Source of the DNA: Azolla caroliniana
Taxonomy: Eukaryota > Plantae > Polypodiophyta
Assembly: GCA_043228905.1 (NCBI GenBank)
Contig: JBHGNT010000005.1
Span: forward strand, 1,612,001 to 1,676,000
Direction: 5' to 3'
Length of the DNA stretch: 64,000 bases
Shown here: positions 1 through 64,000 of the stretch, in pieces
Layout of the letters: each line of letters opens with the position of its first letter
Position numbering within the stretch: position 1 is the stretch's first letter
Program-made: the position numbers and the translations under genes
Notes under the pieces: generated by a model
The model's input: only the letters and a program-made list of their open reading frames with translations
Database searches by the model: none
What the model was told of the DNA's origin: nothing

Positions 1-1249
1 AGCTTTAGAGATTCTTTATTCGAATATGAAATTTGTGAATACAAATTGAGGATATTGGTTATTCCATTTTGAAAGCAAAACAAACATGAAGCAACTTCTT
101 ATTGTTTCACATAAATTTGTGAACAAAAAATCAATGAAATACATGCGATGGCATCTTCCAGTATGATCATCTCAAATTTGTTCAATAGACAACATGTTTC
201 ATGTTCCTTCATGGGTATTGAATTCAAGTCCTCATATGATGGTAGCATAGTATAATATTTCAAAATTACACTAAACATGTTAAATTAATATCTCAACCAA
301 GTTCTCATATGATGTGTATCCAGAAAGTACATTGGGCTTGAGTTTGCTTGGAACAAACTAGAGAAGCAAGAAACAAGATTGACTATGGATTTGTGAACAT
401 ATGGACTGGAGGATTACTAAAATATTGGGTTCTTAGACACTTCAAGCGCTTTATTATGAGGTTGAAGTATTTCGGTGGTAGCATCACCAAGTCAATCATG
501 AAAGAGTTTGAAAATGTCAAAAACGTCTTCTAATAAAGTTCGAGCCAAAACATGTGCCATTATCTATGCCCAATGTTGTCTTCTAAATAGGTTTTTTTGA
601 CATAACCTACCTTCTTGAATATGCTCAAAAACTCTCTTGGAACATGGGAGGCAAGTGCAACAATTTCATCAGAAAATGAAGTAATGTCAATTTGGTGTTG
701 GTATTGTTTATGTTTCTTGGCTCTTGCCTCACTTGTGAGGGAGTACTTTATATGTATTCTAACTTCTAATACATCTTGGCATGTTATTAATCGTTAAAAC
801 AAAGTTGTCCATACATGTTGTTATTACAATCTAAACTAGAAAAGACAATACATACCAGATTCTATCGTTTACAATTACATTTGTTATCATTAGAAATATA
901 TCTATAGGATCTTTCTAAAGAAATGGTTATATTGTATTATAATATGATTATTCTTGTATTCCATGTAATGAAACAAAAACAAGGTGGCCGCCTAACGAAA
1001 CATATTCCTCTTTTGGACTATTAAATGTTAGATAATTATTATAGTGATCATGTAGGTGTGTGCCAATGCACCTAAAAACATAAAAAGATATATGATTCAT
1101 ATCATACGATATATAAATTGAGGTTAACGATTCACATATATAATGATGTACAATACTAAAGAGCATACAAAAGTAAACATTCTAAGTTAGATATAAAACT
1201 AGCACACCACAATTCACTATGGAACCCCAACAACTTACCCTTCTTTTAT

Positions 1250-1950
1250 AGTTGCGGTAAATGGTTCCGAACGTGATCAAAATGGGAATTGCAACTGTTT
1301 GTTACTAGTATTTTTGACCAAGTCTTTAGGTAAAGTTCACCCTTCAATAACTATTTTATGGGAGGATATCAATTTATCCCCTCGGATGACGTACTTGGGT
1401 AAGATTGTCTCTTCACTTTTTAGCTACATTAGTCTTCATACCTTTGTGGGTCAAAGTTTTCCCCATTGTCTTGCTTTTTCTAGTCTAGCACTTTATCGAA
1501 TGAATAACTTCATTGAATCTAGCAATAAGATGGTATTGAAACAAGATAAATTGCTTTATTGAATTTTAACTTTAATAACTATCTAGATAGTAAACTCAAT
1601 ATATTTTATTATGTTAATCCAAGTTATGATATAGCAACGCTTTATAGCATTTCCATTGTATCCTTCCGTCCGGTTTGGGTTTCTTTCTAGAATAAGAAAA
1701 GATTAAAAGAAAATTTGAAACTTATAAAGTATGGTACTAGGAGCTAATTCTAATAGCTTGAAAGGGCACTACGGATAAGCTTTGACTTTATCTGGTTAAG
1801 AGACTAAGTTGGCAAAATATTATGAGTTTGATTAGATGGTTGAAAGTTATCGCAATAGGTCAATATAACAATTACAGTTAGTAACTTAGTAAGTTCACTT
1901 CTAAAAGGGCACCTTTGATAAACAAAGTTACATTGTCAAAGAACTTCTAG
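1250..1950 (+). mobile_element. Possible highly decayed LINE reverse-transcriptase relic
   Basis: Broken-frame peptides ISLHTFVGQSF... and ALLNFNFNNYLDS loosely follow the LINE RT order QxAFVxGR...LKLDFxKAxD. Many stops; boundaries approximate. Confidence 0.25.
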
Positions 1951-2024
1951 CCACTAACATATTTGTATATACTTGCTTAGGAGCATATAAATTTCTCTCT
2001 CTCACTCTCTCTCCCTATATATAC

Positions 2025-2027
<3 letters not shown>

Positions 2028-2070
<43 letters not shown>
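2028..2070. repeat. (TG)n microsatellite preceded by CT and TA runs
   Basis: Direct reading of the sequence. Confidence 0.97.
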
Positions 2071-2072
<2 letters not shown>

Positions 2073-5000
2073 CTTATCATTTCTAGATAATGTAATTGTG
2101 TCGATTGCCATTATGTGTATGTGCCAATATATTTTATTGCGTAGATCTATAAATACACAATTTAACTCATCCTAGATGTTAATGTATCACAACACCCAAA
2201 CATTTCAACCAATAATTTCCATAAATGAATTCCTCCAAGATATAGAAACAAACTCCTAGTATATGTTTTTCTATTATGATCCCATGACAATAATTAAGTT
2301 CATTTCATAGACATGTGTCCATGTTCCCAACTAGTCATTATGTTTAAGATGCATAAAAGAGAATTCTAGCTAAGGACGGGACATTGATTCCATTTTTTAA
2401 ACCAAAGTCAAGATGAACCCTTTCAAGTTTAGAACATATGATGGCTCGTGTTCTTGTTAAAAAGATTATTGTTCTACTATGTTGTTAATCAAAATAGATG
2501 TATATACGTGATTAGTCCTAATAATCAAAATAAATGTTGGGTGCCCAGTTCTTGACATGGACAAAGAGAAAAAAACGAAGTACAATTCTTCTGCCTAGCA
2601 AAAGGTTTCAAAGCGACCCCCCTTGACATATTTTGTTGAACCCTGATGTTCACATTGAGAAGAAAAATGCTTGCGAGGGGTTTATGCACATATATGAAAC
2701 CGCATCTCTAGAGAGAGTGACTCCATGGAGGCTTGTAGTGTGTGATGTAAACTGATGCGCAAATTCATGGCTCTGTTATAAATGACATGATTGTAGGTAT
2801 GCGTTGCAATTGCATCCATAACATTGACACATTCTAAAGTTACACATACAATGTGGAATATAATATAAGTACACACACTTACATTCAAATACACATGGCT
2901 AGGAGAGAAAATATTAATGTGAATGAACAATGATGTTGATTTCAAGTCCTGTCCACCAATTTTTACTTCTTGAATTCAGCGCAATGGACACATATTTGGG
3001 AACCTCTTTTTCCATCCCTATTTTTGCCCACTTTCGCATCTTGAAATGTCTCATGCCACTATGTGTGACCGAGGCCTAAAGGTATGAACATAAACAAGCT
3101 ACCACGTGACATCTAATGGTGTTATTATGATAAGATGCTTCAATAAAAGTTCATTAGGTATTGCGCTAGGTACGTCTAAACTTTCTATAATATATTCTAA
3201 TCTTTTACACAAAAAGTAAAATATAAAGGAAGTGACAAATATACCAAGCTTGCAATGTACTAATGGGTAACAACTTGTTAAAAGCAAGTAAATTGAAATA
3301 TACGACCTCACAAGGGGACAACAAGGTGAAGGGCAATGGCCAAACAAGGTTTTATTCCCCACTTGGCGGAAAACTAAAAACCAGAAACCAAATATGAAAC
3401 TAGGAAACTTTGGGAGATTTGTTGTTTTTGTAGCATTTAAAAAGGTGGTGATGTTGAAAATGCGATTTAGTTTTGTTTGGAGAATGGTATAGTTTGGAAG
3501 GATACTTGAGATTGGACAAAACAATCAATGTCTCTAGACAAGTGTTGTTGAATTCTTGTCCTCGTGCGTTCTTATCCTATGGGAACAAAAGTTTATTCTA
3601 AAAAGTCAATTATCTTACCCTCAAGAAGCCATAACGTATATATGGTTTACTTTTCATTTATAAAACTAACAAAAAGATGATTCTCATCATGAATTTTAAT
3701 CTAGGTTTTGTAGGGTCTTGTCAAAGAGGATTAAAAGGATTGATTACATTAGTTAGTGATATCTTAATGGAACGTTTTTTTATTCACCTCAAAAACATTA
3801 TTTGCATTGACCTTTAAAATTGCCAGCTTAACAAACATTACTTTCAACACAAATGTTCTCCTTTCAAAGAAAATCTGATATGTTTTTTTGCATCGTGTGT
3901 ATTCACAAGGGACTAAAATAAATGCGGCATTTTGAAACACAGAATGAAAAGTAATTTACAATACAGCAACAATAACTAGTCATTTGATATTGAAGAATAC
4001 CCTTACTATGTGAGAATGCGCGCATGTACGCAAACAAGTTGTATCCCGAACTTCTATCAACCCAAGATAGATTCATTGATGGAAGGATGTAAAATGTTTT
4101 GGTCACATAAGTCTAACTTTTCAATATATCGGACGATTCATAGCAAGAAAAGGAATATGTGAATTCATAACTTATATTATATAAGAACAAATCTTCTCTC
4201 AATTTTGACACAAACTATGCCATTTGTGTATAGCTATTGCTTCCCTAACCTCCTTTTTGAGCAAACATTTTGTCTTGCTATCAATCCATCAAGAGTTTAA
4301 GGCGTTTGTATTAAAAAGGGAGTAAAAGACAAGAAATCTGTGTTGGAATAATAAGAGAGGGGTTGGTGTAGTGGTTTAATTCAGATGATGTGTATGTATT
4401 TTTGTGTCCCAAACAAGATTCAAATATGTCAAGCTACTAATACATTTTAGTACAATATTAATGTCTCGTAGTGTCCAATTTTTGGACCAATTCTTGATGA
4501 TTCACAAATCAATAGTTTTCCAAACATGTCTATCTAGAGAGGACACTTCATATACAAAATGAATCGAGAATACACTGCCCAACCTTGATGTTTCTAAATG
4601 AGACAAAATCAAATCAATACAGAAATTTTACACTTTACAAGTATACAAGTTTTACAGAGTTAAGTTTAGCATGGATGTCGATTAGAAAAAAGGTACCAAA
4701 ACGTTACAAGATGTGTGTGCAAGATATCTCATGTTCCAAACTTTGGGCAACTTCCTACCTTCTTTCAATATTAAATCTCAAAATGTGATACCCTGTTACG
4801 CTCATTGTACAAATTTATTTTGTTTGCTTTTATCGTTGAAATAAATTGCATGTAACTTTTATGTTGTTTCAAACCTATGAAGTTGCCCCACTCCCCTCTC
4901 CATATTCTAGGTTGTAGATTGTAGCCATAGAAGAAGGGAAGTGAGGACACCTATGTGCCTATCATTAAAGCAGTAATGTAAACTTTGGAATTATGCTTTT

Positions 5001-8000
5001 TCTAAGAACTAAGGTACAAAATATCATTTGAAAGTGGCTCGATGTAAATTTTGAGCAGATGCTAATACCCTCTACAATCTTAGCATGTGTGAGCACTGAG
5101 ATATATATAGATGTTTGATATCTCTATTCGTTTTCTTTGTTGGTTTGCGTACTCACCCAATATGTCGTGCAAACACCAATAGAAGGTAGCCAATGTATTT
5201 GATTTAGCACATTGAAGATAGTTGTATGAAATTTTCCTTCAACAAAACCAAAATCCTCAGTCTTTGATTTAGCACATTGCAGATAGTTGTGTACACTCTG
5301 GTTTTCCTTCACATGCGTGTCCATGCAAACGTGTGCTTGATGACATTTCATATTATACCACCTACATTGCTAGAAGTTATGAATTAGCATTATGCCCCAA
5401 ATTTTAATTGAGTAACTTTTATTTCATTTTTTCCTTTCTGGGTGGATTGGGGGAGTGTCATAAATACCAAGTTGGTCATGATAAAACAATAATGTTCATA
5501 TTTGGTAACAATACCCACATAATATTTCCATTCCTCCATTATGGCACTTGGAAATGAAAGTTCAAAGCATTATTAACTATTTGGATGTGTTGTGAGATAG
5601 ACGACAAAGAGGGTTACGATGCCATACGTGACCATGAATGACCGACTCTTAGTATTTAGCTATTCTCATGTGTATTTAGCACACTTATATATACATATGC
5701 TTAAATAACCAAAACATACATACCATATCATTCAACAATGTACTCAAACATTCATGATAATCCTTCATATGAGGCATGAGTTGAAGACATGATGAGTTAC
5801 ACAATTTGTTATTGGCAGGTTGATAAACAATCCTTTAAAGGCCAAGAAGAAAGATTGATCAATATTAACAAGAATTGTAATTTTTTATGCAACCTTTCTA
5901 AAGATAGAACGATATGAATACAATTGTCAACCATGAAAACTTAGAAGTATTTTTTCTCTAGTTTTAAAGTTTTACAAATTTACTTTTTGAACCTAATAAG
6001 ATGCACCGGTGATACCTTGCTTTATGTATCTACAAGATTTGGAAGTGACATGTGAACAATACACTACATATGAGCTATACACACCAAGTCCAAATAATTT
6101 ATCATTTCTAATGTTCATTTATAACTTTTGTGAGAAACAAACATGATATCCTTGCATGATTATAACATCTTAAATTAAGCTCTAGTAATTTTGTTTCATA
6201 ATATTAAATTAATTAGATTATTATATAAAAAAGTAGATATTATTCACTAAGTTACCCTAAATCTACCGAGTATCACATTTCATGTAATCCTATTTTATCC
6301 GAAATCAATTTTAAAAAGTCGTGAAAATGTGATGCTTTGTTTTTATCATAAACATTGACAACCTTCATACTAAAGAAAAAAACGTTGAGATAATAGGTAA
6401 TCCATTTGTGTGCTGTGCATACGGTCGAACGTGTTTGCCATATTCAAGAAGCTCCATTTGTTATAATCTAAGAGATGCATAAAAAGATTTGCTTCCATAA
6501 AATCGACTCTATTTTATAGATTCCCAATCTACATGTTCTTAATTATTAGAAAACTATGCGGGTGGTTATGTATACTGCTATAGTTAGTTTCATTCTACGC
6601 CACATATCAAACAATACCTCACTACATTTTAATAACAAGTGGTGGTAACACACCTAGATAAGCATGCTTGAGTAAAATGAGAACGTCAATGGTCTAACCT
6701 CTAGTTGTTTGCAAGCCTCCACATTGATGTAAAGTTTAAACCAACATAAAAAAAGTAGAGCTTGAAGAAGCAAAGTAATAATTCTCTAGTGCAAGCAATA
6801 TTGGAAAGTCACCATTATCACCTACAAGAACATAGACATTTAAATCACTTATGGTAAGTGGTGTTTTTAATGATATCATCTTTCATTCATTTGAACATTT
6901 TAAAAATCAACTAAAAAATGCATAAGATGAAATTGCATTTGGTACATCAAACTTAAAAGTTGAGAATATGTGGTTATGTTTGTACAATGATCATGCAACA
7001 AATTAGATAATTTTATCCTTGGCTTACCTTGCATACATATTCTCAAGAATTGTAGAACAAGATAGAACTCAAGAGTAGACATATGTACGAATTAACTAGT
7101 GTTATCGTAATAAATCCAAGATGGTGTTTATATATGCATAGGATCATCATGTATAATCTACCAAAGATCATTGATGAGAATGCTCGGATCGATGAGCTCA
7201 AGGTGTTGTATAACACATTTATGTACGTGCACACACACGACACATACATTACATAATTCTGAGAGACGTCTTATGGACATAGAGTCACTTTGCACATACA
7301 AAGTACATCATGAGTTGGGTAGGAAACATTACATTTTATTCTTCCCATTGGTTGAACCATCCATCACAGTAAACCTTTTGTCCATATGCATTTTGTTGGT
7401 TTCATGCTGTTTGTTTTTATACCTTTACACGTCATGAATAATACAAATGTACATTGAATTCCAATTCTTTTCTGGCTCCCTGATATCTAGACATAGGATT
7501 TTCTACCTATCTATCACATCCTTCGTAAAAAACTTTTAGAGTCTCTTTTGGCTTTGCATTTGTCTTGTTAGCTATCTTGGCTATCTATCTATATAATAGA
7601 AGGTTGTATTCACTCTCAACTAGATTTGGAATGAATGAGTGGCACTAGCACCTACTAGTACTTTTATATAAAACTCGGATAAGTAATAGGAGGCCAAATT
7701 AGAGTCATGCAAAGAAACAAAGCAAGTAAATCATCATCAAGCCTTCATACACTATTCTTGAGTCTTGACATTTTAAAGTAGTATATATGGTATTCTTAAC
7801 CACCTAGGTAGGACTTCTTAACCATCCTCACCTCAATGACCAACTTGTATACGAAATCCAACAATGTCCTTTCAACTTATTTGGGGAAATGGCCATACAC
7901 GAGGTTCAATATGTCGATATATGGTTTGTCTATATGGTTTGTCTAGCAATAAAGTCTGGTAAGCATGTGGGACATGGTGGCATGAGAAATAACCAAGAGG

Positions 8001-9010
8001 ATATTGACACTTGGTATTGGATTGCACAAACTTCTATGCAAATGACATAGAAATGTTTCTTTACACTTTTCCTCTAAGTTACATGGTTTAGTATGTACAA
8101 TTAACTAAAGAGTATTTAATGGTCACATTATGTACAAAAACCCTACTAATAGATGAAGTAGTAGTAGTAGGATTTTTGGAAAAAAAAATAAAAAAATACA
8201 TGAAGTAGTTGTTCTTTAATGCATAAGAATAGACAAAACCTGCACTGTTACAAATGTTGGTGTACTAACAAACTTCATGCATGAGAAGGAGAGTGGATGC
8301 ATCAATAACTAGGAAACTTCAGTGATAATAGAACATTGTAAGAAGGTGTTGGTGCATGGACTATTGGAAAATTAATATTATATGAAGAAAATAGGATAAC
8401 AAGAAATTAATGTCTTACAAAATAGTATTTAATAATTAGTTGGTTGAGTCTCACTCTCAATTCATATAGAACTAAGAAAGTTTTTGCCAACAAGTCAATT
8501 GATTATAGTTCCGCTCTTCACATACTAAAACTTCTTGTCTACAATGGGTGCACCGGTCAAGGGAAGATCATTCGGCCCAATTAATGCAAACCCTCAATAG
8601 GCATAGAGTTATGCATCATGTGTTTGTGATTCCTATTTGTTGCCGCAAATTAAGTGCCAATGGCTAGCATTCCCCAGGTAGACCAAAGAATTGTGAAATA
8701 GCACAATTGGACATTTAGACCCCACACATTTTTAGCATTTTTCGAGAAAATAAGTACATTAATCCCTAGTGGAAGGTCATGAGTAATAGCTACTATAACA
8801 ACCATTCAATGAGTATTGACATTGTGTAATTTATGGAAGCCATGATGACATTGCCAAGTTTTTACAAGAAATAATTGACCAAGGATTCTTTACCTACTGT
8901 TTTATTGCAGTTTGATATTTATTGATAACCTTAAGTAAGAATGTGTGGCATCCATTAATATAAACTTGTCATGCCAATTTTATACATGCAAGCCCCAAAA
9001 AGGGGTTTGA

Positions 9011-9100
9011 CTCTTGGTCATTGTAGAATGAGATGCCACATTAATAAATGATCATCTCTCTTGGTCATCCTAGAATGAGATGCTACATTAATAAATGATC
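9011..9100. repeat. Two-copy tandem duplication, 47-bp period
   Basis: ctcttggtca..tagaatgagatgc.acattaataaatgatc at 9011 and 9058. Confidence 0.9.
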
Positions 9101-12004
9101 CAAGTAAGATATAGTAGTAAACTTGTAGCAATGAGAGGAAGTTACAGAAGATTGTAGAATGCCAATGCAAAGACTCCAAATGATATACAACAAGGGGGGA
9201 AAAGTATGATGTAACATGAAGGATCTAATGGCAATGAGGATCTCTCACTTGCTTATGAATGACCTAAAGAAGAAATTGCATCTTTAGGAGTCGGTCCAGA
9301 AAATAGGGTTGGCAATAGGAGGGGGGGACTGTCCATAAGAGTCCACGATGGCTTGGAAAGGAGAGGGGTTATTTTTTTGGGGGGGGGATTGTTCATAAGC
9401 TTCTTCAAATGGAGCTTTCCCTTTTAGGAAGGCACGTGAAAAGCAATTGAAGATGAGAATCATAGTACGTAAAATTCGTGTTCGTCTAACATAACATTTG
9501 TTTTCCTACGTTGGAAAACGAATGTGAATGTTATTCAAACATTCTTGTGATTTTTTTTTTTGTTTTTTCCCATTTTTTAAAAGTTTTTTTCCATTTTTTA
9601 GGCTTATTTACCTCATAATAAATAGTTAATCCAAAAGTATGGTATTTATCATTCTTTGAGGGTATTTTTCTTACGCAAATGATTGAAATGTATGGTACGT
9701 ATGGTTCATACTATGATGAGAATAATGCCAAGGAATGAGAGGGCCTCAAAAATAGAGGCCCAAGCAAAGTTTAAGATGGGAAGTTATCTAGGGAGATAAA
9801 AAGGGGAGTTCCACCTACAAAAAAGAAAAGATGGCGGGACTAATGAAGTAATCGTAATACTCCCAAGATTTAGGGATGTGGTTGGAGATTTGGTGAAATT
9901 ATAGAATAGGTTAATAGGCCTACCAAACATTCCTTGAGAGTAATATAGGTATTTTTCTTCATTAGGGTAAAAAATACATGCTATTTATAGTCCAATGGTT
10001 AGTTTTCGTGGATTTAAGAAAAACTAGACTATTCATACCACAAAAAACTAGAGGTCCTTCACCACTTCCAACTAGGAATTGGGTGTGGATATATTTCGAT
10101 TCCTTTTCCTGTTGATTATTGTTTGATTAGCCTACTTGTGTTATTCTTATTTTTTAACGATGTGTTCCAGGTGATTGTAACTACGCTTATGTCTACCTCG
10201 CATGGTACAACAAACAACAAATGGATTCCCTTTATTTCTCGAGAGATACAATATCAAGTGGTCATGATCACGACTAGGGCATGTGGCCTCTTATTTAAAG
10301 CAAGAAAGTGTATGGAGATTATGTACACGGTTTGTTGGTAATTTAATCATTTCATTTCAATCAAGCCTATGTTAGATATAATCAATGATCAGCCGGAAGT
10401 TGTAAATCTATCCCCATATGTGCTCTTAGAGTGCACATTTTGTGATAGTGCCCCAAATGAGGAGCGGCTAGTGTGCAACTCGACCATATGGGTCGATAAG
10501 GTGTTAATCTAGGAAACTGTAGATGCGAGGACACAATTTAAGAAAGAGTGAAATAGGTAAGAGGATTGGCTAATCAAGTTAACTAGAATATTTTGTGGGC
10601 AAGTTACAATGTACTTAGTCTTGAAGTATGTGCCATTGACTTCAAGATAAGTACTATCTAGCACTAGCATGTACCTAGGTAGTTGGGTCATATTAAATGA
10701 CAAGTCAATTGACAGAAAAGGAATATCTCCACTACTATCAACTGACATGCACATTTAATGTTACACTCAAACCAAACAGAGAATATAATCCACTGTCTTA
10801 CACAATGGTGTATTGATCATTAGTCCCCACTAATTTTGTAGTGAGTTGGTCCAAATCCCATCTAAGCTCTAAGGTGTGAGTGCATGGGTGAACTACCAAT
10901 GTGAGTTACTCTCATATGTAATAGAAGTTTTGATTTCATATATCCATTTCTGTAGTTGTAACTCTATATACCTATCTAATCGATTCTCAATATTTCTAAC
11001 AACCTACACATAGGGCCTCAAGGTCCTCCTTTTTGGTTCCAAGTATCATTTCTGAACATACAAACTAGAATCTGTTCAATATTGCCAATTATTTTAGTGT
11101 AATGTGAAAATACTTCTTCACTATGTCTACTATCTTGATTGTCATATGCCTCATAATCTAGATATTAAATGTGGAAGTGCTGGCACTTGTATTAATACTT
11201 GTTTGTATAATTACACCAAGGCTCTGTAACAAGAACCAAATTTCTAGGTAATTGCCATTGTTGATGTGGGATAGCACATAATATTGTTTGTGGGGGTTTA
11301 GGAAGTGACTTAAGCATTTGTGTTTGTCCAAATCTCCCATTGGTTGTCTTCTTGTAGTTTAGATTTTTGTCTCGCATTTATAACTTTGGGCATTTGTGAC
11401 CCGTGTGGGGGCCATGACATGGAAGGCAATGTACATTCTCATGGATTTCATATCCAAAGGGTTCTTCTTTCTTCTTAGTGTAGTGTGTGACTACTAGGAT
11501 TTGAAGCCATCTTTGTGGGTGTTTGAAATCCGCCATTGAATTTTTGAACCTCATGTCTATAGTGCACGCATGATTGAAAGTTGTGACACTAGTTATGGGG
11601 TGACCGCTCAGAAGAAAGTCGAATGAGGATCAGAAGGGAAGAGTGTCGAAAACCGACCAGAACAGACTCACAAGAAGAGCGAAATTGACACGTTCGTAAA
11701 CATAAGGGGCTGAAGAAATAGCACTGAGTGAGGATACCGACTTGAAAGGAAACGATCGAGAGGTGAACGAACTCAGATACAGATCGAGGATCCAACGAGG
11801 AGCACAGGAGCAGAAACGTGCGAGATATGAACAATCGACACAAGTTCGAAATCGAGAATTGGACACAAGACAACTTCAACAGTCGAACCAATTCGAACGA
11901 AGGACGATGTGAACACGTTGATTCGACCAACTTGGACAAGCCGAAACTTGAGGCTAACCGAATCAGGCTAGACATCGACTTCACCTTTGCCAACTCAACT
12001 TTAT

Positions 12005-12039
12005 AACACCGGGTCATTTAGAACATGTAATATGTCGCA
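12005..12039 (+). repeat. Left terminal inverted repeat
   Basis: Imperfect inverted match to 18804-18838. Confidence 0.85.
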
Positions 12040-12827
12040 TTCCTTTATTGATAAATACATGAGATGTCAAGAATTACTATTTGTGAACAAACTTTCAAGA
12101 ATGTATCACGCATGCGCACACGACTTTTAAAAACCTCACTAAAAAATATAGTTAATATTATCAAGATTTGAAATTTAACCTATATTTTCTCAATTTACAC
12201 ATAAATTTATCCGACTCTTAGGTTAGATTACGGGAATGCATCCCCATCATAATTGTAATATGCTTCATTGTACATAATGTTGAATTCGAATCCAACTTAA
12301 CAAATTTAGAAATGCAACTGTGTTGCTATATTTGTCTCTAAATCCTATAAAGATTGTTATATTGAATTAGTAAATAGCATTTTTGGATATAATTAGAAAC
12401 ATATTCGCAAATGAATATCGCATGATATACCACACATGCCCAAAAACTACTACGAACATTATATCCCAATCATACATGAACACTGTGAATGTATTATCAA
12501 GTGAGCAACAACGTTGGCTTAATATTATTGTGTTTACTAGAAACTCAATAACCAAGATTAAAGACAACATAGATCATACAATAAAGCTTAATTCAATTAT
12601 ATTAATCAAGAAACAATTAGAACCAACATTTGTCATACTATGGATAGTTCATCATCTTCTATCAATAAAAATTATACTTAACCACATACTTTACGAGTCA
12701 ACCTTTGCAAACATATTATAGACACTTAAAGTTCGAGACACCAATCGAATAGTGTAAAAAAAATCTTATATTACAAAACAAGTTTAGGGTTATAAGTTTT
12801 TAGTTACAAATACAAAGTATTATACAA

Positions 12828-15800
12828 TCACTCCATTAGGAGGTCTGGAACAGGTTGTTCTACAAGATCAGCTGGCAATTGTGTTGCACCTACATGGTCT
12901 GTCTCCTCAGTTGAATCTTGTATTTGATCAAACCCCGATGCATCTTCATGGTCAACAAGATTCCCTCTTTCTTCGTCTATAGGTTCCATCGGCTCTCTAG
13001 AGGTTAGCTAAAACATCTCAGTTTCATTGATATGCTTTGCCCCAACCTCTTGGTCCTAATCGGGACAATCCTAGATGCCTTGGATCCTCATCTTAATAAA
13101 ATTGACTTGCCCGGGGTCCTTCTCTAATGCGACGCAGTTCCTGAACAGTTTAAGAGAGCATGCAATCGTCGTTCGTAAACAAACAATCACACATGCAAAA
13201 GTAATAAAACAAAGATAGGAAATTCTATTTTATTTTAAGAAGAATTGATTAGACTTATGAGATTACCTGTACCAGAAAATAAGTCGAGCACACAATCATC
13301 ATGGTTCGAGAACAACTCGACCAATTGATTAATCAATCGTTGGGGCTTTTGATATGGGTTTACAAGACTCTTGTTGCCAGACACATGGCACAATTTCTTC
13401 ATTACAGCTGGGCACATGATATAGTTGACGACGTTCTGCTCATTCACACGTGCCCGAGCCGAGCCTTCTTCTTAGAAATAACGTCATAATATCCCACACA
13501 CAAATGCTCCACAACGCTCACCATTCAATCACCGGGGGTACGAGTTATGTTTGTTTTAACCCTATTTTGTAATTGAATTGAAACAAGTTAATATATATGT
13601 AGTAAGCACCATAGAATCCATATATTAAATATATAGTAACATAAAGCTTACCAATGCATGTGTTCGGTAGCATGGCATCTCGACTTCAATGTAGTAGTGA
13701 CCGATAAAGCCTGGCCCATACTATGAAATATAACGATTCGCCATAATGGAGCCATGGTCAGCTCTACAAAGTCTTTTACCATATTCTCTATTTGCGGATA
13801 TTTGTATGGTACATCGTCGTATGTAGAGCCTGATATCCGGAATCCATACGGTATATCCGCAACGAGCAATGTATAATGTCTCTTGGGTAATATGTCAAGC
13901 ATATTACCCACATCACCATTATAAAGACTATAGTGCAGTTGTTGGAAAGGATCAACCTTGTGAAAAAAACTTTTCACAGTATCTAAGCCCTCAGGCACCT
14001 CGAGCTCCTTTCCTTTTGTCATTCGTTTCTCATATTTGGCTTGTTCCAAATGGGTGATGAAGACGCCTAGTATGCCTTCATTGTTGTCACCTATTTTCTT
14101 TGAGCGAGGTGGTTTCTGTAATCATATGTTTTGTAAGAAGATACCCATTATCCTAAAATGAATTAATATTTGTAAAACATACATACCCATTCTCTAAACA
14201 CAATGAAGAATTCTTCAAGAGCCTTGTATAATGATGTTTTGGGACACAATTGCCCCACCGCTTCCCACGTAGGCAGGGTCACTTTTTTCATCATCAACTC
14301 TTGTATCTTCATATAAACCTCATGGCTAAAAATTAAAAGAAAGTAAGTTTAGAATAAAGAGCAAATCAACATATCCATACAATGAAAATAATTCATCACA
14401 TAGAGTACTCACTTTTGAAACTATGTGACCATTTCATCAAGGCTGAACTCATTGGCGGTCACTCTTGGTAATACAGATATTAATAATCTGCCATCTTTGA
14501 TTCCTTGCAATGATTGCCAAGGAAGCAACTTCATATCCTCAACTAATTCCACTTTTGTGACTTAGATTTCATCTCCACTTGTGGGTCAAGCTTAGCCTTC
14601 TTTGATCTTTGACCCTTTATTTCTTTTTGCTCCCACATACTAAAAATTTGATCTTGGAGGTCCCACACCTCCCCTATTGTGAACGCAAGTTGAAACCACG
14701 AGTCATATTTCCTCGGGCCTTCAGACTTGGTGCTTTCGTCAATTGTTATCCCCACTTCAAGTAGACATTGTCGTCGCAATCCAGGATGTAGCCTAGAACC
14801 AGATTTTTGCAACGCATCAAGATACTTGTGATGGAACCAGATGCGCTCGATACATGACATCTTCTGTCTGTAGTCATTATCATTGTTATGATCCCAAGCT
14901 AGCAACTTGGCTTCTTCATGTGTAAGGCCAACGTACACTTTACATTCTGTATATTTGAAGAATGGGGTAAGAGGATACTCTTTCACAAGTTGACGTCGAG
15001 ATTCAGTAGAGTGGGATCCTCCAATCACGTCGTATGTGAAGTCATCAACCGAACTGTACTTAAAGTCAGCCATTGTTGGGCACTGATCAAGGTCTACCAT
15101 TACTAAGAATGGCACTGTAACAGTGGCATGTGGATTTATCTTCATTTTTCTTTTTAAGTTTTGCCCATCCACTGAATGTGGCTCTCTTATTTCTAGAGTT
15201 CGTCTTCCTGTTTTAGGATCAATGGGTGGCCTCTAAATAGAGGAGATCGGCAAGTGAAATAGTTGTCCTTTAGGGACAATTTTCGTCTTTACAATGTTTG
15301 CTCTGATCCGATTTTGCTTCGAGGTGAGTATTCCCAATGCAATGTGGTTCCCTGGAGGAATAACTTCGAGCTCGGTATCTTCCTCATCTTCCACGAACTC
15401 GAGTACCTTAGGCTCGTCCTCCTCAAGTTGCTACCTTTTCTTGCACTTCTTATGTTCCGGTTTTGATTTCTTTGTAGAATTCGGTGGTGTGGTTGCTTGT
15501 GCGACCATCAGCTCTCCCTTAATATAAGGACGCAAAGCAACACTCAAATTATTTTTGGTTTGAACATCTTTTTTCAAAGCTTTTGGGTGGCCAGAGTCAG
15601 TTACGAAATTTTGTTTATCTATCCTGACTCTACGCATCCCCACCGAGCTATCAACATCAAACAAGAGGTTCAATGAGTTGTTGTCTTCATATTCAATGTT
15701 CTTTACATGGCCATAGGTGAAGGTCTTCCCCACCTGCAGCTTGCCCTGACCTTCAGATTTCGCAAAAATAAGGAGCAAATCTCCTTCTGGCTCGATATAG

Positions 15801-16057
15801 ATTAATGTCCACTTGACATGAGGGTAGCTCTTTAGGCGAGGCTCCCCACTACTCTTTTCGCCTAAAGTGTTCGTCGTGTATCCGACAGAAGACTTTGAAG
15901 TCCCATCACCTAGCAATCTTCTTTCCCTTGTTCATGTTGCTGACGTTGGTGTCAACTTGACAGGGGAGGCGAAAACTGGAAGTCTTGGTTGCTCTGTGCT
16001 CATGTGCTCTTTTGTTGCTTGAACGTGATAATGGCAATGGGAAGATGACTTTCCCAT
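12828..16057 (-). pseudogene. ParB/Srx-like domain + beta-class N6A/N4C DNA methyltransferase, five exons, about 960 codons reconstructed
   Basis: Exons 16057-14413, 14325-14187, 14115-13652, 13561-13267 and 13174-12828 join in phase. Motifs in order: YDVIGGSHSTESRRQL (ParB-like), LLVADIPYG (motif IV), WVKTN, NPYQKPQRLINQLVELFS, VLDLFSGTG|TTIACSLKLFRNCVALEKD (motifs X-I-II). Several in-frame stops, two frameshifts and one mutated acceptor. Confidence 0.85.
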
Positions 16058-16198
16058 ATTTATTTATTTATTTAAATAATTTTTTAAAATTGTTTTTAAA
16101 CATGGTGCTTATTATAGAACTAAACTTGAGCCTATTTTGGACTTAGTTGATCTTAGTTACCCTTACTCAAAATATCCTCAAACTCGAGTAAAAATTCA

Positions 16199-18568
16199 AT
16201 GTTTTCTATTGAGCCTTTTAAATTATTTGATAAATCGTTATTCTCATTCGAGGAATATAACCATGTTAATAATAAACGGTGTCATATAAAGTCAAACGAT
16301 GATCGAGAGCAAAGTTCAACGTCACTTTTTTCGATAGAGCCTTTTAACTTAGGTAAAATAAGAAATATTAAAGTAGATACAAATCATGAAGAGTCTAGTT
16401 TATCGAATGTTAATGAGGACTGTGTCAACAAGCCTCTAAATTTTCGAAGAGTTCCTTGACAAGTGAGTGTTAAATGATATAATTTTCTGTGTTCGGAACG
16501 CCAAATTGCAATTGATATATGCAAGGTATGTTGTGGGAGCCTTTGTCTATCAAAATTTGGAAAGGCAAACTTGCGGGGGTTGCGACAAAAGTATTCTTGA
16601 TTGCCAATATGCAACTTGTTAAGGACCATATGGCAGTGTCTTGTTCTCAGGAGTTGGAATATTACCGTTCAATTACTATGAAGAGTTGTCGAGTTGCTTT
16701 TAAAATTGCCTATAGCATCAAGAACATGAGGCTACAAAGAATTCAACATCGATTACTTAAGGGGTGGTGGGTATCTTTTAACAATACAGAATGTACATGT
16801 AAGGGTCTAATTGGGTGACATGTTGTTAGATGGATGGATATATATTTCTCGAAGCAATGTGATGTTATGGCCACCAATGGAAAGTTACATTTGTCAGATA
16901 ACTTCACTCGTCGTGAGGTATACCAAGTGTATAAGGATGACATGTTATTGGAAAGTGTACCTTACATACAATATCGACATTTTAATCGTTTATGGAGATC
17001 GAAGTTTAACAATGTGGTCATACCCTGCAAGGTCTGGATGGGTGTTTGTTCTATATGCGCGAGTTTAAAAAGCATGACAAAGAGTGGGACAACAGATGAA
17101 GGAATAACAAAATATAAGAATTTATTGAGAGAACATCGAGAAAGGCAGGCGTTGGAAATATCTATAGTTATGCACCATCGTCAAAAAGGGCTTCAATTGC
17201 CAGCAAGATATATGTGCTTGATTATAGATGCGATGGATCAGAAGAAAACTTGTTTGCCACATTTTCGAAGGTTGCCCAAGGATGTTGGAGATGAATGCCT
17301 AGTGTAGATGCACTTAATAGGATGTCTTCCATATTGTCAGACAATAAGGCCTCAAGTATTCCTAACTTATCCAAATATCCATAATGACCCTAATCTTATA
17401 ATGACAATCATGCAAAGAGTTCTACAGAGTTGGAAAGGTTTACTCCCACCAGTACTATATATGCAACTTGACAACACGGTGAGAGAAAACAAGAACTCAA
17501 AAAAGTTTAAGCATGTTAGTAGACCAAAAAAGTGTGGTCGGTCATAACCAGATCACGTTGTATGCCAAACAATACTCATCTAGTTCGCAATGGGATCCAC
17601 AAGACAGATGTAGGCTCTTATTGCATTTCCTAGATGCAATAATCTATGGTGCTGAGCAAATGCCGTATGACGACCATAAAAGATTGGTCGTTGGTAGTTC
17701 AATTGAAGAGCAAAAGATATATTGGATGCGGTGCCTTGAGGAAAAACAGAAAAATATTGAGGGAACCAAAAAGTACATTGGTGATCAAGATGTGGATTGG
17801 CGGGATGTTTTCTCTAATCATCAACATACAATATTAGATAACCACTTTACAAGGTACTGGCCACTACAAAATCAATTCGAATGCGCGCTTGGTGGCCCAT
17901 CAATGGCGAGCACGACTCCTTTACAACCACTAGATAATCTTGAATTAAATAATCTAGTTCGTCCACGACAAAGAGATATTTACGTGGGACCAAGATTATC
18001 GCATGTTGCATGGGCGAGGTGGCAAGGCAATCTACATGAGCTACAAGTTGGTATGTTCGTTGCAACATTAGCTAGGGGTGATATGTTGGGCCATCCCTTC
18101 TGGATTGCCAAAATCATTAAAATTATTAAGGATGATGAAGGCAATCAAGTAAAATCTATTGTGGTTCATTGGTATCATACCTCTTCCAAGTACTCTTTAG
18201 AGATGGTTAAGGATGTCGAAGGCACAAGCAGAAAGCGGAGAAAAAAGAATTTACCAAGCACGTCTACTCTAACACTTGATAATGTCGACATACTCATGTT
18301 TGACTTCCCCTTGACCAAAACAGGTCATCTAAGACAGACTACAATCAAGATAATAAAGGAGAAGATCCCAGATGTGCCTGTTGACGCAATACAGAGACGA
18401 ACAAGAAGTATGTCGACAAATCATGATGACGTTGGATTGCAATTGGATGAAGACAATGCATTGGTTGCTAGTGATGATGAGGATGAGACCTCACAAAGCT
18501 CTTCTAGTTCATCGGGTGGGTCTGAAGGGGAAGGCGTATCTCTGGGAAGTGATGGATCTCATATATGA
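16199..18568 (+). pseudogene. Sola-like (DUF7869-type, by recollection) DDD/E transposase with C-terminal Tudor/BAH-like beta barrel
   Basis: Joined ORFs give CKVCCGSLC, CRVAFKIAYSI, YFSKQCDVM..GKLHL, CSIC, LIIDAMDQKKTCLPHF, LYMQLDNTVRENKN, then LQVGMFVATL...PFWIAKIIKI...IVVHWY. In-frame stops at 16457, 16816 and 17305; frameshift/deletion near 17510. Confidence 0.75.
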
Positions 18569-18803
18569 AATGTAAATATTGTATGTTACATTAATATGGC
18601 AATTCACAAATTTGTAATTTTTGTACGTTCTCTTGTACATTTCACGTGTTGATTATTAGGGGCATTTTTTGAAAGCCCTAAATTTTTGGACATGGTATAA
18701 ATCAATATATTATGATTCAATTTCCAAAACCCTTTACACATGTAATGGTCCTTTTTGTGAAATGACCTACTTTGTGCCTTTTTTGGACGGATTGTTCTTA
18801 AAT

Positions 18804-18838
18804 TGTGACATATTACCTGTTTCAAATGACCCAGTGTT
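18804..18838 (-). repeat. Right terminal inverted repeat
   Basis: tgtgacatattacctgtttcaaatgacccagtgtt; inverted match to 12005-12039. Confidence 0.85.
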
Positions 18839-19083
18839 TTTATGCCGATTTACTTGTAATATAGATTTAGATTAATTTTGTAATCTAGGTTTACGGGGGA
18901 GATAACCCCAATCACTTGTACATGTAGGAAAGAGTAGTCCTTTTACGAGCCTCAAGGAGTTTGTTGGCATAAAAGGTCGACTCCTTCCACTTTGTAACCT
19001 AGTGTAAACCCATCTAAAGAGTTAGGGCTTAATATCTAAGCAATAACCTAACATTGTAAAAAGCAGTCTTGTATCTTGAGTCT

Positions 19084-19085
<2 letters not shown>

Positions 19086-19123
<38 letters not shown>
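19086..19123. repeat. (GA)n microsatellite
   Basis: Direct reading of the sequence. Confidence 0.97.
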
Positions 19124-19125
<2 letters not shown>

Positions 19126-19229
19126 AATGTATAACGAAAGCTCCCATTAGAGTTGAAACTATGTCTACGTTTCCATTATTTCTTCTGTCATATTCTCTAT
19201 GTTGTTTGCTGAGCACATAACCTAGGTCC

Positions 19230-20277
19230 TTACTTACTTCCCCGCATTCATTCCATCACGGTGGCGCCCAAATCAAATAGCCACATTCGTACATCTTGTG
19301 CATTGTACAAGATCACACATGTTGATGAGGCTTCTAGTAGGACTTCTCTTGACAATAATTCGACACAATGAATTTGGTTGGCGGTTGATGACTGGATTGA
19401 GTTGGAAGAGCCTCTGTTCCGCCTGAATCTTCAGCTTCTACCCTACTTATTCAATGACTAACATTTGGCAACTTGGTGGCCGACCTTTCTGTAATATGTG
19501 CAATAGGCGTTCGAAGGCGCACCTCTCAACTTCGACCATTGTCGGTCATTTCTCCTTCTCTGCCTGCTTTGATCATGGTCAGTTCTTTGAGTCATTCCCT
19601 TGGATAAGTGAGCTTCAGCAATGTCATCGTGCCTGGTAAGTCCAATCGACTTTCTTTGAAGCTCTTTCGACAATACCACTCTGATTGCTTCGTCAAGCTA
19701 CTAGTGACGATCGTGTAGAACACTTCCCAACTCGTCAGGAAGCTCGAAAGGAGTGCATGTGCCTTGATTTCTTCTTCAAAAGGCAGGCCTTGCGAGGAGA
19801 GTTCCATCAACACCCGGCTAAAGGTGTTGATATGGGAGGTTGTCGCCTCTATCTCCCTTATCTTCATATTGAATAACTGTCGAATCAAGATGAGTTTGGT
19901 GGAACTCGACTTCTTTTCGTATATCAATTGAAGTTTCTCCCGTAGATGTAGTCGACTCTTTTGCCATATTGATGCATTCCAAATCGGATTGTCGATCTTG
20001 CAATCTCATCAAACGACCGCCATTCTTTGGTTGTCATCGTCGATGGTTTTTTGTTGTGCCTGATCGCTTTGATATGACGTTTGATGATCAACACATCTTG
20101 CATCATCTCCTTCCAAAGGGCAAAATTTTTTACGTCGAACTTTCTGATTTCACAACCTGTACCAGATGTTGAAGCCATTGTTCTTTTGAAGGTGATTTGT
20201 TTGGCCTAGTCCTTTCCTTTAGTGTTCTACCTCTTCTTATACTAACGTTGCCAAGTTCCAAGATCGCTCTGACACCA
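19230..20277 (-). mobile_element. Decayed Ty1/copia 5' part (PBS, gag, zinc knuckle, start of protease)
   Basis: GCEIRKFDVKNFALWKEMMQD (copia gag N-terminus), YEKKSSSTKLILIRQLFNMK, CTYYRKVGHQVAKC knuckle, WLFDLG protease start. tRNA-iMet-type PBS TGGTGTCAGAGC at 20266-20277 (minus). Confidence 0.85.
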
Positions 20278-20559
20278 CTTGATGACACTTGTAGTGTCTA
20301 GTCGACTACTGTGTGTAGTCTGTTGGTCGACTATGCAGAAGCAAGTGTGGAGATCTTGTTGATGTGAAGCAAGCAAGTGTAGAGTAAGTGTGAGGTGTTG
20401 TGATCATTGTTCGATATACACAGAGACAGTTACACAGTTATTAGCAAAGAGAAGATATGTATTATCATTCGTCATCATTTGTACAAAGGGTTTAGCCCTA
20501 ACTCCAAGGAGATTTCATATTTAGAAGTACAACGGTCAGAAGTAGGACTTTTAGCTCAA

Positions 20560-21008
20560 CAAGCTTAACAATTTAAATGGTTTAGTTCGGTTTGAGCCTT
20601 TATTGGTTGAATGATTTTCGGTTTAAACTGTTTGAAACCATGGTTTAAACGATTCAAACAATTTAAATTGTTTGATGGTTTAGAATTGACACATTGAAAA
20701 ATTTCTTAAATATTTTTTTGAACATTTTAAGCCTAATTTTGATATTTGAAGAACAATCTTTTAATTTTGAGATATTAAACAAATTTAAAATTTTTACAAT
20801 AAAAATGTGAAATTTTGAATTTTGACAAATTTTAACGGTTTAACGATTTAAAGGTTTGAAAGCCTCTAAGACCGTTTGGTTTGAGCTTGATTTTTTTGTT
20901 ACGGTCCAGTTTAAATGGTTTCATGGTTTGGTTTGGTTTAAGTTTCAATTTTTTTAAACAGTTTCAGTTTGACACTCTCGAACCAAACCAAACCATTGCC
21001 GACTGCTA
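20560..21008. mobile_element. MITE-like relic rich in GGTTT/AAACC subterminal motifs
   Basis: Clustered ggttt/ggttcg motifs ending in aaccaaaccaaaccattgccgactgcta. Only one plausible terminus seen. Confidence 0.4.
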
Positions 21009-24000
21009 ATCACTATTGTTTTTGACATTCAAAAGATCTGCAAAATGTTATAACATGAGGAAGAGAGCTAATTGTTGGTTTCAAGGAATTTGGGAATCCA
21101 ACACCTAGGATTTGTTGACATATGGATATCACAAGAGAGTGGATCATGGCGATGCATGGTAGGCCTACAACAACTTCTTTCTCACCCTAAGTAAAATGTT
21201 TCCTATTGTAAAATACAAATTGGATATTTAATTTGCTAACCTCAATATCATTATCATGTTCTTGGTGATCCAAGTTAAACAAGGTCATGACACAAATTTT
21301 GGCTCCAAAATCTAAGCATGGGTTGAAAATTTACACACAAAATTGTCTCTATTCGCTGCAACTGAGATTCAAACCCACACTTCCAATTGATCATCACTCC
21401 ATTGTCGAGCCATTCTCGTGAGCATAGCAGCAAAATTTTCAACTCAAAATTTTGAGTACCAAAGAGGAATTTTGAGTACCATAGAACACACACATAAACA
21501 ATATGGCCTAAAGCCTACCCTTCCCCTGTTCAAATTATAAAACCTATGTACATACAACAATTTGCACACTTGCGCAAATACACACCTATTTACACATGAA
21601 TACTACACACATACACAAGTACACATAGACATAAAATACAAGAATTTTGCATTTGAGGCAACGCTTTCCGTATTCACCCTTTACATTGTTAATGTGCATG
21701 ATGCGACACAACATAAAACATTTTTCTCGAGGCTTCAATTGACAATTTGGAAAGCACGAACTTTATTAGTACACCATCATGTTTATGTTTTTGAGTGTTA
21801 GAATAACAATAATATAATCTCAACAGATCTATACACAATAATTTATAGAGGTGTCTAATATAAATAAAGGCAACGCTTCACAATCTACATTACCACACCG
21901 TATCTCGTTTAAAGTGTCGAGATAAAAATAATATCAAAGATTTTTTGGTAAGATGTAATTTTATAACACGAACTTCCTTTTTGTAAGTCCCACATGCCCT
22001 CTCGAAGAATATAGACACACTATTTCAATGGAGATGTAGGCTCACACAATAGGAAGGTGAGATATAATCCAAGGATTAAGAGTCAAATTTCACTCCTTTT
22101 GATTGATTTCTAAGTTGTTTAATGATGTATTCTTATCTATACTAAGTGATGAGTGAATAAAAAGTCATTATTTTTCTCTATTTGGGTCGTTGCCCACCTA
22201 CACTAGTAGAGCATCTCACAACTATCAAGTAAATCTACCCATTACCGAAAGCTTTATTGGACTAGTACATGAAATAAGTCATGAGTCGGAAGATTACTTC
22301 CTCAATATGGTTCATTGTTCTGAAAACCTAAATCTAAACCCACACAAGTATGCTACCATATATTAGGGTTTTATCTTTCTATGTCAGCCCTAATAATGAT
22401 GCCCAATTTGGATCCCATGCCAAAAAACCTTGTCTAGACAACCAATTTTCTTTTGTTTTACCTACATTTCTAATTCCTATGGTGGTTTTTCTAGTCTCAT
22501 ATCAAGGTTATATGAGCCATGGAACCCCTACAATGTAAAGAACATTTCATTTCATTTCCAAAAGGACAATCTCACTCTACCTTAAAGAAGTGTTATACCA
22601 TTGTCAATGTTTTTGGTCTATTCAATCATAGTAGAGCAAAACATATAGTTGTTACTCCAAATTTTGCAATAGTAATCCATCACTTTGACATAGATAAGGC
22701 AAAAGCAAGTTTATAATTCAAGTGGAGATGAATTTAAACAAGCTTTTCATTCTAAAGAGGTGAAGGTAAAGTTGATGAAGACAATGATGATCCACCGACA
22801 ACAATAGAATTTTTTTAATTTATAAGTGTGACACTCAAGTCAATGCAATTGCCAATGAATGGATATTATGGAAGATTGCCAATGAATATATATTATGGAA
22901 GATCAAATCACAACCATTTCTAGTGCGTTGGGGTATGAAATGTACCATTGCAACACCATAACTATTTACCAAGGACGCATTATTACTTTTCAAAGTATCA
23001 ACATTTTGATGCATATTGCTTCTTGACAAGGTATAAGTATTGTGGTGATTGAGATTGGTGAAACACTTATACCTGTCATAGCTACATATCACTAAGATAG
23101 GGACTCTGCAACCATAGGGGTAAAAAGCATTTAGACATCAAATAGCAACATGTTTGACGTTGAACATAGGAGTTCATAGAATAGCTATATATGTAAAAGA
23201 ATGCATTGTGGCACATTCAAGTTGTGGTAGCCCCAAGACTTCGAGCTTACCAATACAATATGACAATTTTGCGCCTACATAACTTCTCATAAAAACTAGT
23301 CCCAAGTAGCATTTTGAGCACATCTTCAATTTCTTTTTCGGCAAAAAGCTTGCTTATAATAATACCTTGCTCATAAAGCTCAGACTACAATGCTCCTTTT
23401 TTTTAATATTCTTATGGATATTAATAAAGTTAAGAAGAGATGACTATAGGGATTAAAGCAAAATAAGGTTATTAAAACATTGTCGAAAAAGTTAGAAAAT
23501 AAAAATAAAAACTAATGGAGGTGCTAGGTTGCTTAAAAATTTGCCTATAATCTGTCTTTAGTTGTTATGTGTACTCTATGTCCCAGGTAGAGTCCTTACT
23601 CTCTACATTCTATACCTGATTTACACTCCACATCATTCCCAGAGAAGGACTTATTGTGTTAATTAATTGCTTTATGCAATATCACAATCTAAATTATGTC
23701 TTTTCATTACACTTTCTCACAAGGGGGTGCCACATTGCACGTTTTCAAACTAGGTCTTAGACCAATGTTCATAAAAATATCTAGTTGCTTATGACAAGCG
23801 ACACAATGTTATGTAGAAACTGAAAAGTGATGCAATGTCGGCCTCTCATTCTCAATCTGTAAGTGCTTTTGAAGTCCGTTTAAAAGTCAATGTTCATTTG
23901 AAATATCTACTACCTACATGGAATACAAAGTACCTGAATACTATGTCGAACACAAGTGTCTCGCAGCACCTCTTGTTTGCAAATGGAGTGAGTGTGTACA

Positions 24001-24129
24001 AGAATATTTTCACATCTTGCAAGAAGGGATTCAATCTATTACAACTTAACAATGTAAGGGCTATCTCAATGTAAGGAGAATATTTTGACATCTTGCAAGA
24101 AGGGATTCAATCTATTACAACTTAACAAT
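24001..24129. repeat. Near-perfect 53-bp direct duplication
   Basis: agaatatttt.acatcttgcaagaagggattcaatctattacaacttaacaat occurs twice, starting at 24001 and near 24077. Confidence 0.9.
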
Positions 24130-24728
24130 TCGTGCTAAATAGGTAGATTAGATACATTAGAGTAGATTGGAAAAAATACATGGACTTAGCCCAAAGTACC
24201 CAATACTTTGGATCCCAATGATCCTAGTCACTCACAATCAATAGTGATTAAGCACTAAAACAGCCTCATGGGCATCATTACGCAAAGCAAATTTCAATCG
24301 GACGGCCAGGGCCAGCCATTCACCCATTTGAAGGCGAGGAACGAACGAATGACCGCTTGGAAATTAGTAGAATAGATTCTTGAAATTATTAGATTTACAA
24401 AGGGAGCTATTGCACTTCAGTTACACAAAGTGTCATTAAAACACTACAGAATATGTGTGTCATCCAGAACACAAGACTCCTTTTTGGACAAAACAAAATC
24501 ATTCTGATCTTAAGCTGACCTCTTGAAAAAGGACTCATTCCAAGGTAAAATTGATTAACCATCCTACTAAACACCACCACTAGCACAGCTCCATAATCCA
24601 ATTTCACCAAATCCCAAACATAAATACCTAAAACCCTAAAGCTAAGCTTACCCAGCATAATTATCCAAGGTTGTACACTCATGGCCTTGGAAGGAAGCAT
24701 GAAGAAGATGAGGTCATAGGTGCTGCCT

Positions 24729-26585
24729 TTAGCAGGTGTTGATACCATCCTTACAATCGGCCGTCAAGAAGCCAAAGGTCTCGATAGTCTTCTTCGCCTT
24801 CAGCGCAACCTCGGTGTCTACCTCGCTTCTCATGTAGCCATCAAACTCCACAGGGTTTCCTCCGGTGAGTTCCATTGTCTCATTGTACCAAAGGCTATCC
24901 TTGGCCCACAATTCGCTGAAATCGTCGATGGTATGGGCACCTCGGTAGACATCCTTGAAAGCTCCGAAATAGTTGGGGTCTCGCTCGTTGGTCGCAATGT
25001 ATACGATCCTCCATGTGTCGATTTGATCCCTCACCTTCTCTATCAAGGATTCCACGGAGGTGTCCGCGTCCAGATTCGGCCACAGCTCCTTGTTGCTCGC
25101 CTTCTCGCCTCTCACCACATGCACCACATCGAAATCCCACTCCAACTTCCCACATATGGCATTCACAATGTCCATGATCCTCTTCGATTTCCAAAGCAGG
25201 TGCCACGGCCTCTGTATCACCGTTTCCGTCTCGCCCTCGCACACGCGGTACCAGTAATTGTCGGGCTCGGGCGCCTCAAACTTCCTCATGATGATGGTGC
25301 TCTCGTCCTTCTCGAGCTCCATCGGGGTCACCTTCGTGTCGGTCACCTCTCTGAAGGAGGCCTGGTTGTCAGGGTGAGCTTGGTTCCACTGGGTCCATTC
25401 TTCGAGGAACTGGGACTGGGGCACGACAGAAGCCGAGTCTTTGAGGTGGGCGTAGTCGAAGTAGAATCGGAAGTCCTTCCCATCTTCGTCGGAGTGGCCG
25501 GGATTGTGGGACGCGGAGAGGCAGAGGTTGAGGTCCATAACTAGGGTTCTTTTCAAGTATTGTGCTTCTCCCAGTGCACAAAGGAAGCTCCACGTGTAAT
25601 GGTTCATCTTCTTGCAGTGGTCTCCACCCCTTCCATAGAAGAGGTACTTGGACTGAGGGAAGGAGCGGACCTCGGCCGGCTGCACCACGGTGGGCACGGA
25701 ATCTTCGATCACCTCCACCTCCTCCATGACCGTCAGGTTCTTCTCCTCGGCGGCGGGGAAGGCCAGCTCGTTCATGGTCGCCACATTCCCCTCCATGTCA
25801 TGCTTGTGGAGATGCTTCCTGGATTTGGAAGCTCTGCCTCTGGTGGGTTTGAAGGATTTGGCATTCTTGCCGGAGTGCCATCCGTGGGCGGTAACGACGG
25901 CATAGTTGCAGGACTCATCGATGGAGAGGGAGAACCTCCGGTAGTCCCTGTACTTCCTCCATGACTTCTCCTGCTTGGGCCGGAACTTCCACGCGACATC
26001 GCATTCAGTCTCATCGTCTGGCCTGCCCCCGACAGGGGCCTGGTAGGAGAAGAAATCCAGATCTGGGAAGAGCTGGAGGTTGTAGCTGATGATGGCGACA
26101 AGTACGCCCGGATCGGAGCAATTGATGGCACTTCCGGTCCGGCCATCGCAAGTGGCAGTGTCCGCGTTATGGATCTCCTGTTGTTGTTGTTCCGATGAGA
26201 CTACAACCTCCTCCTCCTCTGTATTAGTGCTGGTAGTGCTGCTCTTCCCTTCATCCTGTTGTGTGAGGACCAGGGTATTGAGAGTGATGGCCGGGCCCTC
26301 GACCTCGGAGGCGGTCTCATTCTCGGCCGCGGAGAGGCTGAAGTCCTCGCCCGTCCGGAGCACCGAGTCATCGGTCCGGAAGGTCGCGTTCTGGACCGCG
26401 CTTAGCACCTGATCCAGCGCCTTCTCGGGCTCCGCCGCCCACGGGTCGGGAGGCTGGTAGCGGAGCGACACGACCGTGAGGATGAGCACCCCGAGGATGA
26501 AGCACGCGAATGCCGCATTGCTCAGGCCCTTCACAAGCTGCTGGATCAGGCTCTGATCTGAGGCATTGCCATGGGACTTCTTCAT
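24729..26585 (-). CDS. SUB1: SUB1-like (Arabidopsis At4g08810 family) type II membrane protein, O-fucosyltransferase-like; intact single coding exon, 618 aa
   Basis: N-terminal TM segment, then family motifs CDVAWKFRP..KSWRKYRDYRRF, GGDHCK..WSFLCALGEA, GKDFRFYFD, PEPDNYWYRVCEG, RPWHLLWKSKR and C-terminal DCKDGINTC, as in SUB1 and its paralogs. Orthology within the family is not established. Confidence 0.9.
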   Translation of the reverse strand: MKKSHGNASDQSLIQQLVKGLSNAAFACFILGVLILTVVSLRYQPPDPWAAEPEKALDQVLSAVQNATFRTDDSVLRTGEDFSLSAAENETASEVEGPAITLNTLVLTQQDEGKSSTTSTNTEEEEVVVSSEQQQQEIHNADTATCDGRTGSAINCSDPGVLVAIISYNLQLFPDLDFFSYQAPVGGRPDDETECDVAWKFRPKQEKSWRKYRDYRRFSLSIDESCNYAVVTAHGWHSGKNAKSFKPTRGRASKSRKHLHKHDMEGNVATMNELAFPAAEEKNLTVMEEVEVIEDSVPTVVQPAEVRSFPQSKYLFYGRGGDHCKKMNHYTWSFLCALGEAQYLKRTLVMDLNLCLSASHNPGHSDEDGKDFRFYFDYAHLKDSASVVPQSQFLEEWTQWNQAHPDNQASFREVTDTKVTPMELEKDESTIIMRKFEAPEPDNYWYRVCEGETETVIQRPWHLLWKSKRIMDIVNAICGKLEWDFDVVHVVRGEKASNKELWPNLDADTSVESLIEKVRDQIDTWRIVYIATNERDPNYFGAFKDVYRGAHTIDDFSELWAKDSLWYNETMELTGGNPVEFDGYMRSEVDTEVALKAKKTIETFGFLTADCKDGINTC

Positions 26586-29249
26586 TTAGGGGGGGGAGAG
26601 GGACCCTGAAGAATCAATGAATGAATCTATCTATGGGTCAAGAACCTTGAGAGTGTGAGTGAGTGAGTTGAGAGTAGAGTGAGTGTGCTTATGTTTAGGA
26701 TTAAGTGTGACTGACTTACCTATATAAACTAACTAGGCTAATATAACTAAGCAGCTTGCTTTACTTGGTTGCTAACTATCTATTTAACTCAGATCTCAAT
26801 GCCTTCTCAACAGCTGTGTCTTGCTCATTTGGTGTGAAAAGGAGATCACAAGGAGCTTGTTTCTTGTTTCCTTCCTTGTAAAGCAAGAAAGAAGGAAAGG
26901 CAACCACAAGAAAAACTAGGAGTGGGGGCCACACACAAGTAAACCCTAAAACCCATTGGCACAAAAATCACCAATCAAGCATTCAATGCCTTGTCATCCA
27001 TCCATTCAAATCATTCATTCATGCCACCTGCCCATCCATTTTCACCAAACCCCCATGGCTTCTTGTTGGTATACACAACACTTCCCAAACTTCAGCTGCC
27101 CAAACCCTCACATCTCGAAGTGTCAACGTTTTGTTCTTCGTGTTTACCTTGTCTGCCTCCCCACCAGATGGATTATATGTGAACAATATCTAAATGCAAG
27201 GAACCCCCTCCCCTCTAAGGCAAAAGAAGACAAGAACAAACAACCTATTATTTGAGGAACTCAACCCCTGCACTAGATAATTTTGCTTACTTTGCTTACC
27301 CCCGGCTTCTAAACATAGAGATGTGGAGGGAATCATTCATTATAAGGTTTCTTCCTCCAATACAAACTTTCCTATAGACATCTCGAATGAAGAAACCAAA
27401 CTCTTGGCTATGCAAAACAAAACACGTTTAATATAGTAAGAACATAGGGATGTAAAGGAGTATACGTCCAAAATGTCGAATGTGAGGCAAAAGGTGGATT
27501 TGGACAAGCAAACATCCGTCAACTAGTCAACAAAACGGTTAATAAAAAAGTTTAAGCCAGTGATGAAACACCTATTTGTAATACCATGAGTGTTTCCATG
27601 AAGGACTTGTAGTCCAACCCATCACAGAGGATGCTAAAACTAGCAACATGACATGGATAGGGAAACTAGAAGGTAAAATCGAAGAGAGTGACCATGTCTA
27701 ATGATCTCTTCAATCAAAAAGACCACATAGGAGTAGGACCTATGAGTTTGGAAGAAGAATCAAAAGATAGAACAAACACAATCAAAACTCTAACATGTTT
27801 CATGACTAAGATGAGGGTCATGGTGGAAGATCTTGCCCAAAACAAAATAGTTTTGATCTCCATAGGGACAAATGGTCATGCAATAGATTGAGGCCTCAAA
27901 AATGGTGACAGTAAGTGCAATCCGTACCCATTGACTATAGTAAACAAGGAGAATGGTTGAGACGTAAATGCATTAGTTGACTTATTAGGGTTAAAGTTGG
28001 AAGCCCTCCTTTAAGAAATAAGATTGATCCTCAAGAAGCCATTAAATTGTATATGTATTGCTTGCTTCAAAGCACTTGGGCATATAATGTCATTGTATCA
28101 TCCTTCAGTTGTACCTTTTCTTTGGGTCTTTGCTTAATATATTATTATCTTCCTCCATTATACATTAGCATTTTTCTTTGTTTTATGCATTGCTCTATTT
28201 TCCGTACAATAGTTAACATAGCATTAATGATTTTATCATGGGATCCACTAAATGACATACATATTGACACAATGATACACCATGAACCTTTGTATATGCT
28301 ATGATTTTCAAAGCACTCAAGCATATAATATCGTTGTATCATCTTTCTCTTTGTTACTGTGATTGGGTCACTTCTTAAAATAATATTTGTTACTCCATTA
28401 TACCTCAATGTTTTTCATTGTTTTATGCAAGAATCTATTTCCATACAATAGTTAACATGGTATCAATTTTATCATGGGATATACTTACTTATACATTAAA
28501 GTTTATTACAAGTACACAAAATACATACTTAACACAATGATAGAACATGAATATTTGTATATATTATGATTAAGAATCAAATTACAAATACCATGATTTG
28601 CTCATGCTTAAATACTATTACAAAAGTTAAGATTTTGGAGCACATATATCCACGACTAATTCTAACTCCTTCCTTTCTCTATGTATCATACTCTATGTCA
28701 TTTTGATAAACAAGTAGCCACCCTATAGTCAATTCACATTCCTACAATATACAAATTAATAGTGCATTCGCTCTGCAAGAGGATCTCACTAATCCTACAA
28801 ATGTCACCTTAGCAAACCCATAGGTCTTGGTCTCCTCCATACTAACATAGATACAGTTGATGATTACCTGCATGAACCACGTGGTAAATACATGCAACAA
28901 CTAAGGTCTTGGATAGCAAAGCAAACCGTGCAAGAATTATACTAGAAAGAAATGTGTCCATAGATCATGGTCTATTGACAATCCAAAATTCTTGAACAAT
29001 TGAGATTGAGTCCATCATCACCAATTTTCTGTTCGAGGCGAAATTGAACTACAAAACCATGACTAAACAATTGTTTGATTTGAATTGTTTGGTTTTATCT
29101 TGGAAATCGTCAAATAAATTGATTTGGAAATTCCAAGTTATAACAAGTGAGGTGTTATGTACACATAACGTAGGTGAGGGTAGGTCACCAATATTTATAT
29201 AAGTGAACAGTATGTCCACTAATCTTAGAAAGGAACTAATGTGATTGGA

Positions 29250-30691
29250 TAGAAGGACTAATGCACTATCATGATCTTGACAACCAATGAATGGAAAGTC
29301 TTTTTAGAAAGGCACATCTATTCAACGGGCCTAGGAAGAGGTATAAATATGAAGCTTAGCTACCCTCATAAGGACATTACGTCGGAAGACTGCTGCCTTA
29401 GACACCGGTGGTGTGGGCAAGGCTTTTATCACAAAGATCGTGTTAATCTCTTCCAAGGTATTAGTCATCCTAATATCTAGTTGTATGGGACGTTGGTGGT
29501 AGGTTGGCTATGTCAAGTGATCATAGCTCGGGGGTGGTTGAGTGGAACGGGTTCTTCTATCCAATCTATTTACCTTGTTTTAACTTTATTTGGTCTATTG
29601 ATTAGTAATAGACTCTTAACAGGAGGATGGTAACAAATGATGGATCAAATTGGATCGTAGATCTAGATCCACAAAAGGTGTATATTTTATGGAGGTTTTG
29701 GATTATGGAAAGGAGGATCGTGAAAAACTTTATTGGAATTGGCGTTTCAAGATTAGATAAAGCATGTGCGTTTTTTTAAGTATTCCATGAGTATTAGCTG
29801 GAAACTATTATGTGTTAGGTCAAGTAAGGAACTAATGCAAATGTTTTTAAGAGAAAGAAAGGAATCTCTCCACAACAAATTAAGCGATTTTGGAAATGAT
29901 TGTGAGGCATAAAATTTATTGGGAAAATTGCATCTTTTAGTAGGGCTATACCAATTAATCAGTGAGAAAAGGAGTGAATGCACATAATATGTGTCATTTT
30001 TGTATGCATAGAAAGGAGACCGCTAAGCATTGTTTGTGGAGTTGCGTTTTGGTGATGGAAACATGGAAAAAAATCATAAAACTATTAACACTAGTATATC
30101 CTTGAGTGCTATATATTTGGGGGTTGGAATTATGGGCGGTTGTACAAGGTCAAGCAATGTTGTATGAACATGTAGATATTGTAGATGCTCTTTCTCAAAG
30201 ACATGGTCTGATGCAAAAATCAAACATACCCTTTATTCTTGAATCTACAAATAATGATTCATAAAACTGAAAAATGGCAATTAGTATGTTGACAAATAGC
30301 AACAGTCTTACCACCATGATATATATTTCTCTTGGACTGCAGGAATTTGGTTATATGTTGAGTATGGATAGAGCGAACCGCTTTAGTATTTGCGGAATCA
30401 CATTCAGCCAATGTTGGTTGCAACATGAAAGGTTTTAGAGGCCATAACAAGGGCCAATTGAAGATGGGTTTCAGACACTTCGTACTACAGATATGGTCTC
30501 ATGGAATCCTAGCTTGTTGTAGCAAAGGTGGTGTTGGCAAAGTCTGAGTCTTGCCAAATGCCATCGTTGATAGTTAGTCCTTTTTTTGATGATATATATT
30601 ATGGAGTGGAAACTATTATGTACAATTTGTACATTGCCTTTAGCATTGTTAATTTTAATACCAATGGTGCATATTTATTATCGAAAAAAAA
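29250..30691 (+). mobile_element. Decayed LINE 3' region (zinc-binding zf-RVT remnant) with short A tail
   Basis: ETAKHCLWSCVLVMETWKK near 30015-30075 resembles Et..HlfweC..a..iW. A-run near 30683-30691. Boundaries approximate. Confidence 0.5.
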
Positions 30692-30879
30692 TGGCAATTA
30701 GTAAGTAGTAGTACAATTGAAATGTGTTTGCAGGTATTCCAAAATGTGACAAAAGGCCTCCTTAGACAATTATTGGAATTTGAATAGAGATTGTGCATAA
30801 TCTAGGAGAGGTTCTTTGAATAACATGGAGGTGACACTCAACCAGAGAATTACAATGTTTGAAGTTTCACGCTATACGG

Positions 30880-31430
30880 GACAACGGTTTGTTGATAAGG
30901 TAGAGTAGTTTTATCCTACACCAAAATCTATATTTAACTTGATCACGAGAATGTAACCATGGTCTAAAAAACATGGGTAATTAACCATATGTTGCAACGC
31001 CAGGTACATGATCTATATGATGGTCTATATTACGTTTAAGAGGTAGCTCATGTGGTAGTTCACTCGGAAAAACATGATAAATGACCTGATACACTATCGA
31101 TATTATAAACGTGAATGTTCAGATCAAGTACACAATAAAATAAAGAAGAACAAGAAAACTCAAATATTGATGGAGAGGAAACAATCGAAAGAGTTTGTTT
31201 TTCAATACATAGAATAAAATGAGTACAATCATTCAGTACAAAGGCAATTGAATGGTGAACCCAATCAATAGATAAAGGAGAGTTTTTATTAAAAAACCAG
31301 GGATAACCCACTATTACATCAGTGGTACAAAGATTCATTACATAGAAATCTATTTCTTCTACTTAAGTATCAATAGAATTTCCTAATGAATGAATCGCCT
31401 CGTTGATGTATTGTTTTCTTGCATCAACCA
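30880..31430 (-). mobile_element. Old Ty3/gypsy protease/pre-RT relic
   Basis: DVIVGYPWFFNKNSPLSIDW and LPHELPLKRNIDHHIDHVPG resemble DVILGMPWL..NPxIDW and LPPxRxxDHxIxLxPG. Confidence 0.65.
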
Positions 31431-31915
31431 AGTGTACCTTATAGGTGTGATCACTTATGGTGGGTTGGATTCCCCATATCTGAACCAAACGATCATTCAC
31501 AAAGTTATGTGAGCTTCTTGAATCAAATCAGAATTGTACAGGAGATAAATTTATATACTCGTTTGCACGTAGTAAATCATTGGGGTCCTAAATACATGAT
31601 AAGATCGAAACCGGCCACAACCGGTTCTAGACTCACGTATGAGAGGTGCAAAGATTTAAACCAACAAAAAAACTGTTACTCCTGGGTTGAACTTGCCTCT
31701 AACACAAGGTGTCCCTTCGGAACACTTCACCAAAGGGTGGTTACGATAAGGGATTCGACACTAACAACCATAAGTGGTTATCTTCCGGTTCAGTATCCAG
31801 ATTAACAACACACATCAATTACACACATAAGATCCATACATTGAGCGCAAAACGGAATAGGAACATAAAGATCCACAAGATACAAGAACAAAACTTTCTT
31901 ATATTAATATTCCGT

Positions 31916-32972
31916 TGTCGTGAAGAAAACCGGGCATAGGCGGAATCAGAGAAAAAGGCGCATGAACCGGCTCTTACACGGATGGGCGCATGAATTGATA
32001 TTTTGATATTTTGTACATGATTCATAAATGGATTAGCTGATGTAAATACTAAGTAGTACACATTTATTGAGGGATTGTGCGTATCAGTGTCGGAAGGGAC
32101 AGGGAATAAAGCGGTTTGACTAGGGAAAAGAGGCACCCTCCCTTTTGGGGAACTATCTAAGCAGAGGAGAGAAGGAGGAAAGGGTATCGCGCGTTGGCGA
32201 GGACAAAGTGCTACTGCAGAACCGAGTGCCGAGCTCTCTCTCTCCTCTGATCGTCGTTCTCTTGCGGGTGTTGGGAGTTCGTTGCCTCTGCTTCGTGGAC
32301 AACCCGTGTGCTTCCAACAGAGTCTCTCTCCTTCTCCTTTCCCCTTTTGTTTCTTCGAGTCGTGTGACTGTCGTTGGTGTGCGTGAGTAGGATCCCGTGT
32401 CGGGTCCATTACCGGGTTGCCGGTTGTAAGCTATTGACTGTAGTAATCAGACTCATGTTTTCCTTGCTCTTAATCTCTCTCTCTCTCCTTGGTCCGAGAC
32501 CCCCGTGGTCCCGCCTCTTTCTACACGCACGCGCGTAACAACGCGACATCTTTGGTGAACCCGATGTGAAAGGCGGCAAGGGAGGATGGGGTTAGAAGAC
32601 GACGACCTCGTAGTGATGGTGGCCGAAGTGGTGTGGGAGTCGGCACGAGTGGTGATGAGGCGAGAAGCAGCGCAACAAGCGGTTGAGTGAGTGGTCAAAA
32701 GAGTCGGCCGTTTCAACGGGGACAAAGTTCCATCTTACTTGGAAGCCTACAACGCGGAAATGGAGGAACGTGGCATAGACGAGGCGTTGAGGCTGGAGTT
32801 CTTCTGTCGGGTCGTAGCTGTCCGGATGCATGCGGAAGTAAAGGAGCTTCGTGAGGCTCATAGTTTGTGGGAGGCCTTCGAAGAGGCGCTCCTGAAGGCA
32901 TACGGAGGGCAGCCGAAAGGCCGGGGAAGGCGTGACTTTGACCAATGGATATCGTCGGCGAAGACCCACCGG
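31916..32972 (+). mobile_element. Gypsy element Z: 5' LTR (31916-32548), tRNA-Trp PBS and gag start, interrupted by element B
   Basis: TGTCGTGAAG...GCGACA, then TGGTGAACCCGATGTGA at 32553-32569, then gag VGRFNGDKVPSYLEAYNAEM. Confidence 0.85.
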
Positions 32973-32990
32973 TGTCGCGTTGTTACGCGC

Positions 32991-33780
32991 TGTCGAGATA
33001 TTACGCAAGTGCGTGTGAAAACGAGGCGGGACCGCGGGGGTCTCGAACCAAAGAGCAAGCGAGGGAGGAGAAAGAGAGAGAACCGGCTACGCAGGACCGG
33101 GGATACACAGGGACACGGCCCTGTAGCACGGAGAACGCGAACAGACACCGACACAGACAGATGCGAATGACTAAATATGTGTATTAACAAAAATGGCTAA
33201 CACGACTACAACCCTCGATGGGGCACAGGTTGGTTACAACCGAACAGGCCGGCGAACAGATGCCGATGCCTGTTCGCTTCGACGCACAAACGGGGTAGCA
33301 GGTCGGAGGTGCTGCCGGAAGCACTCGGGCGTTCCTCGAAACAGCGCGAGCCTCCTCGGAACCCTGCACAGAAAGCTATGGAGCTCGAGAAGGAAGGAAA
33401 CACAGAGAGAGAGAGAGCGTCCAGAAACGGTCCGACAGCACTTCGTCCTCTTTGCGCGAGATCCCCGCAACAACTCTTTCCTGCTCCTTATATAGGCCGT
33501 TGAGCAGGCCGTCGCGTCAGCTTTATTCCCTGTCCCTTTTTGACAGGGATCCGCTCCGTTTTTCACGCATCCGCGTAGTTACGCCGCCGACTCGTACAGT
33601 TCGCGCGCGCGACCGAAAAGACTGTTCGCGCGGTCGCTGTCTCTACTTGAGTTAGGGCCCGTTCCTGCCGATTATCCTCCTAATTCGCTTCTATGTACAA
33701 CTTGGAGCGTGCGCGCGTGAAGAACCGGTTCCCACGCCTTGGTGCGCCGGTTCCGCCTATGGACGGTTTTCTTCACGACA
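32991..33780 (-). repeat. 3' LTR of element A (790 bp)
   Basis: TG...CA; identical by eye to 39511-40302 except one GA unit. Confidence 0.96.
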
Positions 33781-33851
33781 TCCGCCCCCACCTAACCGCG
33801 CATCCTCCGGTATGCGCCAAGAGAGTTGGGACGGAGAAAACCGGCCCGTCT

Positions 33852-36800
33852 TCATTCCTCGCCCGTCGGTTCTTCCTCGTTTCCGGATCGTTCGTCACTG
33901 CTGACTAGGAGAGCCGGGTCCGGCTCGTCGTCATGTCGCTGCTTGAACGCTTTGATCCGCTTCCCTGCAACCGGTATCGCCACTCTCGTGCCGTCAAGTT
34001 CCGCCAGGTGATATGTCCCGTTGTCATTGGCGCTCCGTACCACGTAAGGCCCGAACCACCTTCGTGCAAACTTCCGTGTAGCCCGGTGCTGGTTGTCGAG
34101 GCTGCTATCGTAGACGAGCACCCAGTCACCTTCTTCGATTTTCTTCGGTCGGAGCCGGTGCGTTCGGTCGAACCTGGCTTTGTTCTTCTTCCTCGCCACC
34201 CGGAGCCTCTCCGCAGCCAGTTCCACGTCCTCCGGTCTCCGCTCGAGCTGTCGTATACGCGCGGCCAACAACTCCTCCCGGCTCATCTCGTCCCTCCAGT
34301 CGATCGTTGCCCACGAGGAGATCGTCCGTTCCATCGGCATGATCGGCTTCTGGCCGAACATGAGCTCCGTCGGCATGTACCCGGTTACCGAACTGTGCGT
34401 GGTCCGGTCTGCCCACAAAGCATAAGGTAGCAGCCGCGGCCAGTTACCGACTTGGCCTCCGCATGCCCGAACCAACGCCTTGACGATCGGTCCGTGTCCG
34501 CGCTCCACCTTCCCATTCGCCTCCGGATTGTACGCAGTGGTGAGCGAGAGCTTGACTCCCAGCCGGTCGAACAGCTCCGCGGCTTCTTCGGCGTCCAACT
34601 CCCCTCGGTCAGCCACGATCTTCCCGACGCACCCGTACCGGCATATCACGTCCTCAATTAGGAACCGGCATACGGCCGCGGTCGTTTTGTTCGGAAGGGC
34701 CCGGCCTTCCACCTGGTTCGTCAGGTCTTCCCGCGCTAGGACCAGATACCGCATCTGCCCTACCCCCATCGGCATCGTCACCAGATCTACCATCCATTTG
34801 AAGTGGATAGTCGGAGGGTACGTAGGGCGAAGCCCGTCCCGGTGTCGGACTATCGAGTGCACCTGACAACTCTCGCAAGTTGACACGAACCGATGTACGT
34901 CCCGGTACAATCCCGGCCACCAGTACTTCCCCTTCAGCTTCTCAAATGTCGCCCACGTTCCACGGTGTCCAGCCCAAGGGCTGTCGTGGTAGGCCGCCAG
35001 TAGCTCCTCCTGTTCTTCCTTCATCGCCACCACCCGGAGCGGGACGCCGTTCCTCTTCTTCGGGTGCTTCCACAAATGCTCATCTCGGAGAAAGAATCGA
35101 TATGCTTTCTTCCGGATCCGGTTGGCCTCGTCCTTCGTCTATGACGCATCGGGCGTCATTGTCTTCAAAAACCCGCCGATCTGCAGCCACTCCCCGTCGT
35201 ACTTGCTCGCGTCGAACTCGTTAAGCGCCGGAGTGCTCATCCCGTCGGTCGTTACGTATGCCGCCTCGAAGAAATCCACGCCGACTTCATCGTCTTCCGA
35301 AACCATGCCGCCCTCGTCGTCGAACCTCGCCCTCGAAAGCATGTCGGCCATGGCGTTGTCTTTCCCGGAAATGTGTCGTATCTCCGGGTCCAGGGACTTG
35401 ATGTACGCTATCCACCTGAGCATCGCCAGGTCCGGAGTCGCGCATCCGGAAACCATACCGAGAATCGGCAGGCAATCCGTCTCGATGATCACTTCTGTCC
35501 CTATCAGGTAGTCTTTGTCGGCCTTAACCGCCGAAACAATACCCCAGAGTTCGCGTTTAACTTGGGCGTATCCTCGCTGCCGTTCACTGAGGACTTTCGC
35601 GCCGAATCGGATCGGAAACCGATTGCCGTCCTCGTCTTCCTGGTTCACGACCCATCCGATCCCGGTCGGACTGGTATCCACCGTTATGAATACCGGGGTA
35701 CCCTTCCCGTATACCGCCTTCCGGAGTGCCGGTGCCGCTGCAAGGGCCTCTTTCAGCTTCCGGACCGATTCCGCGTGCTCGTCTAGCCATTCGAACCTTC
35801 GCCCCTTTTTCAGCAACCCGTACAGTGGCTCCGCGACGTGCGCGTAATGCGGGATCCATATGTGGTAGAACGCGCATGCCCCCAGGAATCTCCGTACTTC
35901 CGTGACCGAGCTGCAGTCGGGCTTCATCGCGGAGATGGCTTCTACCTTTGCCGGAGACGGTTTCCGGCCATATGGTCCGCACAGGTGTCCGACCACCATG
36001 ATTTCTGACTGCCCGAAGGCCGACTTCTCCCCGGAGAAGGTGAGTCTCGCATCCTCTAGCCTTTGCAGCACCTTCTCGCAGTCGTCGATGTGCGCCATCA
36101 CGAATCGCCGGCATCCGTCCGGCCCGATCGTCTCGTCCTTTTCTTCCACCGGGCATCCCTTGATCGGGATGTCGTCCAGAAACGGCATGGTGATGTCCGG
36201 GATACAGTTCCTCAGAACCTTGTTCATCGCATTCACCATGTGGGCCACCGAGTTGGTCCCTCCTTGTGGCAGTGTACACATCCGAACTAGGCCGAGGGGA
36301 GTTCGCATCGTCGTAATGTCTCTGCTCTCCACGGCTAGCTGGAACTGGTCGTACCCTGAGTATAGATCCCCGACCGAGTAAATTGACCTTCCGGCGAAGG
36401 CCTCCGCGAACTCGTCTATGGTCGGTCCGATCCCTGCGTTCCGAATGGTCACTCGATTGACCGGCTGCAGGTCCTGGATGAAGCGCAACGAACCGTTTTT
36501 CTTCGGTACGGTAAACCATCGATTCGAATATGGGGCGCTCGACGGCTCGAGAATTCCCATATCAACTTTCTGCCTCAGCAGCTCCATCAACTTCGGGATG
36601 TGAGCTCTCGGAACCGGGATTGGCTTGAGATTCCATGGTACATGCGGTACCGTGAATATCACCATCGGCTCCACGATCGTCGGGTCAACGCACCCGATTT
36701 CCTCCGGCGAGAATGCGAAGGCTTTCCCGTGCCTTCCGAGCATTCTCCGAAACCGGTCTTCCTCCGCCGGCAGTAGGAACCCGCCCCCACCGATTTTGAG

Positions 36801-37349
36801 CTCTCGGAGCGTCTCGTCGGTGAAGGTGTGTCCTATGCAGGCCGGATCTCGTAGACTAGGGTCCGATGCAACCCCTTTGATTCTCGACGCGCTGTCCTCC
36901 GGTAAGGGTGCCGCGACTGGCCTTACCTTCCGGTCCACAGTCTTGTACTTGGTGCTTACGTGGGCCGTCCGAACTGACTCGAGCCCTCGACCGAAGTCCG
37001 CGATGACTCCGTACATCTCCTCGGAACACACCGGTATCGTCCGGTCTTCGTTAAGGCCTTCTTCGACTACCTTTCCCAGCATTCCCAAGGTGTCGTCGAA
37101 TGAGACCGCCTCCACGGCTCCGTTGATTTCCTCGTCAGGGCCGAGAACTCCGCACGCTCGAAGTCTCCCCTCCGCCTTTGTCTTCTCTCGGCCGCCGATG
37201 CCGACTATCGTACACGCTCCGCTGTCGGAGAACAAAAATTCCCTACCTATGGTACAAGGTTTCTTTGGTTTTATCGTACAGGTGTGGGGTTTTCCCGGGG
37301 TGTCCGGACTGTCGCGGCCCCACGCCTTGGCAGCCCTCTCTAAAAATCC
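33852..37349 (-). pseudogene. pol (RT-RNase H-integrase) of element A, entered by -1 frameshift, with one nonsense codon at 35139-35141
   Basis: RT DLQPVN, DLYSGYDQ, PQG, FLDD; RH VDTS..GIG, ETDC, NAMADMLSR; integrase HHCC, VDL..ADRGE..NGKVER, GPY. TAG replaces the TGG seen in sister copies (DASWTK). Confidence 0.93.
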
Positions 37350-39493
37350 TCTCGGTTATCGGAACCGAGGGAGTCGCGGTTACGCTCGTGGTTCGGCCTA
37401 ACCGTCAAAAACTGGACCGAATGGCGCCCGTCCTGGCTCTTGACCCGCGCATAGGCCGAACCATTGTCCAGCACCTTGGTCTCCATTCGCGCCGCCGTGA
37501 TGTACGGCTCTCCCAGTATGACCGGATGCGAAGACGTCTCCTGCACGAAGAAGTGCTGGTCAATCTCGACGTCGCCAATCTTGACTCGCACATTCGGACA
37601 GGCCCCGTGCAGTTCCTCGGTGGCGCGCGTTGCTGCCCTTATTTTCCACCCGTGCTTGGTGTTGATCAGCCATTTGCCCTTCTTATAGAAGTCCATGGAC
37701 ATCAAATTGATCTCCGATCCATGGTCCACCAAAGCTATCGCCGGTTCCTGGACATCGCCGATCTTCACCGGGGTTTCCGTGGTCGCTCGGGCCCAGTGCG
37801 GTCTCGAATAGTGGCTTTCCGCCCACTTGTCTCCCAGCGCCATGTCGTCTAGGTGCGTCGTCCGCACTTCCACCGGTCTTTCCGGTTCTGCCTCCGTCGA
37901 CAGCCTCTTCCGTTTCACCAAGTCCACGATGGAGTCGTGGAACTCCTTCTTGGCGATTCCCAGCACCTCTCGTAACGACAGCTCCACCTTGCTGTCGAGG
38001 ATCCGTTCCTCCAGGACCTTTCGTAAGTCTGTGGTCCTTTCTATCTCCGTCCCCAGACGGTACCCGCCCTTCTGGGGTTTATCTTGCGTACCGGCCCCGC
38101 CGGCTTCGTCCCGTCGTGGCCCGGACCGGGTCTCGTATCGTTGTGAGGGCCCGGTCGTCCCGGGTCTCCCCACCCGCTTCTCTTCTACCAGAGCCTCGTA
38201 GTTCTGGCAAGCGGCTTCCACGAAGCCCGTCCTTTCCTCGACCGGGTCGCTCCACCCGGTCATCTCCCGTACCCGTTTCTCCGCACTGTCCGATTCCTCC
38301 CCTTTTAGCCTTGCACCGGCAAGGCCTTCCAGCATCGTCGGCCAGAATCCGGCTTTGCTTTCCCTTCGGGCCTCGCCGCCCCCGACTCGAATGCCGGCTG
38401 ACGCCGAGTAGTGGACGGTTTCCGCGTGTCGGGTCGCCGCCTCTTCCATCAACCTTTTCATACCACCCTTTCCGTCGTTTCGGCTCAGGGCCCTTCGGGT
38501 GTCGCTGGCATGCACCCGTCCTTCCCACAGGTACACCACCCTGTCCCTCAGCGCCTCCGCGAAGTCGCCGCAGTCCTTTCGAATGTGGCCGACTTCATCG
38601 CACCACATGCACCTGTTTCCTGCCGCCGGCCGTCGGTCACGAGCCGGTTCGCCTCCTTCCCTTCGGGCCTGCGCGATTTGGAGGTCCTTTATTGCCTTCG
38701 TCAATTCCTCCAACGCCGCTCCTCCGGTCGAGCCTCTGACTACGCCGGTCGAAGCCGAACCGGTATCCAACCACTCCCGGGTCTCTTCCTTTCGCACCTG
38801 CGGCGCCGGTTCGAGCTTCCTTGCTGCGACCGAGCCCGACCCGGTTGCACCGTTATCCGCCCATTCTCGCCGTTTGTCGAAACGGCCACAGACCTTCCTG
38901 ACAGCCGCCCAGTCGGTAGTGAGCCCGTCTTCGGTTTCCAGCAAGAGGCCCACGTGCTCCCGATCCCGTTCGTCGACCGACTTGACGAACAGCAAGACCC
39001 GGCTCGTGTCCAGGATGGTTCGGTCGAGCGCCGAAAGGCGCGCAAAGTTTTCCTCGAACTCCCGGAGGAGTGCCGAAGCGTTTCTTCCCTTCCCCGGGGA
39101 CTCCACCCATTCCATGAACCTTCGCTTCGAAAGCCGGAGCGCGTCGTCCAGCCCGTATTTCTCTAGGAGCCGACCTTCGAACTCCTCCCAGGTACGGCTC
39201 TCCGCCCGCACCTCGAGCACCTCCGCATGGATGCTCGGCATCGCCACTCGGGGAAATCCGGCAAGACGCCTTTCTTCCGGAATGTCCCGCATCAGCATCT
39301 CTGCACCGTAGGACGCCAAATACTTCGTGGCATCCTTCCCATCGAACCGGCCGATCGTGCCGACGACCGCCTCAATAGCTCTGTCGAGGGCACCAGTGAT
39401 CTCGCGCGCGTTTACAATCCGATCCACGGCCGAAGCCATGGCCTCTACGAGATCCGACCCCCTCATCTTCTGCTCTTCTGCCGCCTCTTTCAC
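37340..39493 (-). CDS. gag-protease ORF of element A (717 aa; true start codon uncertain)
   Basis: Open frame with CMWCDEVGHIRKDC zinc knuckle and ALVDHGSEINLM aspartic protease, followed by ILGEPY. Confidence 0.92.
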   Translation of the reverse strand: MKEAAEEQKMRGSDLVEAMASAVDRIVNAREITGALDRAIEAVVGTIGRFDGKDATKYLASYGAEMLMRDIPEERRLAGFPRVAMPSIHAEVLEVRAESRTWEEFEGRLLEKYGLDDALRLSKRRFMEWVESPGKGRNASALLREFEENFARLSALDRTILDTSRVLLFVKSVDERDREHVGLLLETEDGLTTDWAAVRKVCGRFDKRREWADNGATGSGSVAARKLEPAPQVRKEETREWLDTGSASTGVVRGSTGGAALEELTKAIKDLQIAQARREGGEPARDRRPAAGNRCMWCDEVGHIRKDCGDFAEALRDRVVYLWEGRVHASDTRRALSRNDGKGGMKRLMEEAATRHAETVHYSASAGIRVGGGEARRESKAGFWPTMLEGLAGARLKGEESDSAEKRVREMTGWSDPVEERTGFVEAACQNYEALVEEKRVGRPGTTGPSQRYETRSGPRRDEAGGAGTQDKPQKGGYRLGTEIERTTDLRKVLEERILDSKVELSLREVLGIAKKEFHDSIVDLVKRKRLSTEAEPERPVEVRTTHLDDMALGDKWAESHYSRPHWARATTETPVKIGDVQEPAIALVDHGSEINLMSMDFYKKGKWLINTKHGWKIRAATRATEELHGACPNVRVKIGDVEIDQHFFVQETSSHPVILGEPYITAARMETKVLDNGSAYARVKSQDGRHSVQFLTVRPNHERNRDSLGSDNREDF

Positions 39494-39506
39494 GTCGGGT
39501 TCACCA
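39490..39506 (-). promoter_or_regulatory. Primer-binding site complementary to the tRNA-Trp 3' end
   Basis: TGGTGAACCCGACGTGA is the complement of ...TCACGTCGGGTTCACCA, the 3' end of plant cytosolic tRNA-Trp. Also present at 32553 (one mismatch), 43625 and 57683. Confidence 0.85.
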
Positions 39507-39510
39507 AATA

Positions 39511-40302
39511 TGTCGAGATATTACGCAAGTGCGTGTGAAAACGAGGCGGGACCGCGGGGGTCTCGAACCAAAGAGCAAGCGAGGGAGGAGAAAGAGAGAG
39601 AACCGGCTACGCAGGACCGGGGATACACAGGGACACGGCCCTGTAGCACGGAGAACGCGAACAGACACCGACACAGACAGATGCGAATGACTAAATATGT
39701 GTATTAACAAAAATGGCTAACACGACTACAACCCTCGATGGGGCACAGGTTGGTTACAACCGAACAGGCCGGCGAACAGATGCCGATGCCTGTTCGCTTC
39801 GACGCACAAACGGGGTAGCAGGTCGGAGGTGCTGCCGGAAGCACTCGGGCGTTCCTCGAAACAGCGCGAGCCTCCTCGGAACCCTGCACAGAAAGCTATG
39901 GAGCTCGAGAAGGAAGGAAACACAGAGAGAGAGAGAGAGCGTCCAGAAACGGTCCGACAGCACTTCGTCCTCTTTGCGCGAGATCCCCGCAACAACTCTT
40001 TCCTGCTCCTTATATAGGCCGTTGAGCAGGCCGTCGCGTCAGCTTTATTCCCTGTCCCTTTTTGACAGGGATCCGCTCCGTTTTTCACGCATCCGCGTAG
40101 TTACGCCGCCGACTCGTACAGTTCGCGCGCGCGACCGAAAAGACTGTTCGCGCGGTCGCTGTCTCTACTTGAGTTAGGGCCCGTTCCTGCCGATTATCCT
40201 CCTAATTCGCTTCTATGTACAACTTGGAGCGTGCGCGCGTGAAGAACCGGTTCCCACGCCTTGGTGCGCCGGTTCCGCCTATGGACGGTTTTCTTCACGA
40301 CA
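39511..40302 (-). repeat. 5' LTR of element A (792 bp)
   Basis: TG...CA, adjacent to the PBS, followed by GCGC. Confidence 0.96.
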
Positions 40303-42968
40303 GCGCGTTCGTGTAGAAAGGGGCGGGACCACAAGGGTCTTGGACCGAGGAGCGAGAGAGAGAGAGACAGAGAGAGATTCATCGACATGTAGAAGCGAGA
40401 AAGAGAGATATAGAACGTAACGCTTAATTATTATGGCAATAGATTACAAACTCCGACAGTTACAACCGACAAAGCTGCGATGGACCCAACACGGGGACCC
40501 TACTCACGCACACCGACGACAGTCACACGACTCAAAGAAACAGGAGGGGGAAAGGGAGTGACCCTGCTGGAAGCACAGGAGCTGTCCACGAAGCAGAGGC
40601 AGCGACCTCCCGACATCCGTAGAGAGCGACGATTCGAGTCGAAGAGAGAGAGCTCCGTCTTCCGTTCTGCAGCAACCTCCCCTCCTGCCAACGCGTGATC
40701 GCCCCTTTTCTCTTGTCCTCTTCCCTTTATTCCCTGTCCCTCTGCCCCCCGTCTGACAGAGATACGCACAATCCCCTGATAAATGCGTGCCACTTCGTAT
40801 TTTCACCCACCGATCCGTTTATGAATCGGGTACAAAATATCAAGTTACGCGTCCATCCGTGTAAGAGCCGGTTCACACGGCTTTCTCTCCGATTCCGCCT
40901 ATGGCCGGTTTTCTTCACGACATCCGCCCCCACCTAACCGCGCATCCACCGGTATGCGCCAAAATTGGGTTCTGGTTTGGAGAAAACCGGTCCGGGTTCC
41001 GGTTACTCGTTCATTGGTTCGTCCTCCGTTTCGGACCGTTCGTCGTCGCTATCCAGGCCTCTTACATCTGGTTCGCCGTTGTGGCGCTTCTTGAACGCCT
41101 TGATCCGCTTCCCTGCTACCGGTACCGCCATCCTCGTACCGTCGAGTTCCGCCAGGTGATACGTCCCGTTGTCGTTGGCGCTCGTTACCACGTAAGGCCC
41201 GAACCACCGCTTTGCAAACTTCCGTGTTGCCCGGTGCTGGTTGTCGAGGCTGCTGTCGTAGACTAGCACCCAGTCGCCTTCCTCGATTTTCTTTTGTCGG
41301 AGCCGGTGCGTTCGGTCGAACTGGGCTTTGTTCCTCATCCTCGACGGCCGAAGTCTCTCCGCCGCTTGTTCCACATCCCCTGGCCTCCGCTCGAGCTGTC
41401 GTATACGCGCCGCTAGCAGTTCTTCCCGGCTCATCTCGTCTCTCCAGTCCACTGTCGCCCAAGAGGAGATCGTCCGTTCCATCGGCATGATCGGCTTCTG
41501 TCCGAACATGAGCTCTGACGGCATGAACCTGGTTACCGAACTGTGCGTTGTCCGGTCCGCCCACAAGGCATAAGGTAACAGTCGTGGCCAGTTCCCGACC
41601 TGGCCTCCGCATGCCCGGACTAGCGCTTTGACGATCGGTCCGTGTCCGCGCTCCACCTTCCCGTTCGCCTCCGGATTGTACGCTGTGGTGAGCGAGAGCT
41701 TGACCCCTAACCGGTCGAACAACTCCTCGGCCTCTTCGGCGTCCAACTCCCCGCGGTCAGCCATGATCTTCCCGACGCACCCGTACCGGCATATCACGTC
41801 CTCGATCAGGAACCGACACACGACCGCGGTCGTTTTGTTCTGCAGGGCTCGGCCTTCCACCTGGTTCGTCAGGTCCTCCCGGGCCAGCACCAGATATCGC
41901 ATCTGCCCTACGCCCATCGGCATCGTCACCAAATCTACCATCCATTTGAAGTGGATGGCCGGAGGGTATGTAGGGTGAAGCTCGTCCCGATGTCGGACTA
42001 TGGAGTGTATTTGACAGCTCTCCCAAGTTGTCACGAACCGATGCACGTCCCAGTACAGTCCCGACCACCAATACTTCCCCTTTAGTTTCTCGAACGTGGC
42101 CCACGTCCCACGGTGTCCAGCCCAGGGGATGTCGTGGTAGGCCTCCAGCAACTCCTCCTGTTCCTCCTTCATCGCCACTACTCAGAGCGGGATGTCGTTT
42201 CTCTTCTTCGGGTGCTTCCACAAGTATCCGTCCCGGAGAAAGAATCGGTACGCTTTCTTCCGGATCCGGTTGGCCTCGTTCTTTGTCCATGACGCGTCCG
42301 GCGTCATGGTCCTTAAGAATCCCCCAATCTGCAGCCACTCCCCATCGTACTTGCTCTCGTTGAAATCGTTAAGCGCTGGAGTGCTCCCCCCCTCGGTTGT
42401 TACGTAAGCCGCCTCGAAGAAGTCCACGCCGACTTCCTCGTCCTCCGAAACCATGCCGCCCTCGTCGTCGAATCGCGCCCTCGAAAGCATGTCGGCCATG
42501 GCATTGTCTTTCCCGGAAATGTGTCGTATTTCCGGATCTAGGGACTTGATGTACGCTATCCACCTGAGCATTGCCAGGTCCGGGGTTGCGCATCCGGAAA
42601 CCAGGCCGAGAATCGGCAGGCAGTGCGTCTCGATAATCACCTCTGTCCCGATGAGATAGTCTTGATCGGCCTTCACTGCCAGAACGATACCCCAGAGTTC
42701 GCGTTTAACCTGGGCGTATCCTCGTTGTCGCTCGCTGAGGACCTTCGCGCCGAACCGGATTGGGAACCGATGCCGTCCTCATCTTCTTGGTTGACGACCC
42801 ATCTGATCCCGGCCGGACTTGTATCTACCGTTATGTAGATGGGAATGCCTTTCTCGTAGACAGCCTTCCGGAGTGTTGGAGTTGCAGCAACAGCCTCCTT
42901 CATCTTTCGGACCGACTCCGTATGCTCGTCTCGCCACTCGAATTTTCGCCCCTTTTTCAGCAACCCAT

Positions 42969-45900
42969 TGTCGTGAAGAAAACCGTCCACAAGCGGAATC
43001 GGTGCGCCGGAGCATAGGAACCGGCTCTTCATGCACGTACGCCTTGTGTTGTATATAGGAGAGAATTAGGGACATGGAAGATCCTAGGTAGGTAGATTCG
43101 GTAGGTAGGAAGTTAATAGGAAATGGCTCCCTTCTTGCCTATAAAAGGAGGGAGACGAGCAGGAGGAAGGGATCGCGGAATCAGAGAGGACGAAGTGCCT
43201 TCGGTTTGTGGGCGAAGGCTTCTCTCTCTCTCTGGCTCGCAAACTCCGTGGCTGCTTTCTGTGCAGGTTTTCGGGAGGCTCGCGCTGCTCTGAGGAATGC
43301 CCGAGTGCTTCCGGCAGCACCTCCAACCTACTCTTTTCTTTTTGTGCGTTTACGAACAGGCATCGACATCTGTTCGCCGGCCTGTTCGGTTGTAACCGAC
43401 TTCGTGTTTTTGTTGGTTGTCTCTGTTAATATATACTTACATACCGTTGTGCCTCTCTGTGTTGGTTTCCACGCTCGCGTCTTCGTGTCGAAGGGCCGTG
43501 TCCCTGTGGATCTACGCCCGCACGTAGTGGGTCCCTTCCCTTCTCCTTTCCCTATTGCTCTTCGGTACAAGACCCCCGAGGTCCCGCCTCATTCCACGCA
43601 TCCGCGAGGAGTACCTCGACATCTTGGTGAACCCGACGTGAACGAGGCGGCAGAAGAGCAGAAGATGATAGGGTCGGATCTTGCGGAGGCCATGGCTTCG
43701 GCCGTGGATCGGATATTGAGCGCACGCGAGGGCTCCGGCGCCCTCGACAGAGCCATTGAGGTGGTCGTTGGTACGATCGGCCGGTTCAGCGGAAAGGATG
43801 CCACGAAGTATTTGGCGTCCTACGGGGCAGAAATGCTGATGCGGGACATTCCGGAAGAGAGGCGCCTTGCCGGGTTCCCTCGAGTGGCGATGCCGAGCAT
43901 CCATGCGGAGGTGCTCGAGGTGCGGGCGGAGAGCCGTACCTGGGAGGAGTTCGAAGGTCGACTCCTAGAAAAATACGGGCTGGACGACACGCTCCGGCTT
44001 TCGAAACGGGACTTCATGGAGTGGGTGGAGTCCCCTGGCAAGGGATGAAATGCGTCGGCTCTTCTCCGGGAGTTCGAAGAACGCTTTGCGTGCCTTTCGG
44101 CGCTTGACCGAACCGTTCTGGATACGAGCCGGGTCCTACTGTTCGTCAAGTCGGTGGACGAGCGGGACCGGGATCAAGTCGGCTCCTTGCTAGAAACCGA
44201 AGACGGGCTGACGACCGACTGGGCTGCGGTTAAGAGAGTCTGTGGCCGTTTCGACAAACGGCGAGACTGGGCTGACAACGGGGCGGCTGGTGCGGGCTCT
44301 GTCACAGCAAGAAGGCTTGAACCGGCACCGCAAGGGCGAAGGGAAGAAACCCGGGAATGGCTCGAAACCGGTCCATCTTCGACCGGCATGGTCAGTGGCT
44401 CGTCCAGAGGAGCAATGCTGGAGGAGTTGACGCGGGCGATAAAGGATCTCCAGATCGCCCAGACTCGAAGGGAAGGCGGCGAACCGGCTCGTGACCGACG
44501 ACCGGTAGCAGGGAATAGGTGCATGTGGTGCGACGAGGTCGGCCACATTCGGAAGGACTGCGGCGATTTCGCAGAAGCGTTGAGGAACCGGGTGGTGTAC
44601 CTGTGGGAAGGCCGGGTGCACGCCGACGACACCAGAAGGGCCCTAAACCGAAACGACGGGCAAGGTGGAATGAAGAGACTGATGGAAGAGGCAGCGGCCC
44701 GACACGTGGAGGCCATCCACTACTGGACGTCGGCGACATTCGGGTCGGAAGGCACGGAAAAGCCTTCGCATTCTCATCGGAAGAGATCGTGTGCGTAGAC
44801 CCGACAATCGTGGAGCCGATGGTGATATTCACGGTACCGCATGTACTGTGGAATCTCAAGCCGATTCCAGTACCGAGAGCTCACATCCCGAAGTTGATGG
44901 AGCTATTGAGGCAGAAAGTCGATATGGGCATTCTCGAACCGTCGAGTGCCCCATACTCGAACCGATGGTTTACCGTACCAAAAAAAAATGGAACATTGCG
45001 CTTCATTCAAGACCTGCAGCCGGTCAACAGAGTGACCATTCGGAATGCAGGAATCGGACCGACCATAGACGAGTTTGCGGAGGCCTTCGCCGAAAGGTCG
45101 ATTTACTCGGTCGGTGATCTGTACTCGGGGTACGACTAGTTCCAGCTAGCCGTGGAGAGCAGAGACATTACGACGATGCGAACCCCCCTCGGCCTAGTGC
45201 GAATATGTACCCTGCCACAAGGAGGGACCAACTCGGTGGCCCACATGGTGAATGCAATGAACAAGGTACTGAGGGATTGCATCCCGGACATCACCATGCC
45301 ATTTCTGGACGACATCCCGATAAAGGGGTGCCCGGTGGAAGAGAAGGACGAGACAGTCGGGCCGGACGGATGCCGGCGATTCGTGGCAACACACATCGAC
45401 AACTGCGAGAAGGTGCTACAAAGGCTAGAGGATGCGAGGCTCACCTTCTCCGGGGAGAAATCGGCCTTCGGGCAATCAGAAATCCTGGTGGTCGAACACC
45501 TGTGTGGACCGTATGGCTGGAAGCCGTCTCCAGCAAAAGTAGAAGTCATCTCCGCAATGAAGACCGACTGTAACTCAGTTACGGAAGTTTGGAGGTTCCT
45601 GGGGGCATGCGCGTTCTACCACATATGGATCCCGCATTACGCCCACATTGCGGAGCCGCTATACGGGTTGCTGAAAAAGGGGCGAAAATTCGAGTGGCGA
45701 GACGAGCACACGGAGTTGGTCCTGAAGCTAAAGGAAGCTCTTGCGGCAGCACCGGCGCTCCGGAAGGCTGTCTACGAGAAGGGTACCCCGGTATACATAA
45801 CGGTGGATACGAGTCCAACCGGGATCAGATGGGTCGTCAACCAAGAAGACAGGGACGGCATTCGGTTCCTGATCCGATTTGGCGCGAAGGTCCTCAGTGA

Positions 45901-48324
45901 GCGACAGCGAGGGTACGCCCAGGTTAAACGCGAACTCTAGGGTATCGTTTCGGCAGTAAAGGCCGACAAAGACTACCTGATCGGGACGGAAGTGATTATC
46001 GAGACGGATTGCCTGCCAATTCTCGGCATGGTTTCCGGATGCGCGACATCGGACCTGGTGATGCTCAGGTGGATAGCGTACATCAAGTCCCTGGATCCGG
46101 GAATACGGCACAATTCCGGAAAGGACAACGCCATGGCCGACATGCTTTCGAGGGCGAGGTTTGATGACGAGGGCGGCATGGTATCGGAGGACGAACAAGT
46201 CGGCGTGGACTTCTTCGAGGCAGCGTACGTGACGACCGATGGGACAAGCACTCCGGCACTTAACGACTTCGACGAGAGCAAGTACGACGGCGAGTGGCTC
46301 CAGATCGGTGAATTTTTGAGGACTATGACGCCGGATGTGTCCTGGACGAGGGACGAGGCCAACTGGATCCGGAAGAAAGCATACTGATTCTTTCTCCGGG
46401 ACGGATACTTATGGAAGCACCCGAAGAAGAGGAACGGCGTCCCGTTCCGGGTGGTGGCGATGAAGGAAGAACAGGAGGAGCTGCTGACGGCCTACCACGA
46501 CAGCCCTTGGGCTAGACACCATGGAACGTGGGCCACGTTCGAGAAGATAAAGGGGAAGTACTGGTGGCCGGGACTGTACCGGGACGTGCATCGGTTCGTG
46601 AAAACTTGCGAGAGCTGTCAGATGCACTCCATAGTCCGACATCGGGACGAGCTTCACCCTACGTACCCGCCGACCATCCACTTCAAATGGATGGTAGATC
46701 TGGTGACGATGCCGATGGGAGTAGGACATATGCGGTACCTGGTCCTGGCTCGGGAAGATCTGACGAACCAGGTGGAAGGCCGGGCCCTTCAGAACAAAAC
46801 GACTGCAGCCGTATGTCGGTTCTTGCTTGAGGACGTGATATGCCGGTACGACTGTGTCGGGAAGATCGTGGCTGATCGCGGGGAGTTGGACGCCGAAGAA
46901 GCCGAGGAGCTGTTCGACCGGTTAGGAGTCAAGCTCTCGCTTACCACTGCGTACAATCCGGAGGCGAATGGAAAGGTGGAGCGCGGTCACGGACCGATCG
47001 TCAAGGCGTTAGTCCGCGGCTGCTGCCTTACGCATTGTGGGCTGACTGAACTACGCACAGTTCGGTAACCGGATTCATGCCGGCAGAGCTCATGTTTGGG
47101 CAGAAGCCAATCATGCCAATGGAACGTACGTCTTCTCATGGGCAACCGTGGACTGGAGAGACGAAATGAGCCGGGAGGAACTGTTGGCGGCGCGCATAAG
47201 GCAGCTCGAGCGAAGACCGGAGGACGTAGAGCAGGCTACGGAAAAGCTTCGGGTGGCAAGGATGAGGAACAAAGCCCGGTTTGACCGAACTCACGGCTCC
47301 GACCAGAGAAGATCGAGGAAGGCGACTGGGTGTTAGTCTACGACAACAGCCTCGACAACCAGCACCGAGCAACACGGAAGTTCGCAAGAAGGTGGTTCGG
47401 GCCTTACGTGGTACAAAGCGCCAACAACAACGGGACGTACCATCTAGCGGAACTCGACGACACGAGAATGGCGATACCGGTAGCTGGGAAGCGGATCAAA
47501 GCGTTCAAGAAGCGTCACGACGACGAGCCGAATCCGGTTAACCTGGACCGCGACGACGAGCGATCCGAAACCGAGGAAGAACCGACAGGCAGGGAATGAA
47601 GGCTGGACGGGTTTTCTCCGTCCCAACTCAATTTGGCGCATGCCAGTGGATGCGCGGTTAGGTGGGGGCGGATGTCGTGAAGAAAACCGTCCACAAGCGG
47701 AATCGGTGCGTCGGAGCATAGGAACCGGCTCTTCATGCACGTACGCCTTGTGTTGTATATAGGAGAGAATTAGGGACATGGAAGATCCTAGGTAGGTAGA
47801 TTCGGTAGGTAGGAAGTTAATAGGAAACGGCTCCCTTCTTGCCTATAGAAGGAGGGAGACAAGGAGGAGGAAGAGATCGTGGAATTAGAGAGGACGAAGT
47901 GTTGTCGGTTTGTGGGCGAAGGCTTCTCTCTCTCTCTGGCTCGCAAACTCCGTGGCTGCTTTCTGTGCAGGTTTTCGGGAGGCTCGCGCTGCTCTGAGGA
48001 ATGCCCGAGTGCTTCCGGCAGCACCTCCAACCTACTCTTTTCTTTCTGTGCGTTTACGAACAGGCATCGGCACTGTTCGCCGGCCTGTTCGGTTGTAACC
48101 GACTTCGTGTTTTTGTTGTTTGTCTCTATTAATATATACTTACATACCGTTGTGCCTCTCTGTGTTGGTTTCCACGCTCGCGTCTTCGTGTCGAAGGGCC
48201 GTGTCCATGTGGATCTACGCCCGCACGTAGTGGGTCCCTTCCCTTCTCCTTTCCCTATTGCTCTTCGGTACAAGACCCCCGAGGTCCCGCCTCATTCCAC
48301 GCATCCGCGAGGAGTACCTCGACA
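42969..48324 (+). mobile_element. Gypsy element C, two LTRs (42969-43621, 47673-48324), internally deleted and multiply inactivated
   Basis: PBS 43625-43641, PPT before 47673, flanks CCAT/CCGT. Gag is fused to RT at 44745-44748 and the protease is absent. Multiple stops and frameshifts. Confidence 0.93.
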
Positions 48325-49296
48325 CCGTATAGCGGCTCGGCAACGTGGGCGTAATGCGGGATCCATATATGGTAGAATGCGCACGCTGCCAAGAACCTCC
48401 GTACCTCCGTGACCGAGTTACAGTCGGGCTTCATTGCAGAGATGGCTTCTACCATAGCCGGAGACGGTTTCCGGCCATACGGTCCGCATAGATGTCTGAC
48501 GACCATGATCTCAGATTGCCCGAAGGCCGATTTCTCCCCGGAGAAGGTGAGCCTCGCGTCCTCTAGCCTCTGCAGCACCCTCTCACAGTCGTCAATGTGT
48601 GTCGCCATGAATTTCCGGCATCCGTCCGGTCCGATCGTTTCGTCCCTTTTCTCCACCAGACACCCCTTGATCGAGATGTCGTCCAAGAATGGCATGGTGA
48701 TGTCCGGGATACAGTCCCTCAGCACCTTGCCCATCGCATTGACCATGTGGGCCATCGAGTTCGTCCCTCCTTGTGGCGGGGTACACATCCGCACTAGGCC
48801 TAGAGGAGTCCGCATCGTCGTAATGTCCGCATCTCTACGGCTAGTTGGAACTGATCGTACCCTGAGTACAGATCCCCGACCGAGTAGATCGACCTTCTGG
48901 CGAAGGCCTCCGCGAACTCGTCTATCGTTGGTCCGATTCCTGCGTTCCGAATGGTCACTCTGTTGACCGGTTGCAGGTCTTGAATGAAGCGCAACGTCCC
49001 GTTCTTCTTTGGTACGGTAAACCACCGGTTCGAGTACGGGGCACTCGACGATTCGAGGATGCCCATATCGACTTTCTGTCTCAATAGCTCCATCAGCTCC
49101 GGGATGTGAGCTCTCGGGTACCGGAATTGGTTTGAGATTCCACGGCACATGTGGTATCGTGAATATCACCATCGGCTTCACGACTGTCGGGTCTACGCAC
49201 CCGATCTTTTCCGGTGAGAATGCGAAGGCTTTCCCATGCCTTCCGAGCATTCTCCGAAACCGGTCTTCCTCCGCCGGCAGTAGAAAACCGCCCCCT

Positions 49297-49757
49297 CTTG
49301 AACCGAAGAGCAGGTGATAGGAGGGGAAAGAGAAAGAGAGAGACGATTGGTAACGTATGAGCAAAGAAACACAGGGACACGGCCCGTCAACGCAGAAAAC
49401 ACGAATGGACACAGAGATAGAGAGACACGAATGTTTGTATATTAACAAATGACACAAAACAACAGAGCACGCGAGCGGTTACAACCGATGCCTGCTCGTC
49501 TATGCACGGATGGAGGTGCTGCCGGAAGCACACGGGCGTTCCTCGAAGCAGTGCGAGCCTCCCGAAATCCTGTAGAGAAGAGCGATGGAGAATGAACAGA
49601 GGAGAAGCGTTCGGTTACAGTCCGACAACACTTCCTCCTCCTCAATGCGCGATCCCTTTCTCCCCGCGCCTCCCTCTCTTTTATAGCTCCAAGAAGGGAG
49701 CCGCTTCCCTCATTAACTTCCTACCTACCGAATCTAACTACCTAGGATATACCTTTG
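49297..49757 (-). repeat. Gypsy LTR fragment D (same superfamily as the A/C LTRs), truncated at both ends
   Basis: Shares ggaggtgctgccggaagcac..gggcgttcctcgaa, acagggacacggccc and cattaacttcctacctaccgaatc with the A and C LTRs. Confidence 0.75.
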
Positions 49758-52700
49758 TGTAAACGTAAGTGTTTGTGGAAGCGTAAAACAGAGAACAACA
49801 CAAAGAGAGAGAGAGAGAGAGCAGAACGTAATTTCAAAAATTATATCAAGACTCTATACACACACTGTGCTAAGTAGCACTATTTATACAAGTCCTTTTG
49901 GGACTGACAGAAGTACCATGTACTTCAATGCTCACACGAGCATCTGACACTTACTACGAGACTATAGCTACCTAGTAGTCTATCCTATACTAGGCTTCCG
50001 ATTGGACTTCCGGTTACGGATTGCACCCGGCCTCCACTGCTTGCCGGTTCGGTTGCTCACCGTCATACCGATCCGTTTCGCCCGATCCGTCTCGCTTACC
50101 GGCTCCGGCTTATTCAGCCGATCCGGCTCCGGTTGAGCTTGCCGCTCAACACTCCCCCTCAAGCTCAACTTGAGGTGGGGTCGTAGTGTCGACCTCTATG
50201 GCAGTCGGTTCTTCCAACCGACTTCTCCTGGCGTCACTCCGCCTTGCTCGCGCTCCTCGTACGGTCCGGTCTTGTTTGCCGCGACCGCTTTGGTTCTGCG
50301 CGCCTCGACCCTCTCGGTCGGCATGTCTGCTCAATAGGCCCATCTCAGCACTCACGTTGTTGTGACTCCGGCGCTTGCCGATCCGTCGGTTCTCCCACGA
50401 TGGCATCGACTTCCGCTGTGTCCGTGTCCCCTTGGGCTTCAGTCGATCCGACTCATCCGGATCCATCTGTTGATCCGAGTCAGCTGTCTCCGACTCGTTC
50501 CAGCTCTTGTCCGAATCGGTACACTCTGATTCGACTTCCGGCTTCAGGCCTCTCACCACATCGGACCACTTCCGTGTCTTGGCCTTCTCCATGCTTCCTT
50601 CGGCTTCTTCAGCCGGTGAACCAAAATCGAATTCTTCATTCGACTCCGCATCATGGTCAGTACCGTCGTGATGACCTCTGCACAACATGCACTTCTCTTC
50701 CTGAGTGCACAACTCTTCTTCAGAGCCGCTTGCTCCGACCTGTTCGGATGTGTCGACCTCCTTCGTCGACTCGGCTTCCTTTATCTTCTTGTCTCCTCTT
50801 CTTCCGGCTCTCCTCTTACCGACGGGTTCAACAGTTTGTTGACCTTTGCCCGTTTCGGTAGAGACTTTGCCCTTGCTTCTCCCCCTCAAGTGCGGCACGT
50901 CGACATGCTGAAAACCAAGCATGTCGGTAAAGTGCTGCAACTTGTCCGATCCGAGCGGCTTGGTGAAGATGTCGGCAACTTGCCGATCCGTATGAACATA
51001 CCGTAGGTCAACTTCACCGCTCAGGACCCGCTCACGCACGAAGTGGTAGTGCACCTCGATGTGCTTTGTGCGAGCATGGAACATGGGGTTCCTGGTGAGC
51101 TGCAGGCTGCTCATGTTATCGCAGTAAATCGGGATCGGGGTCGGTACCTCGATTCGCAAGTCTCGCAGCAGTCGCCGAAGCCAGATGGCTTCACAAGTGG
51201 CAACGGTAGCGGCCCGGTACTCAGCCTCAGTGCTTGACAAAGCCACTGTGGGCTGCTTCTTGCTGCTCCACGCAACGGCCGCGCTACCTATGGAGAACAT
51301 GTATCCGGAAGTGGAGCGGCGATCAGATGCATCGCCGGCCCAGTCAGCATCTGTGTAACCGACAAGCTCTTCGGGTATACCTCGCCGGTATAGCAGTCCC
51401 CGGTCCTTAGTGCCGCCGACATACCGTAATATTCTTACCGCGCACTGAAGGTGCTCCACGGTCGGCTTTTGCACGAACTGACTTACCATGCCGACCGGAT
51501 AGCTGATGTCGGGTCGGGTGATGGTTAAGTAGATCAGGCTTCCGACAACCTGTCGGAACCGTTTCTCATTGCAGGCCGGTCCGGAGGTGGGACAGAGCTT
51601 CTGGTTCCGGTCCAAGGGTGTGGAGACAGGTCGGCAATCCGTCATGCCGAACTTATAAAGCATATTCAACATGTAATGTCGTTGTGAGAGCAATATGCCA
51701 TCGGGGGTCCGGATCACTTCGATCCCAAGAAAATAATGAAGGTCCCCCAGGTCCTTCATTTCGAATGCGTCCGACAACTGGGACTTGACGCGGTTGATTT
51801 CGGGAAGACCCGGTCCGGTGATGACTAAATCATCCACATACAAGAGTATACATACCGGACCGTCAGAGGCTTGCTGGATGAACAACGAAGAGTCCGACTT
51901 AGAGACAGCAAACCCCAGCTTACGCAACCAGTGCGTGATCTTCGCGTTCCAAGCTCGGGGGGCTTGCTTCAAGCCGTAAAGCGACTTCTTCAGTCGGCAT
52001 ACCGCCGACTTGTTCATCTCCGATTGAAATCCGGGGGGCTGAGTCATAAAGATTTCTTCTTCAAGCTCGCCTTGAAGGAAGGCGTTCTTCACATCCATCT
52101 GGTGAAGATGCCACCCCCTTGCCGCAGCAACCGCCAGTACCACACGAACCGTCGTCATCTTCGCCACAGGAGCGAAGGTCTCGTCGTAGTCGATTCCGTG
52201 GATCTGCGCGTATCCCTTCGCCACTAATCGGGCTTTGTACCGGTTAACAGAACCGTCAGCGTTGTACTTGACCTTGTACACCCACTTGCATCCGATCGGT
52301 TTACAGTGACGGGGAGGATCAACTAGGTCCCAAGTTTCGTCGGCATCGAGTGCCCGCATTTCTTCGTCCATAGCGGCACGCCAATTGGCGTTCTTTGCCG
52401 CTTCTGCGTAGCTCTCCGGCTCACGCTCTTCTGTCACCTTAGTCATGTACGCATAACGATGCGCCATGTATTCATTGTACTCGTACCGCACGACGGGATC
52501 CTTCTAGCGGTTTGATCGGCGCAACGCACCGTCACCTGATTTGAGGCCCTTCTTGGCCAGTTCGGTCTTCGTTGTCGAAGATCTGCCTTTCTCCTTTCCG
52601 GAGTCAGATACGCACCGATCCGACTCATCGTTGCTGGTTTCGAATTTCGGCATCTTCCTCTTCCCCTTCTCTTTGCGCATGAACCGTTTCCTTGGTTCCT

Positions 52701-55669
52701 TACGTGGGGAGAGCACGGCAGAGTCTCCACCACTTGCCGTCTCTTCATCTGACTGGTCCAACCGACTCAGTCGCTCGTTCGGTCCAGTCAACCGTAACGA
52801 TTCCGGACTCTCATCTTGAGTCCCGGCTTCATCATCCTCTGCCAAGGCTGATTCAGGCTCACTGGCCTGATCTTCCGACATTAGGTCGGGATCGGAAGTT
52901 GGAGTCGGTACGGAGTACCAGGATGCCGATTCATCGAACTCGACATCCCGGCTAACTCGGACTTCCTTCGTCCGGGGGTTATAGCACTTATACCCCTTTT
53001 GCTCTTGAGCATAGCCGACTAGGATGCATTTTTCCGATTTTGTATCCAGCTTCCTCCGCTTCTGATCCGGCACATGCACATACGCTATGCTGCCGAATAT
53101 CCGAAGGTGTCTTAAGTTCGGCTTGCGCCCGAAATACAGCTCATGAGCTGACACCTTGTCACCAATGCGGTTTTGTATGTAGACGGCCGTTTGGATGGCC
53201 TCCGCCCAGTAGAACCGGGGCATGCTCTTTTCCTCCAGCATTGTCCTTGCCGCTTCGACGAGTGTCCGGTTCTTCCTTTCGGACACACCGTTTTGCTCCG
53301 GTGTGTATCTGCAGCTGAACTCTCGCCGAATTCCCTTCTGCTGCAGATAACTAGTGAATTGGCCGGAAAAATATTCCTTTCCGCCATACGACCGAAGGCA
53401 TTTGATCTTCCTCTCTGATTCCCATTCCACCATCTTCTGGAGGCTCCGGAAACAGTCGAAGACTTCGCTCTTCCGCTCAATGAGGTAGATCCAAGTATGT
53501 CGAGTATAGTCGTCGATGAAGGAGACGAAGTACCGGCTCCCGCCAAGGCTTACACTTTGTGCCGGTCCCCACACATCCGAATGGATGAGATCGAGCTTGT
53601 TACGGCTCCGGTTCCGTTCGGTGGGGAATGGAAGCCGGTGTTGCTTCCCAAGTTGGCAGGCTTCACAAATTTCGGCTCTTCGGCCGCTGAACCTTGGCAA
53701 ACCGAAAACGACTTGTTTCGTTTGCAGGTCTTGAAGCCTCTGGTAGTTGACGTGGCCTATCTGCTTGTGCCACAGGTCGATGTCTGACTCGACCTTCTGT
53801 CGTTTCGCGAATAGAGCGGTGCCAAAGTCATTGGTGTTGAGGATAAACATCTTCCCGTCTCTGCGCCCTTGCGCAATAACTTCGCCCTCATCCTCAATGA
53901 AGCACCCGAGGTGCGTAAACCGCACCTGCATACCCTGGTCGACAATCTAACCGACGGACACCAGGTTCTTCGTGATTGTCGGAACGTGTAATACGTTCAT
54001 CAGCTTCCCTTTCTGTCCGACGTGGCTTAGAGGGACTTCTCCGACGTGCACGATTCGGTGAGGAGTGTCGTCTCCGGTTTCAACTACTCCTGGTTGATCC
54101 GGTTTCTCCAGAAAGGATAACCACTCTTTGTGGCTCGTCATGTGGTTCGACGCGCCGGAATCAACATACCACACTTCCTCTGTTTTGGAAGTGGTCTTCT
54201 TCATTGAGTTTGCCTTGTGATTCATCACCAAGGCTGGCCCCTTACCGGCCTCTCCGGTTCCGGATCCTCCTGATCCGTTTGCGTAGTGCGAGTTTTGCCG
54301 GCCATCCTTAACGGTCTTGGCAGATCCGGATTTGTCCGAATCGGCACGCTTTCTCCAGCACTCGCTTTCCCTGTGGCCTTTTTTGCCACAGTACCAGCAT
54401 TCCGTAGCGGATTTGTCTTGCCGGCCTCCAGCACCGCCTTGACTCCCCCTGATTGTGGAAGTCCCCGAACTGCTGTCGGCACACTCATAGTGCCTCCGTT
54501 CCTGCTCTTGCCGGCCGCCTCCATTGCGTGCCGACTCACCTCTTCCACCACGCCCACGGAGCCGATCCGTTCCCGTGTACAACATTCGGATGTCCGGGGA
54601 TGCACTATTAGATGCACCGGTGTGGTTCTCCTCTACAAGGAGCATCGACTGTAAGTCGAAGAATGAGGGGGTATTCTCCCTTGTACACACCGCAGTCCGA
54701 AACGCTCCGAACTTGGACGCCAGGCCTCCGAGACATACCTGCACCATCTCGTCTTCCTCTACGGTAACATTGATAGAGGCGAGCGAGTCGCAGATCTCCT
54801 TTATCCGGCCCGTGTAGTCTGCCACAGACATGTTCTTTTGTCGAACATTGCTCAACTCATGTCTGAGTTGCAGCTTCCGGGCAGTGGTGCTTGCGGTGAA
54901 AACCTTTTTCATGTTCCCCCAAGCATCCTTCGGTGTCTTGGCATCACGGATGTGGCTGAGCAGCTGATCGCCGACACTGGATGCGAAGCAGTACATCACC
55001 CTGCTTGCCGCTTGTTCCCATACCGGGAAGTCCTTGTGTGCCGAGTCTAGCGCCGCATCATTCGCTCCTTCGACATAACTCCAGTACCCGTGTCCAAGCA
55101 GGTACTGGTGCATCTTGTAAGACCAGGATGCGTAGTTGCTCCTGTCGAGCTTTTCCACCGGGAGCGACGTAGCCATGCCTCTATCCATGTCTTCTACTGT
55201 GTCTGTTTTCGACCTGTTAGGGTTTTCTTCTCAAGAGTAAATGTCTGCAGCAGAGGTTCTCAACCCTCGCGCTCTGATACCATGTAAACGTAAGTGTTTG
55301 CGGAAGAGAGAGACAGAGAGACAGAGAGAGACAGAGAGAGCAGAACGTAATTTCAAAATTATATCAAGACTCTATACACACACTGTGCTAAGTAGCACTA
55401 TTTATACAAGTCCTCTTGGGACTAACAGAAGTACCATGTACTTCAATGCTCACACGAGCATCTGACACTTACTACGAGACTATAGCTACCTAGTAGTCTA
55501 TCCTATACTAGGCTTCGGACTAGTCTTCCGGTTACAAATTGCACCCGGCCTCCACTGCTTGCCGGTTCGGTTGCTCACCATCATACCGATCCGTTTCGCC
55601 CGATCCGTCTCGCTTACCGGCTCCGGCTTATTCAGCCGATCTGGCTCCGGTTGAGCTTGCCGCTCAACA
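49758..55669 (-). mobile_element. Full-length Ty1/copia element, LTRs 49758-50151 and 55283-55669, no TSD
   Basis: tRNA-iMet PBS TGGTATCAGAGC at 55271-55282, PPT at 50152-50163, domain order gag-PR-INT-RT-RH. Flanks CTTTG and CGTAA differ. Confidence 0.95.
50146..55188 (-). pseudogene. Copia polyprotein, single frame with two nonsense codons (53947-53949, 52504-52506)
   Basis: The three ORFs are in one frame. Motifs: CWYCGKKGHRESEC, WYVDSGASNH, HSDVWGP, QNGVSER, YKARLVAKG, LYVDD, YTDADWAGD, TKHIEVHYHFVRE. Confidence 0.94.
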
Positions 55670-58505
55670 CGTAATCGTAACCGGCCGGTACATGTTTGTT
55701 CGCGCAAATCCAGCCTTGCCGGTTCTTCTTCGGTTTGGGCCCGGTTGACCGGACCCTGCTTCACCCTTCTTCCGCTCCGCCTCCCGGTCGGGTCGGATTA
55801 CCGACCGGCTCATCTTTTGGTCGGGTCGGTTCCCGACTCACTCCTCGATGCCGCTCCGGACCTCTCCTTCGGCCTTTTTGCACGTGCCCACTCCGGGCCT
55901 CTCATCCTCACGGCCACCACCCATCTCTCCGGTCTTATGTCCGCGCTCGGGCGCAACCGCCGAAGTCTCCGACCCTGGTGTCGAGTGATCTCGCCTCCGT
56001 CCGCTACAAACCTCCTCTTCGTCATTTCCGTTGCCCACCGTCCGTCTCTCTAGGTCTCACACCGGCTCTCGGGCCGGTTGCCGGAGTCTCTAGGACCGGT
56101 GTGTGGAAGGTCGCGGCACCGCCGCTCGTCTCTTCTTCTTCCTCGATTTCACAAGCCTCGAGTATGCTCGTGAAATCCTCGTAGAACGTTTCGGGCAACC
56201 GCGTCCTGAAACTTTCGCCCACTCTCGAAGTGGAGTCCACTGCTCCATAGATATCGGCCTCATCCATGGTCGTCCTCTCTCCACAAGTCGAGAGGGTCAC
56301 TCACTCTACACCCGCCTTGCCGCCGCCACCATTCATTACCCTAGGTCTCACGCGGGCACTCGGGCCGACTACCGGGGTCTCTTGAACCGGTGCGTGTAAG
56401 GAAGCAACGTCGCCGCTCGTCGATGCTATGCCCGTAGCCATCTCCATTCGGACATCGTCGTCCGTGGCTACCCCGCCTCCGTATATGCAAGCATCAATTA
56501 TGCTTGCCGCCTCCTCTTCCACGATCTCCTTACCATTGTCTCGGTTGCCCGCCTTGCCACCGCCACCGCCACCGCCACCGCCTGTAGCTCTAGGTCTCAC
56601 GCCGGCAATAGGGCCGACCATCGGTGCCTCTAGGGCCGGTGTGTGTAAGGTCGCGGTACCGCCTCTTGTCTCCTCCTCCCTCGATGTTTCGGGCCGTCAT
56701 GTCCTGAATCCGTAGTTACCGGCCTCCATGGCCGTCCATTCGCCACAAGACGAGAGGGTCGCTCTTTCCGCACCCTCTCCCATGTCACCATCATGGTCGC
56801 CCACCTTGCCGCCGCCACCGCCCGTCACTCTAGGTCTCACACCGGCTCTCGGGCCGGTTGCCGGAGTCTCTAGGCCCGATGTGCGTAAGGTCCCGGCACC
56901 ACCGCCCGTCTTCTCCCCGCTGGATGTTTCGGGCCTCCATGCCCGAACTCCCTCATGTCCACTCGAATCGGCGATCGCCGCCTCACCGTCCCCGACCTCG
57001 TCCTCGGTCGATCTTTCTCCGCATGTCGAGAGGCTGGCTCGCTCCGCACCCTCTCCCATGGTACCGATGTACCATTCTCTTTTGGCCTCCTCATCCTCCG
57101 ATCCGCTCGGCCCCGACTCCGCAATAAGCCCTTCTTCGGCTTCGATTTGTGCATGTACGATCTCGTACGCTTCCCGCATCAAGGCTTTAATGTCGAGCTC
57201 CTCCGAACCGATTTGCGTTGAGCTCTCTTCCGGCGCTAGTGCGTAGTCGGTCGCCGCTCTCTCTTCTCCGCTGCTCGTAGGCCGCGTTGTGGCCGACCGC
57301 GTCTCATCGCATTGTATGCACGCCCATTCCACCTCATTCCAATCTTCAGTGAGGCCGTACGCCCCTTCATCGTCTTCGAGGTAGGGAAAAATGGCCATTC
57401 TCTCCCTTTCGTTGACCGACTTCAAGAATAGTGGGACCTTGTCCACCCCCACCGATTCTTGATCCCGGACCGAAAGTTGGGAAAACCGGAGATCGAACTC
57501 CCGGAATGCCTTCATTGCGCTTCGAGGAGCCTTTGCCGACGACACCCATAGATCGAACTCGCGTCAATCGTACTTGTACGCCTCTTCCCATCTTTCTCTC
57601 CTTCTTTCGAAATCCCTTGCCATTCTCGTAATTACTTCCGCGATGTCTCCGGCTTCCATCTCCTTCCTCCCTTGCCGCCTCTTCACGTCGGGTTCACCAA
57701 ATATGTCGCATTGCTACGCACGTGTGTGGAGAAGGGCGGGACCATGGGGGTCTTGGACTAAGGAGTGGAGGAGAAGGAATTGGACATGGAATGGAAGCTT
57801 TGCTCAAGAAGAAGAAGAATGAACAAGAGGAAGATGGAGCCAAGATGAACAACAAGATGTATTAAAACGAAATGAACAATTACAAAATGGTGGCCGCATA
57901 GGCCGCACCAAACGACTACTCGAAACCCTAACCCTAACCCTAACGCTCGACCTATGTGGTATACCTCGCACACTCAAAATAGGCAACCCTTACAATGGTG
58001 CCTTCCCTCTCCTTTTATAGCTCAAGGAGGGAAGGTCGTTTACAAAAACGAGACTAAAATATCCCCTTTGAATGAAAGGGGATATTTTAGTCTCACTTTT
58101 GTAAACGGTCTTCCCTCCTTGTGCTATAAAAGGGGAGGGAAGACACCATTGTGGGGGTTGCCTATTTTGAGTGTGCGAGGTATACCACGTAGGTCGAGCG
58201 TTAGGGTTAGGGTTAGGGTTTCTTTATCTTTATCTTCATCTTCGTCGGTTAGGGTTTCGAGTAGTCGTTTGGTGCGGCCTATGCGGCCATGATTATGGTA
58301 ATCATTCATTTCTTAATAGAACTTCTTGTTGAGTATCTTGATTGCATCTTCTTCTTCTTCTTCTTCTATCATAATGTCATATTCGTTCTCTTCTCCTCTT
58401 GAGCTAATCTTCCATTCGTTGTCTTAACCTTTCTCCTCTTCTCCCTAGTCCAAGACCCCCGTGGTCCCGCGTAGGATCTACATGTACTCGTGAAACTTCG
58501 CGACA
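55670..58505 (-). mobile_element. Non-autonomous gypsy derivative E: palindromic 5' LTR, tRNA-Trp PBS, gag fragment and tandem repeats; 3' part missing
   Basis: PBS 57683-57699. Gag-like FREFDLRFSQLS..LFLKSV..GLTEDW. No pol seen. Repeat units marked by ctaggtctcac at 56050, 56341, 56590 and 56830. Confidence 0.8.
57704..58505. repeat. Palindromic LTR (about 800 bp) with two outward-facing TATA modules
   Basis: TGTCGC...GCGACA termini. Inverted arms run about 57735-58069 and 58075-58471 around a centre near 58072. ctataaaagg occurs on both strands (58011-58020 minus, about 58124-58133 plus). Confidence 0.85.
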
Positions 58506-61500
58506 ACGCGATGGCGGAAGACCGGTACCACGGTACCACGGGAGAGGGTGTGGAACATAATGCCCTCTCGACTTGCGGAGAATTGCCGACCGAGGACAAT
58601 GTCGGGAGCGAAGAAGAGCCCTCCACGCGGATTCCGGAGACTCCGGTGGTCGAGCTCGTGTGCCAACATGTGACCGGAGAGAAGGAAGGCGCCGACGAGG
58701 AGTCCTGGCACGATGCCAGCGAAGAGGGATGGGAAACTGCCTACGAGGAGGCCAAGGACGGAGGCGGCACGGAAGGATCGGCATTCCAATACGGATGGAG
58801 CGAAGTACGGTCGTGGATCGTTCGATCGGGGCCAGAATCAGCATGAAAGTGCCGATACGGGAGAGGGTGCGGGACGAGCCGCCCTCTTTTACATGGGGAG
58901 AAAGACCGACCGGGCGAAGGTCGGGAATAGGATGAAGAGGACAACGAAGACCGGTCCTACACTAATCCTCACACTGATCCGGCTGTCAGCCCGAGTGCCG
59001 GCGTGAGTCCTACAGGAGAGATCGGTGGCGACAGGAGAACGAGTCCCGGCAATCCGGAGATTGACGAACGGACCCGGACGAGAACTGGGCGGAGCGGACT
59101 CCCGGATAACCATTCAGGGAGGGAGGAAGAGAGCAGGCCTACGAAGAGGCTGAGAACACGGTATGTCAGTACCACGGGAGAGGGTGTGAAGCGAGCCACC
59201 CTCTCGGCTTGCGAAGGAAGGAAGACCTGGGAGAAGGGTCAAGGATACGAGGAGCCCAAGGAGGATCCTTCACACCGGTTCCAGAGACTCCGACGGTCGG
59301 CCCGAGAGCCAACGTCAGACCTAGATTGGCGATCAGTGGCGGAAAGGGGACGAAGGCGAGGGAACTGCAGACGGGCAGTCTACGGAGATCCTCACACTGA
59401 TCCAGCAGTCGGCCCGAGTGCCGGCATGAGTCCTATAGGAGAGGTCGATGGCGACAAATGAACGTGATCGGACGGTGAAAGCAGAGAAAGAAGGTATCAA
59501 GCCGGCGAAGCGGCTACGAACCGAATCGGATCCTCCGGTAAGGTCGGTGGGCATAAGGAAGTCCGGTCCTACGGGATCCCCACACCGAACTAGAGACTCT
59601 GGCAGTTCGGCCAACGTGGCAACATGAGACCGAGAGAGAAGGTTGGTGGCGGCGGGAAACGGGACCCGGCTACGCGGAAGACACAAGGAGAGTCGCAAAG
59701 GACTTCGACAAACGGCACCTCAATTTCGGCAAGCAGAGAAAAGGAGTCCGGTCCTATGGGACCCTCACACCGATCTGGAGACTCCGGCAGTTCGGCCAAC
59801 GTGGCAACGTGAGACCTAGGGAGAAGGACGGTGGCGGCAGGGAACGGGACCCGATGACACGAGATAACGGATCGGGAGTCGGGAGTGCAAAACCCTTACC
59901 GGCCGGTTACGGTTTCGGAAGGAGCCAGTAGGGGCAAACACGGGGAGGTGTGTCGGGCCGTAAAAGCACACCTGGGACAGAACAAGAGTCTCGCAAGTGG
60001 CCATCGCGGGCCGGATCGAAGCGTGACTACGGGACGGTGTTCGGCACAGGTGGTGCCGAACAAAGGAAGCGGAAGACGACACAAGGGAGGTGCCGGGAAC
60101 GAGGTGACGGGTGCATAAGTGGACTGCACAGGGTCGGAGTCAGGGAATGACAAGGGAGTCCGGAGGAGGATCCTCCACACTTGCTTCGTAGATCTCTGCA
60201 GCTCGGTCAGAGTAGCCAAGACTGAGACGGCAAGGCCGGGATGACAAGCTGGTGGGGGCGAGGGGATGACGGCAAACGGAAGACTCAGGACCTATTGCAG
60301 CAGTGCAAAATGAAAAGGGCCAAATGGGCTAATACGGGGTGTTTCTCGGATGCGGAGGACACTGGTATGCGGATGAGCGATGCACGATCTGGCCGGGAGA
60401 GGGGCCGACGAGGCGTGCAATGAACCGGAGTGCGGCACAGGCAGTGCCAAACAACGGATGAGGGTATGTGGCACGCGAAGGTGCCAGAGCGGGAAGGCGA
60501 GCATGAGGATGGGTTGCGCGGTTCGGAGGTAGCGCGTAGAAGGCTAGAGAAGGATCCTCCACACCGTTCCGGAGACCATGGCGGTTCGAGCCGATGTCGC
60601 GACGTAAGACCATGGACAAGTAAGATGGCGGCGAGAGAACGAAGGCAACGCGAAACAACATGGGACAGCAATCAGGACAACACGAATGGTCGACGGAGGC
60701 CAAGCAGGCCACTACGGGCGTTCCTCAAGCGGAGGACATCGGGCATACAACAGAGAGTGGGGCGTACATACGGCCGAACAAGGGCCAGTGGAAGTACACG
60801 TACTACGGAGATCGTGGCGAAGGACCCATCGACGGGTCGAATGAGCCTACGGGGAGGTAAGCGCGAAGGAAGAACCGAAGCCGACGGTTCAAACCGGCGG
60901 TGAGCCGAGATGCGGATTACGGAAGACCGGTTTCTCACCGGCTGAAATCTCTCACCCTTCACCGGATTTGGCACGTACCGGTGGACGTGCGGTTTGGTAG
61001 GGGCGGATGTCGTGAAGAATTTTAGCCAGAGGCGGAAACCGGGAAAAATTGGCTACATCGACAGGGTGCAGCATGTGCGCTCACCCTTGTACATTTAGTG
61101 TGAATAACGAGGGCGCCTTTATGGCACCGAAGAGTAGTCAAGTCGGGACAGAGAATCCCATGTAAGTCAGGATTTATCCCACATTGTAATGCATCTCCCT
61201 CCTTGTTCTATAAAAGGAAGGGAGCACCTCTTGTGAAGGGGTTGCCCATTTTGAGTCTCAAGGGTATACCGTTTTGTGTTTCTTTCTAGGGTTAGCTACA
61301 TTCTTTCTTTTCTTCTTCTTCTTCTTCTTCTCCCCCCCCCGACAAGCCCGTGAGCTCCCCGATTGGCGGCTTCGCAGCCGACGACTGTTGTATCCTACCT
61401 TGGTCCGGCTCGAAGCCGGGAATGTATTCTTCCATTTATATATATACATTTGCGTCTGTCTGTGCAGATTCATGTCTCTGTTGGGGTCCGGTGTTTGTGC

Positions 61501-61735
61501 AGGTGTTTTGGTGTTCTCTTACCTCCGTTTCTATACATAAGGGCGTGAGTTGGGTCGGCGTGGTGTGTGGGTGTGTGGGTGTGAGTCGGGGTCAATCGCA
61601 CGCTCTCTCTCTTTCTCCCTCCCATTTAGTTGCTTCCGGAATGCGCCCGAAGTCGTCTTCTCGGCTTCCCTTCTTCCCTAGTCCAAGACCCCCGTGGTCC
61701 CACCCTTCTACATGCACGCGCGTAACAATGCAACA
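58506..61735 (+). mobile_element. Non-autonomous gypsy derivative F: repetitive internal region, PPT and 3' LTR (61008-61735)
   Basis: Internal repeats related to those of E (duplicated block at 59593/59778). PPT ggtttggtaggggcgga, then TGTCGTGAAG...CAACA. The right end abuts the protease motif of G. Confidence 0.8.
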
Positions 61736-63073
61736 TCAGATTGATCTCGGATCCATGGTCTATTAGCGCCACTACCGGTTCTTGCACATCTCCGACAGGG
61801 GTCTCGGTAGTGGCTCTGGCCCAGTGTAGCTTTGAAAAATGGCTTTCCGCCAACTCGTCTTCCAGGGCCGCATCCTCTAGGTGCGTAGTCCGCACCTCTA
61901 CAGGCTTCTTCGGTTCCGGTTCCGTGGAGAGCCGTTTGCGCTTCACCAGGTCCACAATGGAGTCGTGGAAATCCTTCTTTGTGATCCCAAGCACCTCCCT
62001 CAATGACAGCTCCACCTTGATGTCGAGGATCCGCTCTTCGAGGACCTTCGACAGCTCCGTCGTTCTCTCTATCTCGGTGCTCAGCCGGTACCCGGCAGGC
62101 TTGGCCTTGTCCAGTATGCCGGAATTGCCGGCATCACTCTTTTTCGGGCCGAACCGGGTGTCGTACCGTTGTGAGGGCGCTTTCCCACGCGCTTGACTTC
62201 CACCAGAACCTCGTAGTTTTGGCATGCAGCTTCTACGAAGCCAGACTTTTCTTCGGCTGGGTTGTCCCACCCGGTGACTTCTCGGATCCACTACTCCACG
62301 CAGTCCGCTTCTTCCTTCTTCAACCGGACTCCGGAGAGGCCTTCCAGCACCAGGGGCCAGAACCCGGAGTGGCTTGCCTTCTGTCCTTCGTTGCCCCCGA
62401 CCTGGATTCCTGCCGATGCCGCATAATTCACTGCCTCGATGTGTCGCGCGACGGCCTCTTCCATCAGCCTCTTCATTCCACCAGGCCCGGTATTCACTTC
62501 CAGCGCTCTCTGAGTCTCATTGGAGTGCACTCGGCCACCCTAGAGGTACATTGCGTTAGTACTGAGAGCATCTGCGAAATCCGCGCAGTCTCTACGAGCA
62601 TGGCCAAATGCGTCGCACCATATGCATCACTGCCCTGCCGGTGGCCTTCGGTCGCAAGACTGGTCACCGTCGTCCCGTCATGCCTGCGCGATCTAGAGGT
62701 CGCGCACCATTTGTGTCAATTCTTCCACCGTCGCTCCTCCGAAGGGACCTTTGACCACGCCGCTCGAGGCCGAGCCCGTCCCAAGCCAGTTTCGGGTCTC
62801 TTCCTTTCGTGCCAGCGAAGGCTCCTCGAATAGCCTTGCCGGGACGGGTCTCGTTGCTGACGACCCTTCATCACTCCATTCTCGTCGTTTGTCGAAACGG
62901 TTACAGACTCCTTTAACCACGGCCCAGTCAGTCGTGAGCCCCTCATCGGTCTCCAACATGAGACCTACCTTTTCTCTGTCCAACGCGTCGACCGCTTTGA
63001 CGAACAGCAATACCCGGCTCGTATCAAGCACGGTCCGGTCAAGCGCCGAGAACTGCGTGAACCACGTTTCAAA

Positions 63074-63891
63074 TGACGGGAACCCAACGTTCCTTATACG
63101 CAACGCTCGGCCACAACCGAGCTTAGAATGATACACAGAAAATGGGAAATAGAACACGACACAAAGAAGAGGAAGATACACAGGAGGTTTACGTGGAAAA
63201 CCCCAAACTAGGGGAAAAACCATGGCAGCCAGCAGGCTGCAAACTGTCACTATGTAAGAATGTACAAAACAGTGAGTTCACGGAGGCAACGACCTCGGAC
63301 TCACGATCTTCGCCACAGGCGGCGGTTACAACAGAGGCAGCGACCTCTTTCTCTCTCTCTCTCTGTACAACGTTACGTACTCTCTCTTCTTCTTGCACCA
63401 ACAAGAAAATGACAACAACAACACTAAAGGTTTGCCCTAAGTCATATTTATACTAATATGACTTTTCGGCTATTTACAAATGTAGCCTCGATGGGCTCTC
63501 AGAAACATATTTACGAATATGTCTCTTCCTCCGGTTCGTACCGGGTCTACGTCATCCGGCTCTCCGTAGCCGGGTACTCCTCATCCGGTTTACACCGGGC
63601 CTGCACCATCCGGCTCTCCGTAGCCGGGTACTCCTCATCCGGTTCTCACCGGTCCTGCACCATCCGGCTCTCCGTAGCCGGGTACTCCTCATCCGGTTCA
63701 CACCGGGCCTGCACCATCCGGCTCTCCGTAGCCGGGTACTCCTCATCCGATTCACACCGGGCCTGCACCGTCCGGCTCTCCGTAGCCGGGTACTCCTCAT
63801 CCGGTTCACACTCCGCCTATCAGCCTCGGCCGAGATTGTTCGTCGGCACTGTTCTTCTCCCAACCCATCCGGAGGGACCTGTCTCCCAACA
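63074..63891 (-). mobile_element. Solo LTR H (818 bp), copia-type, with 5-bp TSD TCAAA
   Basis: TG...CA flanked by TCAAA at 63069-63073 and 63892-63896, with no internal domain. Contains gtttacgtggaaaaccc, a motif typical of copia LTR ends. Orientation inferred. Confidence 0.88.
63553..63811. repeat. 54-bp tandem repeat, about 4.8 copies, inside solo LTR H
   Basis: catccggctctccgtagccgggtactcctcatccggttcacaccgggcctgcac starting at 63553, 63607, 63661, 63715 and 63769. Confidence 0.95.
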
Positions 63892-64000
63892 TCAAATTCC
63901 TGGAGGAGCGCCAGTGCGCTCCTCCCCTTTCCAAGGCTTTCAACCCATGCCATGAAGTCCCGCTTCGACAATCGAAGCGAGTCGTCGAACCCATACTTTT

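Follow-up and report, generated by a model that had tools for sequence, protein, structure and literature searches.

Why would a DNA transposon of a fern carry, beside its transposase, a gene for a bacterial-type amino-DNA methyltransferase (MTase)? We addressed this question for an element in the window, the 64,000-nucleotide stretch of Azolla caroliniana DNA analysed here, and for its relatives at other loci.

The element is a mobile unit with defined ends

The original prediction had placed 35-bp imperfect terminal inverted repeats (TIRs) and a TTTAT target site duplication (TSD) around two divergent genes. The two TIRs match at 30 of 35 positions, each is flanked by TTTAT (Table 1), and assembled contigs bear these boundaries out. 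In three DNA runs, 22-24 contigs per run carry unrelated flanks that meet the element exactly at 12005 (agreement 0.39-0.41). In three of four runs, host-repeat contigs pass directly from 11999 to 18839, sharing five letters at the joint, so that the empty site has a single TTTAT; run X2 shows a loose end at 12004. Summed over the contigs, depth within the element exceeds that of the flank by a factor of tens to hundreds, which is not a copy number. A fuzzy search of the window with the first 25 nt of the TIR, allowing up to six mismatches, returned no further TIR copy. At other loci the TIR match is reproduced: both TIRs were found in four relatives (L006, L040, L043 and L067), and 35 of the 38 element ends found start with AACAC or AACAT, the remainder with ACCAC, ACCAT or AACAA.

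The TSD held up at the window copy, where TTTAT is repeated; its length is not constant. It measures 5 bp in the window copy (or 4 bp plus one slipped T) and 4 bp in L040, where an interrupted reading frame is restored by a 4-bp TSD only, and no matching TSD was seen at L006, L043 or L067. Judged by sequence, the boundaries are real and the element is a mobile TIR unit. At 6834 bp the window copy is shorter than L006, L040 and L043 (7594-7805 bp); it is a dead, internally deleted member of a multi-copy TIR DNA transposon family.

Table 1. Features of the window copy (positions in the window; exons are predicted)
Feature	Position	Strand	Remarks
Left TSD, TTTAT	12000..12004	.	5 bp, possibly 4 bp and a slipped T
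TIR, MTase end	12005..12039	+	starts AACAC
MTase predicted exon 6	12828..13174	-	end of SAM-binding region and acidic tail; comparison with L001
MTase predicted exon 5	13267..13561	-	motifs PYQKP, DLFSGTG; PF01555, E 4.1e-7
MTase predicted exon 4	13652..14115	-	catalytic motif IV D-I-P-Y, 13857-13846
MTase predicted exon 3	14187..14325	-	helical linker
MTase predicted exon 2 remnant	14413..15909	-	PH-like domain, acidic linker, ParB/Srx-fold domain, helical region
MTase predicted micro-exon 1	15910..15935	-	MNKGKKI...
AT-rich region between divergent genes	15936..16171	.	putative bidirectional promoter
DUF7869 (Sola-like) transposase pseudogene	16172..18568	+	single exon
TIR, transposase end	18804..18838	-	
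Right TSD, TTTAT	18839..18843	.	

Both genes of the window copy are broken

Two divergent genes lie within the TIRs, as had been read from the sequence: the plus strand matches PF25273 (DUF7869, E 2.3e-14) and the minus strand matches PF01555 (N6_N4_Mtase) above the cut-off. Both are interrupted by stops and frame breaks, in agreement with the earlier view that this copy is dead. The transposase pseudogene has ATA at its inferred start and contains four stops; its frame shifts near 16594, and a loss of 258 nt near 17550 removed its third catalytic Asp motif. Transposases of the family match DUF7869 at E ~1e-52, and the motifs IDGMDQ, LDNxARENKN and GHTHDHIDQMFS occur in 4/4 intact transposases examined; by analogy, we take their Asp residues to be the DDD triad. 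A DDD transposase is named as a Sola feature in passages of PMC10741241. The element is likely of Sola1 type, with a DDD transposase.

In the MTase gene, the exon 6 acceptor AG has become AC and internal stops follow, the frame of exon 5 is broken near 13471, and the exon 2 remnant is interrupted by two TAG codons and shifts frame near 14560. Exon 1 is joined directly to exon 2 at AG/GT, the deletion having taken intron 1 together with the palindrome array described below. MSTEQ was considered as the start codon and rejected, as relatives show a micro-exon starting at 15935. The TATA-like box of the relatives was not found in the AT-rich region of the window copy.

The order of the predicted MTase motifs is that of the beta class, with DIPY (motif IV) ahead of PYQKP and DLFSGTG (motifs X and I). 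Among open exons, D[IVL]PY is present in 37/37, PxQKP in 37/38 and DxFSGxG in 35/38. The canonical motif IV is DPPY, class-wide (D/N/S)PP(Y/F/W), from which the window gene departs at the second position; distant homologues read D-[FVAL]-P-[YHR]. The MTase-domain fold predicted from a natural ORF holding both MTase motifs had a pLDDT of 33.5. The motif IV exon alone retrieved no homologues and a profile search did retrieve some. Exon profiles run against viral contigs and prokaryote genomes, in scans that need short exact peptide patterns, returned no close relative.

The two-gene layout is a family trait under selection

Wherever the sequence extends 3000 nt or more upstream of the ParB core (10 loci), a divergent transposase is present, and wherever it extends 1500 nt or more downstream (40 loci), the MTase exons are present; at L061 the transposase is absent from the 2932 nt upstream. 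Other copies of the transposase do carry the MTase, which is neither single-copy nor a host gene with synteny outside TIRs: all complete elements hold it within their TIRs, at the same place in three clades. One locus, L039, had been taken for a tail-to-head exception and was rejected as such, being one element inserted into the transposase of another.

For the motif IV exon, 55 of 666 pairs were unsaturated, with a median dN/dS of 0.041; the SAM-motif exon gave 0.112 (55/703 pairs) and the ParB core 0.043 (44/1176). The pairs are non-independent, and stop-bearing copies had been removed beforehand (19/68 for ParB, 3/40 and 2/40 for the MTase exons). These comparisons indicate that the MTase exons are under purifying selection, and the locus counts that the two-gene layout is fixed in the family. 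With this layout and these low ratios, the predicted family of TIR elements joining a Sola-like transposase to a ParB/amino-MTase gene stands.

We also retrieved homologues from Chara, Riccia, a lycophyte, ferns and Ginkgo, as homologues alone, with no linkage of the two genes implied. Two proteins, P0317 and P0093, each lie on an 8915-bp JGI contig, which hints that the genes may be linked in one distant lineage.

A palindrome array in the predicted first intron is a candidate binding site

In intact relatives, the palindrome CGATRC-N3-GYATCG sits in the predicted first intron of the MTase gene. Of its matches, 168 fall in the 37,092 bp of sequence that lie upstream of exon 2; in 290,284 bp elsewhere there are 14, of which 10 belong to a nested copy in L019. 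Shuffled sequence gave a mean of 0.12 matches. At 9/9 loci with exon 1 called (18 were examined) it lies 3' of the predicted exon 1 donor, and at these loci it never occurs in the 600 bp ahead of that donor. The arms covary at the R/Y position in 120/131 sites, and the two CG dinucleotides of each palindrome are invariant. Spacings deviate by no more than 1.5 bp from multiples of 10.3 bp in 68/88 cases and in 17/20 family modes (expected 29%), with a period picked afterwards among 10.2-10.5 (10.5 gives 40/88) and families that are related. The array is absent from L067, L061 and the window copy. On these patterns it is likely the binding site of the element's own ParB-MTase. The earlier suggestion that the element marks its own ends is weakened, since the conserved candidate site lies in the predicted first intron and not in the TIRs; the palindrome was not found at the element ends.

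No Pfam model matches the ParB part of the window gene, and sequence searches with the ParB exon in Pfam and PDB returned chance matches only. Structure comparison of a relative (P0001, residues ~240-381) returned ParB, Noc, PadC, KorB and Srx as the best Foldseek and VIA rows. All of the first 12 Foldseek rows were ParB or Noc, at a best E of 1.4e-3 and a probability of 0.99, and VIA aligned 97 residues with PadC (Z 6.9, rmsd 3.7). We therefore predict a ParB N-terminal fold, at modest scores (E above 1e-3, Z under 8). A homodimer model scored 0.38 against 0.00 for the best control, with one of three runs at 0.01, run agreement of at least 28% and pLDDT of at least 66. The mark used for this score was reached by 21/30 solved pairs and 0/23 single chains (17/29 and 0/30 for eukaryotes), and the pass may reflect memory of solved ParB dimers.

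CTP binding by bacterial ParB needs arginines (GxxRxxA). At the place of this arginine patch, 24/24 aligned sequences read GGSH[ST]xEA, which makes clamp sliding doubtful. No third gene or ParA partner was seen among the listed ORFs of L006, L040 and L043.

What the ParB-MTase may do

We propose that the ParB-MTase of this Sola1-type element, as a predicted dimer, binds the helically phased palindromes in its own predicted first intron, that its MTase domain methylates adenines at the array, and that the mark counters host 5-methylcytosine (5mC) silencing or tunes expression, keeping the divergent promoter usable. To this reading as a whole we give a probability of about 0.5. The array would serve as an address label that makes the enzyme sequence-specific for its own family, in the way that VANC is for VANDAL elements in their self-demethylation, an analogy that we draw here. 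We infer array binding, catalysis, the N6-methyladenine (6mA) mark and its anti-5mC or expression role; the exon structure, the ParB fold and the dimer are predicted. CpG observed/expected ratios of intact elements (0.66-0.82) are no higher than that of the neighbouring Copia stretch (0.78), and so give no sign of special protection from 5mC decay. The window copy differs from L001 at 40/231 CpG sites, a larger share than the 123/1302 at other C/G sites, in changes that are not polarised.

Somewhat unlikely, in our view, is that the array-bound protein acts without DNA methylation, as an autoregulatory repressor or chromatin scaffold like KorB, with the MTase fold kept for DNA contact or dimerisation. 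Such a role would suit an array in the gene's own first intron, where bound protein would block transcription, as well as KorB among the fold matches and a motif IV that differs from DPPY; likewise, MTase domains borne by DIRS1 elements are likely inactive (PMC4738411). It is hard to reconcile with catalytic Asp, Pro and Tyr residues and a DxFSGxG motif that are almost invariant across proteins of ~50% identity, and with D-x-P-[YH] maintained in homologues from Chara to Ginkgo.

We consider it unlikely that the protein is a transposition cofactor, which would load at the array and methylate or gather the ends to time excision, or tether the excised element to chromatin until reinsertion. Precedents exist: IS10 excision is timed by Dam methylation, two-gene plant DNA transposons often need a second protein to transpose, and ParB proteins bridge DNA. 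Furthermore, the two genes remain together and co-diverge (Mantel rho 0.57, p 0.01; 8 loci, about three clades). However, the ends lack the palindrome and the clamp-sliding arginine patch is apparently absent, and the transposase has many relatives in animals, for which we know of no such partner.

The proposed adenine mark also has to be weighed against an active enzyme that writes N4-methylcytosine (4mC), for example at the palindrome CG, where it would block 5mC, or that methylates the element's RNA; this we regard as quite improbable. PF01555 includes N6A and N4C enzymes, the palindrome offers two invariant CG dinucleotides, and such enzymes have often been redirected to RNA in eukaryotes. 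The fused domain, however, is ParB-like and not RNA-binding, and adenine MTases head the ranking obtained with a profile built from 20 family members (DpnA-like 5HEK at E 2.9e-14, MboIIA, CcrM, RsrI), with N4C enzymes lower (8S9M E 4.6e-6, PvuII E 0.003). Together, the motif IV Asp and the adenine MTases as best PDB matches favour 6mA. Marchantia DN4MT1 and bdelloid N4CMT are beta-class amino-MTases encoded by host genes and writing 4mC (10.1101/2021.02.12.428880; PMC8885841). The Marchantia enzyme has TSPPY, with Ser as the stated sign of N4C activity, against ADIPY in the transposon MTase, which places the two in different motif classes. The passages covered do not describe either enzyme as transposon-borne, and 'ParB' is absent from both main texts.

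We regard it as very improbable that the MTase gene does nothing for the element, whether as captured Pack-type cargo or as a neighbouring host gene. In favour of this reading, no adjoining MTase and transposase locus tags appear among the matches listed (Riccia, 4 MTase and 21 transposase tags; Chara, 4 and 2; Ceratopteris, 1 and 7; Adiantum, 4 and 1), but an MTase inside the TIRs of all complete elements in three clades, at dN/dS ~0.04, largely refutes it for the fern-like clade.

Known systems with related parts

The earlier reading knew of no description of the pairing; both the pairing and the proposal that such an element marks itself have been published for algae. Passages of PMC12477816 describe Sola1-1_Ec32, a Sola-type TIR transposon whose opposite-strand gene combines a ParB-like domain with an N4C/N6A DNA methyltransferase, and its authors propose that the element's own sequence is bound and modified. 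The likeness to the fern element is one of layout, of termini and of the description of the proteins. Sola1-1_Ec32 comes from a brown alga (Ectocarpus) and measures 21.5 kb, with 282-bp TIRs and a 1104-aa protein, whereas the fern family measures 7.6-7.8 kb with 33-35-bp TIRs. The termini of Sola1-1_Ec32, AACCG, resemble the AACAC of the window element; its TSD is 4 bp and its best blastp match is Sola1-1_PPa. The main text of that report does not contain 'palindrom', and its passages covered here hold no selection test.

In the red alga Bostrychia, the Plavaka accessory genes PAG2/PAG3 comprise a PF01555 methylase gene and a ParB-like gene, according to the part covered of bioRxiv 10.1101/2025.02.11.637652. 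As in the fern element, the ParB gene adjoins tandem inverted-repeat arrays, and self-binding is proposed. Unlike the fern element, Plavaka has a Plavaka/EnSpm transposase and separate genes, one joining ParB to a 2OG oxygenase and one in which the methylase is fused with a SET domain. Prokaryote-like adenine MTases also occur in DAM-encoding DIRS and LTR retrotransposons, for which a use of 6mA has been proposed (bioRxiv 10.64898/2026.05.21.726589). These elements differ in being retrotransposons with an NPP-type DAM domain and no ParB, in hosts with AMT1, and the portion covered of that report holds no DNA transposon case. Our family has DIP in a TIR DNA transposon and lacks the NPP catalytic triplet in a retroelement.

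Bacterial beta-class adenine MTases (DpnA-like 5HEK, M.MboIIA, CcrM, M.RsrI) and phage phrog_67/phrog_498 share the order IV then X, I and a detectable sequence similarity with the fern-family MTase, which differs in being spliced, fused to PH-like and ParB domains and equipped with a D-[IVFAL]-P-Y motif IV. Likewise, bacterial ParB-parS and KorB share the predicted fold, the predicted dimer and clustered palindromic sites, the latter present in relatives and deleted in the window copy; unlike them, the fern family has no ParA gene, GGSHS in place of the arginine patch, and intronic sites. We found no land-plant description of the pairing in the literature, and Repbase entries such as Sola1-1_PPa may hold cases.

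Implications for 6mA in land plants

Enzyme-written DNA 6mA in multicellular plants is disputed. In this family a candidate enzyme can be named, a binding site for it is predicted and some copies are intact, making plant 6mA testable at defined loci. It extends the ParB-MTase pairing from algae to the 5mC-rich genomes of land plants, where a transposon-borne counter-mark has an obvious use, and a ParB-MTase recognising a 15-23-bp palindrome could be a targeted DNA-marking tool. It is possible, and we suggest it tentatively, that a Sola1-type lineage spans streptophytes from Chara to Ginkgo, with intronic ParB/parS-like addressing and local 6mA in land plants, whose own DNA 6mA pathway is considered lost. 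If so, the element would be a sequence-specific anti-silencing device assembled from parts of bacterial type, and genuine 6mA signal in non-flowering plants could well stem from it.

Mobility, boundaries and class of the element

The original prediction described a transposon bounded by 35-bp terminal inverted repeats (TIRs) that encloses two divergent genes, and our data bear this out. The TIRs are identical at 30 of 35 positions, carry TTTAT at either flank and form the longest inverted pair within 10-21 kb of the window; the plus-strand gene matches DUF7869 and the minus-strand gene N6_N4_Mtase. Host-repeat contigs in three of four public DNA runs join 11999 to 18839 with 5 letters shared. 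Because 22-24 contigs per run, in each of three DNA runs, extend from position 12005 into unrelated flanks, the window element is a member of a multi-copy mobile unit. The excess contig depth at its left TIR suggests that this end is common to many non-autonomous or sister families.

At L040, the locus of a relative, an interrupted retrotransposon gene returns to frame only with a 4-bp duplication, and the target site duplication (TSD) in the window is 5 bp, or 4 bp if a T run has gained a base. Flanks at the related loci L006, L043 and L067 show no TSD match, which we infer to result from repeats collapsed during short-read assembly. According to PMC10741241, Sola elements are DDD transposons whose TSDs measure 4 bp. 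The termini read AACAC in the window element, against AACCG for the Ectocarpus transposon Sola1-1_Ec32 (PMC12477816). By these features the class is likely Sola1.

Coordinates of features in the window and at related loci
Feature	Position	Strand	Remark
Element (window copy)	12005..18838
TIRs	12005-12039 / 18804-18838
TIR segment	12005-12042		summed contig depth about tenfold or more over adjacent internal sequence
ParB-MTase pseudogene	12828..15935	-
ParB region	14546-15232	-	P0001 residues 235-537
N-terminal beta domain	about 15560-15880	-	P0001 residues 54-167
Transposase pseudogene	16172..18568	+
Repeat around element	11590-12004, 18839-19200		likely LTR of a Copia element
(AG)n tract	near 19080-19122
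Copia gag-pol remnants	near 19590-20205	-
GC-rich ORF	24732-26585	+	618 codons, intact-looking; probably a host gene
Nest of GC-rich retroelements	32 to 64 kb		includes the Gypsy-like element
Direct repeats	32991-33780 / 39511-40302		792 bp, at ends of Gypsy-like element; 99.7% identity, hence a very recent insertion
Nested element	L019:3280		L006-like element in intron after exon 5 of L023-type element
Nested element	L039:4040		another family element in transposase gene of L044-type element
Complex repeats	L043:10952-15592		about 4.6 kb, direct and inverted, flanking the element; likely subterminal region of another transposon

The two genes travel together

The ParB-region ORF matched 23 proteins at 67-88% identity, one of them named (Ceratopteris richardii), and a profile built from 22 of these gave 161 confirmed loci. 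Among the best 80 of the 161, where the majority of contigs are too short for both genes, a transposase is present in 12, 11 of them divergent with the layout of the window. Wherever a contig among the 80 extends 3000 nt or more upstream of the ParB core, the divergent transposase is there (10 of 10); a 2500-nt cut-off gives 10 of 11, L061 being the one without. MTase exons occur at 40 of 40 loci whose contigs reach 1500 nt or more downstream. L039, the twelfth transposase locus, was considered as a layout exception and rejected, being a nested insertion. Recurrence of the ends, proposed as a check, was found: both TIRs are present in L006, L040, L043 and L067.

In L006, L016, L040 and L043 the transposase ORF is uninterrupted, spanning 829-897 codons from stop to stop, and three acidic motifs are conserved in it. 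A 258-nt deletion in the transposase of the window copy removed the third Asp motif, and both genes of this copy are dead, as was anticipated.

Searching with a profile for MTase homologues returned 165 proteins at E ≤0.001, with named species in 13 of 19 checked (Chara braunii, Riccia sorocarpa, Diphasiastrum complanatum, Adiantum nelumboides, Ginkgo biloba). Plant relatives of the transposase also occur in Chara, Riccia, Adiantum, Ginkgo and Ceratopteris, at the level of co-occurrence in a genome. The nearest named hits point to a fern-like, non-flowering plant as host of the window. Within the homologue set P0202, P0180, P0284 and P0328, the single Chara gene model CBR_g41648 comprises two ParB-MTase units; in other public models, which have the look of annotation chimeras, MTase exons are fused to P450-like or retrotransposon sequence.

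The ParB region and the palindrome array

Comparison with intact relatives, from sequence alone, predicts six exons for the MTase gene. The long-exon model of the homologue P0001 (mean pLDDT 57.6) contains a ParB/Srx-fold domain. Its N-terminal beta domain is well predicted and weakly PH-like (Z 4-5.6); it weakly resembles the M18BP1 SANTA domain (Z 5.6) and PH domains (Z about 4.5). A predicted homodimer of the ParB region scored above the mark (0.38 versus 0.00 for the best control) with one of three runs failing, and the pass possibly stems from solved ParB structures already familiar to the predictor.

In relatives, the 37 kb upstream of exon 2 contain 168 copies of the motif CGATRC-N3-GYATCG, which AA and TT flanks lengthen to a palindrome of about 23 bp (shuffles, 0.12); the remaining 290 kb contain 14, of which 10 sit within one nested copy. 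Its arms covary at 120 of 131 sites. Array position was scored at nine loci, out of 18 examined, that have a callable TATA-like box and micro-exon 1; in these nine all palindromes lie 3' of the exon 1 donor, in predicted intron 1, and the 600 bp on its 5' side contain none. Spacings peak at 31-32, 40-43, 50-53, 63 and 72 bp, and 17 of 20 family modes deviate by no more than 1.5 bp from a multiple of 10.3, a period picked post hoc across related families. This pattern suggests proteins bound to one helix face. The window copy has no palindrome sites because a deletion joined exons 1 and 2 at AG|GT.

Proposed function of the second gene

We favour, with a probability of roughly 0.5, the following reading: a protein dimer would bind the candidate palindromes in predicted intron 1 and methylate nearby adenines, and the resulting mark on the divergent promoter region would keep the element expressible. 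Against this reading counts the second residue of motif IV, which is non-canonical. The ParB motif is without the arginine patch, and intact elements show no CpG protection signal relative to the neighbouring Copia stretch; both also weigh against it.

That the second protein is an autoregulator without catalysis is unlikely. Its MTase motif order, IV (DIPY), PYQKP, DLFSGTG, is that of the beta class, each motif being near-invariant in open exons (37/37, 37/38 for the PYQKP type and 35/38 for the DLFSGTG type). A role as transposition cofactor is slightly less probable still; transposase and MTase gene co-diverge (Mantel rho 0.57, p 0.01; 8 loci in about three clades). The family profile ranks adenine MTases over N4-cytosine MTases and phage MTase families were likewise matched; a writer of 4mC or of RNA marks is improbable. 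Passive cargo is very hard to credit beside median dN/dS values of 0.041 and 0.112 (two MTase exons) and 0.043 (ParB core), from unsaturated, non-independent pairs only, copies with stops having been dropped beforehand.

Related systems are known. In the brown alga Ectocarpus, the TIR transposon Sola1-1_Ec32 already pairs its transposase with an opposite-strand gene for a ParB-like domain plus an N4C/N6A DNA methyltransferase, and its authors propose that the protein binds and modifies the element itself (PMC12477816). Bostrychia Plavaka elements, of a red alga, have inverted-repeat arrays beside a ParB gene (bioRxiv 10.1101/2025.02.11.637652), DAM enzymes occur in retrotransposons (2026 preprint, bioRxiv 10.64898/2026.05.21.726589), and ParB-linked MTases occur in chlorophytes, chytrids and haptophytes, with few N6A MTases in land plants (PMC4738411). 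In the literature searched, some key sources apart, no land-plant description of a ParB-MTase transposon was found. The feature is real and of a kind known but barely studied; our analysis adds the land-plant setting, evidence that the catalytic motifs are under selection and, for the candidate binding sites, their place in the predicted intron and their helical phasing.

By language-model features the ParB region is similar to fungal DUF3723 proteins (score 0.96, 183/256 features), PF12520 being found on 78% of the cluster. DUF3723 is a cargo of Starship elements. If this likeness and the Starship association are true, ParB-like genes would recur in large eukaryotic mobile elements.
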